The notes under the pieces: model-generated
What the model was told of the DNA's origin: nothing
Seen by the model: the letters and a program-made list of their open reading frames with translations, nothing else
Database searches by the model: none
Made by a program: the position numbers and the translations under genes
Shown here: positions 1 to 64,000 of the stretch, piece after piece
Layout of the letters: each line of letters begins with the position of its first letter
Position numbering within the stretch: position 1 is the first letter of the stretch
From: Lachnospiraceae bacterium
GTDB taxonomy: Bacteria; Bacillota; Clostridia; Lachnospirales; Lachnospiraceae
DNA: 64,000 nt
Direction of reading: 5' to 3'
NCBI GenBank assembly: GCA_017467805.1
Contig: JAFUKJ010000045.1
Coordinates: 1,392 to 65,391, forward strand

Positions 1-1
1 T

Positions 2-754
2 GATGAACTTGTATATCTTAAGGAATACAATGGTGAGGATGAGAATCTGAATATTCTGATTAATAATTATAAGCTGGCAGTAGACAGCTCGACACATACC
101 TCTCCGCCATTTGAGTTCGGTATTGAAGCTGACAAAGAATGGTATCGTGTTATTGCCCATGTCATTCGTGATGCATCAGGTAAAGAGCTGCATGTAGTTG
201 GTAAGCTGATTAACGTGCAAAAAGAAATGGAAGAGAAGCATCTGATTGAGAATAAAGCGTTAAGAGATCCTTTGACAGGACTCTTTAACCGAGACGGTTT
301 CCAAATGCAGTTTGATAAGATTTACAATGATATGGAGCATACGCTTCCTGTGACCTTTGCAGTACTGGATATGGATAATTTTAAGAATGTAAATGATACT
401 CTCGGACATGCTGGCGGTGATGAGGCGCTGAAGCTATTGGCTCGAAGTCTTGAGGAACTGTTTGGCGACAGAGGCGCCATTGCAAGATATGGAGGAGATG
501 AGTTCATTCTCTGTGTATACGGCATTGAAGAAGCCAGAGTGAGAAAATTGTTTACAGAGCTTGTTCTGAAGATGTGTGTAGAACTTCCTTATAATGGAAC
601 GATTACAAAGATTTCTATCAGCTTAGGTGCGGCGATTACCAATCAAAAGGCAAATTATACAGAACTTTTCAAGAGCGCAGATAAGGCGTTGTATGTTGCC
701 AAGGAAAATGGTAAAAATGGATTCCATTTAGTAAAGCATGGCTTAGATGAATAA
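2..754 (+). CDS. Diguanylate cyclase, PAS-GGDEF, 5' partial
   Basis: Frame is open from base 2, so the ORF-track start at 215 is internal. PAS-like C-terminus WYRVIAHVIRDASGK, then DPLTGLFNR, DMDNFKNVNDTLGH and RYGGDEF. Confidence 0.92.
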   Translation, partial: DELVYLKEYNGEDENLNILINNYKLAVDSSTHTSPPFEFGIEADKEWYRVIAHVIRDASGKELHVVGKLINVQKEMEEKHLIENKALRDPLTGLFNRDGFQMQFDKIYNDMEHTLPVTFAVLDMDNFKNVNDTLGHAGGDEALKLLARSLEELFGDRGAIARYGGDEFILCVYGIEEARVRKLFTELVLKMCVELPYNGTITKISISLGAAITNQKANYTELFKSADKALYVAKENGKNGFHLVKHGLDE

Positions 755-771
755 AAATAAATACAAATCAT

Positions 772-808
772 AGAAAAATGTCTTTCGTGGAAAGACATTT
801 TTCTTTTT
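772..808 (+). terminator. Intrinsic terminator after the diguanylate cyclase
   Basis: Perfect inverted repeat AGAAAAATGTCTTTC/GAAAGACATTTTTCT followed by a T-run. Confidence 0.85.
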
Positions 809-872
809 GAGACAAACATTGTCTATTTTATATCAATTATTGCACTGTTTGGAAAATAGTTGTAAAATGTCA

Positions 873-886
873 TGTAAGCGGTTACA
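873..886. promoter_or_regulatory. cre-like / LacI-family operator upstream of the hydrogenase operon
   Basis: TGTAAGCGGTTACA fits the CcpA cre consensus TGWNANCGNTNWCA. Confidence 0.6.
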
Positions 887-965
887 TAAATCACGATGTG
901 TATTTATACATTAATTTATGCATAACCCAATTGGTGTGAGTTGTATATGAGTAGGAGGAAGTAAA

Positions 966-2798
966 ATGAGCAGACTCGAGATTCCAGTACCAAATAAAGC
1001 TCAGATTATTGTAGAGCAGCTTTATAAGGACCTGGAAAGAAGAATTGAAGCCAGTCCGTCAGGATTATGTCCAATTGATATGTCTAAGGCATTTTTGGAG
1101 CTGTGTCATGCACAGACCTGTGGAAAGTGTGTGCCTTGTCGTGTTGGCTTAGGACAGTTGAAGAAGCTGATTTCAGATGTATTAGATGGAAAGGCAACGA
1201 TGGAGACTTTGGACTTGATGAAGGAGACAGCGACCAGTATTATGGAGACAGCTGACTGTGCCATCGGTTACGAAGCTGCCAATATGATATATAAGGGATT
1301 GGTTGGATTTTATGATGAATATGTAGCACATATTGAATTAGGCAGATGCCATTGTAATTATCAGCAGCCAGTTCCATGTGTGTCTTTATGCCCTGCGGGA
1401 GTAGATATTCCAGGGTACATAGCACTTGTGCGTGAGGGAAGATATCAGGATGCGATTCGCCTGATTCGTAAGGACAATCCTTTCCCAACGACTTGTGGAT
1501 TTATTTGTGAGCATCCATGCGAGGCGAGATGCCGTCGTAATATGGTGGATGATGCAGTAAATATCAGAGGTTTGAAGCGTATGGCAGCAGACCTTGCAGG
1601 AAAGGTGGAACCACCAGCTTGCCAGCCTTCAACAGGTAAGAAGGTTGCAATCGTAGGAGGCGGTCCTGGAGGACTTAGTACAGCATATTATTTACAGCTG
1701 ATGGGACATCAGGTTGTTGTATATGAGATGCTTCCAAAGCTTGGCGGTATGCTGCGTTATGGTATTCCGAATTACCGTTTGCCAAAGGATAGATTGGATG
1801 ATGATATCAATGCGATTTTGGAGACAGGTGTACAGGTAAAGCACGGACTTCGTATCGGTATTGATATTACAATAGATGAGTTGAGGGAGCAGTATGATGC
1901 AGTTTTAATCACAATTGGTGCCAGCACAGATAAGAAGCTTGGTATCGAAGGTGAGAATGCAACAGGTGTGATTTCGGCAGTACAGTTCCTTCGTGATGTA
2001 GGTAAGGACAATGCCATTGATTTGAAGGGCCAAGAGGTATGCGTAATCGGTGGTGGTAATGTATCTATGGATGCTGTTCGTACAGCAGTACGTCTTGGTG
2101 CTAAGAAGGTAAGCATTGTATATAGAAGACGAGTTGCAGATATGACAGCGCTTAAGGATGAGATAGAAGGTGCGATTGCAGAGGGCGTAGAGGTACAGAC
2201 ACTCAAGGCTCCTGTTAGAATTGAGACCAATGAGGATGGAACTGTAGCAGGACTTTGGGTTCAGCCACAGATGATTAGTAAGATTACCAATGGTAGAGCA
2301 GGAGTGAAGTCAACAGGTGAGCCTGAGCAGATGATTCCTTGCCAGACGATTATTGTAGCAATCGGTCAGGATATTGAGTATCAGCACTTCGCAGATGCAG
2401 GTGTTCCTGTTAAGCGCGGTGTGATTCAGACAGAGCGTGATGGTGGTTTTGATTTACTTCCAGGTGTATTTGCAGGCGGAGACTGTGCAACAGGTCCAGC
2501 GTCTGTAGTTAAGGCAATTGGAGCATCTAAGGTTATTGCAGCTAATATTGATGAATACTTGGGTTATCATCATGTGATTACCTGTGATGTAGAGGTTCCA
2601 CAGCCTAATATCGAGGATAGAGAGCCTTGCGGACGTGTGAATATGACAGAGCGTGAGGTTTGCGAGCGCGTATGCGATTTCAAGGGTGTTGAGAATGCGA
2701 TGACAGAGGCAGAATGTAAGCAGGAGGCTTCCAGATGCTTGAGATGTGACCACTTTGGATATGGAGTACTGAAAGGAGGTCGTAAGACATTATGGTAA
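966..2798 (+). CDS. Fe-S flavoprotein: NuoF/HydB-type 4Fe-4S domain fused to a GltD-like NAD(P)/FAD oxidoreductase
   Basis: CHAQTCGKCVPCRVG...DCAIG; PCVSLCPAGVDIPGYI; CGFICEHPCEARC; GGGPGG and GGGNVSMD dinucleotide-binding motifs; VFAGGD; C-terminal CLRCD. Confidence 0.88.
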   Translation: MSRLEIPVPNKAQIIVEQLYKDLERRIEASPSGLCPIDMSKAFLELCHAQTCGKCVPCRVGLGQLKKLISDVLDGKATMETLDLMKETATSIMETADCAIGYEAANMIYKGLVGFYDEYVAHIELGRCHCNYQQPVPCVSLCPAGVDIPGYIALVREGRYQDAIRLIRKDNPFPTTCGFICEHPCEARCRRNMVDDAVNIRGLKRMAADLAGKVEPPACQPSTGKKVAIVGGGPGGLSTAYYLQLMGHQVVVYEMLPKLGGMLRYGIPNYRLPKDRLDDDINAILETGVQVKHGLRIGIDITIDELREQYDAVLITIGASTDKKLGIEGENATGVISAVQFLRDVGKDNAIDLKGQEVCVIGGGNVSMDAVRTAVRLGAKKVSIVYRRRVADMTALKDEIEGAIAEGVEVQTLKAPVRIETNEDGTVAGLWVQPQMISKITNGRAGVKSTGEPEQMIPCQTIIVAIGQDIEYQHFADAGVPVKRGVIQTERDGGFDLLPGVFAGGDCATGPASVVKAIGASKVIAANIDEYLGYHHVITCDVEVPQPNIEDREPCGRVNMTEREVCERVCDFKGVENAMTEAECKQEASRCLRCDHFGYGVLKGGRKTLW

Positions 2799-4537
2799 AG
2801 CTGACTATTGATCAAAGAATCGTGGAGGTACCTGAAGGAAGTACGATTATGGATGCAGCAAATGTAGCAGGAATTCCAATTCCAAAGCTTTGCTTCCTTA
2901 AGGAGATTAATGAAATCGGTGCCTGCCGAGTTTGTGTAGTAGAGATTGAGGGCAAGGAGAAGCTCGTTACCTCATGTAATAATAAGGTCGAAGAGGGTAT
3001 GGTAGTATATACCAACAGCCCTAAGGTTCGCAAGAACCGCAAGAAGACAGTAGAGATGATTCTGGCACAGCACGACAGTAATTGTGTAACCTGTGCAAGA
3101 AATACAAACTGTTCTTTACAGAAGATTACAAATGAGTTGAATATTTTAGATGTTCCTTATGAGAAGGAATATCAGAAGCTTCCATGGAATAAGAATTTCC
3201 CATTGATTCGTGATTCCAGCAAGTGTATCAAGTGTATGCGTTGTATCCAGATTTGTGATAAGGTACAGGGCGTGAAGGTATGGGATACAGATGGAACAGG
3301 TTCGAGAACAGATGTCTATGTAACAAATAACAGAACTATCGAAGAGTCAGACTGTACACTTTGCGGACAGTGTATTACTCATTGTCCTGTAGGCGCACTT
3401 AGAGAACGTGATGATACAGAGAAGGCATGGTGGGCAATTGAGAATGGGAAGAAGGTAACTGTTGCACAGGTTGCGCCTGCAGTTCGTGCGGCATGGGGAG
3501 AGGCTCTTGGTCTTTCAAGAGAAGAGGCGACTATGGGCAAGATTACAGATGCCCTGAAGAGAATCGGCTTTGATTATGTATTTGATACCGTGTTTACAGC
3601 GGATTTGACAATTATGGAAGAGGGCAGTGAGTTTATCGAGCGCTTTAAGAAGGGTGATACCCAGAAGATGCCGATGTTTACTTCCTGCTGTCCTGGCTGG
3701 GTAAGATTTATTAAGTCACAGTATCCACATTTGGTATCAAGACTTTCTTCTGCGAAGTCACCACAGCAGATGTTTGGCGCTGTTATGAAGACTTACTTTG
3801 CAAAGAAGATAGGTGTGAATCCTGAGGATATGGTTACCGTATCTATCATGCCATGCGTAGCGAAGAAGGGCGAGAGCAATATGGAGCTTTTCTATGAAGA
3901 GTATGCAGGTAAGGATGTAGATGTGGTATTAACTACCCGTGAACTGAACAGAATGATTAAGACAGCACATATTGACCCTAAGACATTAAAGGATGTGCCT
4001 TGCGATGACCCAATGGACATGGGAACAGGCGCAGGTGTTATCTTTGGTACAACAGGTGGTGTTATGGAGGCGGCACTTCGTTCTGCATATTATCTGATTA
4101 CAGGTGAGAATCCTGACCCTGATGCATTCTACGGAGTAAGAAGCAGCAGAGAGCAGGATAAGTGGAAGGAAGCCACTTACAATATTGAAGGTATCACTGT
4201 AAAGACAGCGGTGGTTAATGGCCTTGGTAATACAAGAGCGTTGATTGAAGCTCTTGAGAGAGGCGATGTACATTACGATTTCGTAGAGGTTATGGCTTGT
4301 CCTGGAGGTTGTGTTGGTGGTGGCGGTCAGCCAATTCATGACGGATTGGAGCTGGCAACTACGCGTAGTCAGAATCTTCGTAACCTTGATACCAATGCGA
4401 AGCTACGTTTTTCACATGAGAATCAGGCGGTGGCAAAGTTGTATGAGGAGTTCTTAGAGAAGCCGCTTTCTCATAAGTCTCATATGCTCTTACATACTGA
4501 CCATAATGCATGGGAAATGCCTAGAAGTAAGAGATAG
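2792..4537 (+). CDS. hydA: [FeFe]-hydrogenase, group A, catalytic subunit
   Basis: H-cluster motifs TSCCPGW, MPCVAKKGE and EVMACPGGCVGGGGQP. N-terminal 2Fe-2S, His-ligated 4Fe-4S and 2x4Fe-4S motifs. Overlaps the upstream stop codon. Confidence 0.95.
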   Translation: MVKLTIDQRIVEVPEGSTIMDAANVAGIPIPKLCFLKEINEIGACRVCVVEIEGKEKLVTSCNNKVEEGMVVYTNSPKVRKNRKKTVEMILAQHDSNCVTCARNTNCSLQKITNELNILDVPYEKEYQKLPWNKNFPLIRDSSKCIKCMRCIQICDKVQGVKVWDTDGTGSRTDVYVTNNRTIEESDCTLCGQCITHCPVGALRERDDTEKAWWAIENGKKVTVAQVAPAVRAAWGEALGLSREEATMGKITDALKRIGFDYVFDTVFTADLTIMEEGSEFIERFKKGDTQKMPMFTSCCPGWVRFIKSQYPHLVSRLSSAKSPQQMFGAVMKTYFAKKIGVNPEDMVTVSIMPCVAKKGESNMELFYEEYAGKDVDVVLTTRELNRMIKTAHIDPKTLKDVPCDDPMDMGTGAGVIFGTTGGVMEAALRSAYYLITGENPDPDAFYGVRSSREQDKWKEATYNIEGITVKTAVVNGLGNTRALIEALERGDVHYDFVEVMACPGGCVGGGGQPIHDGLELATTRSQNLRNLDTNAKLRFSHENQAVAKLYEEFLEKPLSHKSHMLLHTDHNAWEMPRSKR

Positions 4538-4604
4538 TAAGTTTATAACACGAAATATGCAGAAAGTTCAAAATAATATTTCAAATATTCTGAATACATG
4601 ATAC

Positions 4605-4650
4605 AATAAAGGTATATTAGGCATATTGCGCCTGATATACCTTTATTTTT
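4605..4650 (+). terminator. Stem-loop, probable terminator of the hydrogenase operon
   Basis: AATAAAGGTATATTAGGC/GCCTGATATACCTTTATT (one G-U pair) plus T-run; overlaps a TG-N-TACAAT element at 4599-4607. Confidence 0.7.
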
Positions 4651-4690
4651 GTTGAAGAAAGATTAACATAGATGGGGATGGAGACGAAAG

Positions 4691-6835
4691 ATGAACTGGG
4701 TGGAGCCTTTTATTAATTGGTTTGGAATGATGACATGCTTTGCTTTCTGTGCTGTGATTGTGAGACATGAGGCATCCAATGTGCAAAAGTGGCTGTTGCT
4801 GACCTTTGTATGTGGATTTGTAACCACAGTTGGTAATACTTTGGAATATTATGCAATAACACAGGACATTGCAATGACTGCGATTAAAACAGCATACATT
4901 GGCAAGTGCTATATGCTTTTGTTTGCATTGATGTTTGCTGTAGAGTTTACGAAAATTAAGATTAAGAGATGGCAGTTTTATGTATTAGGAGCTTTTGATA
5001 CGATAGTGCTTGGGTATATTATGACTAATGAGCATCATGCGTTATTCTATCGTGAGATTTGGATGGTAGAGCGTAGTGCTGGCAGTGATAGATTGTTATT
5101 GGTGGCATCAAAAGGACCTCTGTACTATGTGCTTATGTCAGAGATGATTTTGTGTATTGTGTGGTTTGCGGTAATTGTAACGCGCGGCACAAATAGAGCA
5201 TCCAAGGAAGCTAAGGTAAGAACAATTATCTTAGTTGTTTGTGCATTGGCTGCAATGATTTTAATTATCGGTACGGGTGCAGGCGGTACGACGGTAAAAG
5301 ATCCGACAACCTTAGTTATTACGCTGGTTGAAATTATGTTTATGTTCAGTGTGCGAAGATATGGACTTCTTGATACCAAACAGGTGGTACAGGAAAGTGC
5401 CTTGGAGGCAACACAGGAGGGCTTGATTTTAGTAGATGATAAAAAACGCCTTATTTATGCCAATGCGGTTGCAAGAAATTTGTTTATGGAAAAGGACTGG
5501 AATGATGCGAACTTAAAGCTGGATGATTTTTTCAATGAGAGAGAAAAGGTTTTTGATAAAGGCGGACGCCATTATGAGGTGCGTGTATCTGAGGTTCGAA
5601 GTAAGAAAGGCAGGACTTTGCAAGGTTATATAGCGTGGTTCTTTGATATGACCTTCCTGAATCAGTATACCAGTGAGATGATTCGTCATAAGGAGGAGTC
5701 AGAGCAGGCAAATCAGGCGAAGACCAATTTTATGGCGCATATTTCTCATGAGATTAGAACACCATTGAATGCGATTATCGGTTATTCAGAGCTTGGCTTG
5801 AGAGAAAGAGAGGTTAACCGTCTTACTTCTTATATCAAGAGTATCAAGAGCGCCGCCAATACGCTGCTGAATATGATAAATGAGATTTTGGACATTTCTA
5901 AAATTGAATCAGGTAAAATGGAGCTTGTGGATGTAGAGTATCGTTTTGATAAGCTGGTTCAGGAGATACAGTCCATGATGGAGGCACAGGCTGGCAGAAA
6001 AGGCTTGAAGTTCAAGATGGAGATTGACCAAGGTATTCCAAATAGTCTGATAGGTGACAGAGGTAAGCTGCATGAGATTATGATGAATCTGATATCGAAT
6101 GCGATAAAATATACCCAAGAGGGTAGCGTCACGCTTCGGATTACAAGCCAGGAAAGCACACAGAGTCAGACCTTACTTCGTATCGAGGTAGAGGATACGG
6201 GAATTGGAATTAAGGAAGAAAATTTAAATAAAATATTTGATAAATTTGAACAGTTTGATAAAGAGAAAAATTATAATATTCAGGGAAGCGGTCTTGGGCT
6301 TTCCATTACGAAGAGCTATGTGCTGATGATGGAAGGCGATATTTCTGTGGAAAGTGAATATGGAAAAGGAACAAAGTTCATAGTTACTCTTTGGCAGGGA
6401 ATTTCGGATGAAGTGGAAGAAACGACTGACGATTCCCTTGACAGTGATATAAGGATTCGAAGCGCAAAGCTTCTTGTGGTGGATGATAATGAGCTTAACT
6501 GTGATGTGGTACAGGGGATTCTCAATTATATGGGAATGGACACGGATATTGCGATGTCTGGTGAAGAGTGTCTGAAGCTTTTGGAAGAAGGGAATAATTA
6601 CGCGATTATCCTTACAGACCATATGATGCCTGGAATGGACGGCGTGGAGCTGATGCATAGAATCCGCGAACTGGGTGGCAGATATGAAAAGCTGCCAATC
6701 GTTCTTCTGACTGCAAATGCGATTCGTGGTGTGCGGGAAGAAATGATAAAGGAAGGCTTTAATGATTTCCTGACAAAACCAATTGAAATTGGAGAATTAC
6801 GCAAGGTATTAGTGAAGTATCTTGGACAAGAGTAG
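4691..6835 (+). CDS. Hybrid sensor histidine kinase 1 (multi-TM N-terminus, PAS-like, HisKA, HATPase, REC)
   Basis: H-box SHEIRTPLN; NLISNAIKYT; DTGIGI; GSGLGLSI; receiver motifs VVDDN, TDHMMP, TKP. Confidence 0.93.
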   Translation: MNWVEPFINWFGMMTCFAFCAVIVRHEASNVQKWLLLTFVCGFVTTVGNTLEYYAITQDIAMTAIKTAYIGKCYMLLFALMFAVEFTKIKIKRWQFYVLGAFDTIVLGYIMTNEHHALFYREIWMVERSAGSDRLLLVASKGPLYYVLMSEMILCIVWFAVIVTRGTNRASKEAKVRTIILVVCALAAMILIIGTGAGGTTVKDPTTLVITLVEIMFMFSVRRYGLLDTKQVVQESALEATQEGLILVDDKKRLIYANAVARNLFMEKDWNDANLKLDDFFNEREKVFDKGGRHYEVRVSEVRSKKGRTLQGYIAWFFDMTFLNQYTSEMIRHKEESEQANQAKTNFMAHISHEIRTPLNAIIGYSELGLREREVNRLTSYIKSIKSAANTLLNMINEILDISKIESGKMELVDVEYRFDKLVQEIQSMMEAQAGRKGLKFKMEIDQGIPNSLIGDRGKLHEIMMNLISNAIKYTQEGSVTLRITSQESTQSQTLLRIEVEDTGIGIKEENLNKIFDKFEQFDKEKNYNIQGSGLGLSITKSYVLMMEGDISVESEYGKGTKFIVTLWQGISDEVEETTDDSLDSDIRIRSAKLLVVDDNELNCDVVQGILNYMGMDTDIAMSGEECLKLLEEGNNYAIILTDHMMPGMDGVELMHRIRELGGRYEKLPIVLLTANAIRGVREEMIKEGFNDFLTKPIEIGELRKVLVKYLGQE

Positions 6836-6853
6836 TGAATAGTGGTATTATGT

Positions 6854-6885
6854 AAAAGGCTATCATGATTACATGATAGCCTTTT
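6854..6885. terminator. Stem-loop between the two kinase genes
   Basis: Perfect 14-bp inverted repeat AAAAGGCTATCATG/CATGATAGCCTTTT. Confidence 0.75.
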
Positions 6886-6948
6886 GGTGTCATATAATTA
6901 TGGTAGCCCTCTTGGGTGTTAGTTTTGAGATATAAGTGAGGACAAAAG

Positions 6949-9114
6949 ATGAATGAGATATGGCTTTCTATCAATTGGATATGTGTATTGATATGCTTTA
7001 TTTGTTCGGTATATGTTATGAAACGGGAGGCGTCTAATATTCAGAAGTATTTGATGTTATGTTTCATATGTGGATTTACGGCAACAGTATGCAATATGGT
7101 GGAAATGTATGCCACATCTTTGCCTGTTGCATTGACAGCGGCTAAGATTGCGTATATGGGAAAGCTGTATATGGTATTATTCGGACTGGTTTTCGGTGTA
7201 GAGTTTGCGCAGATAAAGTTTTCAGAGATTCCATGCTTTTTGCTGGGGGTGGTGGAGACGATATTCTTAGCGCTGATTATGACCAATGAGCATCATCACT
7301 GGTTCTATACGGATGTACATATGGTGGAGAAAGCAAATGGTATGCTGTATATGGTAACGGATAAGGGACCTTTATACTACATTATTATGACAGAGATATC
7401 CATTTGTATAGTGGTGGCAGTGGCAGTTGTAATAAAAAGAACACGGCGACGTTCCACGGAAGTGAAGGGAAGAGCGGTAGCGCTGATAGCTCTGGCGGTT
7501 CTTGGAGCAATGTGCATTGGATTGGGATTGTGCTGGATTCTGGAAACAACAGACCCTGCGACCTTCGTAATCGCAGCAGTAGAAATCATCATTATGATTA
7601 ATGTGAAGAATTACGGTTTGTTGGATTCGAAGCAGATTGTGCAGGAAAGTGCGTTAGAGGGGACGCAGGAGGGACTTATTCTTGTAGATGAGAAGAAACG
7701 TTTAATATATGCGAATGCAGTTGCAAGAGAGCTTTTTGATGACTTTGCAGGGGAACTGAATAAGCCAACATTGGACCGTTTCTTTCAGGAGAAGGAATGG
7801 GTATTTGACAGAGATGGTAAGCATTATGAAGCAAGAGTATCTGAGGTACGCAATAAACAGGGTGATGCCATACAGGGATATATTGTGTGGTTCTTTGATA
7901 TGACCTTTTTAAATCAGTATACCAGTGAGATGATACGACATAAGGAAGAGTCAGAGCAGGCCAATCGTGCCAAGACGAATTTCCTTGCACATATTTCTCA
8001 TGAGCTTAGAACACCTATGAATGCGATTGTGGGATATTCGGAGCTTGCAGCTGGGGAGCAGTCAACACAGAAAGGAATTTCGTATCTTAGTAATATCAAA
8101 AATGCGGCAAATCTGTTAATCAGTATGCTGAATGAGATATTGGATATTACAAAGATTGAATCTGGTAAGATAGAGATAACAGAGATAAAATATAACCTTG
8201 ACAGGCTTGTGCGTGAGATTCGCTCTATGATGGAGGCGCAGGCAGCTAAGAAAGGTCTGCAGTTTTGTCTGGAGGTAGATGCCCTTATTCCGAAGAATTT
8301 GGTTGGTGACAGAGGAAAAGTGCATGAGGTTATTACGAATCTGTTATCTAACGCCATTAAATATACAAGAGAAGGAAGTGTTACTCTTAGGCTTAAGAAG
8401 CTGGAAAGTACACAGAGCCAGGTGCTGCTTCAGATTGAGGTAGAGGATACAGGAATTGGTATTAAGGAAGAGTATTTCGATAAGGTATTTGATAAGTTTT
8501 CGCAGTTTGATAAAGAGAAGAATTATGATATTCAAGGCAGCGGACTAGGACTTGCAATTACAAAATATTATGTACAGTTAATGGAAGGGGATATTATAAT
8601 TGAAAGTGAGTATGGAAAGGGGACAAAGTTTATTGTAACCTTATGGCAGGGGATTACAGACAGCGCAGAGGAAGAGGAGACGCCAGTTGTTTCTCTGGAC
8701 AGAAGCATCAGGTTTGATAAAGCGAAGGTTCTGGTAGTAGATGACAATGAACTGAATTGTGATGTCGCAAAGGGACTATTAAAGCATCTGGGGGTAGATG
8801 CGGATATTGCAATGTCAGGTGCAGAGTGTCTTAAGCTGCTGGAGGAAGGTAATGAGTATGATGTAATTCTTTCAGACCATATGATGCCTGAGATGGATGG
8901 TGTTGAGCTTATGCATCGGATTCGTGCATTGGATAGTAAGTATGAAGCCTTACCAATTGTCTTGCAGACAGCGAATGCGATTCAAGGAGTTAGAGACCAG
9001 ATGCTGGGAGAAGGATTTGACGATTATTTAGCGAAGCCGATTCAGATAGGCGAATTACAAAAGGTATTAGTAAAGTATTTGGGAATAAAGGGAGAACACA
9101 GTAATGGCAAATAG
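6949..9114 (+). CDS. Hybrid sensor histidine kinase 2, paralog of 4691..6835
   Basis: SHELRTPMN; NLLSNAIKYT; GSGLGLAI; SDHMMP. Shares the identical stretch WFFDMTFLNQYTSEMIRHKEESEQAN with kinase 1. Confidence 0.93.
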   Translation: MNEIWLSINWICVLICFICSVYVMKREASNIQKYLMLCFICGFTATVCNMVEMYATSLPVALTAAKIAYMGKLYMVLFGLVFGVEFAQIKFSEIPCFLLGVVETIFLALIMTNEHHHWFYTDVHMVEKANGMLYMVTDKGPLYYIIMTEISICIVVAVAVVIKRTRRRSTEVKGRAVALIALAVLGAMCIGLGLCWILETTDPATFVIAAVEIIIMINVKNYGLLDSKQIVQESALEGTQEGLILVDEKKRLIYANAVARELFDDFAGELNKPTLDRFFQEKEWVFDRDGKHYEARVSEVRNKQGDAIQGYIVWFFDMTFLNQYTSEMIRHKEESEQANRAKTNFLAHISHELRTPMNAIVGYSELAAGEQSTQKGISYLSNIKNAANLLISMLNEILDITKIESGKIEITEIKYNLDRLVREIRSMMEAQAAKKGLQFCLEVDALIPKNLVGDRGKVHEVITNLLSNAIKYTREGSVTLRLKKLESTQSQVLLQIEVEDTGIGIKEEYFDKVFDKFSQFDKEKNYDIQGSGLGLAITKYYVQLMEGDIIIESEYGKGTKFIVTLWQGITDSAEEEETPVVSLDRSIRFDKAKVLVVDDNELNCDVAKGLLKHLGVDADIAMSGAECLKLLEEGNEYDVILSDHMMPEMDGVELMHRIRALDSKYEALPIVLQTANAIQGVRDQMLGEGFDDYLAKPIQIGELQKVLVKYLGIKGEHSNGK

Positions 9115-11221
9115 GATGACAGTAAAGCTTGGAACTGCGGCAGACAGAGTCTTACTGCCGATTGGAGGACAGGATAAAGCAGGAAATGCTTATGGTGTAA
9201 ATAACAAGTATATGATGAAGAACGGTAAGGCGATATTACCGATTATGGGAGAGTTTCATTTTTCAAGATGGACACCTGCAGAATGGGAAGAGGCATTGCT
9301 AAAGATGCGTGCAGGCGGCGTGGAAATTGTTGCAACCTATGTATTCTGGATTCATCATGAGGAGAGAAAGGGTGAGTGGGACTTTACAGGTTCCAGAGAT
9401 GTAAGAGCCTTTTTAGAGGTTTGTAAAAAGGTAGGTATGCCTGTATGGTTCAGAATCGGACCTTGGGCGCATGGTGAGTGCCGTAACGGAGGCTTTCCTG
9501 ACTGGCTGGTACAGGAGCAGGATATGGAGACGAGAGTAGATGACCCGAAGTATCTGGAGTATGTGCGTAAGTTCTGGTCAAAGCTTGCTGAACAGGCAAA
9601 GGGCATGATGTGTAAGGACGGTGGACCGATTCTTGGTATACAGCTTGAGAATGAATATTGTCATGCAGGCGGACCAGCGGATAAGTCCAAAGGAAAGATA
9701 CACATTATGACCTTGAAGAAGCTCGCTATGGAGCTTGGATTTGACGTACCATATTATACAGCAACAGGCTGGGGAGGAGCATGGGTAATTGATGATGAGA
9801 TGCTCCCTGTACTTGGCGGATATGTAGATGCGCCGTGGGCAGCACATACACACGAGATGCCTGCCTGCGAGAATTTTCTGATTACACCTTTCAGAGAGGA
9901 TGAAAATATTGCAACGGATTTAAAGCAGGATGCGGAAAGCGAATATACCTTCTCTATCAGTAAGAATCCATATCTGACAGCAGAGCTTGGAGGAGGCTTG
10001 CAGGTAACTGCCCACAGAAGAACTTACCCGTTCCCTGAGGATATTGAGGCACAGACGATGTGTATGCTGGGAGCGGGTGCGAATCTCTTAGGCTATTACA
10101 TGTATCATGGAGGATATAATCCAAAGGGTAAGTATACAACGCTGCAGGAGTCAAAGGCAACAGGCTATGCCAATGACTATCCTGTGAGAAGCTATGACTT
10201 TCAGACTTGCATCAGGCAGTCTGGCAAATTGAATGAGAGTTATCACAAATTAAAAAAGATTCACATGAGTATACTGACTTTTGAAAAGGAACTTGCAACA
10301 GCGGACGCATACTTCCCTGAAATGCAGCCTGAGAGTACAGAGGACTTGCAAACTCCAAGAGTCAGTGTGCGTTATTCGGACGAGTATCAGGGTGGTTTTA
10401 TCTTTATAAATAATCATCAGCGACTGCGTAAAATGCAACCGATCGAAAATCTTTCCCTTATTATTAGTAGGGAAGGTGATGTGGATGTAGAAATAACAAA
10501 TATACACTGTCAGAGCGGACAGTGTGCGCTGATTCCATTTGGGTTGCAGATGAAGGATTGCAGACTGGAAGCAACTAACTGTTCTTTATTAACAAAGCTT
10601 GGAGATACTTATTTCTTCTATATCGAAGAGGGTACTACGCCATATTTCCATTTTAGAGATAAGGCATACGAGGGTATTGTGGTACTGACAAGGCAGGAGG
10701 CAGAGATGGCTTATCTGCTTCAGGATAAGCTGATACTTACAAAGCATGCGCTGTATGAGAAGGATGGTAAGCTCATTATTCTTGCAGGTAAGGCTGCGGA
10801 GCAAATCAGATATTATGATGATAAAGGCGCGCAGCATGAGATTGTGCTGGAGGCTGTAGAGGAGACTGTTACGCCTTTGGTAACGGCAAGAATTGTGAAG
10901 CAGACTGGTGAGAAGAGTGTTTATGAGCTTGAAATAGAGGTAAGAGATGCAGCAAACCTTCATGAGCTATACTTACATATGAATTTTAAGGGAGACCGAG
11001 CCGAGCTTTATCAGGAGGATGAACTGTTAGATGACTGGTTTAGTAATGGCGAGGACTGGTATAGTGCGATGAAGCGATTTGATTATCCAAAGAAGCTTAG
11101 ACTTGAGATATTCCCATACAAGGAAGATGTATACTACGATTTGGAGCCAAGAGTAGGCTGTGAACTGGTAGAGGTCTGTGTGGAGACGGAGTACAGTAAA
11201 GTGATAAAGGGTGCAAATTAA
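9104..11221 (+). CDS. Glycoside hydrolase family 35 (beta-galactosidase-like)
   Basis: GEFHFSR, YVFWIHHE, RIGPWAHGECRNGGFPDW, acid/base motif QLENEY, probable nucleophile AELGGG, YYMYHGG. Confidence 0.88.
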   Translation: MANRMTVKLGTAADRVLLPIGGQDKAGNAYGVNNKYMMKNGKAILPIMGEFHFSRWTPAEWEEALLKMRAGGVEIVATYVFWIHHEERKGEWDFTGSRDVRAFLEVCKKVGMPVWFRIGPWAHGECRNGGFPDWLVQEQDMETRVDDPKYLEYVRKFWSKLAEQAKGMMCKDGGPILGIQLENEYCHAGGPADKSKGKIHIMTLKKLAMELGFDVPYYTATGWGGAWVIDDEMLPVLGGYVDAPWAAHTHEMPACENFLITPFREDENIATDLKQDAESEYTFSISKNPYLTAELGGGLQVTAHRRTYPFPEDIEAQTMCMLGAGANLLGYYMYHGGYNPKGKYTTLQESKATGYANDYPVRSYDFQTCIRQSGKLNESYHKLKKIHMSILTFEKELATADAYFPEMQPESTEDLQTPRVSVRYSDEYQGGFIFINNHQRLRKMQPIENLSLIISREGDVDVEITNIHCQSGQCALIPFGLQMKDCRLEATNCSLLTKLGDTYFFYIEEGTTPYFHFRDKAYEGIVVLTRQEAEMAYLLQDKLILTKHALYEKDGKLIILAGKAAEQIRYYDDKGAQHEIVLEAVEETVTPLVTARIVKQTGEKSVYELEIEVRDAANLHELYLHMNFKGDRAELYQEDELLDDWFSNGEDWYSAMKRFDYPKKLRLEIFPYKEDVYYDLEPRVGCELVEVCVETEYSKVIKGAN

Positions 11222-12180
11222 TGGAATTAGTAAATATTACAAAGACCTTTCATTCTGCGCAGGGGCAGACAGAGGTTTTAAAGGGTATTAATCTGACAAT
11301 TGAAGACGGTGAATTTGTGACATTGTTAGGTGCGTCAGGCTGTGGTAAGACGACTCTGCTTAGAATTATAGCGGGCTTGGAGGAGGCTGATACAGGCAGT
11401 ATTATACTGGACGGGAAGGATATTACAGCGCTTGAGCCTTACAAGCGTGATGTAAATATGATTTTTCAGAACTATGCGTTATTTCCTCACATGACAGTAG
11501 AGGAGAATATCGGTTATGGACTTAAGCTGAAAAAAGTGCCAAAGGCTATTCAGCATAAGAAGGTAGAGGAGATGCTGGCACTTGTGCAGTTAGAGGGCTA
11601 CGGAAAGCGATATCCCGATAAGCTTTCTGGAGGACAGAAGCAGAGAGTGGCAATTGCAAGAGCCTTGATAAATGAACCAAAGGTATTGCTGTTGGATGAG
11701 CCTTTAGGTGCTTTGGATTTGAAGCTGCGAAGACAGATGCAGCTTGAATTGAAGCGATTACAGCGAAAGCTTGGAATTACCTTTATATATATCACTCACG
11801 ACCAGGAAGAGGCAATTAATATGTCTGATAAGATTGCGGTTATGCATGAAGGTGTATTTGAACAGGTAGGAACTCCTAATGAGGTTTATTACGAGCCTAA
11901 GACCAGCTATGTGGCGAGCTTTGTAGGTGATGCTAATTTACTTCGCATAGATGGAGAGCTTTATGCATTGCGTGCGGAGGATATACAGATACAGGAGGGA
12001 AGTCACTGTACGCATAAGGCGAAGGTCTTGGAGAAGAGCTTTGCAGGCGGACAGCTTCGTATTTTGTTGGAGCTTTCGGATGGGCAGCAGGTGACTGCCA
12101 GCCGTTTTGGTATTGATTATGATTTAAAGGAAGGCGAGGTTACGCAGATTGGCTGGAGCAGGGCGCAGAAAATCAAATAA
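11221..12180 (+). CDS. ABC transporter ATPase, PotA family
   Basis: Walker A GASGCGKTT, FQNYALFPHM, LSGGQKQR, LLLDEPLGALD, ITHDQEEA. Confidence 0.9.
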   Translation: MELVNITKTFHSAQGQTEVLKGINLTIEDGEFVTLLGASGCGKTTLLRIIAGLEEADTGSIILDGKDITALEPYKRDVNMIFQNYALFPHMTVEENIGYGLKLKKVPKAIQHKKVEEMLALVQLEGYGKRYPDKLSGGQKQRVAIARALINEPKVLLLDEPLGALDLKLRRQMQLELKRLQRKLGITFIYITHDQEEAINMSDKIAVMHEGVFEQVGTPNEVYYEPKTSYVASFVGDANLLRIDGELYALRAEDIQIQEGSHCTHKAKVLEKSFAGGQLRILLELSDGQQVTASRFGIDYDLKEGEVTQIGWSRAQKIK

Positions 12181-13006
12181 TTGGGCATTGGTAGCACCGC
12201 TTTATCTGTTTACCATTTTATTTGTTGGGTTACCTCTTATTTATATGGTATACCTCAGCTTCATGAGCAGAGCCAAGGTGTGGGGCTTTACCAATGACTT
12301 TACATTGCAGAATTATTTACAGATATTAGAACCGATTTATATGAGTACTTTTGGAACATCCTTGAAGCTTGCGGTGTTAACAACGGCTATCGTAACATTG
12401 ATAGGATATCCCTTTGGATATTTTATGGCACGACTTGGTGCCAAAGCAAAGAGACTTATGATGATTGGGATTATGATTCCTTTTTGGACAAGCTCTTTGG
12501 TACGATTAAACGGATGGATTATTGTATTTCGTTCCAATGGTGTATTGGACAAGCTGCTGATGTGGATTGGGCTTACGGATGAGCCTTTGAAGCTGTTGTA
12601 TTCTTACCCAGCGGTGGTGTTTGGTATGGTGTATGCACTATGTCCTTTTATGATGCTCTCGGTGTATTCGAGTGCAGAGAAGCTGGACTGGCGGTTATTA
12701 GAGGCAGCTTCTGACCTTGGAGCGGGACGTGCGAGAGCATTTTTTGACATTGCATTTCCATTGACGATGCCAGGACTTATGTCGGGGATTGTGTTAACCT
12801 TTATTCCATCTATGGGACTATTCTTTGTGGCGGATATTCTAGGTGGTAGTAAGGTGGTACTTATTGGAAATGTGATTCAGGAGCAGATGACAAAGGGTAG
12901 AAATCTGCCATTTGCAGCAGCACTTTCTGTGGTACTGATGCTGATGACCAGTTGTATGCTGGGACTTTATCGTAAGATTTGCGGGAATTGGAAAGGTTTG
13001 GATTAA
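12149..13006 (+). CDS. ABC permease, PotB family
   Basis: Multi-TM; EAASDLGAGRARAF EAA motif. TTG start is uncertain. Confidence 0.85.
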   Translation: MAGAGRRKSNNWALVAPLYLFTILFVGLPLIYMVYLSFMSRAKVWGFTNDFTLQNYLQILEPIYMSTFGTSLKLAVLTTAIVTLIGYPFGYFMARLGAKAKRLMMIGIMIPFWTSSLVRLNGWIIVFRSNGVLDKLLMWIGLTDEPLKLLYSYPAVVFGMVYALCPFMMLSVYSSAEKLDWRLLEAASDLGAGRARAFFDIAFPLTMPGLMSGIVLTFIPSMGLFFVADILGGSKVVLIGNVIQEQMTKGRNLPFAAALSVVLMLMTSCMLGLYRKICGNWKGLD

Positions 13007-13007
13007 C

Positions 13008-13811
13008 GTGAAAAGAGGAAAGAAAAAGGGATTATTTGCCACAAGCTATTTGACGCTTGTTATGATAGTATTGTATGTGCCCATCATACTGACAGTGATT
13101 TATTCCTTTAATGCCAATAAGTCAGGAACAGTATGGAGTGGGTTCTCTTTGAAATGGTATGAGGAGCTGGCAGGAGACAGAAGCTTGAAGGAGGCATTGA
13201 TAAACAGTCTGGTCTTAGCGTTGGGAAGTTGTTTCTTTGCGATTCTGATAGCGACGAGCGCAGCTCTTGGAATGAGAAACCGAGTGTCGAAGCTTGACAA
13301 AGTAATGTCGTATATGTCATCATTACCTATTATGATTCCTGAAATTATTCTTGGTATGGTGTTTTTAGGAGTTTTTTCTTTTATGAATATTCCGTTTGGT
13401 ATGGTGACGCTTATGATTTCGCATACGGCATTTTGTATTCCGTATATTTTTACCATGGTACAGGCTAGATTGGAAGGAATGGAGCGTAACCTTGAGGAGG
13501 CGGCACTGGACTTGGGAGCAAAGCCCTGGGAGGTTTTCAGGGATGTGACTTTGCCTGCGATTATGCCTGCAATAGGTTCAGGAGCGTTATTATCATTTGC
13601 TATGTCCTTTGATGATGTGGTAATCAGTATTTTTGTGACGGGAGCAAGAACCAATACATTAGCAGTGAAAATTTACACGAAATTAAAGACAGGGGTAACG
13701 CCAGAGATTAATGCGTTGGCAACCGTGATTCTGCTTATCACCATTATAATGGTAGTACTTTCGGAAATGATAAAAGAGCGGACAAAGACAAAAGAGGGAG
13801 ACAGTATATGA
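13008..13811 (+). CDS. ABC permease, PotC family
   Basis: YSFNANK, EEAALDLGA, FAMSFDDVVIS, TPEINAL. Confidence 0.87.
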   Translation: MKRGKKKGLFATSYLTLVMIVLYVPIILTVIYSFNANKSGTVWSGFSLKWYEELAGDRSLKEALINSLVLALGSCFFAILIATSAALGMRNRVSKLDKVMSYMSSLPIMIPEIILGMVFLGVFSFMNIPFGMVTLMISHTAFCIPYIFTMVQARLEGMERNLEEAALDLGAKPWEVFRDVTLPAIMPAIGSGALLSFAMSFDDVVISIFVTGARTNTLAVKIYTKLKTGVTPEINALATVILLITIIMVVLSEMIKERTKTKEGDSI

Positions 13812-14848
13812 AGCGAAGATTAAGTTTGGCATTAACAGGTGTATTAATAATGGGATGTTTATCTGGCTGTGGGGCGAAGGAAACAGGTGAGTTGAATCTT
13901 TTTACCTGGGATGGCATGTTTCCACAGGAGATTCTGGACGGCTTTGAAGAGGAGACAGGATATCGGATTAATTATACCAATTTTGACTATGATGAGGATA
14001 TGCTTGCTAAGCTGGAGGAAGCCCAGGGGGGCGACTACGACTATATCATCGCGGATGATTATATTATAGAGGTAGCGATAGAAGAGGGGCTTGTTCAGAA
14101 ACTGGATAAATCTAAGCTTTCTAACTGGGAGAATATCAATCCTCTTTATCAGGGACAGTTCTATGATCTAACTGATGAGTATACGATTCCACACGGCGCA
14201 GGTATTCCGTTAATCGTGTATGATCCCTCGCAGGTATCAGTAGAAATTACGGGCTACGAGGATTTGTGGAACCCGAGTCTTGAGGATAGCATTGCAATTA
14301 TCGGAAATTATCGTGTAATAGAGGGAATTACCTTAAAGACTCTGGGAAAATCCTTTAATACAGAAGATTTGGAGGATATTACGGCAGCAGGCGAGAAGTT
14401 AAAGAGTCTTGCGCCGAATATTCGATTGATTAGTGATTCCAATACACAGGATTATTTATTAAGCGGTGAAGTATCGGTTGCGTTCATGTATACTTCACAG
14501 GTGGTAGCAGCGATGCAGGCGAATCCCGATTTGAAAATTGTTTATCCGACAGAGGGACTTGGCATTGGTATTATGGCGGGCTTTATTCCGTCTGATGCAC
14601 CGAATGCTGAGGCTGCATATGCATTTGCAGATTATATTAACAGACCTGAGAATGCAGCTAAGTGCTTCGAATATTTGGGATATTATTGTACAAATAAGGC
14701 AGCAGAGGAATATATTGCTGAAGAAATGAGATACTATTTAACAGTGCCAGAGAATATTACTGAAACAGAGATGATTCAGAATATCTCTCAGGAGGCAGAA
14801 GATTTGCATAGCAGGAACTGGAATGAATTCAGAGTTCTTTGCGATTAG
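13808..14848 (+). CDS. PotD-like ABC substrate-binding lipoprotein; substrate uncertain
   Basis: Lipobox LSGC; aligns by eye along E. coli PotD (QKLDKSKLSN, EDLWNP), but the ligand-binding residues differ. Confidence 0.8.
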   Translation: MKRRLSLALTGVLIMGCLSGCGAKETGELNLFTWDGMFPQEILDGFEEETGYRINYTNFDYDEDMLAKLEEAQGGDYDYIIADDYIIEVAIEEGLVQKLDKSKLSNWENINPLYQGQFYDLTDEYTIPHGAGIPLIVYDPSQVSVEITGYEDLWNPSLEDSIAIIGNYRVIEGITLKTLGKSFNTEDLEDITAAGEKLKSLAPNIRLISDSNTQDYLLSGEVSVAFMYTSQVVAAMQANPDLKIVYPTEGLGIGIMAGFIPSDAPNAEAAYAFADYINRPENAAKCFEYLGYYCTNKAAEEYIAEEMRYYLTVPENITETEMIQNISQEAEDLHSRNWNEFRVLCD

Positions 14849-14857
14849 GAGGTTATT

Positions 14858-15559
14858 ATGAAAAAGAAAGTAGCTTTATTATTATTAACAACAATTGTAG
14901 CAGGTACTATGATGACTGCATGTGGAACAACAGATGACAGAACATCTGACGAAGTACAGACAGAAAATGTAGGCGATGAAAATGATATGGTAGAGGCAGA
15001 AACAACAGTAGGTGACACTACTGTTGAGGAGCCTGCGACAGAGGCACCTGTAGTAGAGGAAACTACAGTCGTAGAGGAACAAGTGACAGCAGGTGCTGAG
15101 CACCTTGCAACCTTTGAAGAGGTAGATGCTTTTATCAATGAAATATATACACAGATTCCAGAGGATAAGATGCCAGGGGCAATCGGTAATATGGAGCTTA
15201 GCTTAGAGGATATGGATGCTGTGACATATTATACAGGATTAACAGATGCAACAGGTGTGGATAGCATCGTGGTATCAGAGTCTATGATTGGTTCTGTTGC
15301 ATATTCACTGTTGTACATCAGAACAAATGATGAGGGAGATGCACAGCAGATTGCACAGAATGTAATGGACAACATCGACCCTGCAAAGTGGATTTGTGTA
15401 ACAGCAGAGAAGCAGATAGCAGTTACTTTAGGTAAGGATGTATTCTTTGTTATGACATCAGCAGAAACAGCAGATTTAATTTATGATGCAATGGCAGATA
15501 TTGCAGCACAGAAGGGACTTGCTGTTTCAGAGAAGCTTGAGAAGACAAACGCAATCTAA
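14858..15559 (+). CDS. Uncharacterised acidic lipoprotein preceding the MBOAT/DHHW pair
   Basis: Signal peptide with lipobox MTAC; E/T/V-rich linker; RBS AGGAGG. Confidence 0.75.
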   Translation: MKKKVALLLLTTIVAGTMMTACGTTDDRTSDEVQTENVGDENDMVEAETTVGDTTVEEPATEAPVVEETTVVEEQVTAGAEHLATFEEVDAFINEIYTQIPEDKMPGAIGNMELSLEDMDAVTYYTGLTDATGVDSIVVSESMIGSVAYSLLYIRTNDEGDAQQIAQNVMDNIDPAKWICVTAEKQIAVTLGKDVFFVMTSAETADLIYDAMADIAAQKGLAVSEKLEKTNAI

Positions 15560-15619
15560 GCTTAGAATTAAGCTTTAGTTAACGATTTTAAAATATGAAA
15601 TGGAAAGGAGAAATGCAGT

Positions 15620-17146
15620 ATGCTTTTTTCCAGTATTACCTTTTTGTATTTCTTCCTGCCAGTGGTGCTGCTCCTATATGGAGTAGTGCCTAAGCAGGCT
15701 AAAAATTTTATATTGTGTATAGCGTCATGCTTATTTTATGCATGGGGAGAGCCGATTTATCTGTTCCTCATGCTTATTCAGATTGTAATTGCGTACGGGC
15801 TTACACAGATTATGGAGAAGAAACGAGATACAAAGGCGGGCAAAGTGATTTTTATTTTGGCTGTCCTGATACCGTTTGCTTCTCTATTTTTCTTTAAGTA
15901 CTTTAGTTTCCTTTTTAGGGAGCTTTTGGGGATTGCTGGCAGCAGTATGAAGACACTGGTGGTGGATGTGCCTTTCCTTGGAAAGCTGGATTTGCTTAAC
16001 ATTGTACTGCCTGTAGGAATATCCTTTTATACCTTCCAGCTTGTCAGTTATATTGTGGATGTGTGGAGAGGAGAAACTGCGGCTCAGAAGAGTCTTTTGA
16101 AGCTTGCGACTTATATCACGATGTTTCCGCAGCTCATCGCAGGACCGATTGTAAGATATAAGGGAACGGATAAGGCTTTAGACGATAGAGAAACACATGT
16201 GAAGGATTATGCAGATGGCATTGTCAGATTTGCAATCGGACTTGGTAAAAAGGTGTTAATAGCCAATACACTGGGCGATTTTGTGCAGGAGATTTCGGGT
16301 ATGTCAGGGAATAGCATTGCACTGGCATGGGCATATGCGCTTGCTGTAACAATGCAGATTTATTTTGACTTTTCGGGGTATTCTGATATGGCAATCGGAC
16401 TTGGTGCAATGCTTGGCTTTACATTCCCCGAGAATTTTAATTATCCATTGATTTCAGGGAGTTTGACAGAGTTCTGGAGACGCTGGCATATGACGCTTGG
16501 CAGTTGGTTTCGGGACTATGTGTATATTCCCCTTGGCGGGAATCGCGTGGGTATAGTAAAGTGGATTCGCAATATTTTGATTGTGTGGATGCTGACAGGC
16601 ATTTGGCATGGCGCAGGCTGGAATTTTGTAGTATGGGGCTTGTTCTTTGGTGTGCTTTTAATGGTAGAGAAGCTGGGGGCAGGTATTCATGAGAATAAGG
16701 ATGATTTGACGCAGAAGAAGAGCTTTGCATCGGTGCTGTGGAAGGGCATTATGTGTTGCGGCAGGCATGTTTATGTGTTGGTGGCGGTTTTGATAAGTTT
16801 TCTTATCTTTAATGGCATGACGATGGAAGAGAGCTGGCAGGATATTCAAAATCTTGTGTGTGCGCCGATTTGGATGGATGAGCTTTCTGTTTATATGCTT
16901 CGTAATAGAGCTGGTATCCTTCTTGTAGCTATTGTTGGAGCGACACCATTACCAAAGAGGTTGTGGGAGAAGCTTACCTTAAGGTTTGGGACAGAGGCGA
17001 TGTGCGAAGTGGACTCAAAGACAGTCACTATGAGTATGATAGTTTTTAGAATGATTCAGATTATTATGGTGGCAATTTTACTATTACTTTGTACTGCCTA
17101 TTTGGTAGATGGTTCATTTAATCCGTTTTTATATTTTAGATTTTAG
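15620..17146 (+). CDS. MBOAT O-acyltransferase, AlgI/DltB/PatA-like
   Basis: LPVGISFYTFQ, FPQLIAGPIVRY, YFDFSGYSDMAIG, FWRRWH, LTGIWHG with the catalytic His. Confidence 0.92.
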   Translation: MLFSSITFLYFFLPVVLLLYGVVPKQAKNFILCIASCLFYAWGEPIYLFLMLIQIVIAYGLTQIMEKKRDTKAGKVIFILAVLIPFASLFFFKYFSFLFRELLGIAGSSMKTLVVDVPFLGKLDLLNIVLPVGISFYTFQLVSYIVDVWRGETAAQKSLLKLATYITMFPQLIAGPIVRYKGTDKALDDRETHVKDYADGIVRFAIGLGKKVLIANTLGDFVQEISGMSGNSIALAWAYALAVTMQIYFDFSGYSDMAIGLGAMLGFTFPENFNYPLISGSLTEFWRRWHMTLGSWFRDYVYIPLGGNRVGIVKWIRNILIVWMLTGIWHGAGWNFVVWGLFFGVLLMVEKLGAGIHENKDDLTQKKSFASVLWKGIMCCGRHVYVLVAVLISFLIFNGMTMEESWQDIQNLVCAPIWMDELSVYMLRNRAGILLVAIVGATPLPKRLWEKLTLRFGTEAMCEVDSKTVTMSMIVFRMIQIIMVAILLLLCTAYLVDGSFNPFLYFRF

Positions 17147-17211
17147 AACCATATGAATATGTTATTAAAGTAATCGAAGGCAGCAGCTAAAGGAAAGGTA
17201 GGGGGCTTGGA

Positions 17212-18321
17212 ATGAAGCAGAGCAAGTTAATAAATAGAATATTTGTAGGCTTATTTCTGGTATTCTTATGTGTGATGGCAGTTCTTTTTCTGGTGCTTCC
17301 AAAGGCTGAGTACTCTACTGTGGAGCGACGCCGTCTGGAAGATGCGCCAAAGATTACCTGGGCTGGGATTCGGGATGCAAGCTATATGGATGATTTGGAG
17401 GCTTATTTGCTGGACCATTTTCCGTTTCGTGAGCAGCTTAGAAGTTTGAAGGCTTTTTTTGCATATGATGTGCTGGGACAGAAGGAGAATAATGACATCT
17501 ATGTAGTAGATGGACATGCGGCAAAGCTGGAATATCCGATGAGTGAGTCGAGTATTCTGAAGGCAGCAGATAAGATGAAGGCATTGCAGGAGAAGTATTT
17601 TCCTGATGCAAAGGTCTACTATGCAGTTGTGCCTGATAAGAACTATTTTCTGGCAGAAGCAAATGGTTATCCTTCCTTGGACTATGAGAAGTTGGAGACC
17701 TTGATGCAGGAGAAGCTGACTGACATGGAGTATATTTCGATATGGGATACGCTGACGATAGAAGATTACTATACGACAGATACGCACTGGAGACAGGAGC
17801 GGATTGGTAAGACTGTGGAGCGATTGGCAGAGCAAATGGGATTTTCTGAGTATGTGATGACAGAGTTTGAGCAGAAAGAAATTAAGGATTTTTATGGTGT
17901 TTATTATGGACAGTCTGCCCTGCCTTTGCCGTCAGAGAGTATGTACTATCTGACCAATGATGTGATAGAGCAGGCAACGCAGTTTAATGTAGAAACGAAT
18001 CAGACAAAGCCTGTGTATGAGCTTGATTTGTTAGAGGATGAGACTTTGATGGATAAGTACAATATCTATCTTGGCGGAGCAGTTGCGATTCAGACGATTA
18101 CCAGTCCGTTGGCAGAGCGGGAGGGCAGATTGATTATTTTCAGGGATTCCTTTACGAGTAGTCTTGCTCCATTATTGCTGAATGCATATAGTGAGATTAT
18201 ACTGATAGATACGAGATATGTAAGCTCGGGCTTTTTAGGGAATTATGTAGATTTTACGGATGCAGAGGTATTGTTCTTATACAATCCGTTAGTGTTAAAT
18301 AATAGTACCATGCTGAAATAG
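17212..18321 (+). CDS. DHHW-family / AlgJ-like SGNH O-acetyltransferase
   Basis: N-terminal TM anchor; TDTHW (Asp-x-His) and FRDSF (Ser) motifs; follows the MBOAT gene. Confidence 0.82.
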   Translation: MKQSKLINRIFVGLFLVFLCVMAVLFLVLPKAEYSTVERRRLEDAPKITWAGIRDASYMDDLEAYLLDHFPFREQLRSLKAFFAYDVLGQKENNDIYVVDGHAAKLEYPMSESSILKAADKMKALQEKYFPDAKVYYAVVPDKNYFLAEANGYPSLDYEKLETLMQEKLTDMEYISIWDTLTIEDYYTTDTHWRQERIGKTVERLAEQMGFSEYVMTEFEQKEIKDFYGVYYGQSALPLPSESMYYLTNDVIEQATQFNVETNQTKPVYELDLLEDETLMDKYNIYLGGAVAIQTITSPLAEREGRLIIFRDSFTSSLAPLLLNAYSEIILIDTRYVSSGFLGNYVDFTDAEVLFLYNPLVLNNSTMLK

Positions 18322-18333
18322 GAGGATGAAAAG

Positions 18334-19197
18334 ATGTTATACGGAGCGATAGAGGCAGGCGGAACCAAGATGGTGGTTGCGGTTGTGGAAGATACAGGAG
18401 AGATAAAGGAGAAGCTTACGATACCAACTACGACACCTGAGGAAACGATGCCACAAATCATAGATTTCTTAAAGGATAAGGCTGTCAAGGCGGTAGGAGT
18501 TGGCTCATTTGGACCTGTGGATGTGGTAGAGGACTCGCCAACCTATGGCTGTATTATGAATACACCTAAGCTTGCATGGAAGAACTTTGATTTGGTAGGT
18601 GCATTAAAGGATGGGTTAGGGCTGCCTGTAGGTCTTGATACAGATGTGAATGCGGCTTGTCTAGGAGAGATGACTTATGGCTGCGCTAAGGGTGTTAAGA
18701 ATGTTGTGTATATTACCATTGGAACAGGAATCGGAGCGGGAATCGCAGTAGATGGTAAGCTGTTACATGGTATGATGCACCCAGAGGCAGGGCATATTAT
18801 CATTCCTAAGAGACTTGCGGATAGAGGACAGAGTGTATGTCCATATCATGACAGTTGCTTTGAAGGTTTGGCATCAGGTCCATCCATAGAGGCAAGATGG
18901 GGCAAAAAGGCTTACGAGCTTGTGGATAACCAAGTAGTGTGGGAGCTTGAGAGTGAATATATTGCGAAAGGTCTTATGAATATGATTCTGACCTTAAGCC
19001 CACAGAAGATTATTCTCGGCGGTGGAGTTATGCATCAGACTCAGCTCTTTCCTTTGATTCGTGAGAAGGTGACAGAGCTTTTGAATCACTACTATGATAC
19101 ACGTGAGCTGGCAGATATGGATAACTATATCGTACCCGCAAGCCTTAACGACAATCAGGGAATCCTTGGCGCAGCAGTGTTGGCTATGAATGTGTAA
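18334..19197 (+). CDS. scrK: ROK-family fructokinase
   Basis: IEAGGTK, DTDVN, TIGTGIG, HPEAGH, CPYHDSCFEGLASG. Confidence 0.85.
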   Translation: MLYGAIEAGGTKMVVAVVEDTGEIKEKLTIPTTTPEETMPQIIDFLKDKAVKAVGVGSFGPVDVVEDSPTYGCIMNTPKLAWKNFDLVGALKDGLGLPVGLDTDVNAACLGEMTYGCAKGVKNVVYITIGTGIGAGIAVDGKLLHGMMHPEAGHIIIPKRLADRGQSVCPYHDSCFEGLASGPSIEARWGKKAYELVDNQVVWELESEYIAKGLMNMILTLSPQKIILGGGVMHQTQLFPLIREKVTELLNHYYDTRELADMDNYIVPASLNDNQGILGAAVLAMNV

Positions 19198-19223
19198 AAA
19201 CGGGCACCTTACGGTGCCCGTTT
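19198..19223. terminator. Bidirectional terminator between the convergent ROK kinase and uxaC genes
   Basis: AAACGGGCACC/GGTGCCCGTTT. Confidence 0.8.
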
Positions 19224-19241
19224 CGTTATCCCAGAAGGGGA

Positions 19242-20657
19242 CTATTTAGTTTCAAGATCAAATCCGAAATACTTCACTGCATTGTTGTATGAGATACCCT
19301 TAACGATTTCTTCAAGGATTTCCATATCTGCAGGGAATTCGCCGTCCTCAACCCAGTTACCAATTAAGTTACACATAATACGTCTGAAGTACTCGTGTCT
19401 TGTGTAAGATAAGAAGCTACGAGAGTCTGTTAACATACCAACGAAGCCTGAAAGGTTACCAAGGTTAGCAAGTGAAATCATCTGGTCCTGCATACCTGTC
19501 TTGTGGTCATTGAACCACCAAGCAGAACCCTGCTGAATCTTAGCGCAGGCTGTAGAATCCTGGAAGCATCCAAGAATAGTACCGATAGCCTGATTGTCAT
19601 TAGGATTCAAGCTGTAAATAATAGTCTTTGGAAGCTCATCTGTTGTAATCAGTGCATTTAAGAAGTCTGCAAGCTGAGCAGATGGAGCGTAGTTGTTGAT
19701 ACAGTCATAACCTGTATCAGGTCCGAGCTGAGCGTAACGAAGTGTATTGTTGTCACGCTTGCAGCCATAGTGAAGCTGCATTACCCAGTTTAATCTATGA
19801 TACTGCTTGCCCATGAATACCATGAATGCAGTCTTGAACTGTAATTCCTCTTCTCTTGTAACAGCTTCTCCGCTCTTTCTCTTAGCAAAGATAGCTTCAA
19901 TCTCAGCGTCTGTTGCAGGCTGGTACATAACGTACTCAAGTGCGTGGTCAGATACTGAACATCCCATAGATGCGAAGAAGTCAAGTCTGTTTACAAGTGC
20001 AGCCTTCATATCTGCAAAAGTATTAATCTCGATACCGCTTACAGCAGATAACTTAGCAAGATAATCAAAGTAATCAGGCTTCTCGATATTCATAGCCTTG
20101 TCAGGTCTCCATGCTGGAAGAACCTGTACATCAAATGTATCATCCTCAGCGATAGCCTTATGATACTCAAGAGAATCGATAGGGTCATCTGTTGTACAGA
20201 TTAATGTAACGTTAGACTGCTTAATCAAGCCGCGAACGCTCATAGAACTTTCCTGAAGCTTAGCATTACAAAGGTTCCAAACCTCCTCGGCTGTGTTCTT
20301 GTTCAAAACACCGTTGTAGCCGAAGTAACGCTGTAACTCAAGGTGTGTCCAGTGGTAAAGTGGATTACCGATAGCCTTACCTACACACTCAGCCCACTTG
20401 AAGAACTTCTCCTTATCAGAAGCATCTCCTGTCATATATTTCTCTTCAACACCGCAGGAACGCATAAAACGCCACTTGTAGTGGTCGCCGCCAAGCCATA
20501 CCTGTGTGATATTGTCGAACTTTCTGTCATTAGCAATCTCTGCCGGATTAATATGGCAGTGATAGTCAAGGATTGGTGTTGTTTCAGCAAAACTGTGATA
20601 AAGCTTGCATGCAGTTTCTGTTTGAAGCAAGAAATCCTTATCCATAAAATTTTTCAT
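19242..20657 (-). CDS. uxaC: Glucuronate (uronate) isomerase
   Basis: IDYHCH-type motif LDYHCH, WLGGDHYKWR, NPLYHWTHLEL, GSAWWFND, LTDSRSFLSYTRHEYFRR. Confidence 0.96.
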   Translation of the reverse strand: MKNFMDKDFLLQTETACKLYHSFAETTPILDYHCHINPAEIANDRKFDNITQVWLGGDHYKWRFMRSCGVEEKYMTGDASDKEKFFKWAECVGKAIGNPLYHWTHLELQRYFGYNGVLNKNTAEEVWNLCNAKLQESSMSVRGLIKQSNVTLICTTDDPIDSLEYHKAIAEDDTFDVQVLPAWRPDKAMNIEKPDYFDYLAKLSAVSGIEINTFADMKAALVNRLDFFASMGCSVSDHALEYVMYQPATDAEIEAIFAKRKSGEAVTREEELQFKTAFMVFMGKQYHRLNWVMQLHYGCKRDNNTLRYAQLGPDTGYDCINNYAPSAQLADFLNALITTDELPKTIIYSLNPNDNQAIGTILGCFQDSTACAKIQQGSAWWFNDHKTGMQDQMISLANLGNLSGFVGMLTDSRSFLSYTRHEYFRRIMCNLIGNWVEDGEFPADMEILEEIVKGISYNNAVKYFGFDLETK

Positions 20658-20709
20658 GGGTATTCCTCCTATATTATATTATTTATTGTAGGTATAAGTT
20701 ATTTATAAA

Positions 20710-20746
20710 AAAGTGCCGCCATGGACGATGCCAATGTGGCACTTTC
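20710..20746 (-). terminator. Probable terminator after the LacI gene (minus strand)
   Basis: AAAGTGCC...GGCACTTT stem, followed by a T-run when read on the minus strand. Confidence 0.55.
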
Positions 20747-20760
20747 ATATCAAAAAAGTA

Positions 20761-21765
20761 TTAGAGAGTTGTGCCTCTCTTAATTAATTCGCCTGAGAAG
20801 ATAACCTTCTGTGGCATTTCCTTCTTATCCAGGATACCAATCAAGGTATTAACAATGTGATGACAAAGCGTACTCAGACGATTGTCAACACTGGTAAGCT
20901 CTGGCTCACAACAGGTACTTAAGATAGAGTTATTGTAGCCGATAACAGCTAAATCCTCAGGAATGGATAAGCCCTTCTTGTGTGCGTACTTGATAGCGCC
21001 GATAGCAAGATTGTCGTCGGCAGCAACAACCGCATCAAACTTGATGGATGGGTCCAGATTCGCAAGGAAATCTGAAATCGCAGTCAGGTTCGCATGGTCC
21101 TCAGGGAAGTACTGCATGTACTCCATACGAAGAGGAATGTTATGCTGTGTCAGAGCACTCTGATAGCCTGACAGCTTTCTAATCGCTGAGTAAGACTTAG
21201 AATTATACAAGTATAAAATATCCTTTCTGCCTGATGCGATTAGGGATGATGTAGCCTGTAGTGTAGACTTGAAATCATCACAAAGACTGCAGTATACATT
21301 CTCATAATCAAAATCAGCGTTCAGCAGCAACACTGGAATCTCCTTGGCTGCTTCACGGATATAGTCATTCTCTGCATCGTTGTTGGAAATAAAGTTAGAA
21401 CCTACGAGAATAACACTGTCTACCTTCTTGTTTACCAAGAGGTTAAGGAACTTCTGCTTATCCTCGAGCTTATAACCTGTACAACATAAGATACAATTGT
21501 AGTTATTCGCTCTAAGCTCCTGCTCGATGTGGTATACGGCATTGGCAAGATAAAGGTCGGAAGAATCCGCACATAAAATACCGATGGAGTTCATGGTATT
21601 AAGACCAAGACCGCGGGCAAATGCATTAGGTGTGTAATCGCAAGCATCAATGACAGCAAGCACCTTTTTACGGGTTTCGGGGCTGACATTCTCAGAACCG
21701 TTCAAGACACGGGATACAGTTGCGATGGATACACCCGCTTTCTCTGAGATATCATAGATTGTCAT
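20761..21765 (-). CDS. LacI-family regulator, probably of uronate catabolism
   Basis: MTIYDISEKAGVSIATVSRVLN HTH; YTPNAFARGL hinge; lies between uxaC and kduI. Confidence 0.9.
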   Translation of the reverse strand: MTIYDISEKAGVSIATVSRVLNGSENVSPETRKKVLAVIDACDYTPNAFARGLGLNTMNSIGILCADSSDLYLANAVYHIEQELRANNYNCILCCTGYKLEDKQKFLNLLVNKKVDSVILVGSNFISNNDAENDYIREAAKEIPVLLLNADFDYENVYCSLCDDFKSTLQATSSLIASGRKDILYLYNSKSYSAIRKLSGYQSALTQHNIPLRMEYMQYFPEDHANLTAISDFLANLDPSIKFDAVVAADDNLAIGAIKYAHKKGLSIPEDLAVIGYNNSILSTCCEPELTSVDNRLSTLCHHIVNTLIGILDKKEMPQKVIFSGELIKRGTTL

Positions 21766-21872
21766 AAGTAAAATCCTTTCTGTACTACTAAGGAAAGCCC
21801 CACTGGAAGCTGTTCAATCGTAGGTAAAACTAAATCTTTTATGAAGGCACAAACAACCTGTGAAAAGAGGTA

Positions 21873-21927
21873 TGTAAGCGCTATCATAACCAATTCAAAT
21901 TGTACTACGGAAATAGCCTAAAATCAA
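21873..21927 (-). promoter_or_regulatory. SigA promoter of the LacI gene with a downstream LacI/cre-type operator
   Basis: Minus strand TTGATT-N17-TACAAT (21927..21899); TGTAAGCGCTATCA at 21873-21886, just downstream of the predicted start. Confidence 0.65.
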
Positions 21928-21971
21928 GCAAATGTTAAAAATTAAACACATTTATAAAAGCCAAAGATTGA

Positions 21972-22013
21972 TTGACTTCAAAGGGGCTATGAAGTAAAAT
22001 GAAAACAGTTTCA
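21972..22013 (+). promoter_or_regulatory. SigA promoter of kduI with an adjacent palindrome
   Basis: TTGACT-N17-TAAAAT (21972-22000) running into TGAAAACAGTTTCA. Confidence 0.6.
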
Positions 22014-22046
22014 GAAATGAGATGAAAATGTGAGACAAAAGGAAGG

Positions 22047-22916
22047 ATGAGTGGTATGGAGCTTCGTACAGCAGCGTCACCAAGAGACGTAAAGCATTAT
22101 ACAACTGAGAGATTAAGAGAAGAGTTTTTGATTGATGATTTATTTAAGGTAGGGGAGATTAAGTTAGTATACAGTCATATTGACCGTATTATCACAGGTT
22201 CAGCAGTACCGGTAGAGCCAATCGTGTTAACAGCAGGAGATGAGCTTAGAGCAGATTATTTCTGCCAGAGAAGAGAGCTTGGTGTTATTAATATCGGACC
22301 AGCAGGTGTTATTACTGTTGATGGTAAGAAGTATGAGGTAGGACATAAGGAAGGTATGTACATCGGATTAGGTTCTAAGGACATTACATTTGAGTCAGTA
22401 GATACTAAAAACCCTGCAAAGTTCTATTTCCACAGCGCACCTGCACATAAGGCTTACCCTACTAAGTTAATTAAGCCTGAAGGAACACCATCTGAGGATG
22501 TTGTTATTATTAAGGATGAGAATAAGGTAGAGTTAGGATGTCTTGAGGATGCGAACCACAGAGTTATCAACAAGTACATCTTACCTGGTCAGGTAGAGAG
22601 CTGTCAGCTTGTTATGGGTATGACATGTCTTAAGCCTGGTAGTGTATGGAATACAATGCCTTGTCATACACATGACAGACGTATGGAGGTTTATTTATAC
22701 TTTGATATGCCTGAGGATGCATTTGTTATGCATTACATGGGCGAGCCACAGGAGACAAGACACATCGTTATGAGAAACGAGCAGGCTGTTATTTCTCCAA
22801 GCTGGTCTATCCACTCAGGTTCAGGAAGCCGCGCATACACATTCATCTGGGGTATGGTTGGCGAGAATCAGGCATTCGATGATATGGATGGCGTAAGAAA
22901 TCAGGATATTATGTAG
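22047..22916 (+). CDS. kduI: 5-dehydro-4-deoxy-D-glucuronate isomerase
   Basis: YTTERLREEFLI, YSHIDRII, CQLVMG, WNTMPCHTHDRRMEVY, SPSWSIHSG. Confidence 0.96.
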   Translation: MSGMELRTAASPRDVKHYTTERLREEFLIDDLFKVGEIKLVYSHIDRIITGSAVPVEPIVLTAGDELRADYFCQRRELGVINIGPAGVITVDGKKYEVGHKEGMYIGLGSKDITFESVDTKNPAKFYFHSAPAHKAYPTKLIKPEGTPSEDVVIIKDENKVELGCLEDANHRVINKYILPGQVESCQLVMGMTCLKPGSVWNTMPCHTHDRRMEVYLYFDMPEDAFVMHYMGEPQETRHIVMRNEQAVISPSWSIHSGSGSRAYTFIWGMVGENQAFDDMDGVRNQDIM

Positions 22917-23139
22917 TAACATGAGCCATGCAAAAATAGGCGATAAATTCTGCGCGAGCTTGCTCGCAGGCGGGAGTTATCGCCTATTTTTATACGGCGA
23001 AGCCGAAACACGAAGTAGGCTATGCCTACGAGTGTTAGCATGGCTCATGTTGCTGGAGTGAAACATTCAAGGCGAATGCCGAAACACGAAGTAGGCTATG
23101 CCTACGAGTGTTAGCAAGGCTCATGTTGCTGGAGTGAAA
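22915..23139. repeat. Nested palindromic element with a 68/69-bp direct repeat
   Basis: 14-bp IR 22918-22931/23038-23051; 15-bp IR 22932-22946/22977-22991; repeat units 22996-23063 and 23071-23139 differ by one insertion and one substitution. Confidence 0.85.
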
Positions 23140-23467
23140 GCGGGTAAAAATAAGGAAAAGCCAAAGGAAATACCCGTGACGAGAAGTAGAAGTGGATAAA
23201 AATAAGGAAAAGATTGCATGAAAAGAAATAAAGTGACAATAAAAATGAAACTATTTCAAATGCATGAAAATATTGATAAAACGATAAAAATAATGTAATA
23301 TTAAAGTAATATTATTAAAATACGTATGATAGCGTGATGCATTGAAAAATCAGACAGCAGAAATGCAGTATTAGACACCTTATACTGGAGAAAAGGGCAA
23401 TAGAATTAGCGGCATAAATATTAGTATAAGAAGCACAATTGGTAATAGTGTAAAAGGAGAATGAAAA

Positions 23468-25156
23468 ATGATGGAGAAATTGAAGAATCTAAAAGTGAGT
23501 GGAAAACTGAATTATGCATTTAGAATTATGCTGATACAGTTGATAACTGCTGTTGCCGTTGGTATGGTTGGAATGATTGTGATTAATTCCCAGTTAAGGA
23601 ACTTTTATCATGAATATTATACTAATAATAATTTACAGCTGGAGATTCGCAAGGACCTGCAGATGGTAGGTAAGCAGGTGCTATGGTCATTAACGTCAAC
23701 GGATAATGACTTTACGGTAGAAAAACTGGCTGTGGCAGAGGAATATGCAAGATATATTGATGAAAACATTTTATTGTTAGAGGATAATTTTGATAATGAA
23801 GAGCTATGCAACAGACTGTTAAGTGCAGTGGAGACATTGAAGACAGAGAGAGAAGAGATTATGGCACTTGCATACGGTAACCTGATTGACATGGCTTTAA
23901 TAGAATATGATGAGGGATATGCGGTAGCTAGTGATGCAGTACAGGATATTCTTGTGGAGATTGGCGAAGTTGCAGAGCAGCAGGCTGATAGCGCATATAA
24001 TCTTGCAAGATGGATAGGATATATTTTACAGGGATTTTTGGGTATTCTTGGAATCGCATGTTTTGTACTTGTTAAGATTCTGTCTAAGAATATCACCAAT
24101 ATTATTTGTGAGCCAATCAAGGAGCTGGGGAATGCAGCAGAAAAGCTCAAAGCTGGCGAACTGGATATTGATATTGTATACAAAAGCGAAGATGAGCTTG
24201 GCATACTCGCAGAAAATTTCAGGGGAACCTTTGAACAGCTTAAGGTTGTTATTTCTGATGCGGGAGCTTTGCTGACGCAGATGGCAGATGGTAATTTTGA
24301 TATTCATAGCAGTGCGAGAGATAATTATGTAGGAGAATTTGAAGTATTACTGTTAAGCATGAGAAAGATGCGTGACCAGTTATCAGATACCTTCCGTCAG
24401 ATGAATGAGGCGGCAGAGCAGGTAAATGTCGGAGCAACACAGATGGCAGAGAGTGCCCAGGAGCTTGCAGAGGGAGCAACTGACCAGGCAGGGGCAGTAC
24501 AGGAGTTAACTGCTACAGTGGATGATGTTGTGAATATCGCAGGAGAAAGTGCAAAGAATGCGTCAGTGGCTGCAGAAAACACGAGTGAAGCGGCAAAGAC
24601 TGCACAGCAGAGTACGGATGAAATCAGGCAGCTTACTGAAGCGATGGCAGCAATTACAGATACATCAAGAGAAATTGAAAATATTATCGGTGCGATTGAG
24701 GATATTGCAGAGCAGACCAATCTTCTGTCATTGAATGCTTCCATCGAGGCAGCAAGAGCTGGCGAGGCTGGTAAGGGCTTTGCGGTAGTAGCTGACCAAA
24801 TTGGAAAGCTTGCTGCAGAGAGTGCTCAGTCAGCAGTTATGACAAGAGAGTTAATCAGTAAGTCTTTGACAGAGATTGAAAAGGGTAATGAGATTACGAA
24901 CCGTACAGCACAGAGTATTGAAACGGTTATCCAGAGTATGTCTGAGTTTGCAGGTACAGCATCAGGAGCAGCGGCGGCTTCCAATACACAGGTGGATATG
25001 CTTAAGCAGGTAGGTGATGGAATCGAGCAGATTAATATGGTTGTTCAGAGTAACTCAGCAGCAGCAGAGGAGACATCAGCAGTCAGCGAGGAGCTTGCAG
25101 CACAGGCAGAACGCTTAAAGGAAATGATTGGAAGATTTAAATTTATAAGCGAATAA
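23468..25156 (+). CDS. Methyl-accepting chemotaxis protein (TM, helical sensor, TM, HAMP, signalling domain)
   Basis: [30 protein letters not shown]; HAMP segment SEDELGILA. Confidence 0.95.
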
Positions 25157-25179
25157 TAGAATGAAAGGAATGAATTCCT

Positions 25180-27261
25180 ATGTATTTTGCACCAATAGAA
25201 GAAATAAATGGATTCAAGGTAAGACCAGGAGAATATCTTCATAATGGCGCAACCATGGTCGAGGGTGGTATTAGCTTTACGATACATTCCAATGGAGCTA
25301 CAGCATGTACATTGTGCCTTTTTCATGAGGAAGAGGATGAACCCTATGCCGAGATTCCGTTTCCAGAGTCGTATCGAATCGGAAATGTTTTTTCCATGAC
25401 GGTCTTTGATTTGAATCCTGAAGAGTTTGAGTATGCGTATCGTTTGGACGGACCATATGATATTAAGAAAGGTCTGTTGTTTGATGACGGAAATTATATA
25501 TTAGACCCTTATGCGAAGGCGGTAACGGGACAACGCATCTGGGGAGAGAGAAGTCAGCAAAGACAAAAATTTTATAAAGCAAGAGTAGTAACGGGAACCT
25601 ATGATTGGGGTGACTATAAGCAACCAAACCGTGAGTTTAAGGATATGATTGTCTATGAAATGCATGTGAGAGGCTTTACGAAGGACTTTTCTTCTGGAGT
25701 AGAGCATCGTGGCACTTTTGCAGGCATACGGGAGAAGATACCATATCTACTGGAGCTTGGTGTGAATACTCTGGAGCTTATGCCGATTTTTGAATTTGAT
25801 GAGATGGAGGATGTACGTCTTTATGATGGAACTGTTCTCTATAATTACTGGGGTTACAGTCCTGTCAGCTTCTTTTCACCAAATACAAGCTATGCGGCGG
25901 CTATGGAGCATAACTGTGAAGGACAAGAGCTTAAGGAATTAATCAGAGAGCTTCACAAGCATGGAATAGAAGTAATTTTGGATGTTGTATTTAACCATAC
26001 AGCAGAAGGAAATGAGATGGGACCAACCTTCTGCTTTAAGGGAATTGATAATAATATTTATTATATGCTGACACCCGATGGAAAGTATTATAATTTCAGC
26101 GGCTGCGGTAATGTAATGAACTGTAATCATCCGATTGTGCAGCAGTTTGTATTGGAATGTCTGCGTTATTGGGTGGTGGAGTATCGTGTAGATGGTTTCC
26201 GATTTGACCTTGCGTCTATCATGGGAAGAAATGAGGATGGTTCGCCGATGAGTAAGCCGCCGCTTTTGCAGAGTCTTGCCTTTGACCCGATATTGGGTAA
26301 GGTAAAGCTGATTGCAGAGGCATGGGATGCGGGCGGACTTTATCAGGTAGGAAGCTTTCCAGCGTGGAATCGCTGGGCGGAGTGGAACGGTAAGTACCGT
26401 GATGATATGCGTTGCTTCTTAAAGGGTGATTATGGTATGGCTCAGGCAGCAATTAGCCGTATTACGGGCTCGCTTGATTTATATAATCCTGAGAAGCGTG
26501 GCGAGAATGCTTCTGTGAATTTCCTTAATTGCCATGATGGTTTTACCCTGTATGATTTGTATGCTTATAATGAGAAGCATAATGAGAAAAACGGCTGGAA
26601 CAATTCAGATGGCGATGACCATAATAACAGCTGGAACTGCGGCTATGAAGGTGAAACCGAGTCAGCAGAGGTGTTAGCGCTTAGAAATCGTATGCGTAAG
26701 AATGCATTCGCAACATTGATGTGCAGTAGAGGCTCTGCAATGTTTCTTGCAGGTGATGAGTTCTGCAATACCCAGTTTGGTAATAATAACGCCTATTGCC
26801 AGGATAACTATATTTCATGGCTTGACTGGGATAGAAAAGAGCAGTATTCGGAGATGTTTGAATTCTGTAAATATATGATTCAGATTCGCAAGAACCATCC
26901 TATTCTGCATGGACATTCAGGAAGCTGTGGTTGTGGTTTCCCAGAGGTTAGTGTGCATAATAAGACTGCATGGAACAGTCATTGCGATGGAGATACAAAG
27001 ACCATTGGTGTTATGTTTGCAGGACGTAATGCGGACAATACAGAGGATGATGTCATCTACATTGGTATTAATGCATTTTGGGAATATCAGGACGTGCAGC
27101 TGCCAAATCTTCCACTCGGAAGAAAGTGGCGTATTCTCGTGAATACTGAATTTAACCACACGGCTGATGTTGATTACCAGGCACTGACGCAGTGGAAGAG
27201 TCAGGATACCATCGTGATGTGTCCGCGAAGTGTAGTAGTAGCGGTTGTAGAGAAGTGGTAA
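25180..27261 (+). CDS. glgX: Glycogen debranching enzyme / isoamylase (GH13)
   Basis: YEMHVRGFT, NYWGY, DVVFNHTAEG, GFRFDLAS, IAEAWD, NCHDGFTL. Confidence 0.94.
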   Translation: MYFAPIEEINGFKVRPGEYLHNGATMVEGGISFTIHSNGATACTLCLFHEEEDEPYAEIPFPESYRIGNVFSMTVFDLNPEEFEYAYRLDGPYDIKKGLLFDDGNYILDPYAKAVTGQRIWGERSQQRQKFYKARVVTGTYDWGDYKQPNREFKDMIVYEMHVRGFTKDFSSGVEHRGTFAGIREKIPYLLELGVNTLELMPIFEFDEMEDVRLYDGTVLYNYWGYSPVSFFSPNTSYAAAMEHNCEGQELKELIRELHKHGIEVILDVVFNHTAEGNEMGPTFCFKGIDNNIYYMLTPDGKYYNFSGCGNVMNCNHPIVQQFVLECLRYWVVEYRVDGFRFDLASIMGRNEDGSPMSKPPLLQSLAFDPILGKVKLIAEAWDAGGLYQVGSFPAWNRWAEWNGKYRDDMRCFLKGDYGMAQAAISRITGSLDLYNPEKRGENASVNFLNCHDGFTLYDLYAYNEKHNEKNGWNNSDGDDHNNSWNCGYEGETESAEVLALRNRMRKNAFATLMCSRGSAMFLAGDEFCNTQFGNNNAYCQDNYISWLDWDRKEQYSEMFEFCKYMIQIRKNHPILHGHSGSCGCGFPEVSVHNKTAWNSHCDGDTKTIGVMFAGRNADNTEDDVIYIGINAFWEYQDVQLPNLPLGRKWRILVNTEFNHTADVDYQALTQWKSQDTIVMCPRSVVVAVVEKW

Positions 27262-27345
27262 AATAATTGTAAAAATATAAAGAAAATATTTCCAAATTAT
27301 CACTTATATGATAAGATAAATATGATATTACTGAAAATGTGCGCA

Positions 27346-27493
27346 AGCAAACCGTCTGCGAAGCAGACAATGAGTACGAAGTACGAGTTTGTGCGAGCGA
27401 AAAATCAAGCGACACGCAAGTGGCATTTGATTTTTGCCGCGACAACGAGCAAACCGTCTGCGAAGCAGACAATGAGTACGAAGTACGAGTTTG
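27346..27493. repeat. Two identical 46-bp structured units flanking an internal hairpin
   Basis: AGCAAACCGTCTGCGAAGCAGACAATGAGTACGAAGTACGAGTTTG at 27346-27391 and 27448-27493; IR AAAAATCAA/TTGATTTTT between them. Confidence 0.9.
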
Positions 27494-27548
27494 CGAGTGG
27501 CGAGTAGAGAACGATAAAGATATATTATATACGAAAGGCGGTAGCATA

Positions 27549-27911
27549 ATGGCGAAAGTACTGGTAGTAGACGACGCAGCATTTATGCGTATGTCGATAC
27601 AAAAGATGTTGGAGCCTCATGGTCATGTGATGATTGGTGAAGCAGAGAATGGAATTGAAGCAGTAAAGAAATATATGGAGTTGAAGCCTGATATTGTGTT
27701 ATTGGATATTACTATGCCAGAGATGAATGGCGTAGAGGCTTTAAAGCAGATTAAAGAAAAGGACCCTAGTGCCAAGGTTGTTATCTGTTCAGCGATGGGA
27801 CAGCAGGCAATGGTAGCACAGGCAATTCAGTATGGAGCAAAGGACTTTGTTGTAAAGCCTTTTGAGGTTGACAGACTGATTGCAGCGATTGACCGAGTGA
27901 TGGAAAAGTAG
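27549..27911 (+). CDS. cheY: Chemotaxis response regulator CheY (120 aa)
   Basis: MAKVLVVDDAAFMR, LDITMPEMNG, CSAMGQQAMV, FVVKPF; RBS GAAAGG. The ORF-track extension to 27339 reads through the repeat. Confidence 0.88.
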   Translation: MAKVLVVDDAAFMRMSIQKMLEPHGHVMIGEAENGIEAVKKYMELKPDIVLLDITMPEMNGVEALKQIKEKDPSAKVVICSAMGQQAMVAQAIQYGAKDFVVKPFEVDRLIAAIDRVMEK

Positions 27912-27952
27912 GCTGGTTACAAGATTTTTTGGAATTTATTTGGTAAAAAATT

Positions 27953-28020
27953 AAAATAGCGGTTTACAAACCGCTATTTTTGTTGTATGATTTAGAAAAC
28001 GTTTTCCGAAAAACGTTTTC
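27953..28020 (+). promoter_or_regulatory. Hairpin, SigA promoter and tandem LacI-type operators
   Basis: IR AAAATAGCGGTTT/AAACCGCTATTTT (27953-27980); TTTACA-N17-TATGAT (27963-27991); GAAAACGTTTTC at 27995-28006 and AAAAACGTTTTC at 28009-28020. Confidence 0.7.
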
Positions 28021-28039
28021 TTGTATAGGGAGTGATTAT

Positions 28040-29113
28040 TTGGTATCAATTAAAGATGTTGCCAAGCACGCAGGTGTTGCGATATCTACGGTATCTAAGG
28101 TCTTGAATAATTATCCTAATGTTAGTGAGGATACAAGGAAGAAGGTTAATGCGGCGATTGACGAGCTTGGTTTTGTGCCAAACTCCATTGCATCAGCTCT
28201 TTCCTCTAAGAAGACAGACCGAGTAGCGTTGCTGCTGGATGCGAATCGACATGCGCAGGCAATAGATGAGATTCCCATGAAGTATATTCTGGGTGCCATC
28301 AATAAGGCAAAGGAATTGCATATAGATATTATTACAGTATTTTTTACCATGATTCAGGAGATGAGTGTGGAAGAGGTAATCCGATATTTTCAGTCTCAGA
28401 GTATTGAGGGCTTGATTATTTGCGGATTGTCTAAGCAGGACACCATGCTTCATGAGTTAATTGCCACAGGAAAGTTTAAGATTGTATTAATTGATGCTCC
28501 TGGTGTAAGCGAGAGTACTTCCAGCATTCATATCAATCACAAGCAGGCACAGTACGAGGTTGCCAAAGAGATGATTCTTGAGAATAAGAAGAGCTTTGAG
28601 GAGAAGTACGGTGTAGGTGTTAAGGCACCTGATGCTGTGAAGGATACGGACGGAGAAGAGCCTTATGAATGGGGAAAGAAGATTCTCTATATTGCAGGCA
28701 AACAGAACGGTTATGTGTCAGATGAGAGAATGCAGGGAATGCAGCAGCTGGCAGAGGAAATGGCTTTGAACATGACTGTTGTGACAGGAAATTTCAGCGA
28801 GCTTCAGGCAAGGAATATTACCTGGGAATATGCCAATGAACAGGACGCTATCGTATGTGCTTCGGACCTGATGGCGATTGGTTCGATGAAGGCATTAATA
28901 GATATGGACATTTTCCGACCTGTATGTGGATTTGATGGTATCAATCTGATGGGTTATGCAGGCAAGCAGATGCATACGGTGAAGCAGGATTTTCAGGAGA
29001 TTGCGGCTACCGCAGTGAATGAAATGATGCGCCTGATGGCTGGAGAGGAAGGCCGCGAGGTAATTATGCCGCATCAGTTGATACGAATTGAATATAAGGA
29101 TGTTATTTCATAA
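28040..29113 (+). CDS. LacI-family regulator (TTG start)
   Basis: MVSIKDVAKHAGVAISTVSKVLN HTH after RBS AGGGAG; FVPNSIASAL hinge. Confidence 0.88.
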   Translation: MVSIKDVAKHAGVAISTVSKVLNNYPNVSEDTRKKVNAAIDELGFVPNSIASALSSKKTDRVALLLDANRHAQAIDEIPMKYILGAINKAKELHIDIITVFFTMIQEMSVEEVIRYFQSQSIEGLIICGLSKQDTMLHELIATGKFKIVLIDAPGVSESTSSIHINHKQAQYEVAKEMILENKKSFEEKYGVGVKAPDAVKDTDGEEPYEWGKKILYIAGKQNGYVSDERMQGMQQLAEEMALNMTVVTGNFSELQARNITWEYANEQDAIVCASDLMAIGSMKALIDMDIFRPVCGFDGINLMGYAGKQMHTVKQDFQEIAATAVNEMMRLMAGEEGREVIMPHQLIRIEYKDVIS

Positions 29114-29146
29114 AAAAGTGGAAAAGATAATATAAGAATTTTAATG

Positions 29147-29172
29147 CTGCCAGTGAGTGAAAGCACTGGCAG
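29147..29172 (+). other. Stem-loop without a U-tract in the glgP leader
   Basis: CTGCCAGTG/CACTGGCAG, a few bases before the RBS. Confidence 0.55.
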
Positions 29173-29189
29173 GGAAAGAAGAGGTAATC

Positions 29190-31460
29190 ATGAACGTAAA
29201 AACAAATTTGGAAGCAGTAGCACAGAAGATGTACGGTAAAGCAATTGCACAGCTTGATGACAAGCAGCTTTACTTTGCAATCCTGCAGATGACTAAGGAA
29301 ATGATGCAGGGTAAGGGCCAGATTAAGGGAAGCAAGAAGGTATATTATATTTCAGCAGAGTTCTTAATCGGTAAGCTTTTATCTAACAACTTAATCAACC
29401 TTGGTATCTATGATGAGTTAGAGGATGTACTTAAGGCAGAGGGTAAGACTCTTAGCCGTATCGAAGAGATTGAGCCAGAACCATCACTTGGTAACGGTGG
29501 TCTTGGAAGACTTGCAGCATGCTTCCTTGATTCTATCGCATCTCTTGGACTTCCAGGAGACGGTATCGGTTTGAATTATCATTTTGGTTTATTTAAGCAG
29601 GTATTCGTAGACAGACAGCAGACAGCCGAGAAGAACGACTGGATTGAAGAGCAGTCATGGTTAACAAAGACAGACATCACATTCCCTGTATACTTCGGTA
29701 AGAAGAAGGTTATGTCAAGATTATATGATATCGATGTAATCGGTTATGAGCAGGGCGTAAATAAGCTTCATTTATTTGATATTGAGACAATCGACGAGAG
29801 CATCGTTGAGGATGGTATTGATTTTGATAAGAACGATGTAGATAAGAACCTTACATTATTCTTATATCCAGATGATTCAGATGAGGCAGGTCAGATGCTT
29901 CGTATTTACCAGCAGTATTTCATGGTATGTAACGGCGCACAGCTTATTTTAAAGGAAATGAAGGATAATGGTTATGACCTTCATAAGATGTATGACCATG
30001 CAGTTATTCAGATTAACGATACACATCCTACAATGGTAATTCCTGAGCTTATCAGAATCCTTACAGAGGAAGAAGGCTTCGATATGGAAGAGGCTATTGA
30101 GGTAGTAAGCAAGACTTGTGCATATACAAACCACACTATCCTTGCAGAAGCATTAGAGAAGTGGCCAATCAAGTATTTACAGAAGGTTGTTCCGCAGTTA
30201 ATGCCTATTATCTGGGAGTTGGATAAGAGAGCAGCTATCAAGTATGATGATCCAAAGGTACAGATTATCGATAAGGATTTAAGAGTACACATGGCTCATA
30301 TCGATATCCATTACGGATACTCTGTAAATGGTGTTGCTGCTATTCATACAGAGATTTTAAAGGATACAGAGTTAAATCATTTTTATAAGATTTATCCAGA
30401 GAAGTTCAACAACAAGACAAATGGTATTACTTTCAGAAGATGGTTATTATCATGTAACAGAGAGCTTGCTGATTTGATTACAAAGACAATTGGTGCAGGC
30501 TACAAGAAGGATGCTGATGAGCTTGAGAAGCTTCTTAAGTTCAAGGATGATGAGGCTCTTTTATCAGCAATTAAGGCTATCAAGAAGGATAAGAAGGTTG
30601 CTTTAGCGCAGTATATTAAGGAGAACGAGGGACAGGATATTAATCCAGAGTCTATCTACGATATCCAGATTAAGAGACTTCATGAGTATAAGCGTCAGCA
30701 GATGAATGCGCTTTATATCATTCACAAGTATCTTGAGATTAAGGCTGGTAAGAAGCCTTCTACACCAATCACATTTATCTTTGGTGCAAAGGCAGCTCCT
30801 GCTTATATCATTGCACAGGATATTATTCATTTACTTCTTTGCTTACAGGAAATCGTGAACAACGATCCAGACGTAAAGGATTATATGAAGGTTGTTATGG
30901 TAGAGAACTACAACGTAAGCTACGCAGAGAAGTTAATTCCTGCATGTGATATTTCAGAGCAGATTTCACTTGCTTCTAAGGAGGCATCTGGTACAGGTAA
31001 CATGAAGTTCATGTTAAACGGTGCTGTAACTCTTGGTACAAGTGATGGTGCAAACGTAGAGATTAACGAGCTTGTTGGCGATGAGAACATCTATGTATTC
31101 GGTGAGAAGTCTGAGCAGGTTATCGAGCATTATGCTAAGGCTGATTACGTATCTAAGAAGTTCTACGAGGGCAGCAAGGTAATCAAGGAAGCAGTTGATT
31201 TCATTATCAGCAAGCAGGTAGTTGCAGTTGGTAATAAGGAGAGATTAACAAGACTTCATAAGGAATTAATCAATAAGGACTGGTTCATGACATTACTTGA
31301 CTTAGAGGATTATATTGCTACTAAGGATAAGATGTTTGAGGACTATAAGGATGAGGCTAAGTGGAAGCGCATGATGCTTGTAAATATTGCAAAGGCAGGC
31401 TTCTTCTCATCAGACAGAACAATTGCAGAGTATAACAGAGACATTTGGAAGTTGAAGTAA
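29190..31460 (+). CDS. glgP: Glycogen/maltodextrin phosphorylase (GT35)
   Basis: [47 protein letters not shown]-lysine motif [10 protein letters not shown]. Confidence 0.95.
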
Positions 31461-31464
31461 GTAA

Positions 31465-31494
31465 GGCGGCGCCCCTTTTGGGGGCGCTGTTTTG
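31465..31494 (+). terminator. Intrinsic terminator after glgP
   Basis: GC-rich stem GCGGCGCCCC/GGGGCGCTGT plus T-run. Confidence 0.85.
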
Positions 31495-31535
31495 TTGTGT
31501 GAAAGTGTAGGAATTTCTTTGCTCTGGATAGTGAT

Positions 31536-31623
31536 TGTGGCAAAGAGCAAGAAAAATGATGCTATTGCCACAGTGAAGGTGATGGTTGTGGCAAAGGGCG
31601 GGAAAATGCTGCTCGTTGCCACA
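31536..31623. repeat. Tandem pair of 37-bp palindromic units
   Basis: TGTGGCAA-N21-TTGCCACA at 31536-31572 and 31587-31623. Confidence 0.8.
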
Positions 31624-31693
31624 CTAGATGGAAAAAGTGTAGAAAAGAAAGGTAGGAAATCCATGGGAAACCTAAGGAAAATCGAATTACCTA

Positions 31694-31750
31694 TTGCGAA
31701 AAAGTAAACTAAATGATATGATTTTCTTAAATATTGGAAACGTTACCAAT
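31694..31750 (+). promoter_or_regulatory. malQ SigA promoter and LacI/cre-type operator
   Basis: TTGCGA-N17-TATGAT with extended TG (31694-31722); near-palindrome ATTGGAAACGTTACCAAT at 31733-31750. Confidence 0.7.
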
Positions 31751-31947
31751 AAATAATAATAAGATAAAAGATATGCTGATATTAAGCAAGTACAGGCAAT
31801 TATAGTATAGCGATATGGAACATTATACGTGACGGCAGAGATGTGCATTGAAGCTTAGAAAAGGGATGAGTGATGGAGGGGAATCCTGAAGAGTAGTGGG
31901 ATAGTGTGATGAAAAGGTATCAGCAAAGAAGAATTGGGAGGTTATGT

Positions 31948-33429
31948 ATGAGAAAATGTGGAGTGTTATTACCAATATCAAGCTTGCCAAGTAAGTATGG
32001 AATCGGTGGCTTTTCAAAGGAGGCTTATGATTTTGTTGACTTTCTTGCGAAGGGCGGGCAGACTTACTGGCAGATATTGCCATTAGGACCAACAGGCTAT
32101 GGAGATTCGCCATATCAGGCGTTCTCGGCATTTGCAGGTAATCCATACTATATTAGCTTGGAGAAGCTGATAGATGAGGGACTTCTGACAGCAAAAGAGT
32201 GTGAGGCAGAAGATTCTTATGACAATGAGAATTACGTGAATTATGAAAAAATATATTACACCAGATTCAAGCTTTTGAAAAAAGCATTTGACAGAGCGGA
32301 TTTAAACGGAGATAATTCATATCAGAGCTTTGTAAAGGAAAATGAAGCATGGTTAATGGATTATGCTACTTATATGGCAATTAAGGATTCTTTAGGTGGA
32401 ATCTCATGGATAGAGTGGGACGAGGATATTAAGCTTCGTAAGCCAGAGGCTATGGCACGCTATCAGAAGGAGCTGGCAGAGGAAATCAGCTTCTATTGCT
32501 ATCAGCAGTATCTCTTTGCAAAGCAGTGGGCAGAGCTTAAGGCATATGCGAATCAGAAGGGAGTCTCTATTATAGGAGATATTCCAATCTATGTAGCATT
32601 TGATAGTGCGGATACATGGGCGAATCCTGAGTTGTTCCAGTTAGATGAGAAGAATATTCCGATTGCAGTAGCAGGCTGTCCTCCTGATGCATTTTCAGCA
32701 ACAGGTCAGTTATGGGGTAATCCTTTATATCGTTGGGATTATCATGAGCAGACAGGCTTTGCATGGTGGGTTCGTCGAATGGAATATTGTTTCAGATTAT
32801 ATGATATGGTTCGTATCGACCACTTCAGAGGCTTTGATGAGTACTGGGCGATTCCGTATGGGGATGAGACAGCAGAGTTTGGTGAGTGGAAGAAGGGACC
32901 AGGCTATGCACTCTTTGCAGAGATGAAGAAGCAGCTTGGCAACAGACCAATTATTGCAGAGGACTTAGGCTTCCTGACACCAAGCGTAATAAAGCTTGTG
33001 AAGAAGACAGGATATCCTGGTATGAAGATATTGCAGTTTGCCTTTGATTCCAGAGAGGAAAGCGATTATCTGCCACATAATTATACAAGCAATAGCGTAG
33101 TATATACAGGAACACATGATAATGATACTGTAAATGGCTGGATTCCTGCAATGAGCAGAAAGGATTTGGCATTTGCAAAGAAGTATACAGGCGCAAAGCG
33201 TACAAAAGATATTTGTCCTGCATTGATTAAGATGGCACTTGCCAGCGTATCTGACACAGCGATTATTCCTTTACAGGATTATTTGGAGCTTGGCAGCGAG
33301 GCAAGAATCAATACACCATCCACACTTGGAAACAATTGGCATTGGAGAGTAACAGCAGAGGTCATGACAGATGAGCTTGCTACAAAGATGTTAGACTGGG
33401 CGCGTACTTTTGGACGTATTGCCAGATAG
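31948..33429 (+). CDS. malQ: 4-alpha-glucanotransferase (GH77)
   Basis: GVLLPISSLP, WQILPLGP, GDSPYQ, GQLWGNP, RIDHFRGF, AEDLG, YTGTHDN; start after RBS GGAGG. Confidence 0.95.
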   Translation: MRKCGVLLPISSLPSKYGIGGFSKEAYDFVDFLAKGGQTYWQILPLGPTGYGDSPYQAFSAFAGNPYYISLEKLIDEGLLTAKECEAEDSYDNENYVNYEKIYYTRFKLLKKAFDRADLNGDNSYQSFVKENEAWLMDYATYMAIKDSLGGISWIEWDEDIKLRKPEAMARYQKELAEEISFYCYQQYLFAKQWAELKAYANQKGVSIIGDIPIYVAFDSADTWANPELFQLDEKNIPIAVAGCPPDAFSATGQLWGNPLYRWDYHEQTGFAWWVRRMEYCFRLYDMVRIDHFRGFDEYWAIPYGDETAEFGEWKKGPGYALFAEMKKQLGNRPIIAEDLGFLTPSVIKLVKKTGYPGMKILQFAFDSREESDYLPHNYTSNSVVYTGTHDNDTVNGWIPAMSRKDLAFAKKYTGAKRTKDICPALIKMALASVSDTAIIPLQDYLELGSEARINTPSTLGNNWHWRVTAEVMTDELATKMLDWARTFGRIAR

Positions 33430-33442
33430 TATAAAGATAAAG

Positions 33443-33470
33443 ACTGCGTCGGTGGGGAGGCCGACGCAGT
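33443..33470. other. Strong stem-loop between malQ and the LacI gene, no U-tract
   Basis: ACTGCGTCGG/CCGACGCAGT. Confidence 0.6.
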
Positions 33471-33498
33471 GTAATATAGAGAAAGGTGTGGGGTTACG

Positions 33499-34545
33499 AT
33501 GTTTGAACCTACAATAAAAGACATAGCGAAGCTATGCGGTGTTGGTGTCAGTACAGTATCCAGGGCAATTAACAATCATCCTGATATTAATCCAGAGACC
33601 AAGGCAAAGATATTAGAGACGATTAAGGAGTATGGCTATGTACCGAATAACAGCGCGCGTAATCTGAAGCGTGTGGATGCTAAGGCGATTGCGGTACTGG
33701 TAAAGGGTATTACAAACCCGTTCTTCTCTAATATGATTAAGGTCATAGAGGAAGAGTGTAAGCGTAAGAAATATTCCATGGAGCTACAGCATATCGAGAC
33801 TGATGAGGATGAGGTAGAAGTAGCACAGAAGGTAGTAAAGGAGAAGCGTCTGCGAGGAATTATATTCCTTGGAGGCCGTTTTTCGCATTCAGAGGATAAG
33901 CTGAAAAAGCTTAATGTTCCTTTCGTATTCAGTACGGCAGGTTCCGTACCTGAGAATATCAGTAAGCATCATTATTCCAGTATCGGTGTAGATGACAGAA
34001 AGGAAGCTGCAAAGGTTATTGATTATCTGATTGGACTTGGACATACAAAGATTGCATTGATTGCAACAGAGACAGAAGCAAAGAGTATCGGTCAGCTGCG
34101 TATGCAGGGATACTTCGATGCACTTTCCAGACACAATATACCAGTAAATTACAGACTGATTTATCAGACAAGAGAGGATATTGACCATTTCTCTATGGAG
34201 AATGGTTACCAGACTGCGCAGAGACTGCTGGCATCGGGAGAGCCGTTTACAGCTGTGTTTGCAATGTCGGATACATTGGCAATAGGAGCTTCCAGAGCCT
34301 TATCAGAGGCGGGCTTGCGAATACCTGATGACGTTTCTTTGGTGGGGTATGATGGTATCGAGGTAGGAGATTATATGACACCGAAGCTGACTACCATCCG
34401 TCAGCCGATTGAGGATATGGCAAAGGCGACAACGAAGCTGCTATTTGACATTATTTCGGGTAAGAAGGAGCATCAGCATTTGGCGTATGATGCTGAGCTT
34501 CTGGAGAAGGAATCAACGAAAGCGCTGGAAGGACACGGTAACTGA
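33499..34545 (+). CDS. LacI-family regulator, possibly of maltodextrin genes
   Basis: TIKDIAKLCGVGVSTVSRAINN; YVPNNSARNL; SLVGYD; LTTIRQP. Confidence 0.9.
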   Translation: MFEPTIKDIAKLCGVGVSTVSRAINNHPDINPETKAKILETIKEYGYVPNNSARNLKRVDAKAIAVLVKGITNPFFSNMIKVIEEECKRKKYSMELQHIETDEDEVEVAQKVVKEKRLRGIIFLGGRFSHSEDKLKKLNVPFVFSTAGSVPENISKHHYSSIGVDDRKEAAKVIDYLIGLGHTKIALIATETEAKSIGQLRMQGYFDALSRHNIPVNYRLIYQTREDIDHFSMENGYQTAQRLLASGEPFTAVFAMSDTLAIGASRALSEAGLRIPDDVSLVGYDGIEVGDYMTPKLTTIRQPIEDMAKATTKLLFDIISGKKEHQHLAYDAELLEKESTKALEGHGN

Positions 34546-35750
34546 TGTTTCAGATTAAATTGTTTGGATACTTTCGAATGACAAGAAAAGGACAAATGCT
34601 GGATGAAGGAAGCATTCATTCAACCATATTGATTAAGCTTTTGGTTTTTTTACTGATACATAGGGACAGAGTGATTACAAATATCGAGCTGGAGAAGCAT
34701 TTGTGGAAGCCTCAGGAGATTGAGAATCCTGCAGATGCATTGAAGAATCTGATGTACAGACTTCGTAAGGTTTTGAATACCACTTTTGGTGAGAAAGACT
34801 ATATTCTGACTGGAAGGGGGAATTACCGCTGGAATCCTGAGCATGCAGTAGAGCTGGATGTGGATGTATTCCAACAGGAGTACGAGAAGGTTAAGGAGAA
34901 TCCAGCCAATGAAGAAATCAGACTGCGTTGTTTGGAAAAGGCAGTGGCAGTTTATAAAGGTATGTTTTTGGCCAACTTGGAAAATGACTATTGGGTAAGC
35001 AATCAAAGCATGTTATATCATTCCCGATACCTTTATCTTATGGAGATGCTGATAGAGCATCATTGGAAGCAAGAGGCCTTTGAAACGGTTGAAAGACTTT
35101 GCAGCAATTCCTTGGAGATTGATGAATACGAGGAAACTCTGAATTTGTATAAAATAAGAGCACTTCTGCGTCAGGGAAAGGACAGTCAGGCAGAGAAGTT
35201 ATTTGGTACATTGGAGCAGAACATTAAAAGCGGACTGGGAATAAAGGGTGCTGACCTGATTAGAAATTTGAAAAGGGAACTTAGACTCGAAGAGAAAACA
35301 AACGAATTGTCCAGACAGGAAATACAGAGAATGCTGGCAGAACGGACACTGGCAATGGAGAAGAAAGCAGTGCTATGTGATTTTGAGGAGTTCCGTTTTT
35401 TGTATGCGTTACAGGCTAAGAAGAATAAGCGTCGTCAGGAGGAAGGTTATGTGATTCTTTTGACGGTAGAGCTGAATGCAGATATGGAAATTAGTACTGA
35501 TAATGTAGAAGATTATCTGATGCAGTTTGCAATGGAAGGGATAGCGAAAGTGCTTGAGAGTTCGTTGAGAGACTTTGATATTGTGTCAAAGTGCAGTAAT
35601 TGTCAGTACATTATTATGCTGGACAGATGTTCCTATAATAATTCAATCAGTGTAGCGCAGCGTATTTTGAAAAAGCACGAAAGTACTGCAGGTACCAATT
35701 TTGTTAAATTGAATCTTGATATTCATAAAATCACAACGGAAGTTGAGTAA
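34545..35750 (+). CDS. SARP-like regulator: OmpR-type wHTH, BTAD and degenerate GGDEF-like C-terminus
   Basis: LLVFLLIHRDR...LW...ALKNLMYRLRK wHTH; DVDVF...AVAVYKG...YW BTAD; C-terminal LRDFDIVSKCSNCQYIIML. Overlaps the LacI stop (TGATG). Confidence 0.8.
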   Translation: MFQIKLFGYFRMTRKGQMLDEGSIHSTILIKLLVFLLIHRDRVITNIELEKHLWKPQEIENPADALKNLMYRLRKVLNTTFGEKDYILTGRGNYRWNPEHAVELDVDVFQQEYEKVKENPANEEIRLRCLEKAVAVYKGMFLANLENDYWVSNQSMLYHSRYLYLMEMLIEHHWKQEAFETVERLCSNSLEIDEYEETLNLYKIRALLRQGKDSQAEKLFGTLEQNIKSGLGIKGADLIRNLKRELRLEEKTNELSRQEIQRMLAERTLAMEKKAVLCDFEEFRFLYALQAKKNKRRQEEGYVILLTVELNADMEISTDNVEDYLMQFAMEGIAKVLESSLRDFDIVSKCSNCQYIIMLDRCSYNNSISVAQRILKKHESTAGTNFVKLNLDIHKITTEVE

Positions 35751-35933
35751 TTTGAAATTTTTAATGGAAAAAAGTAACAGATTATGTTATCATATCACCA
35801 TGCATAAGGGTTACTTGGGGAGTGACTGCTTGGTTTGACATGATAGTATCTTATGTTGAGAGATATTATGCGCATTTTAGGGAGCGTATAGTATAGAAAT
35901 CACACAGAGTATATGAGGGAGGAGGAGATAGTT

Positions 35934-36533
35934 ATGAAGAGAAGATTTTTAGCATTAGCTTCAGCAGTTATATTAGTGTTCGGCGCACAGATGACAGCTT
36001 TTGCAGCAAGTCCAACTGCAGAGGAGTTACTTGCACCAAGAGTAGACATTGTTGTTGATTTCGAGGATGTGGATGTTTCTGTTGCAGATGGTGATGTAAA
36101 GGTTTATGATCCATCCGCTGGATTTAAGGTTAGCGTTGTGGAAGCAGTGCAGGAGAGCTTAGGTGAAGAGGTTACAATCAAGAGCATTGTTGATGTTGAA
36201 GGTAAGGGTTCTGTAATATTGAATGTACCTGGAGTTGATCCAACAGAGCTCGTTAAGTTGCTTGCTTATAACAATGCGGAGCAGATGTGGGAGTTCCTTC
36301 CAATCGCTACAGCAGATGATATGGTTAGTACAGAGCTTGATGACCATAGCAAGCTTGTTATTTTAGTAGATGAGGCAGTAGCGTTAGCTGATTCAACACC
36401 TGTTGATTTAGACTCAAGTGCATTGATTGCTCCAAGAACAGGTGAGATGGGCGTTGCATTAGTTGTAGTTCTTGCATTAGGCTGTACAGCACTTGTAGCA
36501 GTTTCTAAGAAGAAACTTGCAGTTAATAATTAA
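35934..36533 (+). CDS. Secreted surface protein A with a sortase sorting signal
   Basis: Signal peptide ending AFAA; C-terminal APRTGE, hydrophobic segment and KKK tail; RBS GGAGG. Confidence 0.8.
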   Translation: MKRRFLALASAVILVFGAQMTAFAASPTAEELLAPRVDIVVDFEDVDVSVADGDVKVYDPSAGFKVSVVEAVQESLGEEVTIKSIVDVEGKGSVILNVPGVDPTELVKLLAYNNAEQMWEFLPIATADDMVSTELDDHSKLVILVDEAVALADSTPVDLDSSALIAPRTGEMGVALVVVLALGCTALVAVSKKKLAVNN

Positions 36534-36572
36534 TTTGTATTTTTATATTTAAGATATGTGTGGTTTTGATGG

Positions 36573-36602
36573 GGTCCCCGGTGTGAGTCGGGGACCTGTT
36601 TT
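36573..36602 (+). terminator. Terminator after surface protein A
   Basis: GGTCCCCG/CGGGGACC followed by TGTTTT. Confidence 0.7.
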
Positions 36603-36643
36603 GGGTAGAGAGTTTGGAATTACAGACTGTTTAGGGAGGAAAA

Positions 36644-37726
36644 ATGAAAGAAAAGAAAAAGTCAAAGGTTCTTAAGGGCGTTTGTGTATTTATAGTTTGT
36701 ATTGCAATATTAGCAGTAATGGGAATTGCGACATTTGCAATTGTAAGTAATATAGGAAAACAGAATCTGAAACAGAAGGCGACATCAACAGCGCCAGTGC
36801 TTACTAATGTGACAGTGAATCAAATAGAGAATGAAGAGAAAGAAGAAGAGGATGTTCTGAAAGAGGGACAGATTTATTATAACGGGCAGAAGTATCAGTA
36901 TAATGAGGACATTATGACCTTTGTAATCATGGGAATTGATTATATGGGAACGGTGGAGGAGTTATTGGCAGAGTCTATGGGAGGACAGTCTGATATGAAC
37001 TTTCTGGCGGTGCTCAATCCACATGAGAAAAGCCTAAAGCTGATTATGATTAACCGTAACAGCATGACACAGATACAGCGTTTTGCAACGGATGGAACCT
37101 ATGTGGATACTGTAGATGCACAGATAACATTACAGCATGCATATGGAACTGGAGGAACAGACAGCTGTGAGAAGATGGTTGCTGCTATTGATAATTTGAT
37201 GTATATGATACTGATTCATGGATATTTTGCTATGAACATGGGAGCGATTACGACGCTAAATGATGCCATAGGCGGTGTAGAACTTGTTGCTATGGAGGAT
37301 ATCAAGCATTACGGAACTGATATTAAAAGAGGTGAAACGGTTCACTTACTGGGTGAGGATGCTTTCTGGTATGCAAAGTTTCGTAATCAACATATTCCAG
37401 GTTCGGCGAATGCCAGACTGGAGCGACAGAAGCAGTATTTAAATGCTTTTCTTCAGAAGATGAAGCGAATGGTTAAGGAGGATATGGCATTACTAGTAGA
37501 TTTGTACAAGATTGTAGCAGAATATTCAGTAACAGATGTGTCAGTAGATGAGATGACTTATCTTGTATCTCAGATGATTGGATATAGCTTTGATTTGGGC
37601 AGCATATATTCCGTACCTGGAGAAACAGTAGTAAATGGTGAGTATGAAGAATATTATGTGGATGAAGAAGCCTTGTATGAAATGATTGTAGACATATTCT
37701 ATGAGCCGATAATGGAGGGAGAGTAG
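36644..37726 (+). CDS. LCP (LytR-CpsA-Psr) family protein 1
   Basis: N-terminal TM; GQSDM, INRNS, QHAYG, DAIGGV, YAKFR, ARLERQ, FYEP. Confidence 0.85.
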   Translation: MKEKKKSKVLKGVCVFIVCIAILAVMGIATFAIVSNIGKQNLKQKATSTAPVLTNVTVNQIENEEKEEEDVLKEGQIYYNGQKYQYNEDIMTFVIMGIDYMGTVEELLAESMGGQSDMNFLAVLNPHEKSLKLIMINRNSMTQIQRFATDGTYVDTVDAQITLQHAYGTGGTDSCEKMVAAIDNLMYMILIHGYFAMNMGAITTLNDAIGGVELVAMEDIKHYGTDIKRGETVHLLGEDAFWYAKFRNQHIPGSANARLERQKQYLNAFLQKMKRMVKEDMALLVDLYKIVAEYSVTDVSVDEMTYLVSQMIGYSFDLGSIYSVPGETVVNGEYEEYYVDEEALYEMIVDIFYEPIMEGE

Positions 37727-38560
37727 ATGATGAATAAACGCATGTGGAAGATTATTCTGACAGTGGCTTCGATAGGGCTTGTATTATGCGTCGGTTATAT
37801 CGTGTATTACTCTTATTGCCACATGGGTCAGGGACAGCAGGAGGATTATTATGAGCAGTTGGCAGAGAATGCGACTGCATCAATAGAGGTCGAGACAGAA
37901 GTGGAAATGATGACAATAGAGGAGAGTACAACGTCGGAGGAGCAAGTAGCAGAGACAGAAGAGAATAAGTACATATCCGAGATAGATTTTCAGAAGCTTC
38001 AGTTAGAAGAAAATGCAGACATCTATGCGTGGATACGGATGGATAATACAGTTATTGATTATCCTGTATTGCAGCATCCGTCGGATGATACCTATTATCT
38101 GATGCATAATATCGATGGAAGTTATGGGTATCCAGGCTGTATCTATGCAGAGCTTTATAATAGCAATACATTTGAAGACCCTGTTACGGTATTATATGGA
38201 CACAATATGAAGAATGGTACGATGTTTGGCTCACTGCATCAGTTTGAAGATGAAAGCTTTTTTGAAGAGAATAAAGAGTTCGTAATTTATATGCCTGATA
38301 AAACGCTGGTATATGATATTGCAATTGCGAAGGAAACAGATGATAAGCGTATTACGGTATGGTACAATTTTGAGGAAGAGACCAGTTATCAGAAATATAT
38401 TGATGAGCTGCTTTCAGGTGAAGAATCGGAGCTGTATCGTAGAAGGGAAGAGATAGAGATTACTACAGAGGACAAGTTGGTAGTTTTACAGACTTGTGTA
38501 TCTGAGCGAAAGTCTAACAGATATGTTGTCGTAGGTGTTTTGCGAGAGATAATTGAATAG
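37727..38560 (+). CDS. srtB: Class B sortase
   Basis: TM anchor; DIYAWIRMDNTVIDYPVLQ; YGHNMKNGTMFGSL (His); LQTC (Cys); RYVV (Arg). Confidence 0.9.
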   Translation: MMNKRMWKIILTVASIGLVLCVGYIVYYSYCHMGQGQQEDYYEQLAENATASIEVETEVEMMTIEESTTSEEQVAETEENKYISEIDFQKLQLEENADIYAWIRMDNTVIDYPVLQHPSDDTYYLMHNIDGSYGYPGCIYAELYNSNTFEDPVTVLYGHNMKNGTMFGSLHQFEDESFFEENKEFVIYMPDKTLVYDIAIAKETDDKRITVWYNFEEETSYQKYIDELLSGEESELYRRREEIEITTEDKLVVLQTCVSERKSNRYVVVGVLREIIE

Positions 38561-38715
38561 AATAATGTCTGTCAAAATAATAAAAAAGATAGCAAATAAC
38601 AGATAAAAGTGTTATAATGGGTAAAAGGGAATTGAAATTTACTTATGTTATGCGAAAGGCAGCTTGGTCAGGCATATAGTGACGCATACTGAATCTTGGA
38701 AAGTGGGGATTAGGT

Positions 38716-39336
38716 ATGAGAGAAAAGTATGTAAAACGGGGAATGCGCGTATTCGCATTATTAATATGTACTGTATTTGTTACTTTGATGGTAGGAATGC
38801 CTGAAGAAGATGCTACAATTTTTATTGATGAGTGGGAACAGGAGACACCTCTTGCAGATACATTACCGTTAGATGAGTATTATGTCATATTGGCAGAGAC
38901 CTTGGTACTGCTTCCGCAGAATATTATAGAACAGTTTTATGCGGATGGCTGGGGAATTGTAATTACGCAGGAAAGTCTTTCTGATATGTACTATAAAGGT
39001 ATTTATAATAATGTTATGGCGGTTACGGATGGTTATATTAAAGTAATTTGGATATCTGCCAGTGAAAAGTCAATTCGTAATTCGGTGATTCACGAGATGG
39101 GACATTATATACAGTTTACCTATGATTTCCCGAATAAGACAGAAGAGTTTGAGGCGATTTATGAGGCAGAGCGTAAGAAGTTTGTGGTAGTTGGCGGAAG
39201 TGCTGCTCAGGCAAGAAGCAGCAGCTTAGAGTATTTCGCAGAAGCATTTCAGGAGTACTTTTTACATCCTGACAGTTTGTTAGAAAACACGCCGCTTACC
39301 TATCAATACATAGCAAACTATGTTGCAAATTTTTAA
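38716..39336 (+). CDS. Zinc metalloprotease, anthrax-lethal-factor-like (ATLF/PPEP-type) domain
   Basis: Hydrophobic N-terminus; IHEMGH (HExxH); EYFAEAF; C-terminal PLTYQYI. Confidence 0.75.
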   Translation: MREKYVKRGMRVFALLICTVFVTLMVGMPEEDATIFIDEWEQETPLADTLPLDEYYVILAETLVLLPQNIIEQFYADGWGIVITQESLSDMYYKGIYNNVMAVTDGYIKVIWISASEKSIRNSVIHEMGHYIQFTYDFPNKTEEFEAIYEAERKKFVVVGGSAAQARSSSLEYFAEAFQEYFLHPDSLLENTPLTYQYIANYVANF

Positions 39337-39368
39337 ACATATATTAGCTGATTAATGAGAATATTAGA

Positions 39369-39398
39369 AAAAGGCTGACGGCTGTCAGTCTTTTTTTG
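39369..39398 (+). terminator. Terminator after the metalloprotease
   Basis: AGGCTGAC/GTCAGTCT plus T-run. Confidence 0.75.
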
Positions 39399-39656
39399 AT
39401 GTATACGAACAATGTTCATTTATGACATGGCAATCAAGACAAAAATTGTTCATTTCAAAGGAGGATTTTTGTGAACTTTACTATGGAAAATTAGATTGTT
39501 TTATGATATAGTAATATCCGCATGAGCATTTCTGAGTATACATAATAATTTAAATCATTAAGAGAGAAATGTTTTTGAGGGAGATATTATACGTTTCGCG
39601 ATTGTAAATGTGTAATATAGAAAATCACACAAATATTCATGGAGGAGGAGTATATC

Positions 39657-48049: not shown

Positions 48050-49348
48050 ATGAATAAATATGTTATTATCCCAGGATGTTCAGATTTAAATAGAGGTGAT
48101 CAGGCATTAGTATGGGAAACCAAACGCTTGGCAGAAGATGCAGGATTTAAAGGAGAATTTTATTTAACATCAGAAAGAAATGAACCTGTTGAACAAAGTA
48201 AGAAAATTGGATTAAAGATTATTCCACCAATTTTGGAGCATCCATCTCGTAAATTCCGTAGTAAAGAGAATATCAGCTATACTATGTCATTGAAGATGAA
48301 GTGGGGATTGGTAGCGGTTTTTGATTTGTTGGGCAGCATGTTCATTTTGTGCAATGCTACAAGAGGGATTGCAAAGCGTTTTTTGAGTCAGGAAAAGAGG
48401 GAAGCAGTTCAGATACTGGAAGATGCAGATGCTTTATTCATGAAGGGCGGCGGCTTGCTGCAAACATATGGAGGATTATCTTCTACATATAGTATGTACT
48501 TTTGGACTTATCCAATTTTGTTGGCGAATAAAATGAAAAAGCCTGTATATGTTATGCCAAATTCCTTTGGACCTTTTGAAGGACCGTTTGTAAAGGCAAT
48601 AGCTAAAAAGGCTTTAAGCGGATGTAAGGTGCTTACTTCGAGAGAAACATTATCACAAGATATGGTTAAGGACGATTTGGGATTAGATATACAGAATTAT
48701 CCAGATTTAGCATTTACATTACCTAAGGCAGATTTGAATAAAGATGAAATTTTCAAAAAGTATAATCTGCCTAGTGATAGAAAACTAGTAGCATTTACAA
48801 TGCGTCCATATCGTTTTCCTAATTCTGAGAATCCTGAAGAGGCGTATGAGACTTTTAAACATGAACTTGCAGAGTTTATATCTTGGGTATATGAACAGGG
48901 ATTTATGCCTGTTATTGTAGAGCATACATTGGCAGTTAATGCACATGAGAATGATGGTGCATGTATTGCAGATGTAACGAAAATGATTGAACAGGAAAAA
49001 TATCGTATTATTTCTAATGTTGATTATGATTGTCATGATTTAAAGTGTATTTATAGTTTTTGTGATTATATTGTTGGTACACGTTTTCATTCAGTTATTT
49101 TCTCATTTGGTTGCGATGTTCCAGGTATTGCTATTGCATATACTGGAAATAAGTCACAGGGAATTATGCATGATATAGGATTGGATGATTATGTTATTAA
49201 TATTGCTGATGTAAAGGCAGAGTTATTAAAACAGAAATTTGCTGACTTGATTGAGAATGAGACAACTGTAGTTTCAAAAGTAAGAGCATATAGAGAATTG
49301 GCGGAGGAATCTAGAAACGCTTTAATTGCTATGTGCAAGAATAATTAG
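48050..49348 (+). CDS. Polysaccharide pyruvyl transferase family (WcaK/CsaB-like)
   Basis: NRGDQA, KGGG, NSFGPF, SRE, PDLAF, GTRFHS. Confidence 0.85.
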   Translation: MNKYVIIPGCSDLNRGDQALVWETKRLAEDAGFKGEFYLTSERNEPVEQSKKIGLKIIPPILEHPSRKFRSKENISYTMSLKMKWGLVAVFDLLGSMFILCNATRGIAKRFLSQEKREAVQILEDADALFMKGGGLLQTYGGLSSTYSMYFWTYPILLANKMKKPVYVMPNSFGPFEGPFVKAIAKKALSGCKVLTSRETLSQDMVKDDLGLDIQNYPDLAFTLPKADLNKDEIFKKYNLPSDRKLVAFTMRPYRFPNSENPEEAYETFKHELAEFISWVYEQGFMPVIVEHTLAVNAHENDGACIADVTKMIEQEKYRIISNVDYDCHDLKCIYSFCDYIVGTRFHSVIFSFGCDVPGIAIAYTGNKSQGIMHDIGLDDYVINIADVKAELLKQKFADLIENETTVVSKVRAYRELAEESRNALIAMCKNN

Positions 49349-49379
49349 AAAAAATTAGATGTAAGAAGAGAGAGCACAA

Positions 49380-50537
49380 ATGAAATTAGTATTTGCACAT
49401 GACCATAAGCTCCGAGAGATAGATGGTAAATATTATACATTGGGTGGTTTAAGGGATTCAATAACTGACCGATATATGGAATTTTTTGATGAACTGACTA
49501 TTTTTTGTAGAGCAGTAAAAAAACAGGAATTTGATACAGGATTGTTTGAATTGAAGAATCCTAAAGTAACAGTAAAGCCTGTTTCAAATGGTTCATTAAT
49601 TTTGACAAAAGAGGCGAAATTAATGATGGAGGAAGAGATTAGTAAGGCTGATGGCTTGATTGTAAAGTTGCATAGTAAGATTGCAGAATATGCGATTCAT
49701 TGTGCTAGAAAGCATAATGTGCCTTATTTGGTTGAATCTGTAGGATGTCCATGGGATGCATACTGGAATTATAGCTTAAAGGGTAAGTTTGTGGCTCCGA
49801 TTATGACTTTGTCCACAAAGCGCGAGCTGAAGCGTGCGCCATATGCAGTATATGTTACAAAGGAGTTTCTTGAAAGAAGATATCCATGTAAGGGAAATTG
49901 GATAGATTGCTCGGATGTTGAATTGAAGGATACAGATGATACAGTTCTTGCTAAAAGACTTGATAAGATTAAAATGCGTGGAAACGAGCCACTTGTTTTA
50001 GGAACATTAGCACAGGTTGATGTTAAATATAAGGGACAGGAATATGTTATTCGCGCACTTGCAGAATTGAAAAAGCAAGGAAAGATTGTTAAGTATAGAC
50101 TTGCAGGAAGCGGTAGTTCAGATTATTTAAGAAGTGTTGCCGAGGAATGTGGTGTAACAGATCAGGTAGAGTTTTGCGGTGTTCTATCACATGATGATGT
50201 TTTCCCATGGTTAGATGAGATTGACTTCTATATCCAGCCATCAAAACAGGAGGGATTACCTCGTGCAATGATAGAAGCAATAAGCAGAGCGTGTCCAGCT
50301 GCTGGTTCGACTGCTGGTGGAATGGGTGAACTTGTAGAAAAAGAGTACATCTTCCGTAAGGGAAATGTAGGACAGATTGTACAGATTATTAATTCTATTA
50401 ATGCAGATAAAATGATGCAGCAGGCAAAGAAGAATTTCGAAACTTCACAAAATTATCGAAAAGATTATTTGGATGAAAAGCGTCGAGCATTTTATGCTAA
50501 ATTTGCGCAGGCTTGTAAAGAAAACGCAAAGAATTAA
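49380..50537 (+). CDS. Glycosyltransferase family 4
   Basis: YKGQ, QPSKQEGLPRAMIEA, GGMGE. Confidence 0.85.
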   Translation: MKLVFAHDHKLREIDGKYYTLGGLRDSITDRYMEFFDELTIFCRAVKKQEFDTGLFELKNPKVTVKPVSNGSLILTKEAKLMMEEEISKADGLIVKLHSKIAEYAIHCARKHNVPYLVESVGCPWDAYWNYSLKGKFVAPIMTLSTKRELKRAPYAVYVTKEFLERRYPCKGNWIDCSDVELKDTDDTVLAKRLDKIKMRGNEPLVLGTLAQVDVKYKGQEYVIRALAELKKQGKIVKYRLAGSGSSDYLRSVAEECGVTDQVEFCGVLSHDDVFPWLDEIDFYIQPSKQEGLPRAMIEAISRACPAAGSTAGGMGELVEKEYIFRKGNVGQIVQIINSINADKMMQQAKKNFETSQNYRKDYLDEKRRAFYAKFAQACKENAKN

Positions 50538-50560
50538 GAGAAAAACGTTGGAGGGAGCAA

Positions 50561-51532
50561 ATGAGATTTTCGATTGTTGTACCTGTATATAAGATTGAAG
50601 ATTATATTGAGGAATGTGTAAATAGTATATTAGCTCAAAGTTATGGAGACTTTGAGCTAATATTAGTAGATGACGGTTCTCCTGATTCTTGCGGTGAAAT
50701 ATGTGATTGCTTACAGAAGAAAGATGAACGTATTGTAGTTGTACATAAAAAGAATGGTGGCGCATCCAGTGCAAGAAATGCAGGTATGGATCAGGCAAGA
50801 GGAGAGTATATCGTTTTTGTTGATGGAGATGATCTTCTCTGTGAAGGCGCTTTAGAAAGTCTTGATAAGAGCATAGCGAATCAGGAGCCAGACATAATAA
50901 TAGGAAATTTTGTACATTGGTATTCAGATAAAGAGACTATAAAGGTGGATGTTAAAGAATTCATACCTTATAAGGACACAGATATCAAGGAATTATGCAC
51001 AAGGTTTGCAGAGAAGAATTCACAAATTCCATGGAGACCTTACCAGTGTGTAATTAATAATAAATTTTTACAGACATATCCAATAAGATACGATGTTAAT
51101 ATTGCAGTTGGCGAAGATTGCGATTTCTTTTTGAGATTAATACAAAATGTAAAGACATATCAGTTGATAGAAACAAAGCTAGTAAAATATAGAGTGTTTC
51201 GCGAGGGTTCTTTGGTCAGTACGCAGTCGTTTAAATCGGTGTATAGCCAGTTAGAAGCCTTTTCTATTGCCTTTGACAGTGCAAGCAACTTTAAAGAAGA
51301 GAGTATAATTCGCAGATATTTTGCGGATAGATATACGAATATCATTGTTCTTGTAGCGTTATTACCAAACAGGGATGAAAGAGATAAGTGTTACGAGCAC
51401 GTCAGAAAGCGTATGAATTTGTTGAGCTGCACATCGAATACAGGAAAATATTTGATGGCAAAAGGCTTATGGAGAATCTTTGGTTTTGAGTGTGGTAATA
51501 AAATGTTAGCAAAGCTTAGAAGCTTGAAATGA
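50561..51532 (+). CDS. Glycosyltransferase family 2
   Basis: SIVVPVY, VDDGSPD, NGGASSARN, FVDGDD. Confidence 0.9.
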   Translation: MRFSIVVPVYKIEDYIEECVNSILAQSYGDFELILVDDGSPDSCGEICDCLQKKDERIVVVHKKNGGASSARNAGMDQARGEYIVFVDGDDLLCEGALESLDKSIANQEPDIIIGNFVHWYSDKETIKVDVKEFIPYKDTDIKELCTRFAEKNSQIPWRPYQCVINNKFLQTYPIRYDVNIAVGEDCDFFLRLIQNVKTYQLIETKLVKYRVFREGSLVSTQSFKSVYSQLEAFSIAFDSASNFKEESIIRRYFADRYTNIIVLVALLPNRDERDKCYEHVRKRMNLLSCTSNTGKYLMAKGLWRIFGFECGNKMLAKLRSLK

Positions 51533-51561
51533 CGTTTTATAGGATAAAAGAAGGTGTGTAG

Positions 51562-52689
51562 ATGTTAATATATTTAGTTGTGTTTTTTGGTTCGGCACTA
51601 CTTTTTTGGCTTGCTGAAAAGACAAAGAAAAAATATACAAGAAATATATTGGTTACAATAGCGATTCTCTTACCTGCAATATTGGCAGGAGTTAGAGATT
51701 CGTCTGTTGGAACAGACGTAATGGTGTACGGAAAGAAAAACTATGAAGTGGCATTGTCTGCCAGCAGTTTTAAAGTATATTTTAGTAACTATGCTACATC
51801 ATTTATGTCAGAGCCGTTATATCATATTTTGGTGTATGGATTAACCAGAATATTTGATGATTATCACTGGGGATTGTTTTTTTATCAATTGATTCCACTT
51901 GTGGTTATATACTTAGGGGCAAAGCGATATCAAAAGATATTTGGAATAAAAATATGGTTGTTTATGGTATTGTATTATCTGACACTGTATAATGTATCTC
52001 TTAATCTTATGAGACAGTTAATAGGTGTTGCTTTTGTGTTTTGGGCTACCAGCTTTCTGTTTGAAAAGAGATATAAAGAGTATTTCATTGTGCTTGTAGC
52101 AGGATTTGGTTTTCATAGCTCAGCAATTATTGGTTTTGCTTTTTTACCAATGTTAATGTTGTTACAGGAAGGTAGAAAAATAACATTTACCAAACAGTGT
52201 TTGCAGGGTGTGTCCTTTTTAGGGATTTTGTTTGTTGTTCTCAGTGTTGGTAGTAAGGTTATTGAGTTCTTGGTTGCAAACAATATCTTGAGAAAGAATT
52301 ATTTGAATTACCTTAGCGGCGGAAGCTTTGAGTCATATACAGTATCTGGACTTACAGTGTTGATTTATTTCATATATTTTATGTTATATAGTTTTCACTC
52401 TAAGTTATTATCAAAGAGAAAGATACAAAGTTTATTTTTCCTTTTTATTTCGCTGATTGTTTTGATTGCTCCATTTGGACAATTAATATCAACATATTTA
52501 TCAAGAATTGTATATTATTTTATACCGTTGCAAATGGTATCAATGGCAAATATTCTTTCATGCTATCGCAAGGATTCTAAGAAGGTTTGGATTGTACTAA
52601 TTTTATTGATAACAGTAATAGTATGGTACATTAATTATGTGCTCAGAGGATATAATGAAACAGTGCCGTATATATCAATGTTTTCTTAA
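51562..52689 (+). CDS. wzy: EpsG-family polysaccharide polymerase (Wzy)
   Basis: Multi-TM; VGTD, EPLY, NLMRQ, FHSSA motifs. Confidence 0.8.
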   Translation: MLIYLVVFFGSALLFWLAEKTKKKYTRNILVTIAILLPAILAGVRDSSVGTDVMVYGKKNYEVALSASSFKVYFSNYATSFMSEPLYHILVYGLTRIFDDYHWGLFFYQLIPLVVIYLGAKRYQKIFGIKIWLFMVLYYLTLYNVSLNLMRQLIGVAFVFWATSFLFEKRYKEYFIVLVAGFGFHSSAIIGFAFLPMLMLLQEGRKITFTKQCLQGVSFLGILFVVLSVGSKVIEFLVANNILRKNYLNYLSGGSFESYTVSGLTVLIYFIYFMLYSFHSKLLSKRKIQSLFFLFISLIVLIAPFGQLISTYLSRIVYYFIPLQMVSMANILSCYRKDSKKVWIVLILLITVIVWYINYVLRGYNETVPYISMFS

Positions 52690-52699
52690 GGAGGAAGAC

Positions 52700-53788
52700 A
52701 TGGAAGTCTATGTCCATTTTTTTAATTTTAAGAATTATGGTGATGATTTATTTGTATTAATGTTAGCAAATAGATTTCCCAATATCACATTTCATATTAA
52801 TGGCGTAAGAGAGAATCTGATTGCATTTCAGAACCAAAAAAATATTGTGATGCACTATGATACTTTCTGCTTGAAGGCAGTAAATAAAATAGGTAAAAAG
52901 ATTTTAAAAAAGGATATTAATTTTATTAGAAGAGCTAGAAAATGTGAGGCAGTCATTTATATTGGCGGTTCTTTATTTATTCAGCCAGAAGAACGTAAGT
53001 TAGAGTCTTATTACTTATTTAATAAAAATCTCTCTATAGCGGGTAAACCATTTATTATAATGGGTGCAAATTTTGGACCATATAGAGATAATGAGTTTTT
53101 GGACTTCTTTAAGAGGGAGTTTAGAGGCTATTATGGAATCAGCTTACGAGATAGAGCATCGTATGATTTATTTAGCGAATTGAATAATGTGATTTATGCA
53201 CCTGACATATTGTTTAACATTCAACAGTTGTATAAAGACATTCAGAGTAAAAGAGAAGATAGTCAAAAATATATAGTTTTTTCTCTTTATGGAAGAAAAG
53301 AATTAAAGGACAAGGAGTCTTATATTGTTAATATCGTAAGAACAATTTCACAATATATAGATGCAGGTTATCATATCAAGCTGATATCAATGTGTGAGTG
53401 TCAGGGAGATTTAGCGGTTTGCAATGAAGTAAAGGATAGAATTTCGCAGAAGAGTTATGTAGAAATTATTAATTATGATGGCAATCCTGAAACTGTTGTA
53501 GGATGCATTGCGAATGCAGAATTTGTAATAGGCTCAAGATTCCATGCGGTTGTAACTGCTTTGGCATATAGGGTTCCAGTGCTGCCAATTATTTATAGTA
53601 ATAAAACATTGAATATGTTGAAAGACATTGGCTATGCAGGTAAGTATATAGATATTAACGAAACAAATAAATTGGATTTTGAATTCACAGAAATGAGCAG
53701 ATGCACAGATAATGCTGTTGATATCAATCAGATATCACAGGAGTCAAATAAGCATTTTGCAGGATTCGAGTCAATTTTAGTAAAATAG
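52700..53788 (+). CDS. Polysaccharide pyruvyl transferase family
   Basis: NYGDD, IGGS, ANFGPY, SLRD, APD, GSRFHA; start after RBS AGGAGG. Confidence 0.82.
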   Translation: MEVYVHFFNFKNYGDDLFVLMLANRFPNITFHINGVRENLIAFQNQKNIVMHYDTFCLKAVNKIGKKILKKDINFIRRARKCEAVIYIGGSLFIQPEERKLESYYLFNKNLSIAGKPFIIMGANFGPYRDNEFLDFFKREFRGYYGISLRDRASYDLFSELNNVIYAPDILFNIQQLYKDIQSKREDSQKYIVFSLYGRKELKDKESYIVNIVRTISQYIDAGYHIKLISMCECQGDLAVCNEVKDRISQKSYVEIINYDGNPETVVGCIANAEFVIGSRFHAVVTALAYRVPVLPIIYSNKTLNMLKDIGYAGKYIDINETNKLDFEFTEMSRCTDNAVDINQISQESNKHFAGFESILVK

Positions 53789-53801
53789 TAGTGGTAGAAA
53801 T

Positions 53802-55211
53802 ATGAATGATAATAAATCAAAGAACAGAAATCTTATAGAAGGCATCTTCATTTATGCAATAGGTAGTTTTGGAACAAAAATTTTAACCTTTTTAATTGTT
53901 CCACTTTATACATATTATATTAGCACCTCTGATATGGGTGTATATGACTTATTGCTTTCAACAGTTAATTTATTAACGCCAATTGTGACGCTTCAGATTT
54001 CAGATGCGGCATATCGATGGATTATAAGAGAAGAGGATGCCAGTGATATATATATAAGGGCAACACTGCAGGTTTTATTTTTTAATAGTATTATTGCGGC
54101 TTTGCTAATTTTTGTTGTGAATTTAGTGAAACCATTCCAGTATTGCTTTTACTTTGTATTACTATTATTAACATCAAGGACTCTTGCAACGATTCAGAAG
54201 CTGTTGAGAGGTGTTAAGAATCAAAAAGCATTTGCGTTTTCAAGCATATTATACACTGTTGTATTTTTGATTTTAAATGTAATTCAGATTTGCGTACTTA
54301 AGATGGGAGTAAGAAGTCTGTTTAGCAGTGCTATTATTGCAAATATTATAGCGTGTATATTTATATTTATAATAGAGCCTAAGCTAAGAGTTGATTTATT
54401 AAAAAAGCCTAATATTGCTATTATAAAAGAGATGTTAGCATACTCAGCTCCATTAGTACCTAATCAATTAAACTGGTGGGTTATTAACTCAGCAGACAGA
54501 TATATTGTAAGTTATTTCTTAGGGAGTTCTGCAAATGGAATATTAGCGATAGCGCACAAATTTCCAACTATGTTACAGGTAGTGCTGGGATTGTTCAATT
54601 CATCATGGCAGGATGTTTCGATTGCAGATACAGAGGCTGACCCTGGAAAGTACTATACAGAGGTATTTAAAAAGTTATATAAAATATCCTTTGGTATCTT
54701 GTTTTTCTTAATACCATTTACGAATATATTCATCTGGCTTGTAATGAGTGAGGATTATAAAATATCGGCAGAATATGTACCATTTTTCTATTTGGGAACA
54801 GTTTTTCAGGGCTTTTCATCATTTTATGGAGTGGGATACCTTAGAAATAAGCAGACGAAAAAGGCATTTTCTACGAGCATATATGGAGCAGTTGTAAACG
54901 CGGTAATTAGTATTATATTAATTAATTTTATTGGTTTACAAGCAGCAGCAGTCGCTACATTTATTGGATTTTTAGTAATGTGGATGATTCGAGAAAAGCA
55001 GAACAGAAAAGAATTAAATATACAGTATGATAAACTTGAGTTTTGGGTTATGTTTACTATTTCATTAGCTATATGTATTGCCGCAAATATGCTTTCATTT
55101 GCAGGAAATATTATATTGATGATTGTCGGGGGCTTGTTATTCATTATTGCTAATAGGGATATTATTCTTTTAGTGCTTGGCAAAGTAAAGCAAAAATTGA
55201 TTAAGAAATAA
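53802..55211 (+). CDS. wzx: Oligosaccharide flippase (Wzx)
   Basis: Multi-TM; PLYTYY...MGVY; YSAPLVPN; SADRY. Confidence 0.88.
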   Translation: MNDNKSKNRNLIEGIFIYAIGSFGTKILTFLIVPLYTYYISTSDMGVYDLLLSTVNLLTPIVTLQISDAAYRWIIREEDASDIYIRATLQVLFFNSIIAALLIFVVNLVKPFQYCFYFVLLLLTSRTLATIQKLLRGVKNQKAFAFSSILYTVVFLILNVIQICVLKMGVRSLFSSAIIANIIACIFIFIIEPKLRVDLLKKPNIAIIKEMLAYSAPLVPNQLNWWVINSADRYIVSYFLGSSANGILAIAHKFPTMLQVVLGLFNSSWQDVSIADTEADPGKYYTEVFKKLYKISFGILFFLIPFTNIFIWLVMSEDYKISAEYVPFFYLGTVFQGFSSFYGVGYLRNKQTKKAFSTSIYGAVVNAVISIILINFIGLQAAAVATFIGFLVMWMIREKQNRKELNIQYDKLEFWVMFTISLAICIAANMLSFAGNIILMIVGGLLFIIANRDIILLVLGKVKQKLIKK

Positions 55212-55232
55212 TTATATCTGTAATTAATTTAG

Positions 55233-55264
55233 AAGCAACCCGTTACTAGATGGGTTGCTTTTTA
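55233..55264 (+). terminator. Terminator after wzx
   Basis: AAGCAACCC/GGGTTGCTT plus T-run. Confidence 0.85.
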
Positions 55265-55311
55265 TGCTATAAAGAAAAGTGAAAGAGAATGTTAATGTTG
55301 TAATAAAAACA

Positions 55312-55340
55312 TTGTAGAATCGGTGTAGTAATAGTATAAT
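55312..55340 (+). promoter_or_regulatory. Internal SigA promoter for the second polysaccharide module
   Basis: TTGTAG-N17-TATAAT. Confidence 0.6.
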
Positions 55341-55471
55341 TTGTATAACCATAGCTTTAGAGACAGAGTTTTTACATCATAGGGATAAACAAGCTGTGTA
55401 TGTCAGGCGTTGATGTACGAAAGACAAATAAGAGATGGGGAGTTCCCGTATGGGAAGACGAGGGAGATAGT

Positions 55472-56437
55472 ATGAAAGACAAGCCGTTAATAAGCATAAT
55501 AGTACCAGTCTATAATGTGGAAGAATATTTAAGTAGATGTGTAGATAGCATTATAAATCAAACATATACGAATTTAGAGATAATTCTGATAGACGATGGG
55601 GCTACAGATGGCTGCGGAGTTATATGTGATAGCTATGCAGAAAAGGATGATAGAATTAAAGTTATTCATAAAGAAAATGGTGGATTATCGGATGCCAGAA
55701 ATGCAGGCTTGAATATAATGGCGGGAGAGTATGTTTCGTGTATAGATAGTGATGATTTTGTTTCGCCATATTTCATAGAAAATCTCTATAATGCAACAGT
55801 GAATACAGACTGTCAGATTGTAGGAAGCTGGTTTGTGGAGTATTTTGATGGTAATAGTATTCCTGAGGCAAAAAGAGCGGATACGAAAGATGTGCAAGTG
55901 TATAACCGAGAAAATTTATACCGAAAAATGTTGTATCAGGACGGTGTGGAAGTGTCAGCTTGGGGAAAACTTTATAAAAGCACACTATTTGATGGAGTAA
56001 GATATCCAAAGGGAAAGATATATGAAGATATTTTAACAACCTATAAGCTTATAGAAAAAGTAGATAAAATGGCTATACTGCCGAATGTGGATTATTTCTA
56101 CTACCAGCGGGCTAATAGTATTGCACAGTCTAAGTTTAATATAAGAAAGCTGGACGCAGTACTGCACATGGGAAAATTGAGAGATTTTATTATAGAGAAT
56201 TATCCAAGTCTTGAAAGTCCTGCGAAGTGCAGATATTTCAGTACGGTATGCAATATTTTATTTCAGATTCATGATAGCAGCTTTGAGGATGAAAGAAAGC
56301 AGTTATGGGGAGAGGTAAAAAAGTATCGTAAGGATATATTGTTTGATAAAGCAGGAAGAAAAAAAGCTAGATTAGCAGCGGCTATTTCTTATTTTGGTTA
56401 CAAAATAATGGATTTTGTCTATAGTAAAACACAGTAA
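55472..56437 (+). CDS. Glycosyltransferase family 2
   Basis: SIIVPVYN, IDDG, NGGLSDARN, IDSDD; start after RBS GGGAG. Confidence 0.9.
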   Translation: MKDKPLISIIVPVYNVEEYLSRCVDSIINQTYTNLEIILIDDGATDGCGVICDSYAEKDDRIKVIHKENGGLSDARNAGLNIMAGEYVSCIDSDDFVSPYFIENLYNATVNTDCQIVGSWFVEYFDGNSIPEAKRADTKDVQVYNRENLYRKMLYQDGVEVSAWGKLYKSTLFDGVRYPKGKIYEDILTTYKLIEKVDKMAILPNVDYFYYQRANSIAQSKFNIRKLDAVLHMGKLRDFIIENYPSLESPAKCRYFSTVCNILFQIHDSSFEDERKQLWGEVKKYRKDILFDKAGRKKARLAAAISYFGYKIMDFVYSKTQ

Positions 56438-56480
56438 AGAGCTTTTGTTTGCTATAGGAGTTACATAGTAGGAGAAAAAA

Positions 56481-57578
56481 ATGAAGGTAGATGTTATTAC
56501 TTTGCATGCAGTTCAAAATTATGGTTCTGTATTACAAGCGTTGGCGACACAAGAGCTACTAAGAAGTCATGGATGTGAAGTTACGATTATTAATTATGTG
56601 CGAGAGAATGTGAGATGGGAAAATCTTTCACATACATGGTGTGGAAATAATCCTATTAAAGCTATGGTAATGTTCCCGACTATTAGTAGATGGAAAAAGG
56701 TGTTTGGAGGCTTTTGCAAAGAATATTTGAATCTTACAAAAGAGATATATACTACGGAGGAGGACTTTGAAAAGTATCCGTTAGATGCTGATGCATATTG
56801 TACAGGAAGCGACCAGGTGTGGAATTCAAAGTGGAATGAAGGAATTATTACTCCATTGTATTTAGGATTTGTGCCAGATGATAAGTTTAAGTTTGCTTTT
56901 TCGGCAAGCTTTGGTCAGTCAAGCTTGGAACAAGAGGAAGTTGAAGCAACAAGAAAGTATATCCAACAATATAAATATATATCAGTAAGAGAAAGTTCAG
57001 CAAAAGATATTCTTGAAAAGCAGTATAACTATCCAGTAGCTACACATGTTGTTGATCCAACATTAGCTATGACGCCAGAGTTCTGGAGAAAGTATGCAAC
57101 ACCTAGAAAAATAAAAGAAGATTACATTTTAATTTATAATCTGAATAGAAGTAAAGAGTTTGACCAATATGCGGTAGAACTATCGAAGAAAACGGGTTTG
57201 AAGTTAGTTAGATTTTGTACCAGATATGATCAGTTTTATAGACCAGGAAAAAGTATGTTGGTTCCTAAGGTGTTTGATTTTATTAGTTTAATAGATAATG
57301 CGAAGTATGTTTTGACTGATTCATTCCATGCCACAGCTTTTTCTATGAATTTAAATACGGAGCCTATCTGCGTTTTCCCAAAGGAATTTGGAGGAAGGCT
57401 TGGAAGCTTTTTGGAATTGACAGATTCTATGCAGAGAAAAGTTAAGGATTATAATGACTTTGATGTTGTAAATAGAAATGTAGATTTTGAAAAGGTAAAT
57501 AAGATACTGGAAGGCGAAAGAGATAAGGTTAATTCTTTTATTAGTACAGTGATTAACGCAGCATCGAATCAATGCTAG
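56481..57578 (+). CDS. Polysaccharide pyruvyl transferase-like protein (type found beside FrhB-like genes)
   Basis: NYGSVLQ, TGSDQVWN, SASFG, SVRE, DPTL, TDSFH. Confidence 0.82.
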   Translation: MKVDVITLHAVQNYGSVLQALATQELLRSHGCEVTIINYVRENVRWENLSHTWCGNNPIKAMVMFPTISRWKKVFGGFCKEYLNLTKEIYTTEEDFEKYPLDADAYCTGSDQVWNSKWNEGIITPLYLGFVPDDKFKFAFSASFGQSSLEQEEVEATRKYIQQYKYISVRESSAKDILEKQYNYPVATHVVDPTLAMTPEFWRKYATPRKIKEDYILIYNLNRSKEFDQYAVELSKKTGLKLVRFCTRYDQFYRPGKSMLVPKVFDFISLIDNAKYVLTDSFHATAFSMNLNTEPICVFPKEFGGRLGSFLELTDSMQRKVKDYNDFDVVNRNVDFEKVNKILEGERDKVNSFISTVINAASNQC

Positions 57579-57592
57579 GAGGTAAGCAGCCG

Positions 57593-58693
57593 ATGGTCAG
57601 AGTATTGCATGAGTTATCAGCATTAGATGGTGGTGGAGATGCAAGATTAATATATGAATATTATTCATGTATGGATAAAACAAAAGTACATTTTGATTTT
57701 GTGATTTATGACTTCTACGAAAATGGATTATTGGAACAGCCATTGCGAGATATGGGATGTACTATATATAAATTACCACAGATTAAAAAAGATAGAAAAG
57801 CGTGCTTGAATGGCTTGGAAAAAGTGATTAAAGAAGGCAATTATGATGTGGTTCATTCGCACAGAGGTGGACGTGGATTTTTTGTGATGTACTATGCGAA
57901 GAAGTATGGAATTAAAAAGCGCGTGGTGCATTCTCATGTAGCTAATGAATCGGTTAGCTTTATGAAAAAAATGCTTAATGTAGTTCTTTCTAAGATAGCA
58001 AAGATGTTTGCTACTGATTTATTTGCGTGTGGAAAAGATGCTGGTATCTATATGTGGGGAAAGAATAGCTTTGATAAAGGTGATGTAAGCATCATGACGA
58101 ATGCTATTACGATTGATAAATTTGGATTTTCACAAGATGTCAGAGAGACGAAACGCAAAGAGTTAGGAGTAGACGATAAGCTTGTACTGGGAATTGTAGG
58201 CCGTATGACTGATCAGAAGAATTATCCTTTTTTATTTAGAGTGTATAAAGAGGTATTAAAGGTTCGACAGGATGTAGTGTTAGTGGTAGTAGGCAGAGGA
58301 CTACAGGAAGAAACAATAAAAGCATATGCTCGAGAGTTAGGTATTGAAAAAGAGATACTGTTTTTGGGATTGCGGGATGATGTATCAGAGTTATTGAATG
58401 CATTTGATATTTTCCTATTGCCATCATTATTTGAAGGATTACCTGTGGTATTGATAGAAGCACAGGCAAATGGTTTGAAACAAATAGTTTCCAATACAAT
58501 TACTGATGAAGTAGATATTACTGATTTAATAGAATATTTACCGATTGACGAAGGCGAGCAGCAGTGGGTTGAAAGAATAAATGCATATAAGAATAACGTA
58601 GCAGAGCGAAATACATATAGTCAAAAAGTGGCTAAAGCAGGTTATGATATTGTTGTGGAAAGCAAAAAAATGCAAAATTTTTATTTGAGTTAA
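57593..58693 (+). CDS. Glycosyltransferase family 4 (EpsF-like)
   Basis: VVHSH, LFACG, VGR..QKN, PSLFEGLPVVLIEAQ. Confidence 0.88.
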   Translation: MVRVLHELSALDGGGDARLIYEYYSCMDKTKVHFDFVIYDFYENGLLEQPLRDMGCTIYKLPQIKKDRKACLNGLEKVIKEGNYDVVHSHRGGRGFFVMYYAKKYGIKKRVVHSHVANESVSFMKKMLNVVLSKIAKMFATDLFACGKDAGIYMWGKNSFDKGDVSIMTNAITIDKFGFSQDVRETKRKELGVDDKLVLGIVGRMTDQKNYPFLFRVYKEVLKVRQDVVLVVVGRGLQEETIKAYARELGIEKEILFLGLRDDVSELLNAFDIFLLPSLFEGLPVVLIEAQANGLKQIVSNTITDEVDITDLIEYLPIDEGEQQWVERINAYKNNVAERNTYSQKVAKAGYDIVVESKKMQNFYLS

Positions 58694-58820
58694 TAGGAAT
58701 GTCAGATTTAGGAATTTGTGACGTGAATATAAGGCTTGGAGCATATCTGAAATGAATTCTATCATGGAGGATATGCTTTGTTATTGGAGTATTTTGACGC
58801 TAATACAATGGAGAAAAGAA

Positions 58821-60044
58821 ATGGAAAAGATAGAATTGTTTAGTGAAAAAGCAGATTGCTGTGCATGTGGAGCATGTATGAATATTTGCCCTAAACATGC
58901 AATTAGCATGGTTGAAGATGAATATGGTTTTAAATATCCAAGCATTAATGAGGAATTGTGCATAAGATGTGGTGTGTGTAAAAGTGTATGTGGATATCAG
59001 AATAAGAAAGAAACGAATGAGCCGTTGCATACTTATGTAGCATGTACACAAACAACAAATATTGTAGAATCAGCATCGGGAGGAGTATTTGCAGCATTAG
59101 CTAAGGCTTTCCTTGAAAAGGGAGGAATTGTCTATGGTGTTGCTTTGGAACAGATAGATGGAGAGCTGGTGCCGTTACATATAGGTATTGAAAGAAAAGA
59201 GGATTTGCATAAACTGTTAGGTTCAAAGTATGTACAAAGCAATGTGGGTACGGTATATGCAAAGATAAAGATGCAGTTGCATGAAGGAAGAAGAGTTATG
59301 TTTTCGGGAAGTCCTTGTCAGGTAGCGGGATTGAAAGCATATTTGGGAAACAAGGAGTATGATAATTTAATTTTAATAGATATTATCTGTCATGGTGTTC
59401 CTTCAATTCAATTTTTTAATAGCTACCTGCATGAACTTGAAAAGAAGCTAAAGGGAAGAGTGGTGGATTTTAAGTTTAGAGATAAATCTAAAGGTTGGGG
59501 ACTGGTTAGTAGAGTGGATTATATCAATGCTTCCAATAAGCCTAAGTCAAGAAGCATCAATGCTAGAGAATCTTCTTATTATCATTTATTTTTAGCAGGG
59601 GATATTTATAGGGAGAATTGCTATAGCTGCAAATATGCATCAAAGAACAGACCAGGAGACATTACATTAGGAGATTATTGGGGAATTGAAAAGGAACATC
59701 CAGAATACTTAACTGCAAATGGCGGAGTATTTGATGAGCGCAAGGGTGTATCATGTATGATTTTGAGTACAGAGAAAGCGAAGGCTTTTGTAGAAGAAGT
59801 ACGTGATAGTGTTCAATTACAGGAATCTACATTTGAGAAAGCAGCAAGGAAAAATGGTCAGTTAGTGCATCCAACGCCGTGTAGTGAGAGAAGAGAAAAA
59901 GTGTTAGAGATGTATGCGGACTTAGGATATAAAGCGATTGATAAGTGGTTTATTAAAAAGCTGGGAATTAAGATGATTCCTATTTATATCATAGATAGAA
60001 TTCCTGTTTCGCTCAAGAAAGGAATCAGACGCATATTAAAGTAA
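58821..60044 (+). CDS. FrhB-like (F420 hydrogenase beta-type) Fe-S flavoprotein with an N-terminal 2x4Fe-4S ferredoxin
   Basis: CCACGACMNICP, CIRCGVCKSVC, SASGG, GSKYVQS, GSPCQ, ICHGVP, RENCYSC, DITLGDYWG. Confidence 0.85.
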   Translation: MEKIELFSEKADCCACGACMNICPKHAISMVEDEYGFKYPSINEELCIRCGVCKSVCGYQNKKETNEPLHTYVACTQTTNIVESASGGVFAALAKAFLEKGGIVYGVALEQIDGELVPLHIGIERKEDLHKLLGSKYVQSNVGTVYAKIKMQLHEGRRVMFSGSPCQVAGLKAYLGNKEYDNLILIDIICHGVPSIQFFNSYLHELEKKLKGRVVDFKFRDKSKGWGLVSRVDYINASNKPKSRSINARESSYYHLFLAGDIYRENCYSCKYASKNRPGDITLGDYWGIEKEHPEYLTANGGVFDERKGVSCMILSTEKAKAFVEEVRDSVQLQESTFEKAARKNGQLVHPTPCSERREKVLEMYADLGYKAIDKWFIKKLGIKMIPIYIIDRIPVSLKKGIRRILK

Positions 60045-60097
60045 ATCTAAGTTGCTCTATATCAAAATTATAGTGGGTAAATTATCGAGGAGAATGA

Positions 60098-60565
60098 ATG
60101 AAAAATACAAGAAAATATAGATGGTTTTATTGGGCATTTATGCTAGGTATGATGATTATTATTTTTGTATTATCACATCAACCTGGAACTGTATCGACAA
60201 AAATAAGTGATCATGTAGCAAGTACGTTGCAAGTGGAGTCGCAAGAGAAATATTTTTATAAAGCAGTTTCTGCACAACCATTGTTTGCAGGGCTTAGCTT
60301 GCGTAAGTATGCACATTTAGTGCTATATGGAGGGTTGGGACTTTCGACTTTCCTTGTAACAAAAGATGGAAGATTGTCAGGAAAGAAAAAAATTTGGCTG
60401 GCAATGGCAATATGCTTTGTATATAGTTGTACTGATGAGCTACATCAGTATTTTATTCCAGGGCGAGGTGCAAAATTTATTGATATAATTATTGATGCGA
60501 TAGGTTATAGTGTAGTGATAGGATTGGGATGGCTTGTACTGTGGATTAAAAGGAGAAAGCAATAA
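60098..60565 (+). CDS. VanZ-family membrane protein
   Basis: IFVLSHQ, RKYAH, DELHQYFIPGR, DIIID. Confidence 0.85.
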   Translation: MKNTRKYRWFYWAFMLGMMIIIFVLSHQPGTVSTKISDHVASTLQVESQEKYFYKAVSAQPLFAGLSLRKYAHLVLYGGLGLSTFLVTKDGRLSGKKKIWLAMAICFVYSCTDELHQYFIPGRGAKFIDIIIDAIGYSVVIGLGWLVLWIKRRKQ

Positions 60566-60744
60566 TTTAATCGCGTTTAGATATCATACAATGGAATCAG
60601 GTTTGATTTTGAATGGATGGTTTACATGGTTTGGAATGAATGATATTATATTATATAGTAAATACAATGCACAACGAGGGAAGACATTTCAAACACGTTG
60701 TACATTGTATTTATTTTTTGTGTTTAGAAGAAAGGCAGCTAGGG

Positions 60745-63198
60745 ATGAACAAAATGTCAGAAGAAAAAGTAAGGTGTAAAAGAGGAAAAAAAAGGATAAA
60801 TATGGGAATTCTAGTTGTTTGTGGATTGTGTTTTGCTATGGCAGGAATGATTTCAAGTTGTAATACTTCGGATGTAGAAAAGGATAGTACTGAAGATGAC
60901 ATTTCAGTAGAAGTAGAATATATTTTTGTGCATGAAGGGGATAATTATCGCTATGCAATTACAGATAATTACAAAGAAGTAATTTCTATTTGGAATGGTA
61001 CAGAGTATGTAGATGTACTTAGTGGTGCAGGAACATATCGCATATATACTGACTACATGACGGTTACATCAGCAAAAAAAATCAAAGAATACGAAGTGTT
61101 TGAGAAAGATGGATGTGAGGTTGTTGTTGTAACTTACAGGATGACCAATGGAGCTGAGGCATCAAATACATATACTATGTATAATAAGTATATGAATATT
61201 AAATCGTCGATTTCGGATGTTTTGAAATTATGGGGAGAAACATATGCTGTTATAGAACGTGATTTTTTAAACGATTATGAAAACTATGATAAGGGTACTT
61301 CAGATTATTGGGTGTTTCCCGATAATGGAGATTTTCCATACAAAGAAGCCGATAGTATTGTGACACATTACTATTATGAGGATTCACTAAGCATGCATAG
61401 CTTTGTGCGAGGTGAAGAAGGCAAAGAATTTGTGCTTTTTGAAAACACAGATACAGAAAATATTACTATTGCATTAGGAGAGAGTGCGTTTAGTGAACAT
61501 GAATTAGAGTATGATTTAGTATTTGAGAATACAAGTGATAATAGCGAAGCGGATTATCTTGCATTGTTTGAAGGGAGAGGTTCCTCTTTGGCAACACAGA
61601 TACAAGCGTTAACTCAGGCATATGGTAATACAACTTTATTTTATTCAGATGCTGTTAATTTTAATATAGATGTGACTAATTTGGAAACGGTGAGTAAGAC
61701 ATTTATAGTTGATTGTACAGTATATGATTATGCTGGTAATGTATATGCATTAAGAAATGAAACTTTGATTTTAGATGCAAATATGTCAAGGGATATTCCG
61801 TTAAATATAGTAAGTAGTCAGAATGGAATATATTACATAGATTTGAAAGTGTCAGATGGAATATGTTCGCATCGGGAGTTATATACATTTTCATTGATGG
61901 AACAGTGTAGTCAGAACTATGCAAACACCAATCCTTTTGGAGTTAGTGGTGTTAGGTTTGGCGAGTATGAGCCAAATGATGACACGGTATTGATATTGGA
62001 TGCTCTTGGTGCTTCTAATGTTAGAGTATGTATTTCTCATCCAGATTATTTGATGGAGGATATGACATTGTTAGCAAAATATTTGGAACAACTGACATCA
62101 AGGAATATTCGTATCAATGGTCAATATTTGCTGATGAAGAACTGGATTTATCCTACAAGAGAAAATGCCAATGAATATACTGAGGAGATTAGTTCGGCTT
62201 TGAGTGTTGTAGGTAAATATTTAAGTAGTTGTGAGAGTGGAAATGAGTTTAATCTTGGTCATAAGGCAGATAGCATAGAAGAACTTATGCAGGACTATAT
62301 AGATGAGTATTATAATTCGGCCTATCGAAGTATCAGTGATGAGTTTGGCTTGGATACGATTGCGGGAGCAGTGGGGATGACGCAAATAAACTGGATGGAA
62401 CAAATGGTCAAGTCAGGATTGTATGATAGAACACCCGTATTTGCAACGCACACATATGGATATCCCTATTCGCCTGATATATCAGCTAATCCAGAATATG
62501 AAGTGGTTGTTGAGAGCTCGCTAGTACGTACAAGACAGTTTCTTGATACATACGGAGATAAAACATGGTTTTTGAATGAAATAGGGTATCCGACAACAGC
62601 TTTGAAGTCAGAAGGAATGTGGAGCGGAGTTGATTTGCGGACACAGGCAGATTATATTGTTCGGACCAATATCTTAGGATTGAATTATGGTGCTGACGAG
62701 ATAGAAACATACTGTTTATATGATCAGCAGAATTTGGTAAAAGGAATTTCTGCGAGTAATACAGAGATGAATTTTGGACTGTTTTACTATGAAGATTATT
62801 TCGGAAGAATTATGCCGAAACCATCAGCAATAGCATTTAGTAATATGACGACTATGCTGGATGGGGTTCAGTCCTGTGAGGAGCTTGAGGTAGCTTCGGA
62901 TACCGCAAGAGTGTTTGAAATGAAGATGGCGGATGGACAAGATACAGTTTTTGTTGCATGGAGTAATTGCGCACGATTATCAGATGATGTGGTTTCAGAT
63001 TGGAAGAGAACACCATGCTTACCTTGGGCTAATCAATGGGAAAGTACAGAGGTGATAGAACTGAAGCTGGATTGCGATTTTGTGGAGTTGACAGATACCA
63101 TGGGAAATAGTAAATTGGTGCTAAATGAAAATGGAACATTAAGGGTAGAATTAAGTGGTTCCCCGTGTTATATTAAACTAGGATATTTGAGTGATTAA
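60745..63198 (+). CDS. Probable lipoprotein with a clan GH-A-like glycoside hydrolase domain
   Basis: Hydrophobic stretch ending ISSC; Ig-like middle; GNEFN and NEIGYP acid/base and nucleophile-like motifs; HTY. Start uncertain (60745 or 60802). Confidence 0.65.
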   Translation: MNKMSEEKVRCKRGKKRINMGILVVCGLCFAMAGMISSCNTSDVEKDSTEDDISVEVEYIFVHEGDNYRYAITDNYKEVISIWNGTEYVDVLSGAGTYRIYTDYMTVTSAKKIKEYEVFEKDGCEVVVVTYRMTNGAEASNTYTMYNKYMNIKSSISDVLKLWGETYAVIERDFLNDYENYDKGTSDYWVFPDNGDFPYKEADSIVTHYYYEDSLSMHSFVRGEEGKEFVLFENTDTENITIALGESAFSEHELEYDLVFENTSDNSEADYLALFEGRGSSLATQIQALTQAYGNTTLFYSDAVNFNIDVTNLETVSKTFIVDCTVYDYAGNVYALRNETLILDANMSRDIPLNIVSSQNGIYYIDLKVSDGICSHRELYTFSLMEQCSQNYANTNPFGVSGVRFGEYEPNDDTVLILDALGASNVRVCISHPDYLMEDMTLLAKYLEQLTSRNIRINGQYLLMKNWIYPTRENANEYTEEISSALSVVGKYLSSCESGNEFNLGHKADSIEELMQDYIDEYYNSAYRSISDEFGLDTIAGAVGMTQINWMEQMVKSGLYDRTPVFATHTYGYPYSPDISANPEYEVVVESSLVRTRQFLDTYGDKTWFLNEIGYPTTALKSEGMWSGVDLRTQADYIVRTNILGLNYGADEIETYCLYDQQNLVKGISASNTEMNFGLFYYEDYFGRIMPKPSAIAFSNMTTMLDGVQSCEELEVASDTARVFEMKMADGQDTVFVAWSNCARLSDDVVSDWKRTPCLPWANQWESTEVIELKLDCDFVELTDTMGNSKLVLNENGTLRVELSGSPCYIKLGYLSD

Positions 63199-63227
63199 TC
63201 TAAAATGAAGAGGAGAGAGCGCGACTT

Positions 63228-63935
63228 ATGAAGAAAACTATTAATCTTTATCGTAGCAAGGATCAAGTTGTTAACGATGCGTTTGACAGAGCAATTGTTA
63301 ATATCTATGTAAAAAGAGAAAAATATGGCTATAAGTCATTTGTCTTATGTGGAAGTGAGGCAGGAGTTGGAACTACTTCGATTGCGGTAGAAATGGCGAT
63401 TGCACTTTCAGTAGCAGGATGGAAGACATTATTAATAGACGGAGACTTGCGAAAGGATGCAGATTATAAGAGATTGAACCAAGAGGTTGAGATGGGGCTG
63501 ACTGATTATGTACAGGAGCAGGTTTCAAAGGAATCTATTATATATGAGACAAACTGGCCTTCGCTGGAGTATATTCCATGTGGACTAGATGAAACAGAAA
63601 GTCCTGTAAGAGTTCTTTGTTCTGTTAAAATGGAGAAATTGATGGCAGAACTGAAAGAGAAATATGACTATATTATAATAGATACACCATCTATCAATTC
63701 ATTAGTAGATGGTCAGATATTTGCTACAAAGGCAGATGCGACAATGCTTGTTGCGGCGATGAATTCATCTAGTAAGAAGAATCTTGCAGAGGCAAAGAAA
63801 AAGTTTGCTGCTGCAGGTGCTAATGTAATAGGTGTAATAGAGAATATGATAGAGGTAGATGAGTATAAGAAATATATTAAAGATTTTGATTACTTTAAGA
63901 AGCAGAAATATGTAAAGAAGGTAAAGGTGCAATAA
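63228..63935 (+). CDS. Second CpsD/CapB-like protein with a degenerate Walker A
   Basis: GSEAGVGTT, LIDGDLRK, IIDTP. Confidence 0.8.
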   Translation: MKKTINLYRSKDQVVNDAFDRAIVNIYVKREKYGYKSFVLCGSEAGVGTTSIAVEMAIALSVAGWKTLLIDGDLRKDADYKRLNQEVEMGLTDYVQEQVSKESIIYETNWPSLEYIPCGLDETESPVRVLCSVKMEKLMAELKEKYDYIIIDTPSINSLVDGQIFATKADATMLVAAMNSSSKKNLAEAKKKFAAAGANVIGVIENMIEVDEYKKYIKDFDYFKKQKYVKKVKVQ

Positions 63936-64000
63936 TGAGAAAGTATAGTTTGATTGTTAGTTTTGTTATTTTAATTATATGTGCATTTCTTTCAAATACA
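63935..64000 (+). CDS. 3'-truncated CDS with a hydrophobic N-terminus
   Basis: ATG overlaps the previous stop (TAATG); MRKYSLIVSFVILIICAFLSNT runs off the window. Confidence 0.5.
   Translation, partial: MRKYSLIVSFVILIICAFLSNT

What the first reader, a model, noticed from the sequence alone, without database searches (positions are those of the whole stretch)
34545..35750. SARP-type regulator ending in a dead GGDEF fold that keeps the RxxD c-di-GMP site
Seen: the C-terminus follows GGDEF topology (FEEFRFLY...KRRQEEGYVILLTVE ... LRDFDIVSKCSNCQYIIML ... VAQRI). Against RxxDxxxRxGGDEF, RDFD supplies RxxD while GGDEF is replaced by SNCQY. Known: degenerate GGDEF domains with an intact RxxD (e.g. 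PelD) act as c-di-GMP receptors controlling exopolysaccharide. Inference: a c-di-GMP-sensing transcription factor heading the surface-protein/EPS region.
Basis: partly seen in the sequence, partly recalled or inferred. Interest (0 to 1): 0.72.

Follow-up and report, generated by a model that had tools for sequence, protein, structure and literature searches.

The report
SARP activator with dead-cyclase c-di-GMP sensor
This Lachnospiraceae gene encodes a SARP-type transcription activator whose tail is a shortened, inactive copy of the enzyme domain that makes c-di-GMP but keeps all three residues that normally bind it, so it is a strong but untested candidate for a new kind of c-di-GMP-controlled switch for cell-surface genes in gut Clostridia.

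Summary
ORF 34545..35750 (+, 401 aa) is a SARP: an OmpR-type winged helix plus a BTAD domain, with AfsR and EmbR as top fold matches. A ~25-residue linker joins it to a 120-residue domain that is a truncated GGDEF fold (domain-only model pLDDT 88.9; all top 50 PDB neighbours are GGDEF; TM 0.55-0.76).

RDFD aligns to the I-site RxxD, SNCQY to GGDEF, and R373 to the third I-site Arg (PleD R390). Catalysis is not possible: there is no GG, no metal-binding Asp, and no alpha4/beta5.

Across 140 diverse family representatives the R/D/R triad is kept in 133 and GG in none. In this genome only 1 of 25 canonical GGDEF domains has RxxD. A second family fuses an intact cyclase that usually lacks its own I-site Arg (107/114) to the same dead module with a complete triad (112/114).

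The genome has 26 GGDEF and 12 EAL domains. Relatives usually sit beside giant VWA/PA14 adhesins and SipW-like peptidase genes. Here the gene precedes a sortase, LCP and capsule region.

c-di-GMP binding, the DNA operator and the target genes are all untested. I found no publication on this architecture. I rate it a new variant of a known kind.

The parts
34545..35750 (+). Gene for the 401-aa SARP-dGGDEF regulator (P0001). Its start codon overlaps the stop of the upstream LacI gene (TGATG).
   Evidence: Full-length homologs of about 400 aa.
34545..34856 (+). OmpR-type winged-helix DNA-binding domain (residues 1-104).
   Evidence: Pfam Trans_reg_C E=1.3e-8. AF2 pLDDT about 90. Foldseek matches AfsR 8k60/8hvr and EmbR 2fez.
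34857..35297 (+). BTAD, the all-helical bacterial transcriptional activator domain (residues 105-251).
   Evidence: Pfam BTAD E=3.9e-14. Foldseek matches AfsR and EmbR over about 255 columns.
35286..35363 (+). Low-confidence linker (residues 248-273).
   Evidence: AF2 pLDDT below 50 for residues 248-273.
35370..35729 (+). Truncated, catalytically dead GGDEF domain (residues 276-395). Topology is alpha0-beta1-alpha1/2-beta2-beta3-alpha3-beta4, with no alpha4/beta5.
35568..35579 (+). RDFD (residues 342-345), the I-site RxxD, five residues before the former GGDEF motif.
   Evidence: Alignments. R in 136/140 and D in 139/140 family representatives.
35595..35609 (+). SNCQY (residues 351-355) in place of GG[DE]EF. 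The family motif is S-x-x-Q-[YF].
   Evidence: S in 122/140, Q in 137/140, GG in 0/140.
35661..35663 (+). R373 on helix alpha3, equivalent to the third primary I-site Arg (PleD R390).
   Evidence: Ungapped PleD match. R in 134/140. Only 3/25 canonical GGDEF domains of this genome have Arg in this column.
35430..35432 (+). R296 at the end of helix alpha0. Conserved Arg and a speculative counterpart of the secondary I-site Arg (PleD R313 / WspR R198).
   Evidence: R in 135/140. The equivalence is my inference from position and was not tested.
33499..34545 (+). LacI-family regulator gene, translationally coupled to the SARP gene. The pairing is conserved only in the closest clade.
35751..35912 (+). 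Intergenic region upstream of surface-protein gene A. It is strongly conserved in four orthologous loci and contains promoter-like sites. It is a candidate operator region, with no proven site.
   Evidence: No tandem direct repeats were found.
35913..36533 (+). Protein A: a 206-aa secreted protein with an APRTG-type sorting signal, followed by a terminator-like hairpin at 36572-36597. Candidate target gene.
   Evidence: the orthologs also carry APRTG.
36644..42799 (+). Candidate regulon: LCP (36644-37726), sortase (37727-38560), M34/ATLF-family metalloprotease (38716-39336), protein B (39639-40334), second LCP (40504-41955) and a transglutaminase-like protein (41999-42799).
   Evidence: Pfam. 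Synteny in L001.
43084..49348 (+). Start of the capsule/EPS locus: CpsB/CapC phosphatase, Wzz, a CpsD-like P-loop protein, the initiating sugar transferase, a GT4 glycosyltransferase and a pyruvyl transferase.
   Evidence: Pfam. L001 synteny.

Best explanation
The protein is a one-component transcription activator. Its SARP module (an OmpR-type winged helix plus BTAD) binds promoter DNA and recruits RNA polymerase.

Its C-terminal domain is a GGDEF domain that has lost catalysis and its last alpha/beta unit but kept the allosteric product-binding (I) site: R342 and D345 of RxxD, plus R373 on alpha3. I propose that c-di-GMP made by the genome's many cyclases binds this site, probably as an intercalated dimer. 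Binding would change the oligomeric state or domain arrangement, most simply by bridging two protomers so that two DNA-binding domains sit side by side on the promoter. That would switch on the adjacent cell-surface genes.

In this window the likely targets are the sortase-anchored protein A, the LCP, sortase and M34-protease cassette, and perhaps the capsule locus. In most relatives they are a giant VWA/PA14 adhesin with SipW-like peptidase and fibre genes.

Shown: the domain identities, the dead A-site, family-wide conservation of the I-site triad, and the presence of c-di-GMP enzymes. Inferred: ligand binding, the dimerisation mechanism, the direction of regulation and the target genes.
For: 1. 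SARP architecture: Pfam and Foldseek matches to AfsR and EmbR.
2. GGDEF homology of residues 276-395: profile against PDB, E=4.5e-6 with 34 hits; 18/21 members hit PF00990; the domain-only model matches only GGDEF folds at TM 0.55-0.76.
3. I-site register: RDFD aligns to RxxD, SNCQY to GGEEF and R373 to PleD R390.
4. Selective conservation: in 140 representatives with a median of 26% identity in this domain, R342 is kept in 136, D345 in 139, R373 in 134, the full triad in 133, and GG in none.
5. Within-genome control: RxxD occurs in 1/25 canonical GGDEF domains and Arg at the alpha3 column in 3/25; none has all three, whereas 3/3 dead modules do. The triad is therefore not a requirement of the fold.
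6. Independent architecture: in 114 proteins made of an intact GGDEF plus this dead module, the active domain keeps GGDEF (113/114) but lacks its own I-site Arg (107/114). The module has R in 114/114, D in 114/114 and the alpha3 Arg in 113/114. This fits a portable c-di-GMP-binding unit.
7. The ligand is available: 26 GGDEF and 12 EAL domains in a 3-Mb genome. All 11 other module-bearing genomes tested have 3-18 strong GGDEF domains.
8. The output is typical of c-di-GMP control: 50/78 related loci have a giant secreted VWA/PA14 protein just downstream, along with MucBP-like proteins, an S26 SipW-like peptidase, SpaA pilins and sortases. Here the downstream genes are a sortase substrate, LCP, sortase and CPS genes.
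9. SARPs act as two DNA-binding domains side by side on direct repeats (PMC11301090), so ligand-driven pairing is a natural switch.
Against: - No binding data exist. All of this is sequence and structure inference.
- The domain is truncated (no alpha4/beta5), and no I-site receptor of this short form has been characterised as far as I know.
- S351 and Q354 at the former A-site, and C278 and F283, are as conserved as the triad. This points to a second constrained surface that the model does not explain.
- No SARP-type tandem repeats were found in the 162-bp intergenic region, and the GTGTGAC box reported for a relative is absent.
- Cyclase genes are not enriched next to the regulator: 3/78 loci.
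- This clade's neighbourhood differs from the family norm. The gene is coupled to a LacI gene beside maltodextrin genes, so its targets here are less certain.
- The inter-domain arrangement in the full-length model is low confidence (pTM 0.58).
Confidence: 0.6

Rival explanations
1. The dead GGDEF domain senses a different nucleotide through the same pocket or the remodelled A-site hairpin (S-x-x-Q-[YF]). Candidates are (p)ppGpp, GTP, cGAMP and c-di-AMP. The protein would still be a ligand-controlled SARP, but not a c-di-GMP effector.
For: Q354 (137/140) and S351 (122/140) at the former A-site are as conserved as the I-site triad, so a second site is under selection. PDB entries 9g85 and 9g86 show a GGDEF protein (PleD) with (p)ppGpp bound alongside c-di-GMP (titles).
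Against: By my knowledge of PleD, WspR and PelD, the R/D/R triad is the specific signature of c-di-GMP binding at the I-site. The GTP-binding elements (GG, the metal-binding Asp, and the alpha4 Lys/Arg region) are all missing. The module is fused to c-di-GMP synthases that lack their own I-site.
Confidence: 0.14
2. The domain binds no ligand and serves only as a dimerisation or scaffold module. It would pair two SARP protomers constitutively. The conserved Arg/Asp/Arg would form structural or inter-subunit salt bridges.
For: GGDEF domains dimerise. SARPs need two DNA-binding domains on adjacent repeats. No ligand has been demonstrated.
Against: The triad is not needed for the fold: 24 of 25 canonical GGDEF domains in the same genome lack RxxD. 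The residues that persist are exactly the three ligand-contacting ones, at 95% over domains with about 26% identity. The same pattern appears in a cyclase fusion, where a feedback site makes sense.
Confidence: 0.12
3. The dead GGDEF domain is a docking surface for a partner protein. The partner could be an active cyclase (local signalling, as with DgcM and MlrA in E. coli) or the conserved ~146-aa cytoplasmic protein encoded just downstream in many relatives. Regulation would then be by protein-protein contact, not by free c-di-GMP.
For: A ~146-aa protein of unknown function follows the regulator in 40/78 loci, and a homolog lies next to the C8 paralog. Direct cyclase-receptor contacts are documented in Bacillus subtilis (PMC7064775, listed).
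Against: This window's copy has no such partner gene beside it. Cyclase genes are not enriched nearby. Partner docking would not explain why precisely the I-site triad is conserved. The two models are not mutually exclusive.
Confidence: 0.1

Closest known systems
Degenerate-GGDEF I-site c-di-GMP receptors: PelD (Pseudomonas and the Gram-positive Pel system, PMC7112168), PopA (Caulobacter; PMC12564702), SgmT (Myxococcus, PMC3509222), PssE (Listeria, PMC4125290), YdaK (Bacillus subtilis, PMC5422440, PMC7064775)
   Same: A GGDEF fold with a dead A-site and a retained RxxD five residues upstream, plus the alpha3 Arg. The outputs are exopolysaccharide and surface structures. The host genome has many cyclases and phosphodiesterases.
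   Different: Those receptors act on enzymes, kinases or proteolysis adaptors, and none carries its own DNA-binding domain. Here the receptor domain is fused directly to a SARP DNA-binding and activation module. It is also truncated after beta4 and has its own conserved S-x-x-Q-[YF] hairpin. Binding is untested.
SARP regulators with accessory sensor domains: AfsR (NB-ARC + TPR; PDB 8k60, 8hvr; PMC11301090) and EmbR (FHA; PDB 2fez, 2ff4)
   Same: An N-terminal OmpR-type winged helix plus BTAD. These are the top structural matches. A C-terminal signal-input domain is added to the SARP core.
   Different: Those proteins are actinobacterial and sense ATP with phosphorylation, or phospho-Thr. This one is from Clostridia (Lachnospiraceae and relatives), and its input domain is a dead GGDEF. 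No SARP has been linked to c-di-GMP in the literature I searched.
c-di-GMP-responsive transcription factors (FleQ, VpsT, BldD, MrkH, Clp, LtmA; PMC4151990, PMC3359988, PMC3526308)
   Same: The proposed logic is the same: c-di-GMP binds a DNA-binding regulator and changes its oligomerisation or DNA binding to control matrix and adhesion genes. BldD is dimerised by the ligand.
   Different: None of them uses a GGDEF-derived I-site as the sensor or a SARP module as the output.
PucR/CdaR-type regulators with a GGDEF-like middle domain (Pfam GGDEF_2, PF17853)
   Same: Transcription regulators that contain a degenerate GGDEF-like domain.
   Different: Only 4/21 members give weak GGDEF_2 hits (best E=0.045) against 18/21 for true GGDEF. 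PucR proteins have a different helix-turn-helix and, to my knowledge, no conserved RxxD or established c-di-GMP link.
c-di-GMP riboswitch control of sortase-anchored adhesins and the Pro-Pro endopeptidase in Clostridioides difficile (from my own knowledge; riboswitch classes reviewed in PMC12564702)
   Same: The gene set downstream here is comparable: a sortase substrate, a sortase and an M34-family metalloprotease.
   Different: Here there is no riboswitch in the window and no class-II riboswitch in the genome. A protein sensor may fill that role, but this is an analogy only.

Membership tests
SARP (Streptomyces antibiotic regulatory protein) family | N-terminal OmpR-type winged-helix DNA-binding domain | tested here: met
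   Pfam Trans_reg_C at 35.2 bits, above the 26.2 cutoff. Foldseek matches AfsR and EmbR with E from 1e-9 to 1e-7.
SARP (Streptomyces antibiotic regulatory protein) family | BTAD helical activator domain directly after the winged helix | tested here: met
   Pfam BTAD at 53.7 bits, above the 22.1 cutoff, covering residues 104-247 and the full profile 1-146.
SARP (Streptomyces antibiotic regulatory protein) family | Binds tandem direct repeats overlapping the -35 region, 8 nt upstream of the -10 element | tested here: inconclusive
   No direct-repeat family was found in 35745-35915 or in the L001 ortholog. The region is conserved, but no operator could be defined. The definition of the feature is taken from PMC11301090.
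Active GGDEF diguanylate cyclase (PF00990) | GGDEF fold | tested here: met
   The top 50 Foldseek hits of the domain-only model are all GGDEF, at TM 0.55-0.76. The fold is truncated after beta4.
Active GGDEF diguanylate cyclase (PF00990) | GG[DE]EF active-site motif | tested here: not met
   SNCQY in this protein. GG is present in 0/140 family representatives.
Active GGDEF diguanylate cyclase (PF00990) | Metal-binding Asp in beta1 (the D-x-D-x-F-K box) | tested here: not met
   T307 aligns with the Asp that 21 of the 26 canonical domains in this genome carry at that column. Thr or Ser occupies this position in 138/140 family members.
Active GGDEF diguanylate cyclase (PF00990) | Score above the Pfam gathering threshold | tested here: not met
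   15.4-15.8 bits against a cutoff of 23.8. The protein is not among the 26 genomic PF00990 hits.
Degenerate-GGDEF I-site c-di-GMP receptor | RxxD motif five residues upstream of the (former) GGDEF motif | tested here: met
   R342-D-F-D345, then IVSKC, then S351. R is kept in 136/140 and D in 139/140.
Degenerate-GGDEF I-site c-di-GMP receptor | Third primary I-site Arg on helix alpha3 (PleD R390 / PelD R402) | tested here: met
   R373 aligns with PleD R390 in an ungapped match. R is kept in 134/140. The equivalence to PelD R402 is from my recollection.
Degenerate-GGDEF I-site c-di-GMP receptor | The organism makes c-di-GMP | tested here: met
   26 GGDEF and 12 EAL domains above cutoff in the genome. 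18 of the 25 aligned canonical domains carry an intact GG[DE]EF motif.
Degenerate-GGDEF I-site c-di-GMP receptor | Specific binding of c-di-GMP that is abolished by RxxD mutation | not testable with these tools
   This needs DRaCALA, ITC or MST on purified protein.
PucR/CdaR regulators with a GGDEF_2 domain (PF17853) | Significant match to PF17853 | tested here: not met
   Only 4/21 members match, with best E=0.045. This protein gives no hit.

The most novel reading that the evidence does not exclude
The truncated dead GGDEF domain (LRxxD-5 residues-SxxQ[YF]...R) is a portable, stand-alone c-di-GMP-binding cassette that standard domain models miss, and Clostridia use it in at least two ways. 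Fused to a SARP module, it forms a large, unrecognised family of c-di-GMP-responsive transcription activators. That family has at least 150, and possibly about 1,600, clusters at 50% identity, and it controls adhesins, fibres, pili and capsule-associated surface proteins in gut and rumen commensals. An intercalated c-di-GMP dimer would bridge two protomers on the promoter. Fused behind active cyclases that have lost their own RxxD, the cassette acts as an outsourced product-inhibition site.
Probability: 0.45. Interest if true: 0.82.

Novelty: new variant of a known kind. Interest (0 to 1): 0.7.

Why it matters
- **A missing protein sensor in Clostridia.** c-di-GMP signalling in Clostridia is understood mostly through riboswitches. 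Protein effectors, and transcription factors in particular, are largely unknown there, even though these genomes carry dozens of cyclases and phosphodiesterases.
- **What a confirmed I-site sensor would add.** A SARP activator with a built-in I-site sensor would be a new effector class. It would be a first link between SARPs and second-messenger sensing, and a first functional role for SARPs outside actinobacterial antibiotic regulation.
- **Relevance to colonisation.** It would give a direct handle on how abundant gut and rumen Lachnospiraceae (Roseburia, Agathobacter, Blautia and relatives) switch on adhesins, fibres and surface glycopolymers.
- **Hidden from current surveys.** The domain falls below Pfam thresholds, so the family is invisible to current c-di-GMP censuses.
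- **Directly testable.** The protein is small and soluble-looking, has three obvious point mutants, and has cultured relatives.

Tried and rejected
- **SARP operator.** I looked for tandem direct repeats in the 162-bp region downstream of the gene and in its ortholog and found none. Footprinting across four orthologs shows strong overall conservation but no repeat structure.
- **GTGTGAC box.** I tested the promoter box that an earlier agent reported for a relative. It occurs once in the window, inside a gene, against 4.5 expected by chance, so it does not apply here.
- **Riboswitches.** There is no Rfam match in the window and no class-II match in the genome. The class-I search is uninformative because the control genomes gave no hits.
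- **Nearby cyclase genes.** I tested whether cyclase genes cluster next to the regulator. Only 3/78 loci have one within 6 kb, which is no more than background density.
- **PucR-type domain.** I considered the PucR-type GGDEF_2 domain and rejected it.
- **Sad1_UNC.** The weak Pfam hit (E=0.0018-0.015, below cutoff) is noise. Only 2/21 members show it, and the fold search gives GGDEF only.
- **Phyletic test.** All 11 module-bearing genomes have cyclases. I did not measure how many module-free genomes lack them, so this only shows that a necessary condition is met.
- **Geometry.** The model coordinates are not exposed to the Python box, so I could not measure whether R342, D345 and R373 form one pocket.
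Full report

Its ATG shares a base with the TGA of the upstream LacI-family gene (ctgatg), so the two genes are translationally coupled.

Pfam finds the two SARP domains above threshold: Trans_reg_C (residues 30-92, 35.2 bits) and BTAD (104-247, 53.7 bits). For the last ~130 residues it gives only a sub-threshold GGDEF match (15.4 bits against a cutoff of 23.8). NCBIfam gives weak matches to the cyclases SiaD and DgcA. On this protein alone the GGDEF resemblance is therefore marginal.

**2. The C-terminus is a GGDEF homolog.**

I collected 29 full-length homologs and aligned them (A1). Four distant members already carry a precomputed PF00990 hit.

- A profile of the C-terminal domain alone (A2, 21 sequences) finds 34 PDB sequences, almost all GGDEF cyclases, with best E=4.5e-6 for SadC.
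- 18 of 21 members hit PF00990 individually, best E=1.1e-7.
- The full-length AlphaFold model (pLDDT 81) has AfsR and EmbR as its six best Foldseek hits and GGDEF cyclases for all the rest.
- The domain-only model is confident (pLDDT 88.9, pTM 0.82). All of its top 50 PDB neighbours are GGDEF domains, with TM normalised to the query of 0.55-0.76 and rmsd of 3-5 A.

The topology is alpha0-beta1-alpha-beta2-beta3-alpha3-beta4, and the chain then ends.

**3. Register of the motifs.**

The alignments to SiaD and to SadC and a Geobacter GGDEF place LRDFDIVSKCSNCQY on LR(E/D)xD..(A)RYGG(D/E)EF.

The PleD match is ungapped: 2wb4 residues 353-394 against profile positions 64-105. In PleD numbering, R342 = R359, D345 = D362, SNCQY(351-355) = GGEEF(368-372) and R373 = R390. 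By my knowledge of the PleD structures, R359, D362 and R390 are the three residues of the primary inhibitory site that hold c-di-GMP. PelD uses the equivalent R367, D370 and R402.

Catalysis is excluded. There is no GG. The beta1 metal-binding Asp is Thr (T307). The C-terminal part of the fold, which carries the phosphate-binding residues, is absent.

**4. Is the I-site under selection, or just inherited?**

I ran three tests.

(a) *Family breadth.* A profile search of 1.8 billion cluster representatives returned 150 listed hits, all full-length (~400 aa) at E<=1e-88, and 1,619 hits at E<=1e-30. I aligned 140 of them; their median identity to this protein in the C-domain is 26%.

| Position | Conserved in |
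|---|---|
| R342 | 136/140 |
| D345 | 139/140 |
| R373 | 134/140 |
| Complete R/D/R triad | 133/140 |
| GG at the A-site | 0/140 |

Also conserved are S351 (122), Q354 (137), C278 (137), F283 (140) and R296 (135).

(b) *Within-genome control.* The genome has 26 canonical GGDEF domains. In an alignment with the dead modules, only 1 of 25 has RxxD, 3 of 25 have Arg at the alpha3 column, and none has all three residues. All three dead modules in the genome have the complete triad. The fold therefore does not require the triad.

(c) *An independent architecture.* The genome encodes a 356-aa protein (contig C42; L010 2466..3536, minus strand) made of a coiled coil, an intact GGDEF domain (RLGGDEF; Pfam E=5.8e-42) and the same dead module (A2 profile E=1.2e-23). 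Its active domain reads APGD at the I-site position, while the module reads RKGD...SSCQM...IDRI.

This is a conserved family of 114 full-length proteins at 39-96% identity, some with an added receiver domain. The scores are:

| Feature | Count |
|---|---|
| Active domain keeps GGDEF | 113/114 |
| Active domain lacks its own I-site Arg | 107/114 |
| Module Arg of RxxD | 114/114 |
| Module Asp of RxxD | 114/114 |
| Module alpha3 Arg | 113/114 |
| Module Gln | 114/114 |

A cyclase that has lost its own product-inhibition site but carries a dead domain with a perfect one is what I would expect if the module is a c-di-GMP-binding unit. This is the most specific support I found, but it remains an inference.

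**5. Is the ligand plausible in this organism?**

The 3-Mb genome (95% complete) has 26 GGDEF and 12 EAL domains above cutoff, including a cyclase at the start of this window. In a class-level sample of 150 genomes, full-length module hits occurred in 12. The 11 other genomes each have 3-18 strong GGDEF domains.

No c-di-GMP riboswitch is found in the window and no class-II riboswitch in the genome. The class-I search was uninformative.

**6. What does it control?**

In the window the gene is followed by:
- a 206-aa secreted protein with an APRTG-type sorting signal and its own terminator;
- an LCP protein, a sortase and an M34/ATLF-family metalloprotease;
- a second surface protein, a second LCP and a transglutaminase-like protein;
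- a CpsB/Wzz/CpsD-type capsule locus.

This layout, including the upstream MalQ and LacI genes, is conserved in the three closest loci (73-77% identity).

At family level the pattern is different, but the theme is the same. Of 78 loci from named genomes, 50 have a giant secreted protein (median 1,320 aa, with VWA and PA14 domains) one to three genes downstream. Forty-nine have MucBP-like anchored proteins just upstream. Forty have a ~146-aa cytoplasmic protein of unknown function directly downstream. Thirty-three have a SipW-like S26 signal peptidase. Others have SpaA pilins, LPXTG proteins and sortases.

The genome's own full-length paralog (C8, 27% identity, motifs RRGD...SPSQF...MQRL) lies head-to-head with a homolog of the 146-aa protein and a 1,488-aa secreted repeat protein. 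Adhesins, fibres and surface polymers are the classic outputs of c-di-GMP signalling.

The taxonomic range covers many Lachnospiraceae (Roseburia, Agathobacter, Acetatifactor, Blautia, Lactonifactor, Robinsoniella), Eubacteriaceae and Clostridium paraputrificum.

**7. Mechanism.**

SARPs activate transcription by placing two DNA-binding domains side by side on direct repeats 8 nt upstream of the -10 element (PMC11301090). I-site ligands are typically intercalated c-di-GMP dimers that bridge the primary site to a second Arg on another domain or subunit (my knowledge of PleD and WspR). The simplest model is that c-di-GMP bridges two dead modules, or a module and the BTAD, and so sets the pairing of the DNA-binding domains. 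The conserved R296 at the end of alpha0 is a candidate secondary-site Arg, which is speculative.

I could not define an operator. There are no tandem repeats in the 162-bp intergenic region. That region is, however, very well conserved among the four orthologs. It shares two blocks (TTGAGRGAGATATTATACG and ATATAGAAA(A)TCACACA) with the region upstream of the second surface-protein gene.

**8. Rivals.**

- A different nucleotide ligand. The equally conserved S-x-x-Q hairpin shows a second constrained surface, and PleD structures with (p)ppGpp exist (titles).
- A ligand-free dimerisation role. The within-genome control argues against it.
- Docking of a partner protein: the 146-aa protein or a cyclase.

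None of these explains as well why exactly the three c-di-GMP-contacting residues survive, or why the module is attached to cyclases that lack an I-site.

**9. Known or new?**

Four full-text searches combining SARP/BTAD with GGDEF/c-di-GMP, and degenerate GGDEF with transcription factor, found no description of this architecture. A 2025 effector review mentions neither SARP nor OmpR-type effectors.

Degenerate-GGDEF I-site receptors are well known: PelD, PopA, SgmT, PssE and YdaK. So are c-di-GMP-binding transcription factors. The direct fusion of an I-site-only GGDEF remnant to a SARP module is not. I class it as a new variant of a known kind.

Earlier agents of this scan reached the same reading for relatives in other genomes. 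These are unchecked AI notes and not independent evidence. The one specific lead I could test, a GTGTGAC box, does not apply here.

**10. Verdict.**

The domain identification and the conserved I-site are secure. c-di-GMP sensing is the best-supported function (about 0.6) but is untested. The target genes and the direction of control are inferred from context.

Noticed in passing
L010:2466-3536 (-) = G000 contig C42:25465-26535: A 356-aa protein with a coiled coil, an intact GGDEF domain lacking the I-site Arg (APGD) and the same dead GGDEF module with a full R/D/R triad. It sits in an operon with an Hpt-domain protein and a REC-LytTR regulator. The architecture is conserved in 114 homologs, 105 of which pair an active cyclase without RxxD with a module that has the triad. 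It may be an outsourced product-inhibition site.
   Followed up: yes
L009:6804-8024 (-) = G000 contig C8: A second SARP-dGGDEF paralog (406 aa, 27% identity; RRGD...SPSQF...MQRL). It is divergently transcribed from a 137-aa homolog of the conserved ~146-aa partner protein and from a 1,488-aa secreted coiled-coil protein with a long acidic Ser/Asp/Glu repeat tail.
   Followed up: partly
L011-L090, position +1 relative to the regulator (e.g. L074, L025): A ~146-aa cytoplasmic protein with no Pfam match directly follows the regulator in 40 of 78 loci. It is absent next to this window's copy. It may be a co-regulator or anti-activator.
   Followed up: partly
window 35840-35912 and 39560-39640: The regions upstream of the two surface-protein genes share two blocks: TTGAGRGAGATATTATACG (containing a -10-like TATTAT) and ATATAGAAA(A)TCACACA, just before the ribosome-binding site. 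Both blocks are conserved in three orthologous loci. This suggests that the two genes are co-regulated.
   Followed up: partly
window 38716-39336 (+): A 206-aa protein with a Pfam ATLF (M34 metalloprotease family) match lies directly after the sortase gene. The arrangement recalls the sortase-substrate and Pro-Pro endopeptidase pair that c-di-GMP riboswitches control in Clostridioides difficile. No riboswitch is present here.
   Followed up: no
window 33499-34547: The LacI-family regulator gene, which lies downstream of the glycogen phosphorylase and 4-alpha-glucanotransferase genes, overlaps the SARP gene as TGATG. The surface-gene regulator may therefore be co-expressed with maltodextrin and glycogen metabolism genes. 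The coupling is conserved only in the closest clade (L001, L011, L012).
   Followed up: partly
window 2-754 (+): The 5'-truncated ORF at the window start ends in a canonical GGDEF domain (E=1.4e-35). It is one of 26 in the genome.
   Followed up: no
G101:C44:267872-269358: In one class-level relative, a module-bearing 427-aa ORF lies about 700 bp upstream of a canonical GGDEF gene. Across 78 loci, however, cyclase genes are not enriched near the regulator (3/78).
   Followed up: yes
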